From the NCBI GenBank assembly GCA_025786725.1, contig JAHLTZ010000012.1, positions 186,001-250,000 on the forward strand: 64,000 bases of DNA. The letters are read 5' to 3'. Position numbers and translations under genes: made by a program. Origin of the DNA: Syncephalis fuscata S228. Its lineage: Eukaryota > Fungi > Zoopagomycota. The notes under the pieces are model-generated. The model did not search any database and was not told where the DNA came from. It saw only the letters and a program-made list of their open reading frames with translations. Each line of letters starts with the position of its first letter. The stretch's first letter is position 1. Below are positions 1 to 64,000 of the stretch, piece after piece.

Positions 1-508
1 GTGGGTGTGGTGGCCCGGCCAATAAATGGGACAGCATGTCGGTTGCTTATGGTTCTATTAATTAAATTGATCAGCTTTTACATTAATATTGTACTAATCA
101 AACATTTACTTACTGTTTAGTAAATTCCATCTCAGAGTCGGGTCCAAATGCAAAATCACTAAATAATCATCCGCCGTTATGTTACATTTATTTCACTTGA
201 CTTGGCTACTTTACTTACTTTCGCAGTGCATCAACTACCATGAATATCAGACGATCAAACTGCGGTTTAATGCCAAAACATTCATCAAGTAGTGTGTAGT
301 TGCGCAGCGGCTCGTCCTGCTTTGTTCTTAGCGTTTCGCAAGCCGTTAAGGGTGGATGGCCTGGCCATTCAGGCACGTCTTCCACCGGCGTGGCTCGCCG
401 AGGCAGGTAGGTCTTTTTTGGGAAAAAGCCATGGGTGAATAAGAGCAATGCTGCTATTTCAATGGCCAGCAAGCTAAAGAGCAATCCCGACCAAGAGCGG
501 ATTGCCAT
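1..508 (-). CDS. GPI7: GPI ethanolamine phosphate transferase 2 (PIG-G/Gpi7 family), 5' exons; runs off the window start
   Basis: N-terminal TM followed by GFFPxK and QFDRLIFMVVDALR; after an intron the frame continues DFAFGPDSEMEF. Confidence 0.8.
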
Positions 509-1224
509 TGCAAAATATAATATAAAATAATCGATTTACTAGTGTCTACTACCTTCAACTAAGCCCTTTGATGCGTGAGTGGATTTTTTACTATTTGCAG
601 CAGTAGCAGTAGTGCGCATCAAATAAAGCATACTTATATAGCTGCGAGCCGCTAGTTCCGACCATGAGAGCAGATCCCTTGGCCCAATGAATAGCAACTC
701 CATTTGGTGCTACATCGTGGGTAGGTGGATGAAAACATCCTTATTCATCCTGCGTATTGCTTCAGAATAAGCCTGACTTTGATTGGTTCATAATCGGACA
801 CGACATCATTGCAACTTTTATAACAGGAATAAAAAGTGGTTGACTATGTGCCCGTTTCAAACATATTATGGAGTGCATCGTGATTGATAAAAAACGTGTT
901 TTAACGTCTATGTTTGAATATTGCCAAGAAAACTGACAGAACACCAGCTTCAATAGAATGGATGTAATATGGTAACAAAGGTATTGAACTGTTTATTAAA
1001 TTAAATTGCAATTGATTGGCCTGGTATGGAATCCAGTAGCAAGAGAATATTCATATATTTATACAAGTATTACCACATCAATGTTACCATGCCAATGGAT
1101 TTGTTAATTAAAAGAAACCAGTAAAATATAGTGAATTTCAATATAGCTGTACTGATTATCATATACATTGTTTATACATATTCAATAAAATATTGGACAT
1201 TACTCATTTACCAAGACAATAATT

Positions 1225-1911
1225 ATTTACGCAATCACCATGATGATTAATAATTTATTGTGTTAATAGTCGTTTATAATAATATTGATGTATGTAATAG
1301 CATTATCTTTCCATAGAATAGATTAAGTGTAATAGAACATTGTATTAGTAACAATATTAAACACTTAAATAATAAATGTAACATACTATTTAATTTCATC
1401 AAAACATTTGAGATTGTTCAGTATTATTGTTGGCTATGCGTAGAAAGATTGATGGATACTAATAAAAGCCATTGATTGCAATTCCATATTGTTCCGCAGT
1501 TGTTATTGTTGTTACTATGTACAGTGTGGATTATTGCGTCTAAATGGCCTCTTCTATTTTCCAATCTTCTACTGTTGCATTTTAAGCATATTTGCGATGT
1601 AAGATAATTGTCTATGGTGACAAAAGGTAGGACGACTAGCATTTCTAATGTTCACCATTCTCTTGAGCATTCTTGATATCAACTTGGTAGGTGCAGGTTC
1701 ATTGCCAGCCATTGATAAAGCAAATAGCCTCCACCATATAAAATAAGAGAAATAAAACTAAGGATTGAATAATGTTTTTATTGATGTTTAAATACACATG
1801 TTATTTATATTGTTATATTCAACATTATCGGATAATATATTACTGAATAGAACAATAAGATAGTGATAAAAAGAAGAGTGAAATAAGTAAATAAAAATGT
1901 AGAAGTCAAAG
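1225..1911 (-). mobile_element. Non-autonomous Fanzor/TnpB-derived element (subfamily B), terminal hairpin missing
   Basis: Close inverted copy of 7284-7980. Encodes VTIDNYLTSQICLKC...NCGTIWN (RuvC-II/Zn-ribbon/RuvC-III-like). Left end reads CTTTGACTTCTACAT on the minus strand. Confidence 0.75.
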
Positions 1912-2047
1912 TACAGTAGAAACATTAAAGCCATTTAATCTCTCTTTCACTCTTACTTTCAGTGTATGTTATTGGACTTGTTTTCTTTCAATTGTTACTT
2001 TTTAACAACTAGCACTTCAGTTGCATACAACACTATCTATTTCCATC

Positions 2048-2512
2048 ATGGCCTTGTCTATTGGCAGTATACTGTACGTACTTTTGTTACTGATCAACTC
2101 GTTGGCCATTCTTAACGAGGAACGATTCCTCGCACCAAGTAAGTAATCGCGTTATTATATTGCTGACGTGTCAAATAATCAATAAGCAACTACCAACTCA
2201 TGTCACTATTGACTATATCGTTATTCTACTGCTGCTACTACTTTTAGTTGGGTGGGCATCTATACCACAAGATCAAGTCTATGCTCATGGCATAGGTCAA
2301 TCGGTGAGCGTTAAAGCAAAAATTATCAATCTTGTATCGGCAGTTCGAACACTATTACGCAGTAAGTTCATCAGCTATCTTTGCCACTACTCTATTCTAG
2401 ACTATACTAATGACATTCGTTGTTATCAAATATGACGATAATAATACTAGTTCCCTTGATTGCCATCAATGTCGTGGTTATTATCTATGAACTGGTTCTA
2501 GGATCGTGGTAG
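2048..2512 (+). CDS. YOS1: Yos1/IER3IP1 ER-Golgi membrane protein (3 exons)
   Basis: Spliced: MALSIGSILYVLLLLINSLAILNEERFLAP|IGWAS...KAKIINLVSAVRTLLR|IPLIAINVVVIIYELVLGSW*, with GTAAGT donors. Confidence 0.9.
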
Positions 2513-2633
2513 TCAGCCATGCACATGGCATTGCCTAGTATTAATATAAGATATTATTATTATATATATTGTTGTTATTATTATACATTTTAATAGAGCA
2601 AACAAACAAAAATAATCAACCAATTTATTTTTA

Positions 2634-5600
2634 CTAGAATGCGACAAGTGTACGCAAATCTTCGAGTTTTTTTGTAATTTCATTCGGTGTGCGGTCTAAT
2701 TCCTCGGCTAGTGATTGTTTCTTGGCCGGTGGCAGTGCATTAAATGATTCACATAAATCGCCATCAATAACATTCTAATGAATTGCTGTATTAGTCTCTA
2801 GTCTACTGAACAGCAATAAATACTTACCTTGACTGGAATATAGGCACTACGATAGGCAACGTGATCACGGCCACATAGAGGCGATGCTTCATTACGCATA
2901 TGCATTTCCATCGTTTGGAAGAATTCAATATCGTCTCGTGATACAAATGGAATAAGTATGCCAACTGCACCACTCAGTGTTGTATATAGAATGATATCAC
3001 GGCCACCTGCCACAAGGGTCGCCTTTTCAATAGCCGTTACCGTGTCACCGATATGATATTGGTAAGATTTTGTAGTTTATGTGATGATCCATGTAGATAG
3101 CCTCGCTCATAGACTAACGATTACCGGTTGAATCATCTTCAACTTGTTCGCTGATATCACGCGGTAGTCGGTCAACAAATATATTACCAAACTTGTCGCC
3201 GGCAACCACTGTATCATAATCAACCATGGCTGTGGCTGTTGTGTATCGTGTGGTTGTATCATCAGCAAATATTGTTAGACGATTCTCCAATGGTAAATAA
3301 GTGACAAAATGGATGGATTCTTGTAGATCACCAACCACAATACGGTTGCCTTGTGTATGAAGTGTAACAATAGTGGTTGGAAATCCCTAATCATCCAATA
3401 GATTAGTGTTAAATAGTTAATTAAATAAATCAATCTTACCTTAGCCTCAGATTTACGTAATAATTTACGTTTACCCAAATCATAAATACGTAATGCATTG
3501 CCCACACCAACAAGTAATCGATTATGGAATGGAATCATCACTTGTGGAATATCATAATCTCCGTCTATATTTAATATGAATATTTTAGTAGACATTCATT
3601 AATATTGACTGTATTGATATCATACCTTATGCACGAATTCAAGTGATGTACCGTCTTCCGAGAATTTATACAAATGAATGTAACCTTTACGGCATCGTCG
3701 TGGTGATAGTGTAACATCTGCACCTGTACCTACTGCCAAATAGGTTATATCCGGTTGACTATGGAATACAATTGTGGATAGACTGTGATAGGACGAGTAA
3801 TTAGTAAAAGTAATAGACATTACACTACAACTTACCTAAATGCCGCTTCATTATTCGTTAGTTCTATCAATTGAAGGGTCTCGCCTTCAAATGGTGATAA
3901 CAATCGAATACAAGAGGCCCATTGACCGGATGGTGCCCGTAAATGATTAAATAGTTCCGGTGCTAGATCCAATACCTCTTGATCGACAATATCTCCTTCA
4001 GCCGACTAAATAGCATAGAGATTAAATTGAATCAATATAAATAAAATGTATTGTCGTTGTTATTGCTTACCTTCTCGGCGATAATACGCTCACGTTCAGC
4101 CGGTGAATAGACACCGTGTTCCGCCTCAATAACGACAAAGTTACGCGATGTAGGATGGACGGTAAAGTGTCGTGGTGTATAGCTTAGAGGAATTGACGCT
4201 TGATTAAATACATTGCCTAGTTTATCCAAGGCTAGAATACTAAAAAGCATATAAAAAACAAATATAGTCAATGTCGATTATATAAATGGCTATACTATCT
4301 ATTACCGAAGTGTATTATCGGCAATGGCTACAATACCATCGCCACCTTGACTGCCCGATACAAAACTTGAACCACATTCAAGTGCGGTGTATGAAATGGG
4401 CACAAGATGGGCCCGTGACTGAATGTATAACTAAGCCATGGTCGACTTGATAAAGCAAGTAGAGCCGACTCTCCTTGAACAATGACCGGAAATAGTTTAA
4501 CTGGACGTGAACCAAGGAATCTAGTAAATAATAATAATAATAATAATAATGTTTAATATAAATGTATATGGCTTATTATTGTTTCTTACCGAAGACGTGG
4601 ATCTGTCATTTCTCCCGTGTGATTATCAAGAACTGTACGTAATAATACACCATTGCGTAGACCAATAGCCAGGAATAATGAAGCATGACTACGATCAGAG
4701 GATCGATCCATCATAGTAATAATAACTAATGATTCTGGTTGGGCATTCAACGCCTATAATGACAGATTAATACAAAATATTAATACACCACTAGTTATAC
4801 ATCTAATGCTACTTACTTGAATGGCCAATTCTTCAAAGCAGCGATCAGGCTCAAGACTAAAGATACGCACTGTTTGATCATCACAGGCAACCGCCTAATT
4901 AAATCAATACATCAATAAATGGTTCATTAATAGTTCATTAACACTAACCAAGAACTGAAATCGGACTCGTCCATCGGGTACTTCACCCAAGGCCAAACCA
5001 AGAACATTGGCGCCTGTATTTAATCGTTCTTGATACTCGTTAAGTTGGCCGTGTTCATCAAGTTCAAAATAAACAAGTTCGCCAGTATTAAGTGCAACGA
5101 CAACCTGCCGATGATTAGCAGTGGCACGTACAATAAGTCGACCAGAAGGCGGCTTCCATTCATTCACGCGCTTATCGGCCAGAATATGACGCACACCCTC
5201 GGGATGAGCCTGAATCAGTGTATCCTCGCCCATTTGACGTATAAATAGTGTCGGTGTACTTGCTAGTAGTCCACTGTCCTGCACTTCCTCCACCGTTTCA
5301 CCAATCGACAATACAAGTGTGGCATTGACAAATGACACAACAATATAGGCATCGGCCTCGTCATCGGCCCGTAACTTTGTCGTCCAAATGGCTGTGGGCC
5401 GACCAGGTAACTCAGTGACGGCCACTTCAGATATCTCAAGACCATGTCGAAGAATACGCAACGATGAACGAGCACCACGACCACAAAGCGAGTATAATTG
5501 CGGTGTCTCTTCATCTGTCAAATTAATGACTTTTGTATCGATAAGTGGACACATACTGTCCATCTCGTCAACAAGTGCTAAATTAACCAATTCTCGTGGT

Positions 5601-7160
5601 TTAAAATACACGCGCGTCTCTTCACCATCGGCATAATCATGGCTTGAAAATACCAATTCGTCATCATCGTCACCTAATTGTTGAAATTGATAAAATTGAC
5701 TATCAACAGTTTAATTGTTAAAATAATTAGACGGGCTACTATTTCACTTACTGATTGCCCATATCAGCAGCTAGGAAAAGAAAACCTGATTTTAGAATAC
5801 CCATTGTATTGGCCATAGGTACTGTGTCAAAGTATTTAATACGAATATCGTTGACCTTGCCACCAGCATGATCAATCATAATCTTATAGATGTCACCTGC
5901 TTCACTTTGTGCTAGAATAAAGAATGTTCTCTATAATAGATCATTAACATTAAATAATATTGTTCTATTCTTATTTACCTTCATTTTATGGACTGTGGCT
6001 GTAATAATCATTAAACCACGGTCTGCATCTTCAAGTGGATTTTCACGGCGTGGAATTGGTACACGTCGTTGTTCCTCTCCATCATGCATATATGTAATCC
6101 AGTTCTCTGAACATACTAGGACACCAGATGGCCCATCACTACCTCCCGGCACTATATAGATCAATATAATAAATAGGATTATAATATAGAATAGACTATA
6201 ATGAGTATATATATATATATAAATGTAATGCAAGTCATGTATATTACCGGCAATAATTAGATTGGCTGTCATATCAACTGGTTCACTCCAACGACGTACA
6301 ACATGATTTAAACCAAGATCCAATTCATAGTAAGTAAGCATCTATTCACCTATTAGTTAATAAACAATTAAATCCGTCACTGTATAATTGCTATATACTT
6401 TTTCTGTCTCTGATAATGCCTCGCCTGTAGGATCCTCATCTGCATCTTGGTAATCAATTTCCAAACATGCAAATATTGGATTTTCATAGCCAACATCAAC
6501 ACCAATGCAGTCGTGTAGAATTGTATGCGATTTATGCGCCTCAAGTGGCGAGGAAATCGTCAAATTGGCTGCCGAGTCCCGATTCATAACGTAAACGAAT
6601 TTCTGTTTCTCCACCGCAGCTATTGCCATTAATATTGACATATAGTCGTATACACAATACGGTTAGTGGCCATAAATACAAAAATATTTACACTACCTAT
6701 CATAATCGCTCTTCCTTTAGGATCAGTGGCTAGATATTCACCTGGCACAACGCGTCTACAGCCTGATTTGCCATAAGTCTCCATATGGACGCGATCAAAC
6801 CGATTATGCTCGACATTGTACTCAAGCACAACAATACGACCGGAATCAGAGCCCACAACCAAATAATCTATAGCGTAACGCGGTATAACGAACAATTGGC
6901 ACTCTATTATGACGGCACTCTTTTGGCATGCTTACCTTTACTGCCACCCGTTAAACGGAACGGTTGAAGTGATCGCACAACGCCAAAAATATCTTGCGCC
7001 AAGCAACTCGTACTTTGCCGGTTTCGGCATTTGGTCGAAGTAGTTCTAGACGGGTACCGCGTGCCGCAATAATCTGTTGTTCACGCGTTCCAGTAAAGTT
7101 ACCGACCACCGCACAGGTAATTATGGTGGGTGGCTGCAGTGTAAGATTATAAAGATGCAT
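2634..7160 (-). CDS. RSE1: Pre-mRNA splicing factor Rse1/SF3B3 (multi-exon)
   Basis: [76 protein letters not shown]. Confidence 0.97.
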
Positions 7161-7283
7161 CGTGCTCGACTATATAGCCACAGAAGAAGAAGAGGAAGAA
7201 GAGGAAGAACACGCAAGAAAGAATAGGTAAGCGGAGGAAACCACTTGATCCAATGATATTAATTAATTAATGTTTCTACTATA

Positions 7284-8018
7284 CTTTGACTCTACATTTT
7301 TATTTACTCATTTCACTCTTCTTTTTATCACTATTTTATTGTTCTATTCAGTAATATATTATCCGATAATGTTGAATATAACAATATAAATAACATGTGT
7401 ATTCAGACATCAATAAAAACACTATTCAATCCTTAGTTTTTATTTCTCTTATTTTATATGGTGGAGGCTATTTGCTTTATCAATGGCTGGCAATGAACCT
7501 GCACCTACCAAGTTGATATCAAGAATGCTCAAGAGAATGGTGAACATTAGAAATGCTAGTCGTCCTACCTTTCTGTCACCATAGACAATTATTTTACATC
7601 GCAAATATGCCCAAAATGCAACGGTAGGATATTGGAAAATAGAAGAGGCCATTTAGACGCAATAATCCACACTGTACATAGTAACAACAATAACAACTGC
7701 GGAACAATATGGAATTGCAATCAATGGCTTTTATTAGTATCCATCAATCTTTCTACGCATAGCCAACAATAATACTGAGCAATCTCAAATGTTTTGATGA
7801 AATTAAATAGTATGTTACATTTATTATTTAAATGTTTAATATTGTTACTAAACAATGTTCTATTACACTTAATCTATTCTATGGAAAGGATAATGCTATT
7901 ACATTACATCAATATTTATTATAAACGACTATTTAAATACAAATAAATTATTTAAATTATCATGATTAATTGCGTAAAAATGTTTGCTGCTTTAAAACTC
8001 CAAATTTGGGAGTCAAAA
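7284..8018 (+). mobile_element. Non-autonomous Fanzor/TnpB-derived element (subfamily B) with inverted termini
   Basis: Left end CTTTGACTCTACAT; right end ACTCCAAATTTGGGAGTCAAA. Frameshifted coding remnant FALSMAGNEPAPTKLISRMLKR...VTIDNYFTSQICPKC...HTV...NCGTIWN at ~7460-7790. Confidence 0.75.
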
Positions 8019-8030
8019 AATAGAATTTAT

Positions 8031-9136
8031 TTAAGAAATGTTCATAACGATATCATACAACTTTTGATTTAATATAGGATCATTCATTTGATGAGGTACC
8101 ATAGATGCATGATTAGTATTGGGCTCATCTGATAATTGTTGCTGTTCTACTGACGATAGAGATTGATGACTATCAAAAGTATCTGTGGTAGTAATTGAAT
8201 GGGATACATTTGCATTGGACGATACAGTAATGGTTGGTGCTTGCAGTTGAACTTGCTCTATCATCTTGGTTAAAGATTGGCATTTTCTAGACAGTAAAAT
8301 TGTTGTTAATAACCGTAGAAATAGCGTATTATAATTCATAGTATAAAACTTACTCTAGTAGATCGCGTGTTGCTGCTTGTTTCCGTTCTATTTGATCTTG
8401 TAGCATAAGTTTCAGCGTTTCTTTTGCCTACTTATTGCACTTAATAAAAAACTACTTAGTAGAAAAATACGATAATTACCTGGATTGGACGATATTCGTT
8501 GATCAATGCATATATATTGTTAAGCAATAGTCGAAAATGGTCAATCTTTGTTGGATACTAAGTTAAAGGTGGATTATTGCTATTAACTCTACTATGTACT
8601 CATATCACTTAATAGTGTGACATACCTGGTCTGGACAACGTCGCAGGACATCAACCAATTCTACAAAGTTAAATACTAACGAGTGGTTAAGTCGTTTCAG
8701 TTCGTCCATACGTCTAGCTATGTTATAGAATCAATAGTCAATTTAACGCTGTTTATTAATAGTTTATTGCTAAATAGTGACGTACCATTGGGCGTGTCAC
8801 CATAAAGTTGGTCGATACCAGCGTCTTTTAGTGAAAATGGTTCGTCTACCACCTAAATGTTTTATATACTAAGATTCATCGGCAGTTGAATATATGCAAT
8901 AGCGTACTTACTGGCCATTGTTCGCCGAATAGATTATAAGTGCCGGTGGTAGGCGGGGTGGGTGGACGCAGTTGGGTGAATTCTACGGGCAAGCTTGCTT
9001 TCTCGTCTGAGCCCGATGAATCTACGTGTGTGTCGATCCATGCTTGGTAGGCAGTCAAACGCGACGACGTGAATGCTTCGTAGAACGGAGGTGGAGGAGG
9101 AAACGCGGCACTTAGGCGTGGTTGTTGCTCGGCCAT
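8031..9136 (-). CDS. MED7: Mediator subunit 7 (multi-exon)
   Basis: SAAFPPPPPFY, PPTPPTTGTYNLFGEQW, ELKRLNHSLVFNFVELVDVL, NIYALINEYRP, QAKETLKLMLQDQIE. Confidence 0.92.
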
Positions 9137-9460
9137 CGCAGTAATATTTGGTACAGTAGTGTAAAAGAGTATAAGGAAATAAAGTGCCAGTTAGTTGATG
9201 AAATATTGAAATTGGGCTAGCACTGGTTACTTATTTGATGTAAATGATTTACATACTATTCTCATTGCTTAATGATTAAGTTATTTAGTAAATAAATATT
9301 TAAATCAACAGTCTATAACGCTAATAGACTAATAATAAGTATCAATAATCTAATAGTGTGTTATTATAAAATAATAGCTTATTAATTGATTTTTATAACA
9401 ATAACAATAAATGTAAATGTACTTGTAGAGTAATGTTAAACTCTAAAATCGTTAAGAAAT

Positions 9461-10717
9461 TTATTGATTGTTTGTTGGCTCAGAGTTCAAATAAGATACC
9501 GCAACATCTACACTACGAGATATAGCGTTGCGAATGTACTCTAAAACCATTTCACGATTACGTGGAGGAAGAGTTGGTGGTGCTTGCCCATTATTCGATG
9601 GATCGGTACGAGTATAACTTGGAGGAGGAGTTGATGGTGCTTGTCCATTGCTAGACGAATCGGTACGGGTATATTCTGGAGGTTGGTCGACATTGTTTGA
9701 AGTTCTAGCCTCGTATTCTGGCAATGGTTCAGGCTGTCCATCATAAGAGAATGCGAAAGGATGATATACAATATCTTGAACATTATGCATAGCTTGTTCG
9801 AGTTTTTCAGTCAAGATAGTATAACTCCATGGTCCTGTTTGTATACTTCCCCTGCGAGAGATACTAGCACCAACTCGTTCAGCATCACTATAGCCCGCAA
9901 TAATAGCATCGTTGTCCTTAGTAATGCATATATCTAATTAAACTGTTAAAACTGTGAAATACACTAGACTATAAAATAATAGCTTACTATCTATACTAGG
10001 ATCGATAGTCCATCCGGAACCAAATAGATACATCATACCTAATTACACTTGATTAGTCAATTGTTATTTATAACTAAATTACATACCCTGTAAAATTTTA
10101 GTAAACAAAGCTATAGAACGTCTATTTCTAAATTCAAAAGACTTGGCAGCAATAGTCTCAAAGTATTCTTTCATAGTTTTATCACAGTTCCTTGGAACAA
10201 CGTAGCAAATACCATTTTTTAAACGAAAATGACGTGTTGGACGTAGAACCATATCTTTGGCTTTATGAATACCACGATTGCTATTAGGCATGTTTTCAAG
10301 GTCCTGTTATAATAGCAATACATTTTTAGTGACTATAAAACCAATGAGGTAAAGTGAACCTACTTTGTATACACGCATACTCTTGTCCTCGTTGTCTTTT
10401 AAAGGATCGCCGCATACTATCGTGGCTGGTTTACCATAATACTGGCCTTGCGCTTGAATAAGCCTTTAGAAAAGCCAAATTGTGTCTCAATAGTAAGGTG
10501 CCACCGACCCAGACTCGATTCACCAGGCTTCATTTTGGCAAGATCGACTAGTGCGTAGCCTGTGCAGTAAAGTTAGTATGTTATTAAGTTAAATCAGACA
10601 GTATGCCTGTATACCTGAGCTTAATGATGGACTCAGTGCAGCAACATGCTGGATAGTTGGAGCCAATTCTAATGTGCAGAGTACTGCAATAATGTAATAT
10701 GCTTGTTTGAATATCAT
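9461..10717 (-). CDS. Secreted degenerate kinase-like protein with PY-motif tail, tandem copy 1
   Basis: Signal-like MIFKQAYYIIAVLCTLELAP; kinase-lobe-like segments (LFTKILQG|MMYLFGSGW..|ICITKDND); tail with LPEY, PPEY, PPPSY. One-base frameshift at ~10453 relative to copy 2. Confidence 0.6.
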
Positions 10718-11385
10718 AATAAATATCTATTGTTAATATAATAGTAACAATCGTTAAAAAAATTAATAAAAGTGGGCAGCGCAGTAAAAGCATGTTTCGC
10801 TTGTTATAGCTGAATGAATTTGCTATAAATCTTCAAAAAGCTATATACTCGAGGTAATGTACAAAACTGGTTAATAACACGTTATGAATGCTTTTTAAAG
10901 TAATAGAATATATATAAATAAACAAAAAATAACTTTTGCTTTTTAATTTAATGCAATATAAAGAAGTTTTCCAAATGAAACACCGATGCATGAATGGTTA
11001 TCTATTTTTGTAATTTATCAATAAGGTTATAATTAGACAAAATACATAAATGGTTTATCATGCAAACATGTGCTTATAATCTGAAATTCAACAAAAGCAA
11101 TGGTATATTGCTTTGTTAAAGTCTATTTAATGTTTAACGGCACGTTGGCTATGTCTTTTTAAATAAACAACCAAATTTTATAAATATAACGCTAAAAGCG
11201 TAGCGTGTTTAACTAAACCAAACTGAAATTTGTAAATTGTATAACTAATAGCAAAGAACAAAATTATTAATAAAGCATGGTTAATAAGACAGAGCTGTAT
11301 AAAATAGTAAACTGTTAACTGCTTTAAATAACAACAATAATAACTATATTTGCACAATAATATTATGATTTAAAATGGTTCGAGT

Positions 11386-12636
11386 TTATTGATTATTTGG
11401 CGGTTTAGAATTAGAAGATGACACGATATCCGTGTTACGAGATATGGCGTTACGAACAAATTCTGCAATTTGTTCATGATTACGGGGTGGAAGAGCTGGC
11501 GGTACTTGCCCATTATTAAATGAACCAGTACGAGTATAACTTGGAGGAGTTGATGATGTTCGTCCATTGCTAGAGGAATCGGTACGGGTATATTCTGGAG
11601 GTTGATCGACATTGCTCGAGAAAGTACCAGGCTCGTATTTTGGCAATGGTTCAGCATGTCCATCATAGAGAATGCGAAAGGATTATAAACAATATCTTGA
11701 ATATTATGCATAGCTTGCTCAAATAGGGCTTGCAAATCAGAATAATCCCACTCAAATGTTCTTAGTCGTCCGTCACTAGAGACCCTAGCGTCAAACCGTT
11801 TAGCATTGCTATATCCCGCAATAAGAACATCGTTGTTTTTAGTAATGCACATATCTAATCAAAATGTTAGAACTGTAAAATATGCTACACTATAAAATAG
11901 TAGCTTACTATCTATACTAGGATCGATAGTCCATCCGGAACCAATTAAATATATCAGGCCTAGTTACAAGTGATTAGTCGATTATAATTTACAATTATGT
12001 ACATACCCTCCATAACTTTTGTAAACAAAGCTATAGAACGTCTATTTCTAAATTCAAAAGACTTGGCAGCAATAGTCTCAAAGTATTCTTTCATAGTTTT
12101 ATCACAGTTCCTTGGAACAACGTAGCAAATACCATTTTTTAAACGAAAATGACGTGTTGGACGTAGAACCATATCTTTGGCTCTATGAATACCACGATTG
12201 CTATTAGGCATGTTTTCAAGGTCCTGTTATAATAGCAATACATTTTTAATGACTATAAAACCAATGAGGTAAAGTGAACCTACTTTGTATACACGCATAC
12301 TCTTGTCCTCGTTGTCTTTTAAAGGATCGCCGCATACTATCGTGGCTGGTTTACCATAATACTGGCCTTGCGCCTTGAATAAGCCTTTAGAAAAGCCAAA
12401 TTGTGTCTCAATAGTAAGGTGCCACCGACCCAGACTCGATTCACCAGGCTTCATTTTGGCAAGATCGACTAGTGCGTAGCCTGTGCAGTAAAGTTAGTAT
12501 GTATTAAGTTAAATCAGACAGTATGCCTGTATACCTGAGCTTAATGATGGACTCAGTGCAGCAACATGCTGGATAGTTGGAGCCAACTCTAATGTGCAGA
12601 GACTGCAATAATGTAATATGCTTGTTTGAATATCAT
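11386..12636 (-). CDS. Secreted degenerate kinase-like protein with PY-motif tail, tandem copy 2
   Basis: Paralogue of 9461-10717 at ~1919 bp offset with the same exon structure. One-base losses at ~12601 and ~11667 relative to copy 1. Confidence 0.6.
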
Positions 12637-13135
12637 AATAAAATATCTATTGTTAATATAATAGTAACAATCGTTAAAAGAAATTAATAAAAGTGGGCAG
12701 CGCAGTAAAAGCATGTTTCGCTTGTTATAACTAAATAAATTCGCCATATTTTTTTACAAAGCTATCTATTCGAGGTAATGTACAAATTTGGTTAACAACA
12801 TGTTACAGTTGCTCTTTAAAGAAGTAAGATAGATAAATATATTAATCACCACGTTTTGTCGTTTTGATCTAATTCTATATGTGGAAAATTTCCAAATAGA
12901 ATATCAATGCACAATTTGCAGTACTATTACGTATGTAAATATACTATTTTGTAAGTTTATCGGTAAAGTTATAATTAGACAAAGTGCATAAATGTTTTAT
13001 CGGCTAAGCACGTGCTTATAATCTCAAATTCACCAAACATAATGGTATGTTGCTTTGTTAAAATTTATTTAGTGCTTAACAAAACATTGCTCAAGTATAT
13101 AATTAGCAAAATGAAAAATGAAAAATAGCAGTTTA

Positions 13136-15273
13136 TTAACGTGTATGTGTACTACAGTTGTCAAGACTAACGCTCATATGAGCAATTTCTGTCATTTCTG
13201 GCCGTATTTCGTCGTAAGCTGTGGTGACGACGGTGGATTCGGACTTTGGCCGTTTAAGTGACGGTTTGCGTTTTTCATGTCGCTCTCGCCCGTTCACGGA
13301 AAATGCAAAACCACGCAGTTGCTGACTACTGCTGTTATTAGGTGTGCTGGGGGATGCTTGGCGCACATAAGAGCTGACCCACGAGTTTGAGCGATGAACA
13401 GTTGTAGTATAAAAATTGCCATTATTAATAATAATGCTATTGCTATCAATTTCAGCATCAAGATTATGTGTGTTCACGGTAAGCGGTGCCGCCGCGAATA
13501 CTGGCGATTGAAGCCGATCTTTGGGTGCACTTGGGCTAGAAGATGTTGCATGCGATGTCGGCGATAAAACTGGTAGAACAACAGATGTGATTCGCTTTGG
13601 TTGAAGCGGACTTATTGGACTGTTCATGCTATTCATTGATCGAGGCGACATGGCTGGCAAGCCAATGGTTACAGAAAGACCCGTCGCCGAAACAGCAGCC
13701 GATGTTACTCCAGTCTGGACGTCACGTATTGAAGGAGCTGCACTTTTAGCGCCCTTACTACACGCAGCTTTGTGGCTACATCGACATATACATCAGTTTC
13801 GTCGACAATTTCCTCTTGAATTAGTTCTTCAATAACATCTTCAAGGGTAACAATGCCTAATGGTGCCTTTTTATCTGCGTCATTAGAAACAATAGCCATA
13901 TGGCCTAGATTACATGGTTAATATATGTAGCAAATATCAATAATTGTTAAAACTTACTGCTACCTTCTTGAAATTTGTCTAGCATTTCGTAAAGTGGGGT
14001 TGATTTATGAACTTTTGGCAGATGATTTATATTTACATCACGTACCGGTGTTGCATCATCAGGATCAAGCATAATAAGCGATTTAATAAGTACAACACCA
14101 ATGATATTTTCGATACTGCCTTCATATACAGGTACTCGGCTATGGCCTGCGTCTACGATGGAGCTCATTGCAGCCCGATCGAGCATTGTGTTGATATCAA
14201 TGGCAAATACATTTTCCAAACCAGTCATAATCGATGCGGCTGTTTTATCTTGCAAATCCATAGCACCACGAATGATGGTTACTTCGTTTTTGGACAATGG
14301 ACCTTCGTGGCTATCGCCATGAATGGCTACAAGTTCTTTAAGCTCGGCACGTCGGTACATGACACCTTCATCCTTTCCAAGCATCCAGTCAAGTGCTTTT
14401 GAAATAGGCCAGGTAATAACAAACTAAGCATCCAATTAGTTGTACTAACGATCCTAAAAGTGTTACTTACTAGTGTATAAATAAGGATGCGTACTGGCCA
14501 TGCAAAAAACGCGCCCACACGAAGGCCATGACGTGCACAGATAGCCTGTGGCAATACTTCTGAGAATACAAATACAGCAGCGGTCGAAACTAGAATTGTA
14601 ATTGCTCCTCCAGGCAATACTTGATCCGCAAGAATAGGAATCGTTTCGTTCATCAATGTGTTACACAGTAACAAAGTGACCAGTAGCAGATTGCCGTGTT
14701 GCCGAATAGGAATGATGCGTTTTGCCCATTGTTTCTCCTGTTCGGTGCCGCTTGTAGCCAAGATTTGCAAATTGGTTGTGTCAAGCGACATAAATCCAAG
14801 CGTCAGGCCTAAAACATTGCTTAGTAATCGCCATTTTTATTACATGAGAATAGCTTACCTGCAACCAAGCCGTTGAGCAGTACCACGGCAATCGCACCAA
14901 ATGTGATCAACCAGAAAACTGGTGAGTCGTCATGTAATAATTCTTCTTCTTTCACCTCGGCCGAAGACATTTTAGCTACACCGTCTAACGACGGATCGGA
15001 TCTATTTATCCCATCGCGTTTTATGAGCGTTTCTTTTAGATTAGGAAATGCACGTGCTGATTCAATCTGCAAGCAAGCAAGTACCAAAAAAGCGACAACA
15101 GCAAAAGTGCCAAGAGTCCAGCGTTTAGTTCGTGAATTGGCTGAAAATACGGGTGCTTGTACTATTGCCACTCCAGCGGAGCGCTTTTGAGTAGAGTAGG
15201 AGCTAACGGTCAAGTTATAGTCCCCAGACATGCCATGACATGAGGGACTTGCAGTTTCGGTGGGTTTTTGCAT
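13136..15273 (-). CDS. MAM3: CNNM/Mam3-family metal transporter (DUF21 + CBS pair)
   Basis: [63 protein letters not shown]. Confidence 0.92.
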
Positions 15274-16239
15274 TCAAGACAGAGCAAGACAAGCAAATAA
15301 ACGAACAAATGGGAATTAAGAAAAGTGCAAAATTATTTCAATAATTTCTAGAATATCAGTAAAGTGCTTAATAACGGCTTCAAATAACAGTACGCTAGCA
15401 AAGCAGTTAGAAAATAAGTCAAGTAAAAAGTGAAGTGAAAGAAACGGAATTACCTAGTGTTCGGGTATTAAGCAAAAAATAATTACCATCCTTGGATTCC
15501 TGACTTTTCGATATAAATATTAATGCCACGGATCACGCGCACAGGCAAAGCAGTAAGGATGCTTGTACATAGACTATTATCTGTTACATTGTAGCACATT
15601 TACTATTTTAAACTTGGCTTATTGCATATGACATATTCTACTTGGTCTTATTTCTAATCTACTTTACTATCTACACTGAAATGGTAGATATACGCTACTT
15701 TTCCAGAAGTCTTTCACTTGTTGTATTACGCACTATGTCTTTGCTATACTAATAAATATCATTTTCGTATATTATGACCTCTGTGTGCAAGTTTAACATC
15801 TATACTATTGTCTTTTCTGTTTACAAGCCAAGATACGAGAATACACTTGAATGTTACAGTATGAAACGCTACAAATATTTATGCTGGCCTATTGATTTTC
15901 TAGAACATAGCGGGAACATCGTTGTAAACTTGGCCAATGTATATCACGTGGCTCGGCTTAATATTATTTCTATTTTACTTTTCTATTTACGTTGAAATAG
16001 TACCTTGCAGCTACTACTTTAAAACTTTTTATTGCAGTATGACCCATGTCTTTGTTGTTATAATAATAGAATGCTATTTGTTTCTTATTCTATGTTCTCT
16101 GTAGGTAGTGTTAATGTCGCACCGTTTCTCTTATCTGCAATTCATGATATAGCAATACATTATTTGTGTAGATTGCCACAAATACACCATAATAAATCAT
16201 TATTATTATCCTGTCAGGATATATAACAAAATAGCTAAT

Positions 16240-17130
16240 TTGTGGTGGAATTTGCTTTGATCTATTCTATGGTGTATTGACATGTTGGGTAGATTGACTT
16301 TTATTATTTACACTCCATTTATTAATCAATTAAACTCATCTGTTTATAAATATTGACTGACAGGTTCACAGCTCGCAATCTACGTCATCACATTTCCCTT
16401 TCTCTTTCTTCACACTTGACAGCATACATCCATTGCATATACTTGTACACTCCATATATGCTAACTAGATATTGTTAGTAGTTGACTGACTACTAGTCAA
16501 GTACAAACACTTTACATTACTCTCTTGCATTACTCTTTTGTAATCTTACCTTCATTGCTCCGATAATTGGTATTGGCAACTTTATTGACACGATAAGTCG
16601 ATTCCTGGCTTGTTTTGTGTTATGGTAGATATGCTGTCAAATCTCGTTGTATGCTTTGTTTTTGTTTTTGATTGCAGTTGCAGTTCATCCAACAACAGTT
16701 TTACTATATCAACAGTAACAGTGCATTCTGTTACCTTTGAAACTTCAAAAGCTGTTGTTAATATGAGCAGCGGTGGCGATCTATGACAAACCAAAACATA
16801 CAATGACTCTGGTTGCATATAGCCACCACAATAATTGCGCACAGCTGTTGTACACATACAACTATAACATTATAGAAAGCACTACCATTGCTACTACTAT
16901 TGTATGTGTACGGCATCTAGTACGATAATTGCATTAGTTATAGCCATTTTCTACCTATTTACCTATAAAATGATACATAAATAGAGGATATATGCATACT
17001 GGATAATAAATTTATGACGATGAGTATTTTTATTCTTGATGTCATTCACCACCTACCATTATCTTCAATAAAACGCATACCCAGCTCAATTGCACGAATA
17101 TAATTACATATAGTCATTTAACACCAAATC
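16240..17130. mobile_element. Degenerate MITE-family-related repeat, inverted homologue of ~45780-46370
   Basis: CATATACTTGTACACTCC (~16436) matches GGAGTGTACAAGTATATG (~46254). The TIR-type block ATATGCATACTGGATAA...GATGAGTATTT at ~16990-17130 is shared with 20200-20322. Confidence 0.6.
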
Positions 17131-18365
17131 ATAATAAATTGTCTATAGTTTGTTCAATTAATAAAGCTTATCATTTAGTTCCATCTTCAATTAGATAACT
17201 ATCTAGCTCAATTACACTATATTGTAATAGTCATTTGACCATTAAACCACACTAAATAATTAATATAGGTACAGTGGCAAAATGAGAATAAACATAGTAA
17301 TACAATGCTCACAATTACACTGATTAGTTTAAAAAAAAGAATAGCGTACAAAAAGCAATACAGCTCATGCTATGTTATGGTTGATGTGAAACAGAAATTA
17401 AATGAAAGAAATAGGAAGGGATTGTTATGTAGGCATAATTATACAATAGTAAATATCGCATACAATATATTTGCAATATCCTTAATAAGTTGGCTCTTAC
17501 ATAAAAAATGTTGTTATAAACTGTCATACTTTATGGAGTATTTATTGGCTTCACTATTTCATACATTCTGTCTTTACTAAGTTAGCTTTGCAACCAAAAT
17601 ACCTTTATTTAGCAATAAATAAATAATATATATGACAATAATATAGCGCAAATCAGGTGATTAAATGACGTGTTACAATTTTGTGTTTTAAAACAATGCA
17701 ACATACTATTTAACAAACTCTATCGTATAACCAGGCTAACTAGCTATTGGGTACTTGTAACGCATTTTTTTACTTTAATGGATACACATGGTATGGGCAT
17801 CACTATTATGATTGATACAATTGTAAGCCAATAAATACAACGATATTCCTACTAGCAGGCTGCCAAACATTGTATAGCGCGTTTTTCTCATTGTAACGAT
17901 GACTCAACGCCACTTTGAAATAGACAATGGCTTTAGTAAATGTTTCAAACGAGACCTTATCAGCCCATCGTCAAATCACACTCAATAGCAAATAGATTGA
18001 GCGTCATTAGTCGCGGCTTTTCCCTTGAAATCATATCTTTATGTAGCACTAAAATATAAAAAAGCCAATTGCTTTGTATTGGTATTGCCTATCGCATCTT
18101 GCCCGGTTTAATGACGTTTATTGTCGCAAACTAGTGGTTTTACTTAGAAAATTGGCTTAACTTACTGGCTGAATTGTGCAAATGAAATATGTAGGTAATT
18201 TCGGCTACTGCTTCCAATTTTTATTGTTCACCAATATATAAACGCGTACACAAGTCACATTTTCTTTTCTCTTTTCTGTTTAGTTCACTTCTCCTGCCTA
18301 CTTGTTTGCACACTTGCACATAAGAATTTTCTCACTTTTTGTTTATTTGAACATCTAAAATCAAT

Positions 18366-19216
18366 ATGGCTACTATCTCCAACTCCGCCAACAGCTCTAT
18401 TGCTGGCCGTACAAAAAGCTGTACTGCCAAGGACCATACTGTGAAGAGCAAGGAAGACGACCAAGTTGCAAATGACAAGGAAGTTGACCAAGCTTTGAAG
18501 AGCAACGAAGACGACCAAGTTGCAAATGACAAGGAAGTTGACCAAGCTTTGAAGAGCAACGAAGACGACCAAGTTGCAAATGACAAGAAAGTTGACCAAG
18601 CTTTGAAGAGCAACGAAGACGACCAAGTTGCAAACAACGAGGAAGTTGACCAAGCTTTGAAGAGCAAGGAAAACAACAGTTGTTCTTTTGATTTATCGCG
18701 TTCATCACGATCGATAGCGCAACCAGTATCACGCCGATCAGGCAAACAGGTAAGCAATATTACTGACACTAAGCTAACCTCTCTTCATGATAGAAACAAG
18801 GCGCCAGTGGCCAGACTGAAGGGCACACAGCAAGCCGTTTTACCCACTTGTGATCACAAAAACGTGTCACAACGCAAAAGATCACCACTTATAGGTAATA
18901 AAACACTTTTATTGGTTATAATAGCTAACAAACATACTTTATTGCTAGCAAAAGAAGAATACGAGAAAAAGCCCATATGCAAATGCATACTAAAACAAAT
19001 GGAGTCTAAAAGAATCATGCCACGACCTCCACCACGCAAATTTTCAAAATCAGAGGATATCCGCGTGTCAATGATGATACGTAGATTCGAGGAATTGATT
19101 GGTAAAAAATTAAATATCTTTAATATAATTTTATTTAAACACTTAAGCATTTAGCTCAACGGGAACGCAAACGACGCAGGGAAGAAGAAGAGTCCACTGC
19201 ACGCAAACGGCGATGA
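18366..19216 (+). CDS. Hypothetical protein with 18-aa tandem repeats (probably spliced)
   Basis: ATG at 18366; GT..AG intron candidates near 18750, 18895 and 19102; last exon AQRERKRRREEEESTARKRR*. Confidence 0.5.
18442..18671 (+). repeat. 54-bp coding minisatellite, ~4.2 copies
   Basis: Unit TGAAGAGCAACGAAGACGACCAAGTTGCAAATGACAAGGAAGTTGACCAAGCTT, encoding KSNEDDQVANDKEVDQAL. Confidence 0.95.
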
Positions 19217-19720
19217 ACTCAAGCTCAGGTGTTTACTATATTTGTACAGCTCTCTTCCTAAATAAACCTTTAGGAAATTTCTTCAACCAAATGCTTAATA
19301 TTAATATACAAACATATAATTGCTTAGCCTTTTTCCTTTATTAATTATAATAAAACAACTTTAAATATAGCTTATATAAATAAATAGATTTAATTTAGCA
19401 AACGGCTAGTGTTCCACGTCTTCTTAAAGCAAAGTTATAATAATGCCAATAAAGGTTATTTGTTATAAAGCCATTGTAATTAACTAATAGTGTTTAGTAT
19501 AAAATACCAGTACCATATAACGGTCTACTAGTCATTTATTTGATAATAACTGGCCTATTCCTGGTCTTTCTATCTGCGATAATTTAACTATTTGATTTTG
19601 AGGTCAAGTGACTACATTTACTAGTATCTGCGTAGTTGAACTGCACATTTAATCTATTGAACATGGGGACAAGTGGTAAATTTTATTAAGGATCAAATTA
19701 TTAACTGTATTACAATTGAA

Positions 19721-20322
19721 TGGCCAAATGACTATATTTAATAGCATTCAATATATTGAACATGATGATCAGTGGTGAGTGACATCAATCATCAAATACT
19801 CATTATTGTAGATTCATTATCCAGTATACATATATTCACCGTTTACTTACATCATTCCCACTCCATTCCCACTTCTATGTATCATTCTATGATATAATAG
19901 ATACATTCTACTGTTTATATGTTCCAATATACATTACTCATTCCACTCATTGCATTATATGCACTATAACTTTAACATCGCTTTATATGCTTTTTCACCG
20001 TACATTTATCATTTTATGTATAATTCTATACTCGCATAGTTTTTCTGTATTAAAAACTGTTTTTATTTTTGTTCTAACTTTATTATTAATAAATGTCGAC
20101 TAACTCCGCTTATTCATTTAGCAAGCTATATGTAGTTGAAATCTATAACAATATAATGCTATATAATAGTATGACATGCATTGTTAACGATATAGGTAAA
20201 CGGTGGATATATGCATACTGGATAACAAATCTATGATGATGAGTATTTGATGATTGATGTCACTCACTACCCATCATCATGTTCAATAAATTGGATGCTA
20301 CTAGATGTTAGTCATTTGACCA
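19721..20322. mobile_element. MITE with ~125-bp terminal inverted repeats
   Basis: 19721-19845 (TGGCCAAATGACTA...GTGAGTGACATCAATCATCAAATACTCAT...) is the reverse complement of 20197-20322; no ORF inside. Confidence 0.85.
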
Positions 20323-20427
20323 CCAAATCATACTAAATGATTAATAAATCGCTTAATATAAATGTAATAAACTTAATTTTAATGAACATCAAAACATTTT
20401 GCTTTAAATACTTGTAGTAGTACAAGA

Positions 20428-21009
20428 TTACTCGTGGTATGCACACCACCAACAAAAACAAGTATAACTAAGAATACATGGGAAACAAAATAATGCGCGT
20501 AGTCCTTGAACGGGCCCTTCTCGGCAACGCTTAGCAACGATATCAGTGGCAAGACCGACGGCAACGCAGCAACCACAAACTGGTGCATCTTCAAGTGAAC
20601 GTGCTGCACGGCCAGTCGCAACACACATAGCAAATGTACTGGATTTTCGATTAGCTATGGTAAATTGTATTGGCCGAGTAGTCTTATTTAGTGCCGATTG
20701 TGGCATGGGATCGGTAGCAACAGAGGCTAAGGGCCGACCCGCTAGAAAAACTGGCATACGTAGTTTGGAAATAATAGATGAATTTGTCGAAGCTTTACGT
20801 AATGAGCTTTCGAATAGAGGAAAGCATGATGTTGTCGACGAATCCGTTTTATGTAGTGCTGTAGAATGAGCGATGGTTGTGCCGGTCATTGTAGTGTAGC
20901 ATGTACTGGATGGTTCTATAAGTGTGCTACAAGTGGTGGGTGTTGTGGTTTGTCGACGCAAAGTGCGTCGCTTGCCAAAAAAGCGTTTTAATTTACTAAG
21001 CCAAAGCAT
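20428..21009 (-). CDS. Hypothetical Ser/Thr-rich protein
   Basis: 193-aa ATG-initiated ORF, GC-richer than its flanks; no recognised motif. Confidence 0.45.
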   Translation of the reverse strand: MLWLSKLKRFFGKRRTLRRQTTTPTTCSTLIEPSSTCYTTMTGTTIAHSTALHKTDSSTTSCFPLFESSLRKASTNSSIISKLRMPVFLAGRPLASVATDPMPQSALNKTTRPIQFTIANRKSSTFAMCVATGRAARSLEDAPVCGCCVAVGLATDIVAKRCREGPVQGLRALFCFPCILSYTCFCWWCAYHE

Positions 21010-21310
21010 GGTTGTTAACTAATTAAATAAATGCAAAAATGCTAGTTGGTCGGTTGGCTGTATAGTGATAGTAGAATTCGATTTGGAACAACCACGAAGT
21101 TTATAAAGAATTATCTGCCATTGCAGTATAGCAATATGCATAGGCCAAGCCAATCATTTTTTTGTGGTTGTTTTTGCATCATGCATACTTGTTGAGTCAC
21201 GTGGAGTGCTATAATTAGACAAATGCAATGTCACAATATTAAAATTAAATTATGGCCAATTATAGATCATTTATTTATTAGTCCTATGTTCTGATTTCTT
21301 TGTTCTTAAG

Positions 21311-22647
21311 TTAGAGCAACTCTTTTAGCCATTGCGCGACTAGTTCGCCCATCACTGCGCCGTGACCTACAAGAGTGACAATGTGCATCAGCCAAGCGAT
21401 ACTAGTATATATTTGGATGCTCCTACCTAGTACAAAGGCATGCGGCAAGTCGTGCTGGCACAAATATACCTGACCTAATGGAAAAAAATGCATAAGGAAA
21501 AGATGTATTCACTGCAAACGCATCTACCTTTAGGAAATAGTGTCGTCATCTCCTCATAATGGCTAATAGGCGACCAATGATCGTTAGTGCCATAATAAAA
21601 TAAAAGTTTACTAAGATGCCTGTCAATCAGATCGGTTTGCAGTGTTGTTATCGTTTCCATTTCATCGCATGCCATGCTAAGTGAATTGCGTACCATAGTA
21701 GGCGTGCTTTTTAACATTAAGGAATTAGGTAGGATAGTGTGATAATAAATTAATAATAAGGATATGATAAAAACTTTGTCACCGTAACATAAGCCTCTTC
21801 GGCTGTTTGTTTAGCACAAAGACGCGTTAATAGCAAACGAAGCCAAAGTGGGAAAATGCCAAGTAGACCCACGCCAAAAGAAGTTATTCTGCAGGCATTG
21901 TCGCTCCACATCCACTATCATTGCAAATAAATTATCGCACTAATAAGTATAGTTAACATACTTACGCTTAGATTGTGGCCATTGGGCGTATCTCGAATCT
22001 CTTTAATAGTAGGAAATAGACAGATAACACGGGTAATATTATAATCAGGACATGCATCCAATACCTACGAATATTATAGCTAACCAGTATTCACCTTTAA
22101 TAACTATGCTTACCTGAAGTGCAATATAAGAGCCGACACTATGTCCCGCCAATACAAATTGTGTTCCTGGTGGATAAGTTATGCGTAAACGATCTAAACA
22201 AGCAATCTTGTGCTTAATCTGAGCCGATAATGACGTGTGATCGGGAGACACACTGCCTGTCGTGGTAGTATGACCAGGGTGCGACACTAAATACACAGCA
22301 CGCACACACATACATATATATATTAATTATATAGAGATAGTATGGATAATGGTATGCCATCTATTGTCACTTACCTCCAACAATATCAAGTTGATTACCC
22401 AACATTTGATGTACCGTATCGAGAAATGCCGTATAATAGTCAATAACGCCCGGGTTGCCTACATAACAGTAAATAATCTATTAGAGCAATAGAGTATGTT
22501 TAGCCTACCGCAAATAAACATAAAGACAATGCCCGGTTCGTTTAAAGCTTTGTTGGCATTGCGTTTTGGCCACCAAAGTGTATCGGTTTGGCAACCGTTC
22601 ACATTCCATACTGCACGTAAAGGAATGGCAAATTCCTGAGTTAGCAT
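21311..22647 (-). CDS. Lipid-droplet-associated serine hydrolase (LDAH/DUF2305-like alpha/beta hydrolase)
   Basis: MFIC|GNPGVIDYY, SHPGH, GHSVGSY nucleophile elbow, LFPTI, FYYGTNDHW, PHAFVL. Confidence 0.85.
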
Positions 22648-22920
22648 TTTACAAGATTCAACTATTGATACTGTAACGTAGTCACAAGGCAATAACGTAT
22701 CGTAAACAAAAGAGAAAAGGTTGTAGTACGCGAGAAATAATTGTTGGTTAAGTAGTGGTGGTTTTAAACAGCGCTAATACTCATTATTAAGAATAAATTC
22801 ACCTGATTCTAATTACTTTTTAGTGTTTATTACTATTCCGGTTATTGTTGTTGATTAGTCTATTACTTTCGAGTGCCACCAACAATCCACTCACTTGACC
22901 ACTCACGTGCTTATGGCTTC

Positions 22921-23564
22921 TCAAAAACCGCAGTGTAAGTCAAGCGACACTGGCACCTGACGTCTAACTTGTGTTTCGTTTAGTACGTGGAAGCAGTGTG
23001 TTGACGGTGGGCGAGCGAGAGCGATATGTGCAACGTCAGTTAGATTCGTTGGAACGTGACAACTATACCGAACGTACTGACGTGATCTCAAGTAATGAGC
23101 TAGGTAAGTGGCCGTGTCATAGATAGATACAGCGATTCTAGCTACAAATCCTGTAGCGCGTTCGTCACGACGTCCCAAGGGAAAGGTAACGGCATTGGCA
23201 AAAGGTCGCTGGACACTAGCAACACTGATTGCGGAATCAGTACGTGTATAAACTTGCCGTAATTATAGACTATTTAGCTAATAAATTATTATTGCTATTG
23301 ACGACAATAGCAAATAAGTAGACTGCCAGCCGATGTACCCACTTATTTGACAGCAGCTATTGGGCCATCGACACAGCCTTCGCGGAAATTTTGCTCAGTT
23401 TGTGGATATCCTTTTGTTGCTTAAAATGAATACAATATTTAGTTGGATTATTAACTATGCAATACATTTGTAGCCGGATATACCTGTACACGTTGTGGCA
23501 TGCAATATTGCACGCTTAATTGCTTGGAAACACACAAGGAAACAAGGTAGATAGTGTTATTCAT
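22921..23564 (-). CDS. Possible small spliced gene, function unknown
   Basis: GC-richer open blocks separated by intron-like AT segments; no recognised motif. Confidence 0.25.
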
Positions 23565-24040
23565 GAATTAGCATAAGAATATAAGTTTAAACAATAATAG
23601 ATGTATGAAGTTTATCGTATAAATAAATGGCTGTCAATTCAAAGAATATATAGATCATTATTGTTGATCAATAGTCTGTAGCAAGCGGTGATATTATAAA
23701 TATCAAGTAACTGTGAATAAAATTAAACGTGATATCATTTGAATGGTGATGACTTTTGACAGCTAATAGTTAAATAATAAAAGTTAATCATTTGAGCAAC
23801 TATTTATATTGCTATTCCTGCACTACAATACACTAATATTATATAATATGTAAATATAGCACAAGATGCACAACAAATTAATTTATGCTTTTTGTACATA
23901 AATTATGTCGATTAATAGCTACTTACCAATATTTACATCAAGCATGAGATGCAATAGAAATAGAACTTGCTAGTATCAGCCGTATACTTATTAATGGAAA
24001 ATATAGTTAACAATGGCTTAGATTATTATTAATCCTGGGA

Positions 24041-24810
24041 CTGGCTTGTACTTTGACCCCCACATTTGGAGTCCCCAAAGCAGCAAACCATTTTACGCAA
24101 TTGATTGTAGTGATTTAAATAGTTGATTGGATTGATTGGATTGATTTGTGTTCAAATGATTATTCACAATAAATATTTACGTAATATAATAACAGTATCA
24201 TTTCCATAAAGTAGAATAGAATTAAATGTAATAGGACATTGTATTAGTAACAATTCTAAGTATTTAAATAAAACTTACATTCAATATCTAAAAAGTTTTA
24301 TTGAGACAAACATGCGTTCTCTGCGGTGCTTGTGTTGGTTTGAGATGGTCTGGCAAACTCAGCTGGTCTGCCATTTCCATCCCAGATTGATTCGATGATT
24401 TGAAAAATATTTTTGCTTGCCATGACATACCGATTACACACCACTTGGCAGTTTTGGCAGACTAAGGTGGTGTGGTGGGTATGACCATTTACAGCAATCT
24501 TTTCTATCAGACTTTTTTCCTTACAGACATGACAAATCTATTAAATTGTTAAATTGTTAAATAAAATAGTGATTACATTAAATACTTACCTGAGAAGAAA
24601 GATATTTATCGATTTTAATGGCAACAAGGTCTGCACGACGCTCTCGTCGTTTCAACATTTGCCAGCACCTGTTGACAACAGCAGATCGATGGCCCTTGTA
24701 TACATTGTTCTGCTTGCCAAACATTGCATCGCCGAATACAATAAGTGGCATTTTGTCAGTTGTTTGTAACCTTGCTGGATGTCATCCTTCTTTCTCTCTT
24801 GGTGGATCAC
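24041..24810 (-). mobile_element. Fanzor-bearing element remnant (subfamily A): 3' coding part, 3' non-coding module and terminal hairpin
   Basis: Terminus CTTTGACCCCCACATTTGGAGTCCCCAAAGCAGCAAAC at 24051; 24051-24270 aligns with the reverse complement of 7830-8018. Confidence 0.8.
24298..24751 (-). pseudogene. Intron-containing Fanzor (TnpB-like RuvC/Zn-finger) C-terminal fragment
   Basis: Exons 24751-24590 and 24537-24298 joined across a 52-nt GTAAGT..TAG intron give MPLIVFGDAMFG..KGHRS..LVAIKIDKYLSSQ|ICHVC..HTTLVCQNCQVVCNRYVMASKNI..GNGRPAEFAR*. An in-frame TGA lies just upstream. Confidence 0.85.
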
Positions 24811-25211
24811 TATTTAATTATATATAAATAATTATTCATACTTTACAGCTTTTAAAAAGTGTAGTCATAAAATATAATTATTATGGCTATACAGTTCTTT
24901 GTATTATAAAAATCCAGAATTTACCTACTAAATGTTCCAAGTGTTGATATGGCATTACATAGAAAACACTATATAAGAAGACATCAAATATTATCAATAA
25001 AATATTTAAGCTTTTTTCAATCCCTAACTGCCTTGACTACCCTGACCAGTTCTTAAATTAATGTAATTACTATTTTTATTGCATAAACGTAACAAATTAC
25101 AACAAAAGTAATCTTTATTATATTTATTTTATTAACTTAACATTAATTTTATCGAAAATGCCAAATAAATTGCTTATTTTTATCACACTTTTTGTTTTCA
25201 CTTGATATTGA

Positions 25212-25974
25212 AAGTTTGGTTGAACTGTACTTTGAATCCCACTTTTTTTATTTACTCACTTCACCATCTTTTCTTATTACTATATTATTGTTTTATTTGA
25301 TAATATATTATATGATAATGTTGAATATAACAATATAAATAGTATGCGTATTTGAACATCAATAAAAAACATTATTCAATTCCTGGTCTTTATTTTTCTT
25401 ATTTTATATCAACACCTGTTCAAGTAGCCTCAACGGCATGCCTTATATTCTGGTTACAACTGTCATCACAAGATCTTTCTGGTGAAAACACTCAGCCAAT
25501 TATTATCGCATATGGTGGAGACCATTTGCTTTATCGATGGTTGGCAAATAAATTGCACCCACCAAGTTGATACCAAGAATGCTCAAGACAATGGTGAACA
25601 TTAAAAATGCTAGTCGTCCTACCTTTTTGTCACTATAAACAAGTATCTTACATTGCAGATATGCCTAAAATACAACAGTAGAAAATTAGAAAATAGAAGA
25701 GGCCATTCAGACGCAAAGAAACCACACTGTACGTAGTAATAACAATAACAAATGCTGAATGACATGGAATCACGATTATATGGCTTTTATTAATATTCAA
25801 TCAATCTTTCTACGCATGGCCAACAGTAATAATGATCGGTCTCATGAATTTCAAGTAATCAAATGAAAACACTATACTTGTGTTTTGTTATGCATAACAG
25901 TATGACTTCAATTGAAACGAATTTTGCTTTGAGAACTCCAAATGTGAGAGTCAAAGTTCAGTTCAGCCAATCTT
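25212..25974 (+). mobile_element. Non-autonomous Fanzor-derived element (subfamily B) with ~30-bp imperfect TIRs
   Basis: Left end AAGTTTGGTTGAACTGTACTTTGAATCCCAC versus right-end reverse complement AAGATTGGCTGAACTGAACTTTGACTCTCAC. Remnant PIIIAYGG...C*MTWNHDYMAFINIQSIFLRMANSNNDRSHEF. Confidence 0.8.
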
Positions 25975-26403
25975 GGTTATCTGGATTAAATAGTTTAGAA
26001 ATTACTGATTTGGCACTTATATTGTAGTCAATTATTATAATATAAAAACAGAAATCAATGCTTTATTGATATTAGCATTGTCCAAATAAAGCCAATGCGT
26101 TTATTAAATAGGCAGTACCATGTGAATGGGAAGCATGTTGAACTCAAACATAGCGTCACCTCCTTATTCTAGAATAATTTTATTTACTTTTTAATGTTTT
26201 GATCAAGTAAAATATCTTTTATTGGAGGTCACGAGTCAGCGGATATTATAAATGCTATATATATATAGCAAAGAACAGTTTGCTATAAACCAAGTCAGCT
26301 GCTTTTCGACTCTCCATAAACCATATCCCGCAATTATATCCTCCTCTCTACCACCACATCGCAAACGATACCTCGGCTATACACAATTTACGATTTTATC
26401 ACA

Positions 26404-27786
26404 ATGAACTCGAAAACATTGGCTGCTATCCTAGCAAGTTATGCATTGGTATTGATTACCAGCATTCCAGCGACAACAGCCATGTCTATTCCATCTAATG
26501 GTAATTACAGCTTGTGTAGCATTAGTTGTAGCGCTAATTATATAGCATTATAGGAGTGATTGATGATTCGTTTTTTGTCGATCCCAAGCTTAAAACCATA
26601 AATATACCCGATATTCCTAAATTGACTATTAAAAAAGTAGTCAAAGGATCAAAGGATGCGTTTATAGCCAAAGGCAAATACGAAAACCAAGATGCATATG
26701 TTAAATGTGTTTTAAATGGCAACCTTGCCTTAAGCAACAAGGTTGCATTTGATGTAAGCTGCTATAGTGAAATAAATATTATTTACTAATTGTAATTTAG
26801 AGATTAATAACTAAGAAAACACTCGGTGAACAGCTAGGCAAGCAATGGATTGCGACACCGTTAGCTGCCAAAAGCTTCCCAACTAGATACTGCTCTGTTT
26901 ACGCTGATGCCGGTGAAACAACATTGGACATTTTCTTGGTAAATCTACCATGGAAAGCTCGACTTCCCATTCTATACATTGCTGCTAAAAAGATTATGGA
27001 AGGTAAAGTAGTGTAATGGTATTAATATACATAACACTCATCTTAATTACTCATATTAGGCCTATCATTCTTACACAGTATCAATTTATCGCATAACAAT
27101 GTTAAGCCAGAAAGTAAGTTTAATTTTATAGTAATCGCCATTCTTATTAAGTAAATTAAATCGCTTTAGACATTGTAATCGATGCCGAGACTGATAAAGC
27201 CAATCCAAGCGTTGCTTTTATTGACTTTGACTCTGTCATGGATTTAACCAATCTAAATCAGAATACTGCTGCACTTTCTCAAGAATTACGTAAAGTTGGA
27301 ACTGAAGGTTTTATTGCGCCCGAAGTAATTGGAGGAAAAGCTTTGAACCCACAACTGGCTGATGAATGGAGTGCTGGTGCTACTATTTATACGCTTGTCG
27401 CAAAGGAAATGCTTCGTATTATCGATTACACCGAACAGCGCACGCATGCCATGGAGTTTTTACAATATAATAAGGCTGCTCTTAGCAACACTAAAAATTT
27501 ACAAAAACTTGCTCAAGAAAATAATTCAGTTGCTCGTTGGAAATTTATTGATATTCAATTTATTCCCGACGCTACTTCAATTACACAAACAGCCTATGTA
27601 TTCGACGTGATGATTCAATTAATAGATCCCAATCCTGTCGCTCGTCCGACCTTAGATCAGCTATTGGGTAAAACGCAAAAGAATCGTCTAAGTGGAATTC
27701 AAAATCAGCAATTTAGCAATACACTTGCTTCGCTCAAGTCTCTATCTCGGATGTATCAAGTTCCCGATACCAGAGCATCTTTATAA
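26404..27786 (+). CDS. Secreted protein-kinase-like protein (probable pseudokinase), 5 exons
   Basis: Signal-like MNSKTLAAILASYALVLITSIPATTA; AYVKC; GLSFLHSINLSHNNVKPE|NIVID; FIDFD; GTEGFIAPE; DEWSAG; DPNPVARPT. Confidence 0.85.
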
Positions 27787-27905
27787 GCAAGTAATGGCCG
27801 AGCATTTTACAAGTCTTTTATCGGCTATTTGGAACGTAATAAATGCAAACGATTTTGATCATTAATAGCGTGTTATAAATGTATTTAATCAATGTTATAT
27901 CATAT

Positions 27906-28934
27906 TTATTCATCAATAATGTCACCATACTGATTACGACGCATGTGGCCCGTTTTACGGACACGTTCAAAGTCTTCACGTGTGCGAGGAAATGATTCAT
28001 CAGAATTGCTATTCATATTAGTATCACTTGTTGGTGCCTCACTCCAAACATTAGCTGTATCCGAGTTTTGTGCGCTGTTTTGATTCGACGATGGTTGTTG
28101 CTGCTGTGCACGCAAACGATCCCAAGCCGATTCGGGCTTGTTCTGAGAACGCACTCTATGCCAACTAGATGCACCACTAGCATCACTATTTGCTGGCGGT
28201 GTTCCTCCTTGTGCTGTTGTGCCATCATTGGTATTTTCAAATCCAACAATTGGATCACTGCCATCTCGATCGACTGATGCATTTTGTAAAATAGCATCTG
28301 GTCCGGATGCTTGACCGGATGATGATCTGCGTTGTCTCTGTATCCTTTCGCGTATAATATCATCTCTAATACATACATTTAGTTGCATGTGCTTTAGTAT
28401 ATCCCTTTAACTTACCGTGCCTCTTTCAAAAGTTGGAGTATTTTTTTACTATCAGGCAATTTATCAATTTCCCGTCTAGCCATCCAACCGCTAAGCATTG
28501 TACCAACTTGCAAGCCCATCATACCGGCAACTGGCAGTGTTATTGCCCAAATATTAATTAATTGTTAGTATGACGTACCTTTAAACGATCTATGATAGTC
28601 AAACTACTTACAGCCCGCAAAAAAGAACGTAGCAAAAGGTCGATAGCGTCGATATCTAGCTAAAAATCAAAAATATTATTGGTATTTAAACCTTAAGCCG
28701 CACAATATTATCAATAAAAGCCTACCATAAAATATTCCGCTGGCAAAGCCCAGAATACCAGCACCCGTTACTGTATAGTTACGGTTATTCTTAATTGTTC
28801 TATTACATTACAAGATAATTACCATTGCGAACGGAATTGTCCCGAATACGCGCCAATGTAGCCTCCTCCTCGGGCGTAAGCTTGTGTTCTTTGATACGCT
28901 CAAAGAGTTGTTGAACAATAGGCATTGCCGACAT
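27906..28934 (-). CDS. Small membrane protein, OCIA-domain-like (multi-exon)
   Basis: TPEEEATL followed by two Gly-rich hydrophobic segments, then SAWDRLR and the C-terminus RRNQYGDIIDE. Confidence 0.55.
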
Positions 28935-29041
28935 AGTGATTGTATAGAAAGGGAGAATAAAGCGTGTGTGTGTGTGTGTGTTATGGTAATTATTACATAT
29001 TAATAGCTTTATGTTTTAATTTGTGTCACTTTTTATGATTG

Positions 29042-29378
29042 TGTGGTGAAGGAAATGTGCTGTTGCCAATCTTACTATTTTTAGCTGAAGAACACATAGC
29101 TCGGCCTTGCCACGCTATGCATGGCGCGCCTTTAATATAAATGAGATGAATATTGCGCGTAAAATTAAATAAAAAGAAGAGTAGTTCACGTTTGAGTTAT
29201 ATTTAGTCGTTTATCTTAAAGCAAGTCCGAGTACTTGTGGAGTTTATTCGTGTGGTCATATACATCTCAGAGTTGAGGTGTCGTGTCAATTACTATCGTA
29301 GTTATCATTTTAAGCGTACACTTAAATCCTTTTCAGGATGAGCCTTCCAACAAATCGTGGAAACGAACAACTACCACA
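29042..29378 (+). repeat. 5' LTR
   Basis: Identical by eye to 34411-34747. Confidence 0.95.
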
Positions 29379-32300
29379 ACTGGAGCCCAATGCGGGGGGC
29401 TCTAGAGTGCACGCCTACCCCGTGAAGCCGCCCAAGCGTTATAATGGAGGATGTATCGAGGAATTCCTATCGCAATATGATAAATATGCGAGATATATGG
29501 AGTGGTCAGATGAAGAAACCATCCGGTGTTTACTCAACTACACCAGAGGAGATGTTGCGCACATCGTAACGTCGAGTCCAGAAGGAATGAGTGGAGATTG
29601 GCAAGCGTTGAAGAAAGAACTGTTGATGGCGTATAGTAGAAAGCCCACTAAGAAGTCACCGGAAGAGCGAGTATCCGCGCTACTTAAAAGCGGTTTCAAT
29701 TATGCGCAGCCCGTATTATTCCTAAATCAATATAATCTATTGTGCAAATGTGTAATTGACATGCCAGAGCGTGAAAAAATCCGAAGATTGTGCAAGATTA
29801 TCGATAAGACTCATCTAAGAATGTGTTTTACCAAGATGCCGCGAGACAACTATACATATCAACAACTATGCGACGCGCTGGTGAACGTATGTGAAGACGA
29901 CAAGGCGTTGCACATCGCCCTTGGTATAACAGATTCGGATAGAGACAGCGACATTGATAGGGATGAGAACGAATCAGATGAAGAAGCCGCCATCATCAAA
30001 AAGGAGAAGAAAGTCAAAGAGAGGATTAACAAGAAAGCAGATGAATCTGGAAAGAAGAATCAGGATCATATCACCATAGAACGAAAGGTAGACGATTTAT
30101 CAGAACAGTTCCGACAACTGGTGTTGTTAGTCGAAAAACAGCAAGACAACAGAGGACGAATGGACGGGCGAGACAGAAGGAATTTGCTGTGCTTGTATTG
30201 CGATTCGCCAGATCATGTTAAAAGTCAATGCGGACTAGTGACTGATGATTTACGAAACAAATTGGTTACATTGGACGCTGGTAAAGTCACATACCCTAAT
30301 GGTTCGCTTGTTCCGTTGAATACTGGTCGAGGCGGTATGCGCAAATTACTGGTCGACACGGCTAACGTACGGATGATCACTGCCGAGCGACCGATCAAGT
30401 ACGACCTTACTTGGGAAAGCGATGTTCAGTTAACGACTATAGAGCCAGAAATCGTAGTAGAGGATGTAGAACATATAGCCGAAGTCAATATGAAACGGGC
30501 ACGTGTAGGCACTCGTCAAGCGTCGGAAGCGGTGCCAGTAGAAACCCGTGAAGCTGGTAGTATGACGGAAAGGCAGGCGCGGCCACCAGCCACGCATCAA
30601 TACCGATCTGTCATCGAGGAAGGAGCCGATGTGGATGGCACTGTCGATAAGCTGCTACGTAGCGCGCAGGTGACGATGCCGCTACAAGATTACCTGTCAA
30701 CATCGTCTGTTGCCAGAAAGAAGATGGCTGAGTTGGTCAGTCGTAAGAAGGTGCCTATCGATACGATGGTACAACAAGCCGTGGTGTATGTAGACGGATT
30801 GTCAACGATAGACGGCACTATAGTAGCTAGGCCAACAGCTAAAGTGACGGGACGAGTGGCAGGAGAGCCAGTAGAAATCCAAATCGATCCTGGTGCTGAA
30901 ATAAGTGTAATATCTGGCAAGTTATATGACCAGATTGGTAGTCTACCATTGGATGCGGCGCGAGCATGGTCGATGGGTAATGCTTCTGGTACAGCGTCTA
31001 AGTCTAGAGGCATGTGTATCAACGTACCAGTGACCATTGGAGGAGTAACGATAAACGCACATCTAATAGTTGTAGATGGAGCACCGTTCGATGCGTTGGT
31101 TGGAATGCCTTGGTTAGAAGAAGCGTTATGGGAGGTCAAACGAGAAGACGGAAGAGCGTGGGTACACATAACTGATGGCCGAAGCGCGGCTAAGTTCCCT
31201 GCGGCTCCTACAATGGTATCAGCCAGTGGTAGAGGCCAGCAAGACCAACGTAAGAATGTGAACAGTGTTACGGTGCTACGAGAAGAAGAGAGTGAGGACG
31301 AAATAGTGTTAGGTACGATTACCATGCGTGAATCAGTAACAACAGGTAATACTGCGTCCGTTTATGCCGCTAAATACAAGCCGGTCGGAAAGAAGAAGTT
31401 ACCAATCGCCGTGGCAGTACCAAACGGAGAAGAAGCTGAAGACGAAGAACGAGCTGAGAGCAGCAAGTCAAGATTGACTGACGAGCGTATAGCGGACATG
31501 ATTATTGGAAACGGTCAATTAACAGAAGAAGAGACCGCGTACTTCATTGAGCAATTACGCTCTGTAGACGAAGTTTTTGCATTCAACGACGAAGAGATGG
31601 GTAAGCTTAAGGCGGAAATAGAACCACCTGTAAGAATACCAACTGTACCGCATGTGCCATGGACGCAAGCTTCGATCCCGATACCAAGAGCAACATTCAG
31701 TAGAGTAGTAGAGTTATTGCGGGAAAAGATGAATAGCGGAATTATTGAGCCAAGTACTGGTGCTTATAGTAATCGCTGGTTTGTGATTGCTAAGAAAGAT
31801 GGATCTAAGTTACGATTCATACAAGACCTACAACAAGCCAATTCTGTTAGTATCAAGAATGCCAATGCACCGCCGCTGTCAGAAGAACTTACTGAAGACG
31901 TGTCAGGTAGATCTATTATATCTACGTTTGATCTATATTCCGGTTACGATCAAATCCCTGTCGACAATCGTGATCGTGATATATTCTCATTGATGACGCC
32001 GATTGGACTGGTGAGGATGACACGGTTACCGATGGGTTGGTGTAATAGCGTCGGAGTGTTTCAGCGGATCGTAAATAAGATACTGAGTGAGTATATGCCG
32101 CATACAGTAGGCATATTCGTGGACGACGGGATAGTTAAAGGATCGGTGGAGAAGAATGAAAGTATTGTATTGCCAGGAGTAAGAGCGTTTGTGTTTGATC
32201 ATGTAGCTGACGTAGTAAAAGTGTTAAAGGCTTTGAGTAAGGCGGGAATAACAGTCAGTGGAAAGAAATGCAGATTTGGTATGGATGAGGTGGAAGTGTT

Positions 32301-34420
32301 AGGTTACCAGTGTACCCAACTAGGAAGAACTGTAACTCCGGATAAGACGGTTAAGATTACGCAATGGCCAACACCAGTCGATAAGAAGCAAGTACGAGCA
32401 TTTGTGGCCTGTTGTGCATTCTACCGAGTGCTTATTCCTCACTTCTCTACGATCGCCGAGCCATTGTATTATCTACAGAAGAAGAAAGTAGTATTTCACT
32501 GGAAAGGTGAACAACAACGAGCATTCGATGCACTAAAACGAAGTATTAGTGAAAGACCAGTCATACGACCGCCGGTGTATGGTGACGACAATCGACCACT
32601 TATCTTAACAGTAGATGCTAGTCCTGTTGGTGCTGGCGCTGTGTTGGGACAATGCGATGAAGAAGGAGTGAAGTATGCTGTGCGGTATGACAGTTGTTTA
32701 TTTAACGGTGCGCAGAGACGATACGCACAAGTCAAACGAGAATTATTTGGTTTATATCAGATGGTGAAGAAAATGAGGAAATATGTGCATGGTGTGAAAT
32801 TTATCATTGAGACAGACGCTAGACCTGTCATCGGCATGCTGAGAAAGCCTGATTTACCTAATGATGCAGCAAGTCGATGGGTAGCTTACCTTTCGTTGTT
32901 TAATTATGAAATACGTCATATTCCGGGTGATAAGAACGTAGTAGCTGATGCGCTTAGTCGTGTTGACATGGGACAAGAAATGTTGACAGATGAAGATGAT
33001 GAAGATGACAAGGTGTTATGGAACTATCACATCGAGGACGTCAGCGGTGATGAATTATTTGGAGTGACTAGTGTCAAACAAGTTAATACTGATAAAATGA
33101 CAGCTAGGTCGCCCTATTATTATTTATTGTATTTTCTCGAGCATGGTTGCATGCACAACGACTGTAATGATAGCGACAAGAAGAGGATTAGAACTCAGTT
33201 GAAGAAGTTTTTTATTAGCGATGGATTATTATTTCGGCGAGCGAAGACAGGAATGCCTAAGCGAGTCATAGATGAAGAAGAAGAACAATTGCGTGTGACA
33301 ACGATGGTGCACGATGGACATCCATTTGCCCATAGAGGAGTAGAAGCAACATATAGGTTGTGCAGTGATCGATTTTATTGGTACGGGATGTACAACACTT
33401 GCAAAGAAGTGGTGAAAAGATGTGACATATGTCAGCGTACGCAAAGGAAAGGACAAGTAGAAGAGCTAAAACCGTTTATTGGGTCTACATTGTTCAAACG
33501 CATTGGATTCGATTTAGTTAGACTTCCAGAAGCCACGACGGGTGAAATATATTTAGCAGTGGCCAGGGACGACTTCAGTGGATGGGTAGAAGCCAGAGCG
33601 CTGTGTAAAAATAACGCAGTAGAAGCATACAAATTTTTATATGAAGATGTATATGTCGGTTCGGTATACCTAGTGAGGTAGTAGCAGATCGAGGTGAACT
33701 TTATGGACTGTTGATACGTCATGTAGCTGCTAAGGACGGAATTCGCATTAACTTCACAACAGCCTATCACCCACAAGCAAATGGGATGATTGAACGAGGA
33801 CATCAGGAACTAATGGGCGGACTGGTAAAGATAGTAGGAGAAGATTACGCAAACTGGCCTAAGTATTTGCACGCTGTATTGTGGGCCGACAGAATTACCA
33901 CTAAGCGTACAACTCAGCGGAGCCCATATCAGCTGGTATACGGGCAAGATTGTGTGTTGCCGTTTGACATAGATGAAGAGACTTGGCTTACCTTACAGTG
34001 GAAGAAAGAAATGACGACCGAGGAGTTATTAAGTATGCGAGCTAGTCAATTATTATCAACCGCATGGGATAGGGAGGAAGCAGGAGTGAAGTTAGATAAG
34101 TCTAGGATGAATAATAAGATGTATTACGACAAGAAGCAGAATGTTAGGAAGGAATCTGTTAAGATAGGAGAGATGGTACTACTTCGAGATAATAGACCCA
34201 TACGTAAGACGGATGCTAAACTTACCCAAGATGGATGGGACCATATATAGTGGTTGGTAGACCCAACAAAGGAGTATATGAGTTGGCTGAGCTCGATGGT
34301 ACGCGGATGCGAAGCACAATTTCCGGTAATCGCATAAAGCGATATTATGCGCCGATTATGACGGCTACATCTGGAAGTCAATGAAGTAACTTCCAACAGG
34401 GTCCCGCGGTTGTGGTGAAG
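29338..34420 (+). CDS. Gag-Pol polyprotein; integrase interrupted by frameshifts at ~33655 and ~34230
   Basis: CLYCDSPDHVKSQC knuckle, IDPGA protease, FDLYSGYDQI and GIFVDD (RT), TVDAS and NVVADALSR (RNase H), H..H..CDICQ and YHPQANGMIER (integrase). Confidence 0.95.
29381..29402 (+). promoter_or_regulatory. Primer-binding site, probably tRNA-Lys
   Basis: TGGAGCCCAATGCGGGGGGCTC, 2 nt after the LTR; its complement GAGCCCCCCGCATTGGGCTCCA resembles tRNA-Lys 3' ends. Confidence 0.6.
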
Positions 34421-34747
34421 GAAATGTGCTGTTGCCAATCTTACTATTTTTAGCTGAAGAACACATAGCTCGGCCTTGCCACGCTATGCATGGCGCGCCT
34501 TTAATATAAATGAGATGAATATTGCGCGTAAAATTAAATAAAAAGAAGAGTAGTTCACGTTTGAGTTATATTTAGTCGTTTATCTTAAAGCAAGTCCGAG
34601 TACTTGTGGAGTTTATTCGTGTGGTCATATACATCTCAGAGTTGAGGTGTCGTGTCAATTACTATCGTAGTTATCATTTTAAGCGTACACTTAAATCCTT
34701 TTCAGGATGAGCCTTCCAACAAATCGTGGAAACGAACAACTACCACA
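34411..34747 (+). repeat. 3' LTR
   Basis: Identical by eye to the 5' LTR; followed by ATTG. Confidence 0.95.
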
Positions 34748-34927
34748 ATTGTCCAAATGTGTAATATAACTATTAATTGGATTACATAGTAAGAGTAGCT
34801 AATAAAATATTGTGTTTATAGTAAATGAAAGAATAGAATTTAGTTTTCATAGCTGAACTTTTCAGTGTCGTCGTTTTCTTCTCTTTCAAACAAAATTTAA
34901 TTAATTAATTCTTTTCTGCTTTTAAAA

Positions 34928-35423
34928 AATAATAAATAAATAGCCGTTTTATGCCGTTTATGACCTATATAATTAAAATATAGCAAAATAATTGTTAGAT
35001 TTGAGTTCTCCATGCTTGGCTGTATCGTTAGGTATGATTTATAGAACAATGATTTTTGCAAAAAATATTAGCCAAAAATGTAATTTACGTATTTTTAATT
35101 CACTTAATAAAACATTGCTAAAATTATGTATAACTTTACGTATAATGAAGCAAATTGTCTGATATTTTGCACAAATATGCACATAGCATATAAGTGACTA
35201 TTGGCAAAGTGTACCGTTATCGTATTGCATTATGGTGTAATAACTGCAATAATACGCTAATAAATGTGCAAAACAGCAATTTTATGCTGTTTATGACTTA
35301 TATAATTAAAATACAGCAAAATGATTGCTGGATTCAAGTTCTCCGTGCTTAGTTATACATATTGGTATGATTTATAGAACAATAATTTTTGCAAAAATGT
35401 TGGTCAAAAATGCGATTTACGTG
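34928..35423 (+). repeat. Diverged ~150-bp direct repeat pair
   Basis: 34928-35090 versus 35281-35423 (TTATG..TATATAATTAAAATA..GGTATGATTTATAGAACAAT..TTTTTGCAAAAA). Confidence 0.8.
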
Positions 35424-36652
35424 TTATTAGTTAATGAAAAGATTATTAGACTTCATGATTTTAGAAAAATTAATATTAAAAACTCGATTTGGATCAAGTA
35501 AATTTGAAGTGCTCTACAGTATTATAACAATCATAACAGCAAGCTAGTATGAGGAAATACCGATGCAAATTGACAATCTATGTCATATACATATACATAA
35601 AAATAGTATATTTTGCTGTGATCATAGCTACCAGAAATAATAACATTACATTTCTACAATAAACATATATGTTTAAAACAACGAATAGTTCAATCTACAA
35701 TGCTTATAAATGTTGTGTATCAATGGTAAGATTTTAAGCATTATAAACTCAACACAATTATTCATTCTATTCTATCATTTATTCTGTAGTAGCCAAGTAC
35801 TATTCATGACTATTGCCCGTTTGTCTCTAGTTCAATTATCAATAGACTTTGATTAACTTTGTTTATTGAGCCATATATACAGATGAAACAAACAATATGA
35901 GTATGCATAAACTTGTTGCTTAATTATAAATGTGTATTTGGTTAATCATTTATAACTATTAATTGCTAAACTAGTTAACATCAAATAGGTCGATATGGAA
36001 CTGTAGAAATTTATAGAATAAGGACAATGCAAATATTCATATTGCAGTATCACGAAAATACAACGATATGACGGTATCTATAATAAATGTATTTATATAG
36101 AATAATCATGCTAATGGATATAATGGCCAATATAACTCATTGCCCATGGTCATGTTCAATGGATTGAATGGTATTAAATACAACCATTTGATCATTAAAT
36201 CATATTATAATAATTAATAAATTATTTGAAGATTGTAAAATTATTTTTATTTAATTAATGAATGATTAGTTATTATGTGCAAATATATTTATTATATATT
36301 TATTATTACAATTAACATTATTAAATGCTATAAAGTATATTGCTCATATTGTTATTGATTGAGATGCAAAATATAAACCTTTGCACCTACTTATTTAGTA
36401 GTTGTTGCTTGTGTTTAATAGTTTGCACTGATACTGTTTGGTAATATTAGTGTATAACAATTTATTAATTGATCCAATATCCCTTTTTTAATTTTGCTGT
36501 TAATTGATAGCAATAGTATCAATTAATCTTGATGATGTCGCATCTAGTACTTATTTGTTGGTATTGTTGTTATGGTATACCACCACGTACTTTGTATGAT
36601 GGATACTGCAGTTGTAGCAGTAGCACATTACTTACTTATTTGAAGTGGTCGT

Positions 36653-37029
36653 ATTAGTGTGTTAGCGGCCGACTACCTACAATTCTAAAATAATCAATAC
36701 AATGTTAGTACGTTAGTAGACAATTGTCTTGAATTTATATTTTATATTTTGTTTTAGTGTGCTAGTGGCCGGCTATCTAAAATCTATAATAATCAATAAA
36801 TGTTAGTGTTAGTATCCAAGTACCTAAATCTAAAACAATATATATAAAGTTAGTATGTTGCAATGTTGTGTAGCCGGCCGCTAGCACACTAAAACAATTT
36901 GGTGATTTTTATTTATGATATAAAGTTGTAATTAGCAATACAGGTTAGTAAGTTAGTAATCTAAATCTAAAGTCATCAATATAACATTGGTTGTTATATT
37001 GCTTGGTAGCCGGCCGCTAACACACTAAT
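36653..37029. repeat. Nested inverted repeats (A-B-B'-A') of a ~25-bp GC-rich motif
   Basis: A at 36653-36677 pairs with 37005-37029; B at 36749-36775 pairs with 36871-36897. Confidence 0.85.
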
Positions 37030-37731
37030 CGCCATTGTCCTTGAACTTGACACTTGATGGCTTGTAAATCTAAAGTATTATATGCAGAGTTAGTGGCTGA
37101 TTTAAGCTAGTTACTTACCATTGCATGACCAGTGCACCATAAAGAAGGACCGGTAAGTGGTTTATTAAAAGGAAAAAGGGAAAAGTAGAGTTAGAGGAGA
37201 GAAGAAAAGAGAAAGAGTTCGACAGCATATAGCCAACACAGTTATCGTGCTGACGGCTGTCCGCAAGGCAGAGCGACACCACTAGCACTGCTATACAACC
37301 GTATAGAGGGTGGTATGCAAAGCCAGAAGGGGCATACTTATACCAGCCGTATAACAATAGTGACTATAACAGAAAAAGGACATGGTATACTTGATAGCAT
37401 ATATTGATCATAGCTAGCATACTAGCAACTGCCCACAAGGCAAAACAACACCGCTAGCACTGCTGCATGGCGCCATACAGCAGGGCGGTATGTAGTACCG
37501 AGACTAGGCATGCTTATACTAATAGACTAACCATCACATATAGCAAGCAAGGCATATACTGAACTTATGGAAACAAGTGCAAGTAGGGAAGGTGACTAGT
37601 GGATAAATGCTGTCAAGTGTGGAGGAAAAGAAAGAGGAACGTGTGACGCAAATCGTGTGCTATGCAATCGGCAGACTGTTTTTATAGTGTGGGTGCAAGT
37701 GCTGATGTAATATAAATAAACAATTATTATG

Positions 37732-38625
37732 ATTTTGTGGTCAAATGGCTATTTTTAATAAAATTCGCGTAATTGAACTGCACATTCAATCTATTGAACA
37801 TGAAAACAAGTGGTGAGTTTTATTTAATCATCACACCATCATCATTGTAAATTTATTATCCAATATGTATATATCTAGTATACATATATATCATTAATAT
37901 GCTTAATTAACATTAAAAGCATAACTAATTGACATGATCTGGTTTATTTATAAACAATCTTAATAAAACATAACTCCGTTCATATTCATATTATTTGTTA
38001 TACCAATATAACTCAGTGAACAAACTAAGTGCGGTAAGTCGATTTTTATTAATAAAAAAAGTTGGGACCATACTGACAACAGCTATAGACAGCGTATAGC
38101 CAATATATAATAAAACAATAAACATTATAATAAATAGGCAATATTGAACGAGATTAGCAATGTTGGAGCTAATGAGCATATATGCATGATCAATGAGCGG
38201 AATTAATCGACATTTGTTAATAATAATGCTAAGGCAAAAAAGTAGTTTTGAACAGAACAGGGCTAGTTGAGTATAGAATGATATATAAAATGACGTGTAT
38301 ACGGTAAGAAAGCATAAAAATAATATTAAAAGTTATAGTGCATATAATGCAATGAGCAACACAAGTGAAGTGTATAGGAACATATAAACAATAGAATGTA
38401 TTTAGTATATCATTATATGATATATAATAGTGCGGGCAGAATGATAATGATATAAGTGACTAGAGTATATATGCGCATTGAATATATGCATACTGGATAA
38501 TGAATCTACAATAATAAGTATTTTGGACTCTGATGTGAATTACCTTAGTTTCATGTTTAATAAAAGAAAGTTTAATTTAAAAGTGTAAATATTATCAAGT
38601 TGCCATTTGACATCCAAGTCACATT
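37732..38625. mobile_element. MITE-family copy (same family as 19721-20322)
   Basis: GGTCAAATGGCTA...TATTGAACATG left end. 38190-38525 is an inverted match to 19800-20115. Right end GCCATTTGAC. Confidence 0.7.
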
Positions 38626-39079
38626 AAATGACTAGTAAATTATTTGATGCTTGCAAAAAGAAAAATTGTATTTATTTAATTAAATAAATGAGGTGATATA
38701 TACAATATGATAATACAAACCATAAATCGAGTAGAATTGTACATAAAAATACTATGAATATATTGAGATACAGATGAGGGCATTGTTTAAGTGGTGGAAT
38801 AAAAGAAAGAATAAAAGCAAATGCAATTATAGAACAATGTCATTAATAAAGCACTGAGTGTAATAAAAAGAATAGATAACAAACAATAAAGACAAGCATA
38901 TTTATAGAACAATGTCTTCAGTAAAACAATGAGTGTAATAAGAAGAATAAAAAACAATAGTTGAAGTTTGAGTTTCATATCTTTTATTTTCAAAAAAGTA
39001 GGAGGCTCACAGTAAAATAGTTTTATCTGGCTAAATAATCGATTTGCTACAGCCGACTGTTACTTATTTTCTACGTTCA

Positions 39080-39806
39080 ATGGACTTTTCGGCCTTTCAT
39101 GCTGCACACTTTAGTGCTAGTCAGCGAGCAGTATTTCAACAACTTATGAATCCCCAACAGCAAGGGAATGCGAATCACTCAACAGGAGTCGAGTATACAG
39201 CAACAACAGATGCTATACAGCATGATGAAGAGCAACCGAATAACAACGATTTTGTAAATACGTTAACCGAAGATGATGGGAACGAGAGCGAGCTTGTCTA
39301 TGAAGATGATGATGATGACATAGTAGACAGCGATAGTATAAATAGGACTCGGAAAGGGCGGTTTGTACTATCGTCGGCTGCTATTGCCATGTTTGCTCAA
39401 TCAGCAGCCTATCGCGAAGAATGTACAGTATAATAATATACTCTTATTGTATCTATACTCATTAATTTTATCTTGTTTAATTAAATCCATAGTGCGCCAA
39501 GAGAAGGAAAGAGAAGCAGCCGAACAGGTACGTATTGAAAATCAAAGCGACGATGACGATGACGCATCCGGCGAACGCCGTAAGCGCATGCGTAGTTGTC
39601 TTGAACCAAATCCACTTGATGACATGCCACGCGTCAATACAATGAGCGTTTATAAACAGCTCTATGGCACTACAGGTGCATTAGAGATTATACGACGAGA
39701 AACTGCACTCAATGCAGCCTATCGTGCTCAGTGCCAGCCATCAAGTCAAGGCAGTAAAAGCGGATCGACGGTTGTCGTATGGCCTGTTCTTCCACTTCAT
39801 TGTTAG
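39080..39806 (+). CDS. GEMIN8-like SMN-complex subunit (2 exons)
   Basis: MFAQSAAYREE|LRQEKER, LYG..ALEIIRRETALN and C-terminal WPVLPL; intron ~39423-39492. Confidence 0.65.
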
Positions 39807-40139
39807 ATGATCAAAATAATCCACACCACGCATGTAACACCTGTTTTATAGTAAAGTTTTTTTTTCGTTTTTTTTTAATAGCTCCCCTATCGTGTATGGC
39901 AGCAGATTTAGATATTTTATGCAGTACTGACTATATTTAGTTTTATAATGCAGCAAAGCCACGATATTCTCTAGCCGATTATAGATTACAGTTTTAGTTT
40001 AAATAAATTCATAATAGTTTATTATAATTGCAATTAGCTGTTTAAAGAATTAGCACGCCGCTGATCATATAATATGTTATGTGTACTATAACATTATTAT
40101 ACAATTTGATTTATTCTATTAACTATCTATTATCATTTC

Positions 40140-40450
40140 GAGTCAAATGACTAATATTTAATAATATTTAATTTATTGAACATGATGGTGGGTGGTGAGT
40201 GACATTAATCATCGAATACTCATCATCGTAGATTTATTATCCATTATACATATATCCTCTATTCACCTATATCATTCCCATTCTATTCTATACTACTATA
40301 TAGCATTATATAATATATTAGACACATTTTATTGTTTATATACTTCAACATACTTTACTCAATACACTCATTATGTAATATATACTATAGCTTCAGCATC
40401 GTTATTCATACTTTTCTTGTATATTCACTATAATTTATTTTCAAAAAATA
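40140..40450. mobile_element. Truncated MITE-family copy
   Basis: GTCAAATGACTA...TATTGAACATGATG..GTGGTGAGTGACAT..ATACTCAT matches 19721 onward. Confidence 0.75.
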
Positions 40451-41996
40451 AATAGTTTTACAAAAATTGCTTCAAATGCTTCAACACCTTTAGTCAAGTC
40501 CATAGAACTTGAATGTAACAGCTTAAACGATGGCTGTTGATCACATAACTGCCATCTATTTATCCAATAGGTGCCGATAGATGTTATTTAGGTAATGATC
40601 ACCTAACCAGTTGTAGTACCACGACCACTCGTTTACTTGTAATGCATGCTGTCCCCTTGACATGGTGACCCTAACAGCAACAATGACAAGTTATTGGACC
40701 ATTTCTCTGCGACTACATACGCATAAGGCTGGCATTATGGCTGTTTCTGTCGAGGCGTAACAATCCTTGCACCCATCCCGTCTCATATGGTCTCCATCCA
40801 ATCATTTTTGAATGAATCCGGTTTACGGCAATTGCTGTTATTTCCATACTCAACATCCGCTCGGACACTCCCACACACACACACACATATATATATAGTT
40901 ATTCTTTACACTTCTTTTCACACGTTTGCCACCACTATTATTTTGTCGTTGTTGCTATTGTTGCGATCACTCTTTGAATGCAAAAAACAGCGTCCGCGTT
41001 CAGTTTTTTTGTTGTTTTGGGCTCGACCCACTTATTCTATTGCCTAGATTCTCCTCACGTTGTGCAGCGCATACTAAGGATTACGCTATTACTAAACGTC
41101 CGCCAACGTTTGCTTTAACAACACTTAACTTACGTGCGCAACTCACCCAACTTCTTCAGATCCTATTCCTCGACAACGACTCGAACGCTTTTGTCCTTTC
41201 TTCATCTTTTGGCATACTTCATCCACTGGCTGTTTCCCTAGTAGCAGCCATTCCGTTGCAGTGTTCGTGCCATTTTTCTGCAAGCTCTACGGCCTTTTCT
41301 TTCTATCCAGGGAACAGCTATTGCCCTGACGACGCCGTTCACGGATCTTAGGCTATTACGCGTAGATCACGGCTCTTGGTCTGCATTCAAACTATCTGCA
41401 ACGAGTGCTAAGGCTAAAATAGCAGCTATAAACATAGTAGCGGTGATTGCGGCTGTAGTGTGCCCGTGTACCAGCGTGCGTTCGAGTGTGCGTGTGCGTG
41501 TGTGTACAGAGAAATACACCAAAGAGAGCGTTTCAAGCCAATTGTGGCAGCTTTCCTTTTATTTTCTCCTTTTCCAATCGACTTGTTAGCGGCTCTACTG
41601 CACGCATTTGCGTGTGTATAGGCAAATAGCAGCTATTAACGTAAGTACAAGCGGCAACAAACGACGGGAAACGATCAGGAGTTGGCCATTATTGGACACT
41701 GATTCTTGCTCCTGCTTACTTGATTGCATGTGTCCCTTCTCTCGCGTTATTCAGAATCTACACAACAAACAATAGTGACCGACTACTGACTCTAATATTG
41801 ATTCATATATTTTCTTGTTCGCTAACTGTTTATCCATTCATATTTGTGTCTATTTTAGAAGGTCCTACCTTGATTATTGTTTATTTGCACTTTATTTCTG
41901 ACCTTCAAGGCAGATTAGTCCGTTGGACTTGAACCTACCGATTGGACTACCGATTCAGTCTTTTTTTACTGGTTTATTTCGTTTTGTGTATCTACG

Positions 41997-44900
41997 ATGC
42001 CGCCTATTGTGCTTAAAATTAAAGGCAGCCGGCCTTTTCTTCCCTTCGCAGAGCTTGATAGCGAAGAGGATTTATCCAAAACATGGCGTGTGTGTACCAA
42101 AGTCAAGGACTCATTAGAGAATGGAAGCCGACTGGAAAATCTTAGCTGGCGACTATGGCATCTACATCAACTAGTGGCGAGCGGTAAGCGGAAGCTAAAC
42201 AATGAAGAAAATAGCGATGGCGCGTCGACTAGCAACACACAGAGCGGCACCGCGGGAACCAGCTCGTCGATGACGAATGATGTACCCATGATGCTGGACA
42301 GCATACCTGATCTTGGCGGACAATCGGTCGCGAATGGGACAGAATTAGATGTTGAGAATAAGCGATGCACCTTCCGTACACTGTCCAAGAATGCCACACG
42401 TATCTTGGATGGAGACGAGAATGCTGATCAACGAGACTTTGAAATGCGTGTACGCCATTTTAGTCCTTCTTCCGGTCGCAGTGCACGTTCTTCCAAATCA
42501 CCCCAAGTTACAAGCAGTTTACCGACGGCTGATAATAACAGCCCAAGCATGCGGTGTCCGCCAGCAATGAATATACAGCACAATATTAATGCTAACAACA
42601 ATATTAGTAATGGTAGTAATGGCCAGTTTAGCTATACTAACGAAGTAGCAAACCAGCTATCGTCTAAATCAAATAATACACTTTGGCTTCAACAGGCATG
42701 TTCAATGCAAGCAAATGATATGGCCAATGCCCAAGCATCTGTTGCGTCAGCGGCAATGCCTAGTGCCAATCTACCTAATGGTATGCCCATTCCCACTCGT
42801 ATTATGTCTCAGGCAAATCAAGGCCGAGCCATTACTACAACAACAAATACAATGCTACCAGCTCCATCGGCCGTTTATCCGCCATATCAGGCCTACACCG
42901 CTGGCAATGATCTTAGCCAATTAATGGGTGCAGCAGCCTCGATATTTCCACAGCTTATGGGTATTCCTGGCCTAACCAATAATGTTGGTATGGCTAATAA
43001 TGCGGCTCCACCGTTGGCTGGTACGGCTGCTGGTGTACTTTTGGATGATATGTTTGGTTCATTTCCAGCATCGGCGTATGTTGGTGATGTCAATCAACCG
43101 CCAACTATTGAAATACCATTGGAACAAGTACTAAATGCTAATGGAATTAACGTTGCAGCTGCCGCGGCGGCAGCAGCAGCAGCAGCAGCCAATCCTGCTT
43201 GGTCCACTGCGTCGACACCATCGGCAACACAGGACCAAATGAATACCAATTACTTTGATGCATGGCTTAATGTCGCATCGGGTCGTTGGCCAGCTGGAGC
43301 AAATACTTCGCAGTCGACAAACACATCACCGCGGACAGCTGCGCAACTAGTAAAACTAGAAACACCGCTGACACAGCCATCATCAGCAACTACATCACCG
43401 AATCTAGTTTACAATACCGGAAATATCGCTACATCAAATAGACCCGATGCTGCTATACCATCTAATATAATGGGATCGGTCAGTACATCAGCCACCAGTG
43501 AGGCAACGGCTTCGTTAAGCGGATACACTACACCTACTACTACAACATCAGTTGGAGGAGAAAATCTATCTGCAGTTGTTAATGCTGCACGCCAGCTATT
43601 ATCAGAACATGCTGAATCAGCAAATAGACTACCAGTGTCACCAGTTTCACTTACACCAGCATCTGTAACAAGTGTTAAATTAAACGATGGTAAATCTTCT
43701 GTATCATCACCGGCTACATTGGCAACGGCAACACCAGCACAGCAACAGCCAAAACAGACTAAGCAGAAGTCAAAGCCAAAGCCAAAGCCAAAGCAGCAGC
43801 AGCAACAACAACAACAGCCGCAACAGCCACAGCAACAATCTTTAGCTATGCTGACTGCATCCAATCTGGCCAAATCTTCAAATACAGCCAAGTCAATATT
43901 TCCTACCTATCATAATACTGAAGATTCACTAAAACTGTCAACATCAGTACCAGTCGTGCCAGGTACTATAGCGACCAACAACAACGGTTTGACTACTGGA
44001 AACCAACCAATTAACATTATGGCAAAGCCGTCGGATCATATATCTTTGGTTACAGATCCAGCTCAGCTATTTTGTCGCAATTGTGGAGTTACATCGACCC
44101 CACTTTGGCGACGATCTATTAATGATGATATCCTATGCAATGCATGTGGTCTTTAGTAAGTTTAATAATACTGAATTGTTAGGATAGTTAATATTTACTA
44201 ATAAGCATTGCTTACAGTATGAAATTACACAATATGGCCCGTCCAAAGTTGCGCAAAGCACAGCAGAAAGACTTGCAGCCAAGTATTGAGCATTGCGTTA
44301 ATTCCAGTCCAATACCCGGCAACAATAAATCATCTGTGTTTTGTTCGAACTGCTATACAAATAATACACCATTATGGCGACGTGACGACCAAAGCAACGT
44401 TTTATGTAATGCCTGTGGTCTATAGTAAGCCATTAATTAATACAATCATATTGCTACTGATACTGATACTAATATTAATAATAGTCTAAAGCTGCATCAA
44501 GAACGGCGTCCACTTAGTTTGAAGACCGACGTTATTAAGAAACGTCAGCGATATGATACGCCTAAAAAGAGCAAGAAAGCAAAGACCGGTGAAGAGGCCA
44601 GCGAAGAGAATAGCGTTGAAAACAGTCCAGATCAATCATCATCTGGAACATCTTTACAAACAACGTTTATGGATACAAGTTCAACAGAACCATCACCATG
44701 CCATTCTCCGTCAACACAACCTATTGGTCTAACATCTGCAACATATTCACCGTTACAAAATCAGCAACAGCAACATTCATTAAATATGCAAATTAAACAA
44801 GAACCCGTGCTAATGAATGGTAATACAGGCTTAACTAATTTGAATGGTGTTGATTTCCAAACAGCTATTCAATCGGCAAACTTATATGCAACTAATGGAT

Positions 44901-45007
44901 GGCCTACTACCACCACTGCTGCTAATGCCAATTTATTGCAGCCATCAACAGCATCGACCAGCGGTAGAAATACACCGTCAAAGCAACAACATACCGGCGT
45001 ATCATAG
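41997..45007 (+). CDS. GATA transcription factor with N-terminal DUF1752-type motif and two C4 zinc fingers
   Basis: [27 protein letters not shown]; CRNC-x17-CNACGLY and CSNC-x17-[22 protein letters not shown] after removing introns 44156-44217 and 44425-44484. Confidence 0.93.
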
Positions 45008-45233
45008 TGTAGACTTTTATTGTTGAGCAACATCATCTAAGCTACATTAACAACACTTAAGATACCAACCTTTATGTTAGATCAAATGATGATTTTGATC
45101 CATGCTGCATTTGTGTTTATTCGCTTCGCTTCACGCTCTGTTCTAGTAGATTGCATGTCTTTTTTTGTTTGTTTGTTTGTTTTTTCTTTTCTATAGTTAG
45201 TTATTTTTTCATTAGCGTAAAAATGTTCGCTTT

Positions 45234-45279
45234 TTATTATTATTATTATTACTATTATTATTACTATTATTATTACTAT
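45234..45279. repeat. (TAT/TAC)n microsatellite
   Basis: Direct reading. Confidence 0.9.
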
Positions 45280-45779
45280 TCTTTACTATCAGTGCCATTA
45301 TTAACATTGTTACAACTTTATTTTAAAGATTGTAGCTTAGATGACTAAGCAGCGTATTATACTGGACTGACGTTTACTATAATGTTAGTATTTAATGTGT
45401 ACTAAGATTTGTCTAAATGCTTAAAATATAATGTACTGATCATTAATTATCGCAGTTCAAATATAATAAACTGTATGACACTAACCAAAATAAAATGAGA
45501 CAAGGTTATTGTTTTTTTATTGCTATTAAATAAGATTATTATTTGCAGTAAACATAGCCAATAATAAACAAACTTTATATTGGTTCATTACTAGTGCAGT
45601 ATATCAATTTACATAGCTATTCATATATCCACAACAAACAACTATTTACTTATTGCTTATCATATCAGGATGATAGCAGCATTAATATTAAGCAATCTAT
45701 TAGCTACTTATGGTTATTTAAAGGACATATGACTATGTTTAATTATATTTTATTTATTGAACTAACATTCTTTCTAGCA

Positions 45780-46370
45780 AACATGAAACTAGATGATGGA
45801 TGACATCAGCCATTAAAATATTTATTATCGTAGATTCATTATCCAACACACGTGTATATTTTATTTATTACTACTATTCCACTATACATCCATACTAGTA
45901 TATACTATTGTATCAATGGAGAAGTAACATTGAAGCTATTCAATACAATCATTATGCTGATAATTGTGTCTGTACAGCAGCATAACCTACTACTATTGAG
46001 ATTGCACTTGCTGTTACCAGCACAACTTGTAATAACAATCCATAGCAACAACAAATCATATAAAGAAATTTACAGCATATTCTAAACAGTATAAAGTAAA
46101 GCCAAAAATATACTTGTTATGTTAACAACAATGCCAATATCAATTATTGGAGTAATGAAGGTCAGATTACAAAGAACAATGCAAAGACATAACATAGAAT
46201 ATATAATTATACAGTAGTCAATCAACCATTGATACTATCTATGTAGTATATACGGAGTGTACAAGTATATGTAGTGGATATATGTTATCAAGTGTATTAA
46301 AAGAATAAAAGTTAATTGATCCAACATGTTAGTACATCATAAAACATATCAAAGATGTTGAATAATAAAC
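45780..46370. mobile_element. Degenerate repeat, inverted homologue of ~16240-17130
   Basis: GTAGATTCATTATCCA TIR-type motif at ~45830, plus shared internal blocks (TGCCAATA..AATTAT.GGAG.AATGAAGGT). Confidence 0.55.
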
Positions 46371-48013
46371 TTATTAAAACAATGTCATTTAACTCTAAAA
46401 GATTTATTTAAATAAAAACTATTGCTATCATTACGATTACTATTATTATTAACATTATAATTATAGTAAATAACAGTTTTTGGTAATATTTGAATAGTAT
46501 TAAATAGTTGTATGGATTACTTGTAAATTCTTATTATTTCGCCCACTTTTCTTTCTAGCTACTATTTTATTATAACAATGGTAAGTAGAATCTAATAATA
46601 GTATAAAGGAGTGAACTATTGTAATGACGAGTTCATAGTATCATCCTTGTTCTTAGTGTGCCATACGGCATGTAAGATGATGATAACATACTAAAGCGTC
46701 GGTTCTTTACTTTAAGTAAGGCTCTCGGGCAAGATTCCAAACATCTACTGGTTGAGAATCAGAGAGATGACGGGTGCCGGAACAATAGCCACTGTCTTCA
46801 ACTATAAACTATACTATATACTATTAATAACCACTAACGTAATAACTGTTACTAGATTACAAGTACATAATATAACAAGTTACAATATCAACAGTATAAT
46901 AATAAAGATCAACCGTAACATTGATAATAGTACTATTTATTAATCCTATCTATATACAATAGTAATAGTAAAAACCATAATAATGCTTAGTCGTCAATGT
47001 CGTCATTTTCTATCTTGCCACCACTCAATTCGTATCTGACATCATTTTTACCTTTTAATTGTATGATTGGGCCAATCATTACTCTATAGAAATTACACAC
47101 ACACACAAGCCACTCACTCACTTTTTACTTACTTTTATTGATTGCTCTTTAACAAACCCTTGCTTATCTACAAAATAGTGATGAATTTGTAACACATACA
47201 CAAGAGAAAGAAAGAAAAAAGACATCTATTTTTTATATATACATCGTATTTACTCTCTATTACTACTTATTAATAGTGAAGTAATAGTGGTGGTCTATTT
47301 TTTCTATACTATTTTTCATTTTGTCTAATACTGTTACAACTGTTGGTCATCTTTTTCCATTTACTCTCTTCTAACTACAACTATTACAACTGTGCGTCTA
47401 TTACGTCGCTTTCTTTTCCCGTCTATACATCAGTAACAATAATAGTAGTTTACAGTCATTATTGGTGGTGTTTATTCTTGTATACTCGTTTACACTATTG
47501 TTAGTCAATTGCGCGCGTATTTGTATTGCTCCTTACTAGCCGCACTATACCACTGCCACTACTACTATTGCCACTACTACTACTACTACTACTACTCGTT
47601 TCTTTGTATGTCCTTTTTGGCACAACTGTCTACATTTATACGTATATACTAGTCGCTACTGACTTGCCCGAGTCTTCCTTGGTGACAGACTATACCATTG
47701 TGACACCTCAAATCTTTTACAAGTAATTGCAATTGGTTTAATAACCAAGCCTATTCTTTTCTTTTGAATCGCGTAAAGGTACGTGGAATGTGAAAGGGCG
47801 CAAATAGGCCGAAGTTGATGGCAGCCACTATAAGATAGCACTACTAACCGATCGAACTAACATTCTCTTCTATAGTCTATTACTACTACTACTACTATAC
47901 TAGACACTTTGAGTGGATGCCTCTGTGTACAGAATAGACGCTACTATCTTATTGACTTTTAGCGTTACGTGTCACCACAATCTCGTCATCTTGGATTTGT
48001 GGCCTCGACGGCC

Positions 48014-51000
48014 ATGTCCACAAATGAATCCGAGGCTAATCGACGTTTGCAGGCTCAATCCGAGTCTTTGCCTGCAGCGTCTGTATCGGCCACGAGCCGT
48101 GAACCAACCGAGTTGTCTCAACCTATAACCACATCGTCGAATCAACAATCTACACCGCCAGCGTCAATTCCAACGACCACTGCGGCAGCAGCAGCAGCAG
48201 CGGCAAGTGCGGCAGTTGGTATTGCATCGAGTGTTATGACGAGCTCAAGTGTAGCCGCTGCCTCATTTGCCCGCGGTCCTTCTTCCGCACGACTAGGTGG
48301 ATTATTCCGCGTATTTAGACCACGGAAAAGTGCATCTGAAGAAGAAACATGGCGTTCTATGGGCACTGATACTCAACAGGACCTTGCTAATCCAGAAATG
48401 TTATTATCCGCTGAAAATCACGCCGAAAGTGATGGCTATCGTTTATTAATGGCATTTAAACAGGCCAATTCATCAAGTCAACGGGCCCGTGTAGCCAGAA
48501 ATATTGCTACAGTAGTCCGAGAACGCCGTGTCGATCATTTAGAGGCTATTTGGGCCGCTGTATCTGAACTATTAACAGCCAATGAATCTGCCGATGCGCG
48601 CCGTGCCGCATTTGAAGTCATGCTTGCATGTATTCACGGACAGTATACACGACTCGATTTACTACGACCCGAATTCTATCGCACCCTACAAGACTATGAC
48701 CAACAAGAAGATACAGAACTGCGTATTACTGCACTTCGCGCCCTTATTAAAGACGGTAGAGATATTAGTGGGTTTGAGAAAAGCGTTGGCCGAATGCTAC
48801 TTGAATGGCTACGCCAACTATTTGAACGGGCGCAAAGAGCAGCCGCCCAAAGCCTTGACATTTCTCAACTCACCTCTGGCTATAGTGGATCATTATCACG
48901 GTCATCGGGTAGCGGTAATGGCAGTGCACGTCTTTCTGCACTGGCCGGCAGTGCTTCACAACGTGTAGCCGCATCCAGTTCCAGCAATCCATACCATCCA
49001 CAATTCAGTGCTGTGCTTTCACTACTGGTCAATGTAGTTAAATTCAACGCATCCTGTTTTGAAGAACGAGAAACTGCCCGTTTAATTGAAGTTGTTTGTC
49101 GAATATGCGATAAAACACTCTATCCAGAAGATGTTCAAGGCTGTCTAGGATTTATGGATGTCGCTGTACGCTATGCCTATGTACCGCCCGCTGCTTTAAC
49201 CAGCTATGTACGCACACTATGTCGCTGTGTTAATCTAGACCAATTTGCCCGTAATAGTTGGGCTATTATGCGTAACTTACTTAAAAGCCATTGTGCACAC
49301 GGGGCCATTCTTATTCTCTGCTCCATTCTTGAAGATGATCGGCATGCATCGGTAGTGCCTTTATTACGCGGTGCCGTCTTCTTTCTAGGCATGTCCAGTT
49401 GGGGATCACAGCGAGTTGAAACGCTATCACATACGTTTTCACGCGCCCTTAATGCCATGAAACGAGCACTGTCCTACAAACGCGCCAATGTAGATTATGA
49501 AATACTACTGAATATGAATCGACTACTTAAGAAATATGCGGCTAAATTAACAACATTTGAATGGGAAATCTATTTTGATATGCTTGAATATCTAACGCAT
49601 TATGCACTCAATCGTCATAAGAGTGATCAACCTAGTAAACAACACTCACCTATTAATCCAGCTAGTAGCGTTGATAATACGGCCACTAGTCAAGTACCCA
49701 CCGAATTTGTAGATGCTTCTATGGCCACACTCATTGATCAACCGGACGATGAACTGCCATGGATGATTGTAAAAGCATTTGCGCGTATTGTAGCTCGATT
49801 GCAAATTGACTATCAACAACGTGAATTAGCCGGTCCAACCCATCGATTTATTCGTGTACTTGAACGACTACAACCATGTCTTACTGAAGAATCAGCCCTA
49901 CTGCTACTTGATTATTATAGATCACAAGATGCATTCTATCCTGTATCTATCGACTGGTTACAAGCATTGTCAAGTGCTATTAATCGATTCTATCGAGAAG
50001 AGAAACGACCAAAAATACGCGCCCGAATGTTATCTATTGTCGCCGAAGTCTATGAAGGCACTAAAGATATGTATGCCAATCAAGTGGTACCCACTCTATT
50101 GTTACCAATGTTATCCACTACATACAATGAAACAGATGATATAGTGAAACAACAAGCATTACAACTATTATTACTCATTGGCATGGATTGTGATCCACTT
50201 GATCAAATAACAACGCTATCCAATGACATAACAGTGCCAGATACTACAAATACTACAGATATAACAATGGCTAATTACAGGTATTTAAGTGGTATACTTG
50301 AAGCCATTGTAGCCTGTCTATCCTGTACATGTCCATTCCCTAATAGTACACATCATTTCAATGCATCAACATCAAAATCTAAAGTAAATGGCGGTCATAG
50401 TCCAGTGTTAACTCGTTCAACATTACGTGGCGTTCAATCGACAATGAATAGAACTACGTCGTCATCCAGTGGACCCTCCACTTCTGCAACCACGACACAT
50501 ACTGGTGGTGGCAGTCTATTCGGATCGCCTAATGCCACCAATACACCATTTATACCGCGCGTTATTCAATCTAACTGTTATGCCCATTGTGCTGCTCGCT
50601 GTCTAGTTACGCTATTTGATGATACACTCTATCGACCAGATCCCACACCATCTCTAATGATATTTCGCGAAATGACTGAAGCACTGCGTAATGATACACT
50701 CCATGCCGCGACTCGACTCATTCTACTGCATTGTCTATTACGATTAAGAGCCAATCCGGCTGATCATCGTATTTATTTGGTGGACTGTGCCTCAGCTGGT
50801 GTAGATCACACTGAACCACCGTTTACTGTACCATTACTGGCATCATTGGCCGCGGGTCTATCGGCTGAGTCAGCCATACCGGGACATACACGCGCTGGAC
50901 CAGGTCGACGACGGTTAACGATGGATACAGAGCGTATTGGTGGATATACACGTCCTCCACTATCTAGTGATCCTACACAATTGGGCACTAGACGTACAAG

Positions 51001-54000
51001 TGAACCACCACTCCCGCCTATACCATTAAGTAATAGTCTAGGATCACCTTCTGGACTAAGGAATGAAACCATTTCTTCAGTATTAGAAGAAAGTATCAGT
51101 AATACGATTGGTGAATCAATAGATTCAATTCAATGGACACCACCTCGATTAAGCCATGGATTAGTTTCATTCTTGCCTCAAAGCGATAATCATGATAGCA
51201 ATAACATGAATAATAGTAATTATTACACTAAAGATGGACCCCGTGAAGGTATTCACCATCCTCCAACCGATACTACTATTAATTCTACTACTATTAATAC
51301 AACAATAACTAATTCATCTTTAAATCGACAATTATTACCGGTATCTGAATATGTTACCGTATTGATTGATCTATTGACTAGAGAACGTGATTGGACACTT
51401 TATGAATCAGTATTGGGTCAATTTCTTATTCAATTGTGTAGTAAACATTTATTCTGTGGAGCAGTTGAACCATTAGAACAATTCAGATCATTTCTATGTC
51501 AACAAATTCGATCAGGTCGACTTGGTGAAACTGTGGGCAATTTACCAAATAATCTTCGACGGGCTGATGTATTTGTCTATGCCTATCGACTACTAACGGT
51601 GCTTATAAGCTATAAGCGCGTATTTACTAAACAGCAACAAGATGAAATGGTCGTTACTTTCTATACCGGCCTACAACGATGGTCACAAACGGCCCGTGGC
51701 TGTATCCACGCCCTATCCGTTTGTCTTTATGAACTGCCCCTTTCAATGACCAAGATGTTACCGAGTATTGTTGCTCAATTATCGCAGATTATGTCAACTC
51801 AGTCAGTGAGTGCGCATATTCTTGAATTTCTATCTACATTAAGTAGATTGCCACATTTATATGTCAATTTTGTGGAGAATGATTACAAAATGGTATTTGG
51901 TATTGCTCTGCAGTATATCAAGTATAATAATGCTACACTGGCGGCGGGTGAACAACCACGACCTGGTACCGGTCCATTAACGGGTGCCTCTACGGCTGTG
52001 GGACAACACGCCCTGGCTCAATACGTATTAGTACTGGCCTATAATGTTATTACCTTTTGGTTTGTTAGTCTACGATTGGCCGATCGACGTAAATTTGTAT
52101 CATTTATTGTACGTGGTCTACTACTTGCGAATGAACAGCCCGATAGACAGAAAGAAGGCGCCAACTTATCATTGGATGAACAAACGGAAACCTGTCTAGA
52201 TATGTTGGCCCGATACACGTATGCCAATTGTACACCTAGAGCAGAAAAGTCATTTATTAGTGAAGCACTGTTAGACACCAAACAATCTATATCGCGTACA
52301 TGGATTATGGGCAATGCACTTATTACGATTAAAGCAGCTCGATCTTCTGGATGGGCTCAAGTCATGGCCCGTCGACCCAGTGGTGTTGCTTCATTCCTCG
52401 TTAAATTAGAGAATCGACAAAAGGATGAACAACCAGATTTAGTATCGCTACCTGCGCTATTAATGGCTCACTGGGATCCAGATACTTATACAACGCTACT
52501 TGTTGGTGAACAAGATGAAGATAAAGAGACTAAGAAGGATGAAGTGGTGGATAGAGAGTCAACGATGGCCGGTATTAATCTATCTAAACTGAGTCAAATG
52601 GCCCGTCGTAGCGAATTACTAGGTGTAGAACTTGGACTGCGTTCCAGAGCCAATACTGTATCATCGATGACCAGTATTACACCTAAAGAAGAAGGAGAAG
52701 AAGAAGGAGAAGAAGAAGAAGGAGTAGAAGTAGAAGAAGATCATGATGATAGCAATAATAATACAAATACGATTACGCATAGTGACGATGAAGACGAAGA
52801 TGAAGAAGATGATATGTTAAAGGGATTGGGTATTCGAGGTGAACATGGCGACACTTTATTAGTAGATGAAGAGCCAGAACCATCTATTATATCATTAGAA
52901 TCAGATAGTCAAAGTGTTAATAAAGGATTGAATACAGCATCATCACCCACATCACGTAAAGATGCCAGATCAGTGGCAGCACAAGCCGTATTAGGTAGTT
53001 GGCAAAAGAAACAACAACAGCAACAACAACAATCATTAGTAACCACAGATACTGCTGATGACCGTATGATGCATAGTTGGAATGGATCTTATACAGCACC
53101 TTCATCTAGAGCAGGTTCATTAACTGAATCTACCCTAGTACCAACATCCAATATAGGATTAAGAAAGCGATCGGTAGTATCGGCCATTCTAGGCATGCAA
53201 GATACCATTCCTATGTCACTACCACCCACACCGATGCTCTATAATGGATCCAATACCAATATTGCCAACACTAATGGTCAACCAATTCGATCTATGGGTT
53301 CACCAATGATCGGTAATGGTCCTATTAGCAATAGTGCTTCTACTTCTATTTCACGTACAACTAGAAAGGCCGATCCTTATTTAGATCCTGCCTATTTGTT
53401 TATCCAACTATCAAGCTATCCTGACTTAAATGCCACTAATATGCCACTTCCCTTGCCAGATGACGATGCCACCCAACGATCGATTAACATATTGGATCGG
53501 ACACCTGTCGTGGATTTCCATAAAGTAGGGGTTATTTATGTGGCACCTGGTCAATCCACCGAAGAAGCCATTCTTGGTAATCGAGTAGGATCATCGCGTT
53601 ATTCGCGTTTTCTTAATGGATTAGGTGAATTGATTCGACTAAAGAACTGTAAAGATGTTTATACCGGTGGATTGGATACGGAAATGGATCTTGACGGTGC
53701 CTATACGTATTATTGGAAAGAGGCGACAACACAGCTTATATTCCATGTCCCTACACTGATGCCCACTCAATTAGAACGGGATCCACGATCGACGGGCAAG
53801 AAGAGACATATCGGCAATGATTTCGTATCTATTATCTACAATGAATCTGGTCTACCCTATGCTTTTGATACACTACCGAGTCAATTTAACTTTGTACAAA
53901 TCATTATTACCCCACTGATGGATCGTGATTCGGGTGGTCGATCGACACGGGCAGGCCCACTTTGGACGACCGATCCACGCCAGTTAACTTCACCAGAAAC

Positions 54001-54540
54001 GGCGTATTACCGAGTACATACGCAGTGTCGACCTGATATGCCGGATATTAGTCCTATTGAAGAACCAAAAGTGGTTACCCATGCAGTATTGCCTGCTTTT
54101 GTTCGACAAATTGCCCTTCATACAAATATCTATGCCCAAGTATTCTTGCAAAGTAGTTCATCCGGTGGCAGTATAGAGTACATCGCTAATTGGAAAGAGC
54201 GATTACGTCAAATTAAACGAGTAAGAGATAGAGTAGCTACGGCAACAGCAACAGCAACAGCAACAGCTACTACTACTACTACTACTACAGCAACAGCAAC
54301 AGCAACAGCCACAAGTAGTGCATCACAACAACCACCCCACCACATGTATCTGGTAATAATAATAGTAATGGATTGTTACAAGATCCACATTTACAATATC
54401 ATCAACGACAACGTTCTTCATCAATGGAATCATCCATAAATACACCAACTCATGTCAGTCATCTCTATGCCAATAATCAATCAACAGATGAATCTGGTGT
54501 AAGATTAGAACAAGTCATTGATTTTACACGATTTACTTAA
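48014..54540 (+). CDS. TSC2: Tuberin (TSC2), Rheb GAP; apparently intronless
   Basis: LLRGAVFFLGM, CIHALSVCLYELP, HILEFLSTLSRLPHLY, HKVGVIYV, YTGGLD, KKRHIGNDFV. The conserved-looking end IDFTRFT* at 54540 is in another frame (shift near ~54340). Confidence 0.95.
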
Positions 54541-54705
54541 AAAGTATTGGGAAAAGTAATACAAAAGCCAATCTACGTATCATTATCGTCATTATTATTA
54601 TTGTTATCTTGTCGCTCTTTATTATTTTTGTTTTATTCGTTTGTGTTTGTTTGTATTAGATTCTAAAATAAATGGGCTATTTTATTTTAATATATTTATT
54701 TAATA

Positions 54706-56632
54706 TTATTCATTAGTGAATAATGGAAGGGCAATATGATTCCAATTCTCTGTCCATCGATATTGATGGGCTTTTGTAATATTATTATGCATTCTTTGTA
54801 ATTGATCTTGTTGTTGAGGGAAACCCGTCAATAATGTCTATATTATTACGATTATTAATACAACTATTAATACCGTTAATATAGATGAATTACCTCCAAG
54901 TGATCGGCCAATTCTGTACTAGTGTCAAATAGTAATCCTGTACTATTAGGTAATACCAATTCATCAATACTAGTTCACAGTTAGTATCTATTAGCTAATT
55001 ATTACTAAAGTGTAATTACCAGGCAAATTTAAGAGCACACACAGGTAATCCACAACCAAACATATCGACTACCTTCATTGGCAAGTCAAGACCAGAGGAT
55101 GAAGCGTGTAGCGATATACCAAGATCTGCCGATCCTATACAAATATATTAGCCATTTATTTATTATAATAACGATAATGATGTTTGTACTTACCGAGTAG
55201 ACGGGGATAGTCTTCGATGGTTAACCAGACAGTAGCAATACGTACATGTCTAAGAGGCATGGCTTTTATAATTGCTTCATAATGTTCTTTTAACGGTCCT
55301 TTACCCGTAATCATCATGACTAGTGGGGGTAATTGGGTGGTTGGTGTAGATTTCATATCCACACGTTGATCATAATCACTGATGGCTTCAAGTAATAGGT
55401 CAAAATCTTCATCAGCAGTCCAACTAGTAGCGGTTACTAGTAATGCCGGTCTATTAGATCGTTCAATAGGCGATGATTCAGCATCTGTCATAGTCCATAA
55501 TGTTTTATGTTTCTCATCTTCATCTATCATTAGCGTTGACATCTCTGTATTCGTATTAGAGGGCGCAATAAATAGATTTGATAGTTTTAACCGTAATAAT
55601 AGCTATATTTACTATTAATAACCTATATCTCTATAGTAAATACTTTACCTTATGTTTATCTTCAATACTTAATCGATGGAATTGATCGGGTGCTCTATCA
55701 TATAACGTGTAAATAGGGCCACTATAAATGGTTCATTTAATAATAAGTCTATTTGAATCAACCATACTGCTATAAATCATACCGAATACGCCACTCATTG
55801 CGTAATTTAGTGGCCATGGCTTCAGTAACACATAGATGGGCATAGGCGTGTCCACCAAAGATACGCTCATACCTATATAGATTAGCACATCTATATACAT
55901 TTATAGGTATATGTACTGAATACTATTTACCATTCAGCTAGTCGAACTACGGGATGTTGAGCACCAAGATTCAATCCAAGAATAGTATATCCAAAATTAT
56001 GCCAGTCAATAATAAGACGTGAATAGCGTAGATAGGCAACTAGACGAGCAATAGCAAGTAGTGGAATAGCCGGTGGATTCTATTAAATATAAGCTTTGTT
56101 AATAATAACAATAATAATAATCGATCATATAGTTAAAGACGTGTATTTACTTGAATAAGTATAGTGTTAGGGCGTGGTGTTAGTACTAACATAGTATGTA
56201 TTAGTATGAATATTTGATATAGAATCTTAAATGGTGCATAAAGTAGAAATAGTAACTTTGGTGTACCAGTTGGCAATCGAGGAGGCGATACAAGATAATG
56301 ACATTGAACAAGAGGTGAATCAATAAGTAATTGAAAGGCTGTGCACCTAATAACATTGATATCCATTAGTAACACATATATAATATACAGATGTAGATAT
56401 ATAGATACTTACCAGAATATCCAATGATGTCTACGTGATAGCCATGTCCAATAAGTGAACGCGCGTGATATTGCATACGTGGCGAGTGACCAATATCACC
56501 TAGGACAACTATCATAATTCGCTTTGAATTGTCATGACGAGTATTACGTGCTTTAACTCTTATAGCCTTAACTACTACGACAAACAGTATCAATAGTAGA
56601 AGTAGCAGTAACAATAGTGTAGTTAGTAACAT
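54706..56632 (-). CDS. ALG1: Chitobiosyldiphosphodolichol beta-mannosyltransferase
   Basis: [71 protein letters not shown]. Confidence 0.97.
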
Positions 56633-56740
56633 GATGACTATATTTAATAAACAGAATAAAATGAAAAGACTTTCCTAGTAGATTCATTTCCCTTACTTTT
56701 AACTTTCTATCCACTCCAACTGAAACCATATTGAACAACA

Positions 56741-58364
56741 ATGCAAGATAACCATACTAGCCATAATAATCAGTTTATTACTAAAAGGAAACTAGCTCAA
56801 GCGATAAGTGCATTGGATGAACAGACAACCACAACTATTACGTCTAAGAAGCCGTTAACACTACGTAGTGTTGTGCAATTCGGTGCTAGGTAATAGTTGA
56901 TATAGATATAGATATAGATATAGATATAGATATAGATATATAATATATAATATATTAACAATAAAGTGGTTTATAGTGTATCGTCACCGTTGTCACCAGT
57001 TACTAGAACAATTGGGTCAAGGGAAGAAGAAGGGGCTCTTGGACCGTATCGACCATGGAGTAGAGTTGATCTATTAAAACGACTTGCTTCCTATAAGATA
57101 TCCATTTTATAATAACTATTTAACTACTTGTATTATATTTACATTATATACTTAACCTGGTAATCAATAGTACGTGGCCACTTGGTTTGATAAACCTGAA
57201 GCACTAAGTCCAGTGGTATGTGCCCGCTATGGATGGATTAATGAAAAGGCCGATCTGCTCGCTTGTCCCACATGTCATGGTCGACTTATTGTGGATCTTG
57301 GTAGTGCAGTGGCCGATACATCCGAATACAGTAAGTCAATTAACAATATATATATATATATTCGTTCTATTTAATTAATAGGTAATGGATAGATGAACTG
57401 TTACATAGTTATCAGTTACAGTTATTAACCGCACATAAAACAGTATGTCCATGGCATGAAAGACCCTGTGACAGTAAGTAGGAATGATACAGTCGACGAT
57501 TAATACTAATAGTCATATGTTTAATGTTAGAAACGGTTTATCGATTTCCTATTCAATCACGTTCTATGAATGAATCGGCTCTTAAAGAACGTATAAATAG
57601 CATTGTTCCATTAAGTGATCAATTACCAGTTATTACCGTTGAAGCAGTAAGTATAGTTAGTTACTAACTAGTCACTACTAATAGATTGTATTAAACGCCT
57701 ATTTTATGTAGTTGGTATCCGTTATGCCTTTATTGTTAGAATGGACAGCCACATTGCCGTCTATAGCATCACTGGATACAACACATCAATCAAGTATTGT
57801 AGCATTGGCCATTTATGGATGGAGGGCAGATAATACGATAAAGACATTAACCCTTTGTTGTGATTTATGTTATCAAAAGATAGATCCTCGTTTATACACC
57901 ACACCAATTGAATCTATCGATGAAAGCGATATTGATAATGATGATAGATTATTACAATGTGATCCTTTAAGTGAACATCGATGGTATTGTCCATGGATTC
58001 AAAAGGAAATTAATGCCTCTATATTGAATTCAACAACAACAACATCTGCATCTACATCTACATCTACATCTACAGCTTTAATGACAGGATGGGAATATGT
58101 TGTACGTGATGTATGTACATTAATTAAAGAGAGAAATAATACACAAGCCTCATTAAAACAAGATACAACATCAATTACTGTAAGTGATCATTATTATTGT
58201 TGTTATTAAACAGAGTTAACATTTAATTACTTTATGATTATATTTATTGTTGATCATATGGTTATTGATATGACTAGGCAATGGTATCACCTGCTGATGC
58301 ATTGGCCTATGTACGTGGACTACTTTGTGTGTCATCGGTTAAACGATCACCTGTATTGAAATAA
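56741..58364 (+). CDS. zf-C3HC/Rsm1-like protein (NIPA/ZC3HC1/Pml39 family)
   Basis: YRPWSRVDLLKRLASY, WFDKPEALSPVVCARYGW, CPTC..AHKTVCPW, CDLC..EHRWYCPW. Confidence 0.88.
56899..56940. repeat. (GATATA)n intronic microsatellite
   Basis: Direct reading. Confidence 0.9.
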
Positions 58365-58378
58365 AGTGTCGTTTTTTA

Positions 58379-59548
58379 TTACTCTAATGGAATCCATTCC
58401 TTTGGTTGACGTAGTACTTCCATCAGTTGGGCCTCGTTACTATTAGGTGCGGGTATATGTTGATACTGCCAACGAGCAGTTAATGGCAGCGACATAAGAA
58501 TACTCTCGATACGTGGACCAGGTGTCACTAGACCGAATTTAGTACCACGATCATGTACTAGATTGAATTCAACATAGCGACCACGACGTAATTGTTGCCA
58601 CTGCTTCTCCTCCGCGGTATATGGTTCATCTGCGCGTCGTTTAAGAATAGGTAGATAGGAACGAAGGAAGCTACGACCTGCATCCTGAACAAATGCAAAA
58701 CCTTCTTCAGGTGTGCATGCATTCAAGTCATCAAAGAAGATGCCACCCACACCACGGCGTTCACCACGATGCTTCACGTTAAAGTAGTCGTCGCACCATA
58801 GCTTGTACTTGCGATAACTGGCGGCCACTGGATGTCGATGGCATACATCCTTTAGTGTTTGATGGAAATGCTTAACATCATCGGGATAGAGATAGGAGGG
58901 TGTTAGGTCACAGCCACCGCCGAACCACCACACGGGTGGTGCATCTTTGCCAGATTGCTCTATTTCAAAGTAGCGATAATTGGCATGTACCGTGGGGGCC
59001 TTTGGATTATGTGGATGCAGTACGAGTGAGATGCCCGCAACAAAGAATGGATACGGTGCATTCGTTGGATCTAAGTCTTTATGGTCGGTGCGCATTTGGC
59101 GTACAGCTGCTTCGGGTAGCTCGCCATGCACCACCGATATGTTAACACCGGCCTTTTCAAATAGACGGCCTCCCTGCATGACACAGGAAATGCCTTGACC
59201 GCCTTCATCGCGTTGCCACGACTCAATGTTGAATGGTGTACCGTCAAGTGTCGATAACTCAGTGACAATTTGTCGTTGCAATTCAAGCACAAAGCGTTGC
59301 ATTCTATCGCGCATAGGCATCGGTCCTTGTTTGGTTAACTCGGCAGGTAGGGGTGGAAAATCTGCTTCCACCTAAATACAGCATTAGTAGATTAAATGGA
59401 TTTATATGAATGGCTTACAGTTGGTTTGCCCTTGGTTTGTGTCAAGGTATTGCCATCCAGTATAGATTGTTCGGGTGGACCAACTGCTAGTTTATCCTAA
59501 ATCATTGTCAATTAAATTGTATTTTTAATATATTATATAACTACAAAC

Positions 59549-59582
<34 letters not shown>

Positions 59583-59891
59583 ATAGCTTACTTTAGCTTC
59601 ATGTTGTAGTCGTTTGCCGCGACGATAACTAACAAGGCCACCTACAGCTAATAGTGCGCTGATACCGAGTATAATTTTATTACGATTCGTTTCTGGCGTG
59701 GCTCGTCCAAATTCCGACGTTGTTCCTGTTGAATAACACGGGCCCGTGCGTAGTATCGCGGCTGGTCTACAATAAATAATAGGAATGATGAGTTTAAGTG
59801 TATAAATAACGGTTAGGTGCCCCTACTTTAGTGTCGCTACACGGCCCGTTAAACGGCTAGCCGTAGTCTTTGTAGCAAGGCGTGAAAACAT
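58379..59891 (-). CDS. HEM13: Coproporphyrinogen III oxidase (aerobic)
   Basis: FEKAGVNIS, PTVHANYRYFE, WWFGGGCDLTP, RGVGGIFFDD, RRGRYVEFNLVHDRGTKFGL; upstream exons start MFSRLATK. Confidence 0.97.
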
Positions 59892-60843
59892 AGTTGAATA
59901 GATAGAAAGAAAGCGTATTAAAACTAATTAATTTGTCCACGTCAATGCAGTTATGCCTTTATCGGTTGCTGTTTATAACCAACTTAGTTACACGTGCGAT
60001 TGTCCTAATAAATGGCGATGATAATGATGATGATTTGCATAAATATAATTTAAAAGGCCGGATCGGCCCGAAATCAAATGAATATAAGATTGCGTATTAA
60101 TATTTATGTTTAACAACAGTATTGTTGTATAATGCTGACAATATACTTTGAATTATAATTCGTTATAACTATACTTTTCTATTACATTACAACACATCTT
60201 AGCAATGCAATCAGTTTAAAAAATTAATTAAATATGGCTGGTTTGTAATGATTTTTAGTAGCATATTATTATATAGATTAATGTTGTTTAAATGATAAGC
60301 TGTCGGGCTCGTTAGGCCAGTAGAACGATGAAAGCGTGTCGACTGGTGAGTTGGATAACGCGCACTCAATAGTAATGACTATTACTTGCTCTCCGTTAAA
60401 CTCGATAATACTATCGACTGTATACAACCAAGTAAATTGCTTGCTAAATTGATAGTGAGTGTTAGATAACGGTATAAATGAAAGTAAAGAGCCAGACTGA
60501 CAGAGGCAAAGGAAACACTGTAGCTTTTGACCCTCCAAATGGGTGCAATTGTGGGACATTTTCCAAATAGAGCGATCAATGATCACCGTCCCATTGATTG
60601 ATTCCGATCCTCTACTACTATGGCCTAACTACTGTAACGCACAATTGCACATTTTAAGCTATTTATTATAAATAATTTCGTATTTCGTATGATTTGTGTG
60701 GTGACGACAAATCTGCAATGCTCGACTAGTGTTTGCATCATAAAGACGAAAAGGGGTATTATAGCGTAACAATCAAGATTTGACGAATCTTAAATAAAAC
60801 TGGATACAAATAAACTATACATATTAATAACAATGATCTATAA

Positions 60844-62858
60844 TTAAAACGGTACTGAGGATAAATGACCAATAATATTTCGCTCCTGTAGTAGTCGGGG
60901 CGGCGATACTTTGGTTAGCAGCTGCCTTGTTGGCTGTCCGGCAGTCGGGTGGGCAGTTGCAGCTATTCTATCATAATGATCAATGGGTACCGAGTTTTGC
61001 ATAATTAAATGGTCGTATTTGGCCGGGTAACTGGCGGCTGTCGTGGCAACTGATGTATTTATAAATAAATCTTGTGACGCACGCGGTATGGCTAATTCGC
61101 GACCTTGATGAAATGGGACATGGGATTGTGGTCTAAATCCCAAGGAAGTGGTGGTGGCGGTAGTGTTTGCTGTTGTTGCTGCTGCTGTTGTTGTTGTTGT
61201 ATGGGCTGATTCGCTAAATAGAAACGATTTGTTTCGTGATGCGTGCTGCGAATGATCATACGATGGCCAGTCACCAAGATAGAGGGATGATATGGGAGGT
61301 AGACGGGTGGCGGTGCACGCAAAACTTGCAGCTGGTTTATGTGTAGCGCAGGAACCACACTTGCCAACACTATCAAATGTGCACGATGGAGTATAATCGC
61401 GCGTGGAAGCGGCGGTATTGGTTAACGATGCACCACTCGTCGTTTGTGTATTAATTCTTGGAAGGCGAATTGACGCAGTATCATGGTGTACCGATGCATC
61501 TCTCCAGTTTTCATTGTCTTTTATTTTAGCTTCTTGCTGATTAGCAAAATAGATATTTCTAGTCGGTAGTTCAGGTTCTCGTTTTGTTTCTAGACGAGCT
61601 CGTTTAGCATAGTTGTTTGTATTTACAGGCGATGTTTGCTCAAATGAACGTTTAGACAAGAATACGGGTGCAGTATATGATTCTGTATATTTTGTAGGTA
61701 GAGAAGATAACAAGCCTTGGTAGTAGGCAACAATTTATCATCGGCAAAAGTATGGCTTGCTGGCTGCGTATAATGGATGGGAGAAGTGGCGATAGGTGAT
61801 GTATCTCGGCTGCTTAGCAACATGGAAGTTGCAATGCTTGAACTGGATCGATTAATATCGGCCGGTATTCCCGATGGCGCCAATAAATAGCGACCCGGCA
61901 ATAAACGGGGATTATTATTGATTTCAGTTTTTAGTGGTAATTGGCTAGTTATTAAATTATAAAAATCATTAGTAGGCTTTATACTGATTATAAAATAAAA
62001 GTGCCTACTTTTCTGTTTGTTGGCTATTTCTTAAACGTATTTTTACACCTTGACTAACAAAGATACGTGACAACATAGTCGATTCTAAAGAACAATAAAT
62101 CTACTAGCTAAATGGCCAATGCTATTGCTTACCTAAGACGCCAGGAAATAATCTTGCCGAATAAACGGTAAATGGATTTGATACGGTGGATTTTAACCAT
62201 TTTACCATAGTGCTAGTGATTTTTTTGTCTATTAGTAAACTTACTGCTAACCACCATTTTACTTACCCTACACGTTCATACAAAAGAAAATGAATGCAAA
62301 ACATGCCTGGCCGTTTAACGCCTAGATCGGGAAAGATAAAGAATATGTGTCGTTCCTCAGACTCTTCAGAACTACGAAGCAAATAAGCAGCGGAGGCCCA
62401 AGTGCCAACTGCCGTGCTCGTGTGCGTTGTTGTATCTCTATGTGCGCCATTCATAGCATTGGGTTGTTTGTTTTTCAACTCTAACGCAGACGAATGATCC
62501 CAACTCGATGCAGGCATTAGCACGGCAAGAGCGATATACTTAGTACAGTCTTCGGCGACGGGTGTTGTCGATGATAATTGTAGTTTTAACACAGGTGGCG
62601 GATCGACCGCACGACGCTCAGCTATAGTTACACATAACATTGAACGACCATAATAACCATGTTACACAATAAAAGCTTAAGTAGTTACAAAATAACGATA
62701 GTAGATTGTGACTTACTTGCATCTTTGCTATTGGCAGCACGGGCACGCTGTGGCTGTTGGAAAACGACAAAATTGTCGTTATCATTGCGCTCTATCATTT
62801 TTGGCGCGGTAAAATAAGGTCGTGTCGATAATTCTTCGACACGTGAGCGGAGCGACAT
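60844..62858 (-). CDS. Velvet-domain regulator (multi-exon)
   Basis: QQPQRARA, ERRAVDPPPVLKL, FFIFPDLGVKRPG, SNPFTVYSARLFPG, STMLSRIFVSQGVKIRLR. Confidence 0.9.
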
Positions 62859-64000
62859 GATGAGCCCAAGCAAACAAACGGTTTATCAAGAAAGAGCGAG
62901 CGCGAGTGGGTGAGAATGCGTGGTTTTTACAGCATGAATACGATACGAACAAGATTAATAAATTGCTTGGTGAGACAGAGTGCGGATTAACGGTAATAAA
63001 CAAATGTGATAATTGGCATAAGTGTACGTGGTATATACAAAAAGACATGATTCGCAGCTCATTGTTTTGGTTTAAATGGAGACTGGTATGCAGATGTGCG
63101 TACGTGGTATGTAGTCTATACGAGTGGCCATGCCATCTTGTGTTGTGGTCTATCTTCGTCCATCATTAGAGCTTTGCCCTCGCCCCTTTTCCATTGGCCT
63201 GCGTGTTTGCTCGGCCACGAGGCAACGATAACAGGGAAAAGGAGAATTTGGTCCAAACATGGTGGCCACTAAAAGGAGATGTTAATTACGCGCGCGCGCG
63301 CGGGGTGAGCGGACAAGGCCTGACCCAGCGGTAGATGGGCAAGGTGCGTTGTCATTGGCTCTAGTTCCAAAGTCACAAATTTACTTTCATTTATTTGCTA
63401 TTCATGTCTAATGTGCAACGACGACTCAGCCGACAAGCAACATATGCAGCGATCTATTTCACGGCGGATGCGGCGATGATCCAGTCTCCTCCTCTTCTTT
63501 CCCCTCTTTCTTTTCCTCCTCGTCTTCTTCTTTTTTCTTCCTCCTCGTCGCCGGTGTTACCATCGTTCTCCTCGTCCTCGTCCTCGTCCTCCTCATCCTT
63601 CTATTAATTCTACTCCTTCTCCTTCTCTTTGCTAGAGATCCGGATGGTATTATCCGGTGTTGCACGTGTGTATTTGGTTACTATGTGCATTATGATTGTA
63701 CCATTGTATCCAACAATAATAACAATAATAGTATAGTAATGATAACAACAACAATATAGTAACAATAACGGTAATAACAATAATGGTTGTAATAATGGTT
63801 GTAATAACAATAAGGATGGTAATGATAAATAAACAAACAACAATAATGACTAATAATAATAAATATTACTAATGATAATTGGTATGAAATATACCTTTCT
63901 GGATATCGTTGTTATTGTGTTATATTTCATGGTGGATGGACATTGATGATCAATAACGTAAGCAACATACCATCATTTATATGAGTATGTAATTTTATTA

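Follow-up and report, generated by a model that had tools for sequence, protein, structure and literature searches.

On the minus strand of the analysed DNA (a stretch of 64 kb, hereafter the window) there lie, in all probability, the inert remains of a Fanzor1 gene, comprising its last two exons with a lineage-specific 52-nt intron between them, a 3′ module and a right terminal repeat. Fanzor1 proteins are eukaryotic, transposon-borne, TnpB/Cas12-like RNA-guided DNA endonucleases. The locus is a new dead fragment of this well-described family, ordinary for the repeat-rich genome that holds it; that Fanzor genes can have introns and a rearranged glutamate, and that their elements may be devoid of a transposase, is published already, and neither a new nuclease nor a new mechanism comes from it. 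Its value is one for annotation: the intron hides the gene from an ORF-based track, and its 133-aa open frame, in fact transposon debris, might be annotated wrongly as a small zinc-finger protein.

Translation of the minus strand reproduced exactly the peptides and coordinates proposed in the earlier note on this DNA. The remnant of the penultimate exon (exon 1 below; 24590-24809) truly starts at 24809, immediately after an acceptor TAG, if compared to the copy of the same family on contig C317. Its open part (24751-24590) encodes 54 aa, from MPLIVFGDAMFG to IDKYLSSQ, the ATG of the frame occupying 24751-24749 and an in-frame TGA being located upstream of it at 24784-24782. The last exon (exon 2; 24298-24537) contributes 79 aa (24537-24301) with ICHVC, CQNC, NRYVMASKNI and GRP and ends with the stop codon at 24300-24298, so that both exons together give 133 aa. 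According to translation and profile alignment, the penultimate exon covers the β-strand of the canonical TnpB RuvC-II glutamate (here FGD) and, 43 residues further, the alternative-Glu motif, and the last exon covers the TNB zinc ribbon, RuvC-III and the stop. The cysteine codons of the ribbon are positioned at 24534-24532, 24525-24523, 24459-24457 and 24450-24448; the ribbon is intact, CHVC and CQNC being aligned to columns C719, C722, C745 and C748, invariant in the profile described below. No credible family was found in the other frames and on the opposite strand of 24298-24810.

All searches were carried out with the exons taken separately. Exon 2 alone matched Pfam PF07282 (Cas12f1-like TNB) with E 6.6e-4 and 20.2 bits against a gathering score of 26.3, as well as NCBIfam IS607_TnpB at E 0.06, and exon 1 alone had no match in Pfam or NCBIfam. 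Since exon-only scans were too weak, a profile was built from full-length relatives found via an intronless paralogue. The own genome (29.4 Mb, 371 contigs) gives many six-frame matches to both exons, including distant paralogues where both parts are contiguous and intronless and where IDEYNTSK and WQRDVNASRNM are kept. The intronless paralogue with a 131-aa frame (L022:4537-4929, minus strand) passed the gathering score of PF07282 (37.7 bits, E 2.3e-9), and its comparison with 1.84 billion representative proteins returned 580 matches, among them full-length proteins of 690-1037 aa with the similarity at their C-termini, the named ones belonging to Hesseltinella vesiculosa, Absidia cylindrospora and Mucor flavus. 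Twenty-five full-length fungal relatives from this search constitute profile A1. Over its positions 18-629 it matches the Fanzor1 of Spizellomyces punctatus (SpuFz1, 8gkh) with E 2.6e-56, followed by those of Guillardia (GtFz1, 9cer; E 6e-47) and Parasitella parasitica (PpFz1, 9cf0; E 3e-43), whereas for the giant-virus TnpB-like protein (9b0l), TnpB and Cas12f the similarity is confined to the C-terminal ribbon with E 6.6e-8 or weaker.

In hhalign, exon 1 was aligned to positions 521-568 of A1 (E 1.4e-10, probability 96.9%) and exon 2 to positions 569-642 (E 1.4e-12, probability 97.7%), and an hmmsearch of A1 against every ORF in the 64-kb window ranked the two exons on top (5.7e-14 and 1.5e-9). 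Similarity of the exons to the Fanzor1 profile is thus far above chance. Single-sequence searches of PDB with the paralogue and with protein P0009 gave marginal matches only; it was the profile search that proved decisive. Since both exons match A1 and A1 matches the Spizellomyces Fanzor1 over its full length, the locus is assigned by homology to the C-terminal quarter of Fanzor1, with the alternative RuvC-II glutamate motif, the TNB ribbon and RuvC-III. The order of motifs proposed in the earlier note (RuvC-II, CxxC..CxxC, RuvC-III) is borne out by these alignments, and the suggested TnpB/Fanzor kinship is narrowed to Fanzor1, which the exons fit better than TnpB or Fanzor2. Its description of the family as uncharacterised does not hold: the family is Fanzor1, with annotated relatives in Mucoromycota and three available structures (8gkh, 9cer and 9cf0).

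The two exons are embedded into a repeat unit of ~1.1 kb, designated family A, which extends from 25180 to ~24047 on the minus strand. It starts with a non-coding 5′ leader (24837-25180), 91% identical to oriented positions 1875-2223 of the C317 copy (L041, C317:728400-738300, minus strand). Between the leader and the penultimate exon, 24810-24836 comprises the deletion joint and ~22 nt from the end of an upstream intron with its acceptor TAG (24812-24810). Downstream of the stop codon, copy comparison and the inverted repeat delimit the 3′ non-coding module with the right terminal repeat (24047-24297), which is common to other Fanzor relic families in the genome. The C317 copy has ~2.5 kb extra between the equivalents of 24836 and 24822, so the sequence of the window joins L041 position ~2213 to ~4737. 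Absent from the window copy are the ~2.5 kb of N-terminal coding sequence (WED, REC and RuvC-I) together with the branch-point region of the upstream intron, and owing to this deletion the 5′ leader is contiguous with the 3′ part of the gene. The loss of the N-terminus noticed earlier has therefore the form of a ~2.5-kb internal deletion relative to the C317 copy, and the window copy can be regarded as an internal-deletion derivative with its joint inside the intron, ~22 nt before the acceptor.

The deletion is shared by at least eight copies, the same joint being present on contigs C46, C328, C312, C13, C339 and C301; a joint common to several loci implies that the derivative itself spread. 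A second subgroup (on C268, C361 and at another site of C24) has other sequence on the upstream side of this point. Copies of the family are 80-90% alike. The stretch 8344-11580 of C359, a contig of 30.9 kb, is 99.2% identical to positions 22799-26039 of the window over 3.2 kb and, rather than another insertion, is probably an alternative haplotype or allele, or a redundant contig.

On its upstream side the family-A relic is adjoined head-to-head by unit B, a MITE-like repeat of ~750 bp located on the plus strand (25212-25974) and bounded by terminal inverted repeats of 35 nt (25212-25246 and 25940-25974). Genome-wide, 584 first-look candidates for unit B were collected, of which at least 40 are near-complete at 82-87%, and at most other loci it is oppositely oriented relative to A. 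Unit B holds its own, more decayed relic of a Fanzor C-terminus (~25640-25866; translation WNHDYMAFINIQSIF). Another inverted repeat, 36 nt long and 86% complementary, pairs 24047-24082 with 25925-25960, i.e., the right ends of units A and B. Further relics of the unit-B type lie in the window at 1427-1651 (minus strand) and 7560-7769 (plus strand), matching profile positions 550-600 with E ~5e-9, and both lack 100 bp found in the 25212-25974 copy. The window also contains an inverted pair of ~180-bp repeats (19721-19902 and 20141-20322; 80% identity), which may be another short non-autonomous element; this repeat is found near the family-A elements at L033, L035, L037, L039 and L043 as well.

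The only near-full-length member of the family is the C317 copy. Its ORF pieces follow in order profile positions 34-88, 148-183, 263-304, 331-432, 411-481 and 510-559, and it is the only copy having the RuvC-I motif AVDPGIS, which is absent from the window copy. This gene is also broken: its frame is shifted after the RuvC-I motif, in the RuvC-I-proximal region, and ~290 bp of unrelated sequence with a higher GC content stand in place of the last exon. In the whole-profile search of the genome, where the best 66 of 475 first-look candidates were scored, 65 matches fell within profile positions 467-636, that is, in the C-terminal quarter, the one exception (411-480) being on C317. Beyond the C317 copy, profile A2, representing the N-terminal three quarters, detected no more than three short pieces with weak scores. 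Thus an intact Fanzor1 was not detected in the 29-Mb assembly by exon-by-exon profile searches with the best candidates scored, a procedure which a very divergent or heavily intron-split intact gene could escape. The cautious expectation that intact members may lie elsewhere in this genome consequently found no representative, the best candidate being frameshifted and devoid of its last exon. Many C-terminal relics of Fanzor1 belonging to several lineages, along with no detectable intact gene, document that OMEGA-type nucleases once proliferated and then died out in a lineage close to Zoopagomycota.

The death of the gene leaves a question about the element. It is improbable, in our estimation, that either the 1.1-kb element or the A+B unit of 1.9 kb can still be mobilised as a non-autonomous transposon, for which the 3′ part would have been kept because of its cis-acting sequences, namely the right end and perhaps a template for fRNA. 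The fRNA of Fanzor1 is encoded where the ORF ends or further 3′, beside the transposon end. The last ~200 nt of the element occur in many more copies than the remainder. Within the family, however, conservation is lowest in the 3′ module (0.83 against 0.91-0.95), and this module gave no match in the Rfam search, no conserved fold (alifold consensus energy of −0.29 kcal/mol) and no unusual RNA stability (z = 0.03); an fRNA role of the module, though possible, is thus not supported. The presence of one deletion derivative at so many loci and the inverted repeats bounding both A+B (36 nt) and B speak for mobility, but the divergence among copies makes them old, and the sole near-identical one, that on C359, may be allelic or duplicated in the assembly. 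Finally, across families nearly all Fanzor matches of the genome are C-terminal only, which speaks for such a retained unit, but an intact Fanzor1 to act in trans was not found among the candidates scored.

A wider proposition, which we rate as equally improbable, is that Fanzor 3′ ends are in nonrandom excess across the genome, and that the last exons, the 3′ module and the right terminal repeat form the minimal cis unit of Fanzor-derived MITEs, mobilised in trans and outliving the nuclease. It is based on dozens of scored relics and several hundred candidates from at least three lineages, as against a single decayed N-terminal region. A cis-acting role of the retained 3′ unit, explaining why only the tails of Fanzor persist, is a mildly novel question, and the deletion derivatives provide a small natural series for asking which parts of a Fanzor element act in cis. 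For the locus itself the preferred assignment remains that of an inert relic.

The 52-nt segment separating the two exons of this relic (24538-24589, minus strand; GTAAGT...TTAAC...TAG) behaves as the intron proposed in the earlier note. The exon ends adjoin on profile A1 (568|569), and the BLASTP alignments of exons 1 and 2 with one Apophysomyces protein meet at its residues 270|271; removal of exactly 52 nt therefore restores colinearity, along with the frame, and the GT..AG of the segment sit, to the residue, where frame and homology resume. In the alignment of family copies the segment is 50-52 nt long and its GTAAGT and TAG are kept in nine of ten. One further copy has a 1-kb insertion within it. 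At L037 (C268:169400-179300), a family-A copy has ~950 bp inserted into the 52-nt segment, and this locus also holds a 131-aa open frame, a Fanzor C-terminus of the unit-B type (DLTSQICPKCN, WNHNHMASIDI).

In length and signals the segment resembles introns of host genes from the 64-kb window, such as the one of ~63 nt inside the zinc finger of an AreA-type GATA factor (GTAAGT..TACTAAT..CAG) and the one of 55 nt in the coproporphyrinogen-oxidase gene (GTAAGC..CTACTAAT..TAG). Another such intron lies directly upstream in this Fanzor gene, as can be seen in the most complete copy, that on C317. From these features we infer a spliceosomal intron. It appears to be restricted to this Fanzor1 lineage: paralogues in this genome are intronless at the site and colinear across it, and the Hesseltinella gene, with ~5 other introns in its model, the last of them ~70 codons upstream, has none at the TSQ|IC junction. 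The same intronless state of relatives and paralogues would suit the idea that the segment is no intron but an insertion by which the gene was disrupted prior to the spread of the family. We consider this very unlikely, as an insertion would hardly be expected to have exact GT..AG ends restoring frame and colinearity to the residue, to keep GTAAGT and TAG in nearly all copies despite neutral decay elsewhere, or to match host introns and the upstream intron of the same gene in size and signals; moreover, introns and intron gain in Fanzor genes are documented (PMC10530073).

Decay of the coding part is evident at the most constrained positions. Columns E712, W752 and D755 of A1, invariant in the 25 relatives, are occupied in the window copy by Lys, Cys and Tyr, respectively. 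The alternative glutamate is replaced by lysine (AAA at 24607-24605), giving IDKYLSSQ instead of IDEYLSSQ, found in most sister copies. In RuvC-III both the tryptophan (to Cys, 24438-24436) and the aspartate (to Tyr, 24429-24427) are changed, so that CNRY stands in place of the consensus WNRD, the family consensus at this site being WNRDVMASKNIF. Both replacements claimed in the earlier note (E to K and D to Y) are thereby confirmed at invariant columns; the loss of the third invariant residue, Trp of WNRD, is an addition to it, as is the recurrence of Lys in the C301 copy and of Tyr in the C46 and C312 copies. The upstream in-frame TGA, also pointed out there, is a mutated TGG (Trp) of the conserved EGWRPARL (compare NGKWRPLPF in Hesseltinella) and falls inside the exon starting at 24809.

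Frameshifts, stops or deletions are present in every family copy. Substitutions relative to the consensus are distributed over the three codon positions as 28:19:21 and 33:35:36, and identity of the exons (0.91-0.95) is not above that of the intron (0.95). Even spreading over codon positions and exons kept no better than the intron mean that the copies decayed neutrally. The view of the locus as a dead copy is upheld in each respect, by the replaced invariant residues, the stop, the missing N-terminus and the neutral pattern of substitutions. The window copy is, judging from its sequence, unable to make a nuclease, and RNA-guided double-strand DNA cleavage by it is expected to be absent, because three invariant residues are lost and the N-terminal three quarters are missing. 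A domesticated zinc-ribbon mini-protein with a non-nuclease role, translated from the ATG at 24751, can be dismissed almost entirely, since its spliced 133-aa frame is open in the window copy and its 99% twin, but all remaining copies are disrupted by frameshifts, stops, deletions or a 1-kb insertion, no codon-position bias is found among the substitutions, and the methionine is an internal residue of an ancestral exon extending upstream to 24809. Judged from sequence alone, the open frame of the window copy may still yield a short product.

Taken as a relic, the locus may have had the following history. A Fanzor1-only element of ~3.5 kb would have lost ~2.5 kb encoding WED, REC and RuvC-I by a single internal deletion, with the 3′ joint within the intron ~22 nt before the acceptor. 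The resulting 1.1-kb derivative would then have dispersed to at least eight loci, presumably by mobilisation in trans, and all copies would afterwards have decayed neutrally, the one in the window additionally gaining the changes Trp to stop, Glu to Lys, Trp to Cys and Asp to Tyr.

Comparison with known systems places the locus closest to Fanzor1 enzymes. It has the same C-terminal order as SpuFz1 (8gkh) and PpFz1 (9cf0), namely RuvC-II with the alternative glutamate, TNB with CxxC..CxxC and RuvC-III. The alternative glutamate of Fanzor1 is located ~45 residues from the canonical site and is essential (PMC10530073); the locus likewise has glycine at the canonical RuvC-II position and the Glu motif at the above-mentioned distance downstream. 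The possession of introns and the arrangement as a repeated element with terminal repeats are further points of likeness. Unlike these enzymes, it represents only the last quarter or so, without RuvC-I, with three substituted residues and a premature stop.

Fanzor1 is described in early-diverging fungi, including transposase-less elements (PMC3627910). In Rhizopus, Phycomyces and Mucor, such elements were reported by Bao and Jurka (2013) to have ends of the MuDR type and duplications of 9 bp (PMC3627910), and the Fanzor1-only elements of Mucoromycota (ROr, PBl and MCi), likewise without transposase and with terminal repeats (PMC3627910), are among the closest known systems. The closest named sequences are annotated proteins of the same group, from Hesseltinella, Absidia, Mucor and Apophysomyces, with 57-61% over exon 1 for Apophysomyces, and 44% for the 690-aa protein of Mucor flavus. 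Differences from the Mucoromycota elements are the host, which is nearer Zoopagomycota, and the TSQ|IC intron, absent from the Hesseltinella gene. Host genes identified in the window include the AreA-type GATA factor (41997-44156, plus strand), a tuberin/Rap-GAP protein (47969-54439, plus strand) and coproporphyrinogen III oxidase (58379-59371, minus strand), the last being 79% identical to its counterpart in Thamnocephalis sphaerospora and ~59-60% to those of Mucoromycota. Recent horizontal transfer from Mucorales was considered and is unsupported, as the identity of the Fanzor sequences to Mucoromycota (35-61% by exon) is not above that of coproporphyrinogen oxidase (59-60%).

With TnpB of IS200/IS605 and IS607 and with Cas12f the locus has in common the TNB zinc ribbon and RuvC-III, the match of profile A1 to these proteins being within E 1e-3 to 1e-8. 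It is distinguished from them by the eukaryotic setting, spliceosomal introns and the rearranged glutamate, and the match of the profile to Fanzor1 is full-length and far better.

Follow-up and report, generated by a model that had tools for sequence, protein, structure and literature searches.

The noncoding block of ~230 bases that follows a broken Fanzor gene in the DNA studied here is probably the common right-hand end of an old, multicopy family of decayed Mutator-like transposons with broken Fanzor tails. We favor the view that it is the right-end cassette of a decayed cut-and-paste family, which looks conserved because its copies go back to one recent source and not because of selection. 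The cassette would consist of the 3′ untranslated or subterminal region plus a terminal inverted repeat (TIR) of ~25 bp. The family, Mutator/MuDR-like and with 9-bp target site duplications (TSDs), would once have had a Mucorales-type fungus as its host and Fanzor1 genes as its cargo. Chimeras and internally deleted derivatives that kept the right end would then have amplified to roughly 200 copies, of which some keep a C-terminal stump from one or another Fanzor lineage and others keep none, and one recent source may have passed the block to all copies as elements with matching ends recombined or switched templates. An origin as an omegaRNA is plausible for the terminal part only, as a fossil; present-day RNA-guided activity is very unlikely.

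Extent of the block and its copies

In the window (the whole 64,000-nt stretch of DNA that was analyzed), the block runs on the minus (Fanzor) strand from the stop codon of an A-type Fanzor relic to the element end at 24043, where the A-type element terminates in ...GTCAAAGTACAAGCC (Table 1). With the A copy (24830-24040, minus) as the query, blastn against the window found matches at 7824-8017 (72.7% over 220 nt; E, 6e-31) and at 1372-1281 (80% over 100 nt) and none between coding parts. The sequence-only reading had described the A copy and the remnants of a second Fanzor subfamily, B, as sharing this block, and the motif string that it quoted is present. It had also called the two coding remnants unalignable, and in BLASTP the A and B relic proteins gave no alignment (E, 14). 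Other details had to be revised. First, the A-type element ends not at 24051 but at 24043, as judged from the alignment of copy termini. Second, the shared block does not stop at 24297 but begins further upstream, with a small hairpin over the stop codon, at ~24307. Third, the copy placed at 1225-1370 does contain the shared block but is no independent instance of it, being an inverted 95.7% duplicate of 7267-7978 that is truncated before the terminus. Finally, the copy at 25212, said to have a different and shorter 3′ region, is indeed shorter but not wholly different, as its last ~45 nt, the hairpin and TIR, are shared.

Table 1 Features of the block family in the window (position 1 is the first base of the window)
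Feature	Position	Strand	Remarks
Right TIR of the A-type element	24043-24067	-	Termini of 41 to 57 copies align up to ...AAAGTA..(A/G)CC, then diverge
Flank where the 9-bp TSD of the A-type element would sit	24034-24042		Adjoins element end 24043
Inner inverted TIR copy	24068-24084	-	Right-end specific; pairs with the TIR into a G·U-containing hairpin on the Fanzor-sense strand (long-loop variant)
Candidate hairpin H1	24080-24098	-	7 bp, 1-nt bulge, 4-nt loop; 94% of cells paired (41 copies)
AU-rich core of the shared module	24099-24272	-	Contains two ATTTAAAT palindromes and recurrent CAATC/GATTG words
Upstream extension of the shared block	24273-24307	-	Small hairpin over the stop codon (decayed in the A copy) and a GTAAGT word
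Subfamily-A Fanzor C-terminal relic	24298-24751	-	Exon 24590-24751, GT..AG intron 24538-24589 (52 nt), exon 24301-24537, stop codon 24298-24300
B-type mini-element, ~750 bp	7272-8030	+	Comprises a left TIR, a decayed Fanzor tail at 7560-7769, the shared module at 7824-8017, and a degenerate right end
Inverted B mini-element duplicate (95.7%)	1226-1928	-	Truncated within the module
B-type mini-element with short 3′ variant	25218-25968	+	Lacks the central ~170 nt of the module; terminal hairpin and TIR kept; head-to-head with the A copy

The B mini-elements at 1226-1928 and 7267-7978 are inverted duplicates (95.7 to 100%) that flank ~5.3 kb of host genes, including an SF3B3/RSE1-like gene. Their similarity far exceeds that among other family members and points to a segmental inversion or duplication, not to two insertions. 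At 24043-25968, the A relic (minus) and the short-variant B mini-element (plus) form a 1.9-kb unit with a right end on both sides, and the 9-nt flanks of this unit differ (CCTGGGACT versus AATCTTGGT). The A-type left boundary adjoins the terminus of another element also in L029 and C351.

The block recurs throughout the 29.4-Mb genome far beyond chance: 41 of 196 candidates were scored in one search and 40 of 182 in another, and 57 copies of ~190 candidates were aligned. At least five upstream contexts precede it, including Fanzor-less "ghost" copies. In context A, an A-type Fanzor tail lies upstream of the block. Context B, the majority, has a B-type tail and consists mostly of ~750-bp mini-elements; context C has only the last ~70 nt in common with A; and context D (L023 and L028) has no Fanzor remnant at all. 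In further deletion variants, other sequence is joined to the middle of the block. The upstream extension is homologous in the A, C, and D contexts, and the B version is more diverged. By this sequence comparison, the shared block truly begins, on its 5′ side, at the predicted stop-codon hairpin.

Transposon class

The transposon class that hosts the Fanzor relics is settled: the elements have TIRs and 9-bp TSDs and are Mutator-like. The right ends of all aligned copies match up to ...AAAGTA....(A/G)CC and diverge beyond it, and the left ends of the mini-elements, GG(A/T)GCTACTGTACTTTGAC..., mirror the right ends, ...GTCAAAGTA....CC, in inverse orientation, as TIRs do. A 9-bp TSD was found in L030, with ATTTAGTTG on both sides (9/9); a flush duplication in L027 matched at 7/9 positions and a decayed one in L046 at 6/9, with transitions, and the remaining copies were too decayed to score. 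The nearest proteins came from Parasitella, Rhizopus, Rhizomucor, and Backusella, all Mucorales. Fanzor1 elements that have MuDR-like TIRs and 9-bp TSDs but lack a transposase were reported from Rhizopus, Phycomyces, and Mucor by Bao and Jurka (PMC3627910). The family studied here resembles these Mucorales elements in that Fanzor1 is carried by TIR elements that lack a transposase of their own and make 9-bp TSDs, and chimeric families with one common end also occur among them (MCi-2 and PPa). The elements of PMC3627910 have full-length Fanzor genes, whereas only C-terminal stumps were found here, and the likeness is one of description.

No inverse similarity between left and right ends was found beyond the ~25-bp TIR. 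This means that the block is specific to the right end, and a long TIR was ruled out. An asymmetric transposase site and a Fanzor-related function would agree equally well with such specificity. Fifteen matches to the MULE domain PF10551 were present in the genome, and the termini of the one family examined differed from those of the block family. At G000:C351, the module lies 0.4 kb downstream of a MULE/SWIM transposase and was considered as the 3′ end of an autonomous MULE; this was rejected, as the element there is bounded by ~210-bp TIRs and a 9-bp TSD (TAAATTTTA) of its own and was inserted separately, in a nested position.

Identity of the block within and between contexts

The age of the block was judged from the identity of the module core, taken as the mean over 166 alignment columns. 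Within contexts, the values were 0.834, 0.857, and 0.871 for A-A, B-B, and C-C, respectively, compared to 0.838, 0.838, and 0.850 for A-B, A-C, and B-C. Equal identity within and between contexts points to one recent origin of the block. In context B, the coding relic and the left end were as similar between copies as the module, which means that the ancestor of the module across contexts is much more recent than that of the coding parts. Had selection on an RNA kept the block alike, near-100% conservation of 165 AU-rich nucleotides would have been needed while the coding sequences diverged beyond alignment; with recombination or template switching between elements that have the same ends, such near-perfect conservation is not needed.

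The copies diverged from the consensus by 10.3%, the transition/transversion ratio in the module core was 3.4 (transition-dominated decay), and G/C sites had changed two to three times as often as A/T sites. Conservation was flat along the block, at 0.83 to 0.95 per 20-nt window, and dropped only in the last 30 to 40 nt, which were the least conserved. This flat, transition-rich decay fits a single recent source followed by independent neutral decay and does not fit long-term selection. More generally, a noncoding block common to divergent coding remnants can mean a recently shared transposon end, not selection.

Fanzor relics and transcripts

The A and B coding relics each weakly matched PF07282, the Cas12f1-like TNB domain, with E values of about 1e-3 (6.6e-4 for A), below the Pfam cutoff. 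In Fanzors, the RuvC-II glutamate precedes the first CxxC by six residues, and the second CxxC is followed by an aspartate (PMC10711439). In the A copy, K stands in place of the glutamate and Y in place of the aspartate; in the B copy, N stands in place of the glutamate and the aspartate motif is lost. Thus, both window copies have lost catalytic residues of the RuvC triad, and the scored matches elsewhere in the genome were C-terminal only. An 863-amino-acid Fanzor-like protein of Rhizomucor matched the genome with only its last 130 residues (53 of 360 candidates scored), and a profile of three proteins did so with only its last ~170 (53 of 643 candidates scored). Residues 250 to 730 of the Rhizomucor protein gave zero matches at E values of ≤1, a result that holds for the query used, and the fetched flanks of the copies contained no N-terminal Fanzor matches. 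A search of the genome with PF01385, a model not expected to detect Fanzors, returned nothing.

In one poly(A)-type spliced transcriptome assembly, RNA contigs had a depth of 0 over positions 24100-24299; small RNAs and RNA ends are invisible to such contigs. The neighboring genes were covered and spliced in the same assembly. Over positions 25100-26099, contigs from other loci covered the B-type mini-element at high summed depth and ran into unrelated flanks at both ends, which indicates that B-type relics are transcribed within longer RNAs.

RNA fold and covariation

The family consensus had no excess stability over dinucleotide shuffles (z, +0.27 sense and -0.72 antisense). RNAalifold gave no structure with 57 copies (0.0 kcal/mol), and with 32 copies it gave -1.6 kcal/mol for the sense strand and -2.5 kcal/mol for the antisense strand. 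The last 110 nt of the consensus had z scores of -0.6 sense and -0.34 antisense, and the terminal 50 to 75 nt had scores of -0.5 to -1.1, no better than antisense. Among single copies, the z score was -2.15 sense and +0.87 antisense for A and -1.2 for B. The last 75 nt of the A copy folded at -16.2 kcal/mol sense versus -9.2 kcal/mol antisense (z, -0.85 and +0.62, respectively), and the last 85 nt of the short variant had z scores of -2.42 sense versus 0.03 antisense. The long-loop form of the terminal hairpin was more stable on the sense strand; in most copies, the loop is 16 nt shorter. The block had no relevant match in Rfam 15 at E values of ≤10.

Two small stems, the 7-bp H1 and a 4-bp CUUU/AAAG stem, lie within ~50 nt of the element end, and in long-loop copies the latter is lengthened by pairing of the inner inverted copy with the TIR. 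One pair of H1 was UA in 21, UG in 17, and CG in 3 of the 41 copies and was unpaired in none. H1 and the full H2 stem share bases and therefore compete. The sequence-only reading had proposed aligning the genomic copies and testing them for covariation, and this gave a mixed outcome: a shuffle-based score was above all 500 shuffles, a measure that is inflated by the relatedness of the copies, and two stricter measures for the two small stems were not significant. As the copies are dead and star-like, covariation is not expected, and such tests cannot decide the matter; the same caution applies to other dead repeats of this kind.

The stop-codon hairpin (24295-24307, minus) was found as GTCTC/GAGAC in L005 and L015, TTTC/GAAA in B, and TCTC/GAGA in L023, and a CTC/GAG stem is a further form of it (L005, L015, L023, L007, and B copies compared). 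The contexts thus differ by C-G to U-A changes. These compensatory changes and the sense-strand terminal hairpin are hints, not proof. Two other candidates were rejected. A long-range stem, CAATCAA/TTGATTG, had uncompensated changes in its 3′ arm, and an intron in the block was dismissed since the GTAAGT/GTATGT and TACTAAT words have no 3′ AG nearby, introns here being 49 to 71 nt long. The dinucleotide AG occurred once in the 190-nt sense module consensus, compared to 5.9 expected (P, 0.004 uncorrected; not significant after correction for 16 dinucleotides), and UG was enriched.

Comparison with known omegaRNAs and alternative explanations

In TnpB systems of the IS200/IS605 and IS607 types, the gene for the guide RNA (omegaRNA or reRNA) extends from within the 3′ end of the nuclease gene to the right end of the transposon. 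The block is alike in position, extending from the 3′ side of the nuclease to the right end on the Fanzor strand. However, IS200/IS605 and IS607 elements lack TIRs and TSDs and have strongly structured scaffolds, unlike the block family. We infer the role of the block in the active family; an omegaRNA scaffold would, by a slight preference, have occupied the last ~50 to 110 nt and reached the TIR, as in every characterized Fanzor1.

It is possible, though we hold this only tentatively, that just these last ~50 to 110 nt (H1, the CUUU/AAAG stem, and the TIR) are a fossil omegaRNA scaffold and that the AU-rich ~170 nt upstream were a 3′ untranslated region, a terminator, or a spacer. Fanzor1 omegaRNAs are 75 to 150 nt long, and the minimal scaffold of PpFz1 from Parasitella parasitica, which belongs to the closest characterized host group (Mucorales, by the nearest proteins), has two stem-loops (7 and 4 bp) within ~50 nt beside the guide (Xu et al. 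2024, PMC11423790). The candidate H1 and H2 stems could mimic this arrangement, but stem order and composition differ, and comparison by eye with the PpFz1 and SpuFz1 omegaRNAs (PMC11423790, Table S3) showed no similarity. The pairing of H1 across 41 copies and the short 3′ variant, which keeps just the terminal part and is stable on the sense strand only, point toward such a fossil; the modest z scores of the consensus terminus with antisense as good, the competition between H1 and H2, the stricter covariation measures, and the poor conservation of the terminal 30 to 40 nt point against it. If the terminal part is an omegaRNA, this would be a Mucorales family whose guide RNA cassettes outlived their nucleases by hundreds of copies, and 3′ cassettes would have been shown to move between Fanzor lineages.

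It is unlikely that the whole block (~230 to 290 nt, stop-codon hairpin through TIR) is one AU-rich omegaRNA scaffold of unusual length that selection kept almost unchanged in several Fanzor lineages, with its guide taken from the flank beyond 24043. It lies exactly where Fanzor and TnpB omegaRNAs lie, it is specific to the right end, it has hairpins at both ends with some compensatory changes, and its A copy folds better on the sense strand. A precedent is found in Spizellomyces punctatus, in which Fanzor loci and 134 ghost loci without an open reading frame have in common a 75-nt omegaRNA region that takes in the right inverted repeat (PMC10432273). The likeness to SpuFz1 and "ghost Spu-1" (Saito et al. 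2023, PMC10432273) is that a noncoding stretch from the stop codon to the right inverted repeat occurs in both Fanzor-bearing and ORF-less elements. Three differences stand against this likeness. First, the SpuFz1 omegaRNA is GC-rich and structured, whereas the block is ~230 nt long, AU-rich, and without excess fold. Second, the SpuFz1 omegaRNA was detected by small-RNA sequencing, extends 14 to 15 nt past the element end, and binds an intact nuclease, whereas neither a transcript contig at the locus nor an intact nuclease was found for the block. Third, the S. punctatus elements have putative TA duplications, in contrast to the 9-bp TSDs here. The extent of the block also exceeds that of the known Fanzor1 omegaRNAs, no similarity to it was found downstream of the Fanzor genes of Rhizomucor pusillus and Parasitella parasitica, and the identity values, the consensus fold, the lack of a transcript contig at the locus, and the lack of an intact nuclease all argue against a scaffold of this length.

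A related version, in which the full block (~230 to 290 nt, AU-rich, and weakly structured) is an omegaRNA cassette swapped between Fanzor1 lineages and the ghosts are guide-only parasites of the nuclease, appears more doubtful still. If true, it would be the longest and least structured Fanzor1 guide RNA known and a case of modular guide RNA swapping. An independent MITE inserted into the 3′ region of several Fanzor elements is highly improbable: the sharp 5′ boundary of the blast matches and the short variant without ~170 nt would suit it, but the block has no inverted termini or flanking duplication of its own, which ruled out a nested MITE, it always runs into the TIR of the host element in one orientation, and the partial copies L062, L063, and L068 hold only its 3′ part.

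The recently shared transposon end that we prefer agrees with one of the two options that the sequence-only reading had offered: the 3′ end swapped between families, or shared by them, stood up and the selected scaffold did not. Its proposal of an omegaRNA was borne out in position and not in conserved fold, transcript contig, or intact nuclease. It had itself held that the absence of both a fold and a transcript would speak against an omegaRNA, and this is largely what was found, with the reservation that a poly(A)-type assembly cannot exclude a small RNA and that dead copies cannot covary.

Other repeats

Three kinds of repeats were noted beside the block family. First, L044 (reverse complement, 4000-8246), L045, and L043 are decayed repeats of >4 kb that embed a B unit and in which other conserved sequence replaces the outer left TIR; they contained no open reading frame of >100 amino acids. 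Second, a 2.42-kb Mutator-like element was found in L028 and L089 (G000:C351:12202-17114), where it is nested in a Fanzor-less ghost copy, and also in L088, L090, and L091. Its ~210-bp TIRs are 92% alike, MULE, Transposase_mut, and SWIM domains are present in open segments, and at least four copies are 93 to 99% alike; judged by its sequence, it may be a recently active autonomous MULE. Third, the window contains a tandem duplication at 9493-13089 with a 1.92-kb period and 75 to 100% identity by segment, and a tandem array at 18378-18701 with a 27-nt period, in which eight overlapping 108-nt repeat copies were found.
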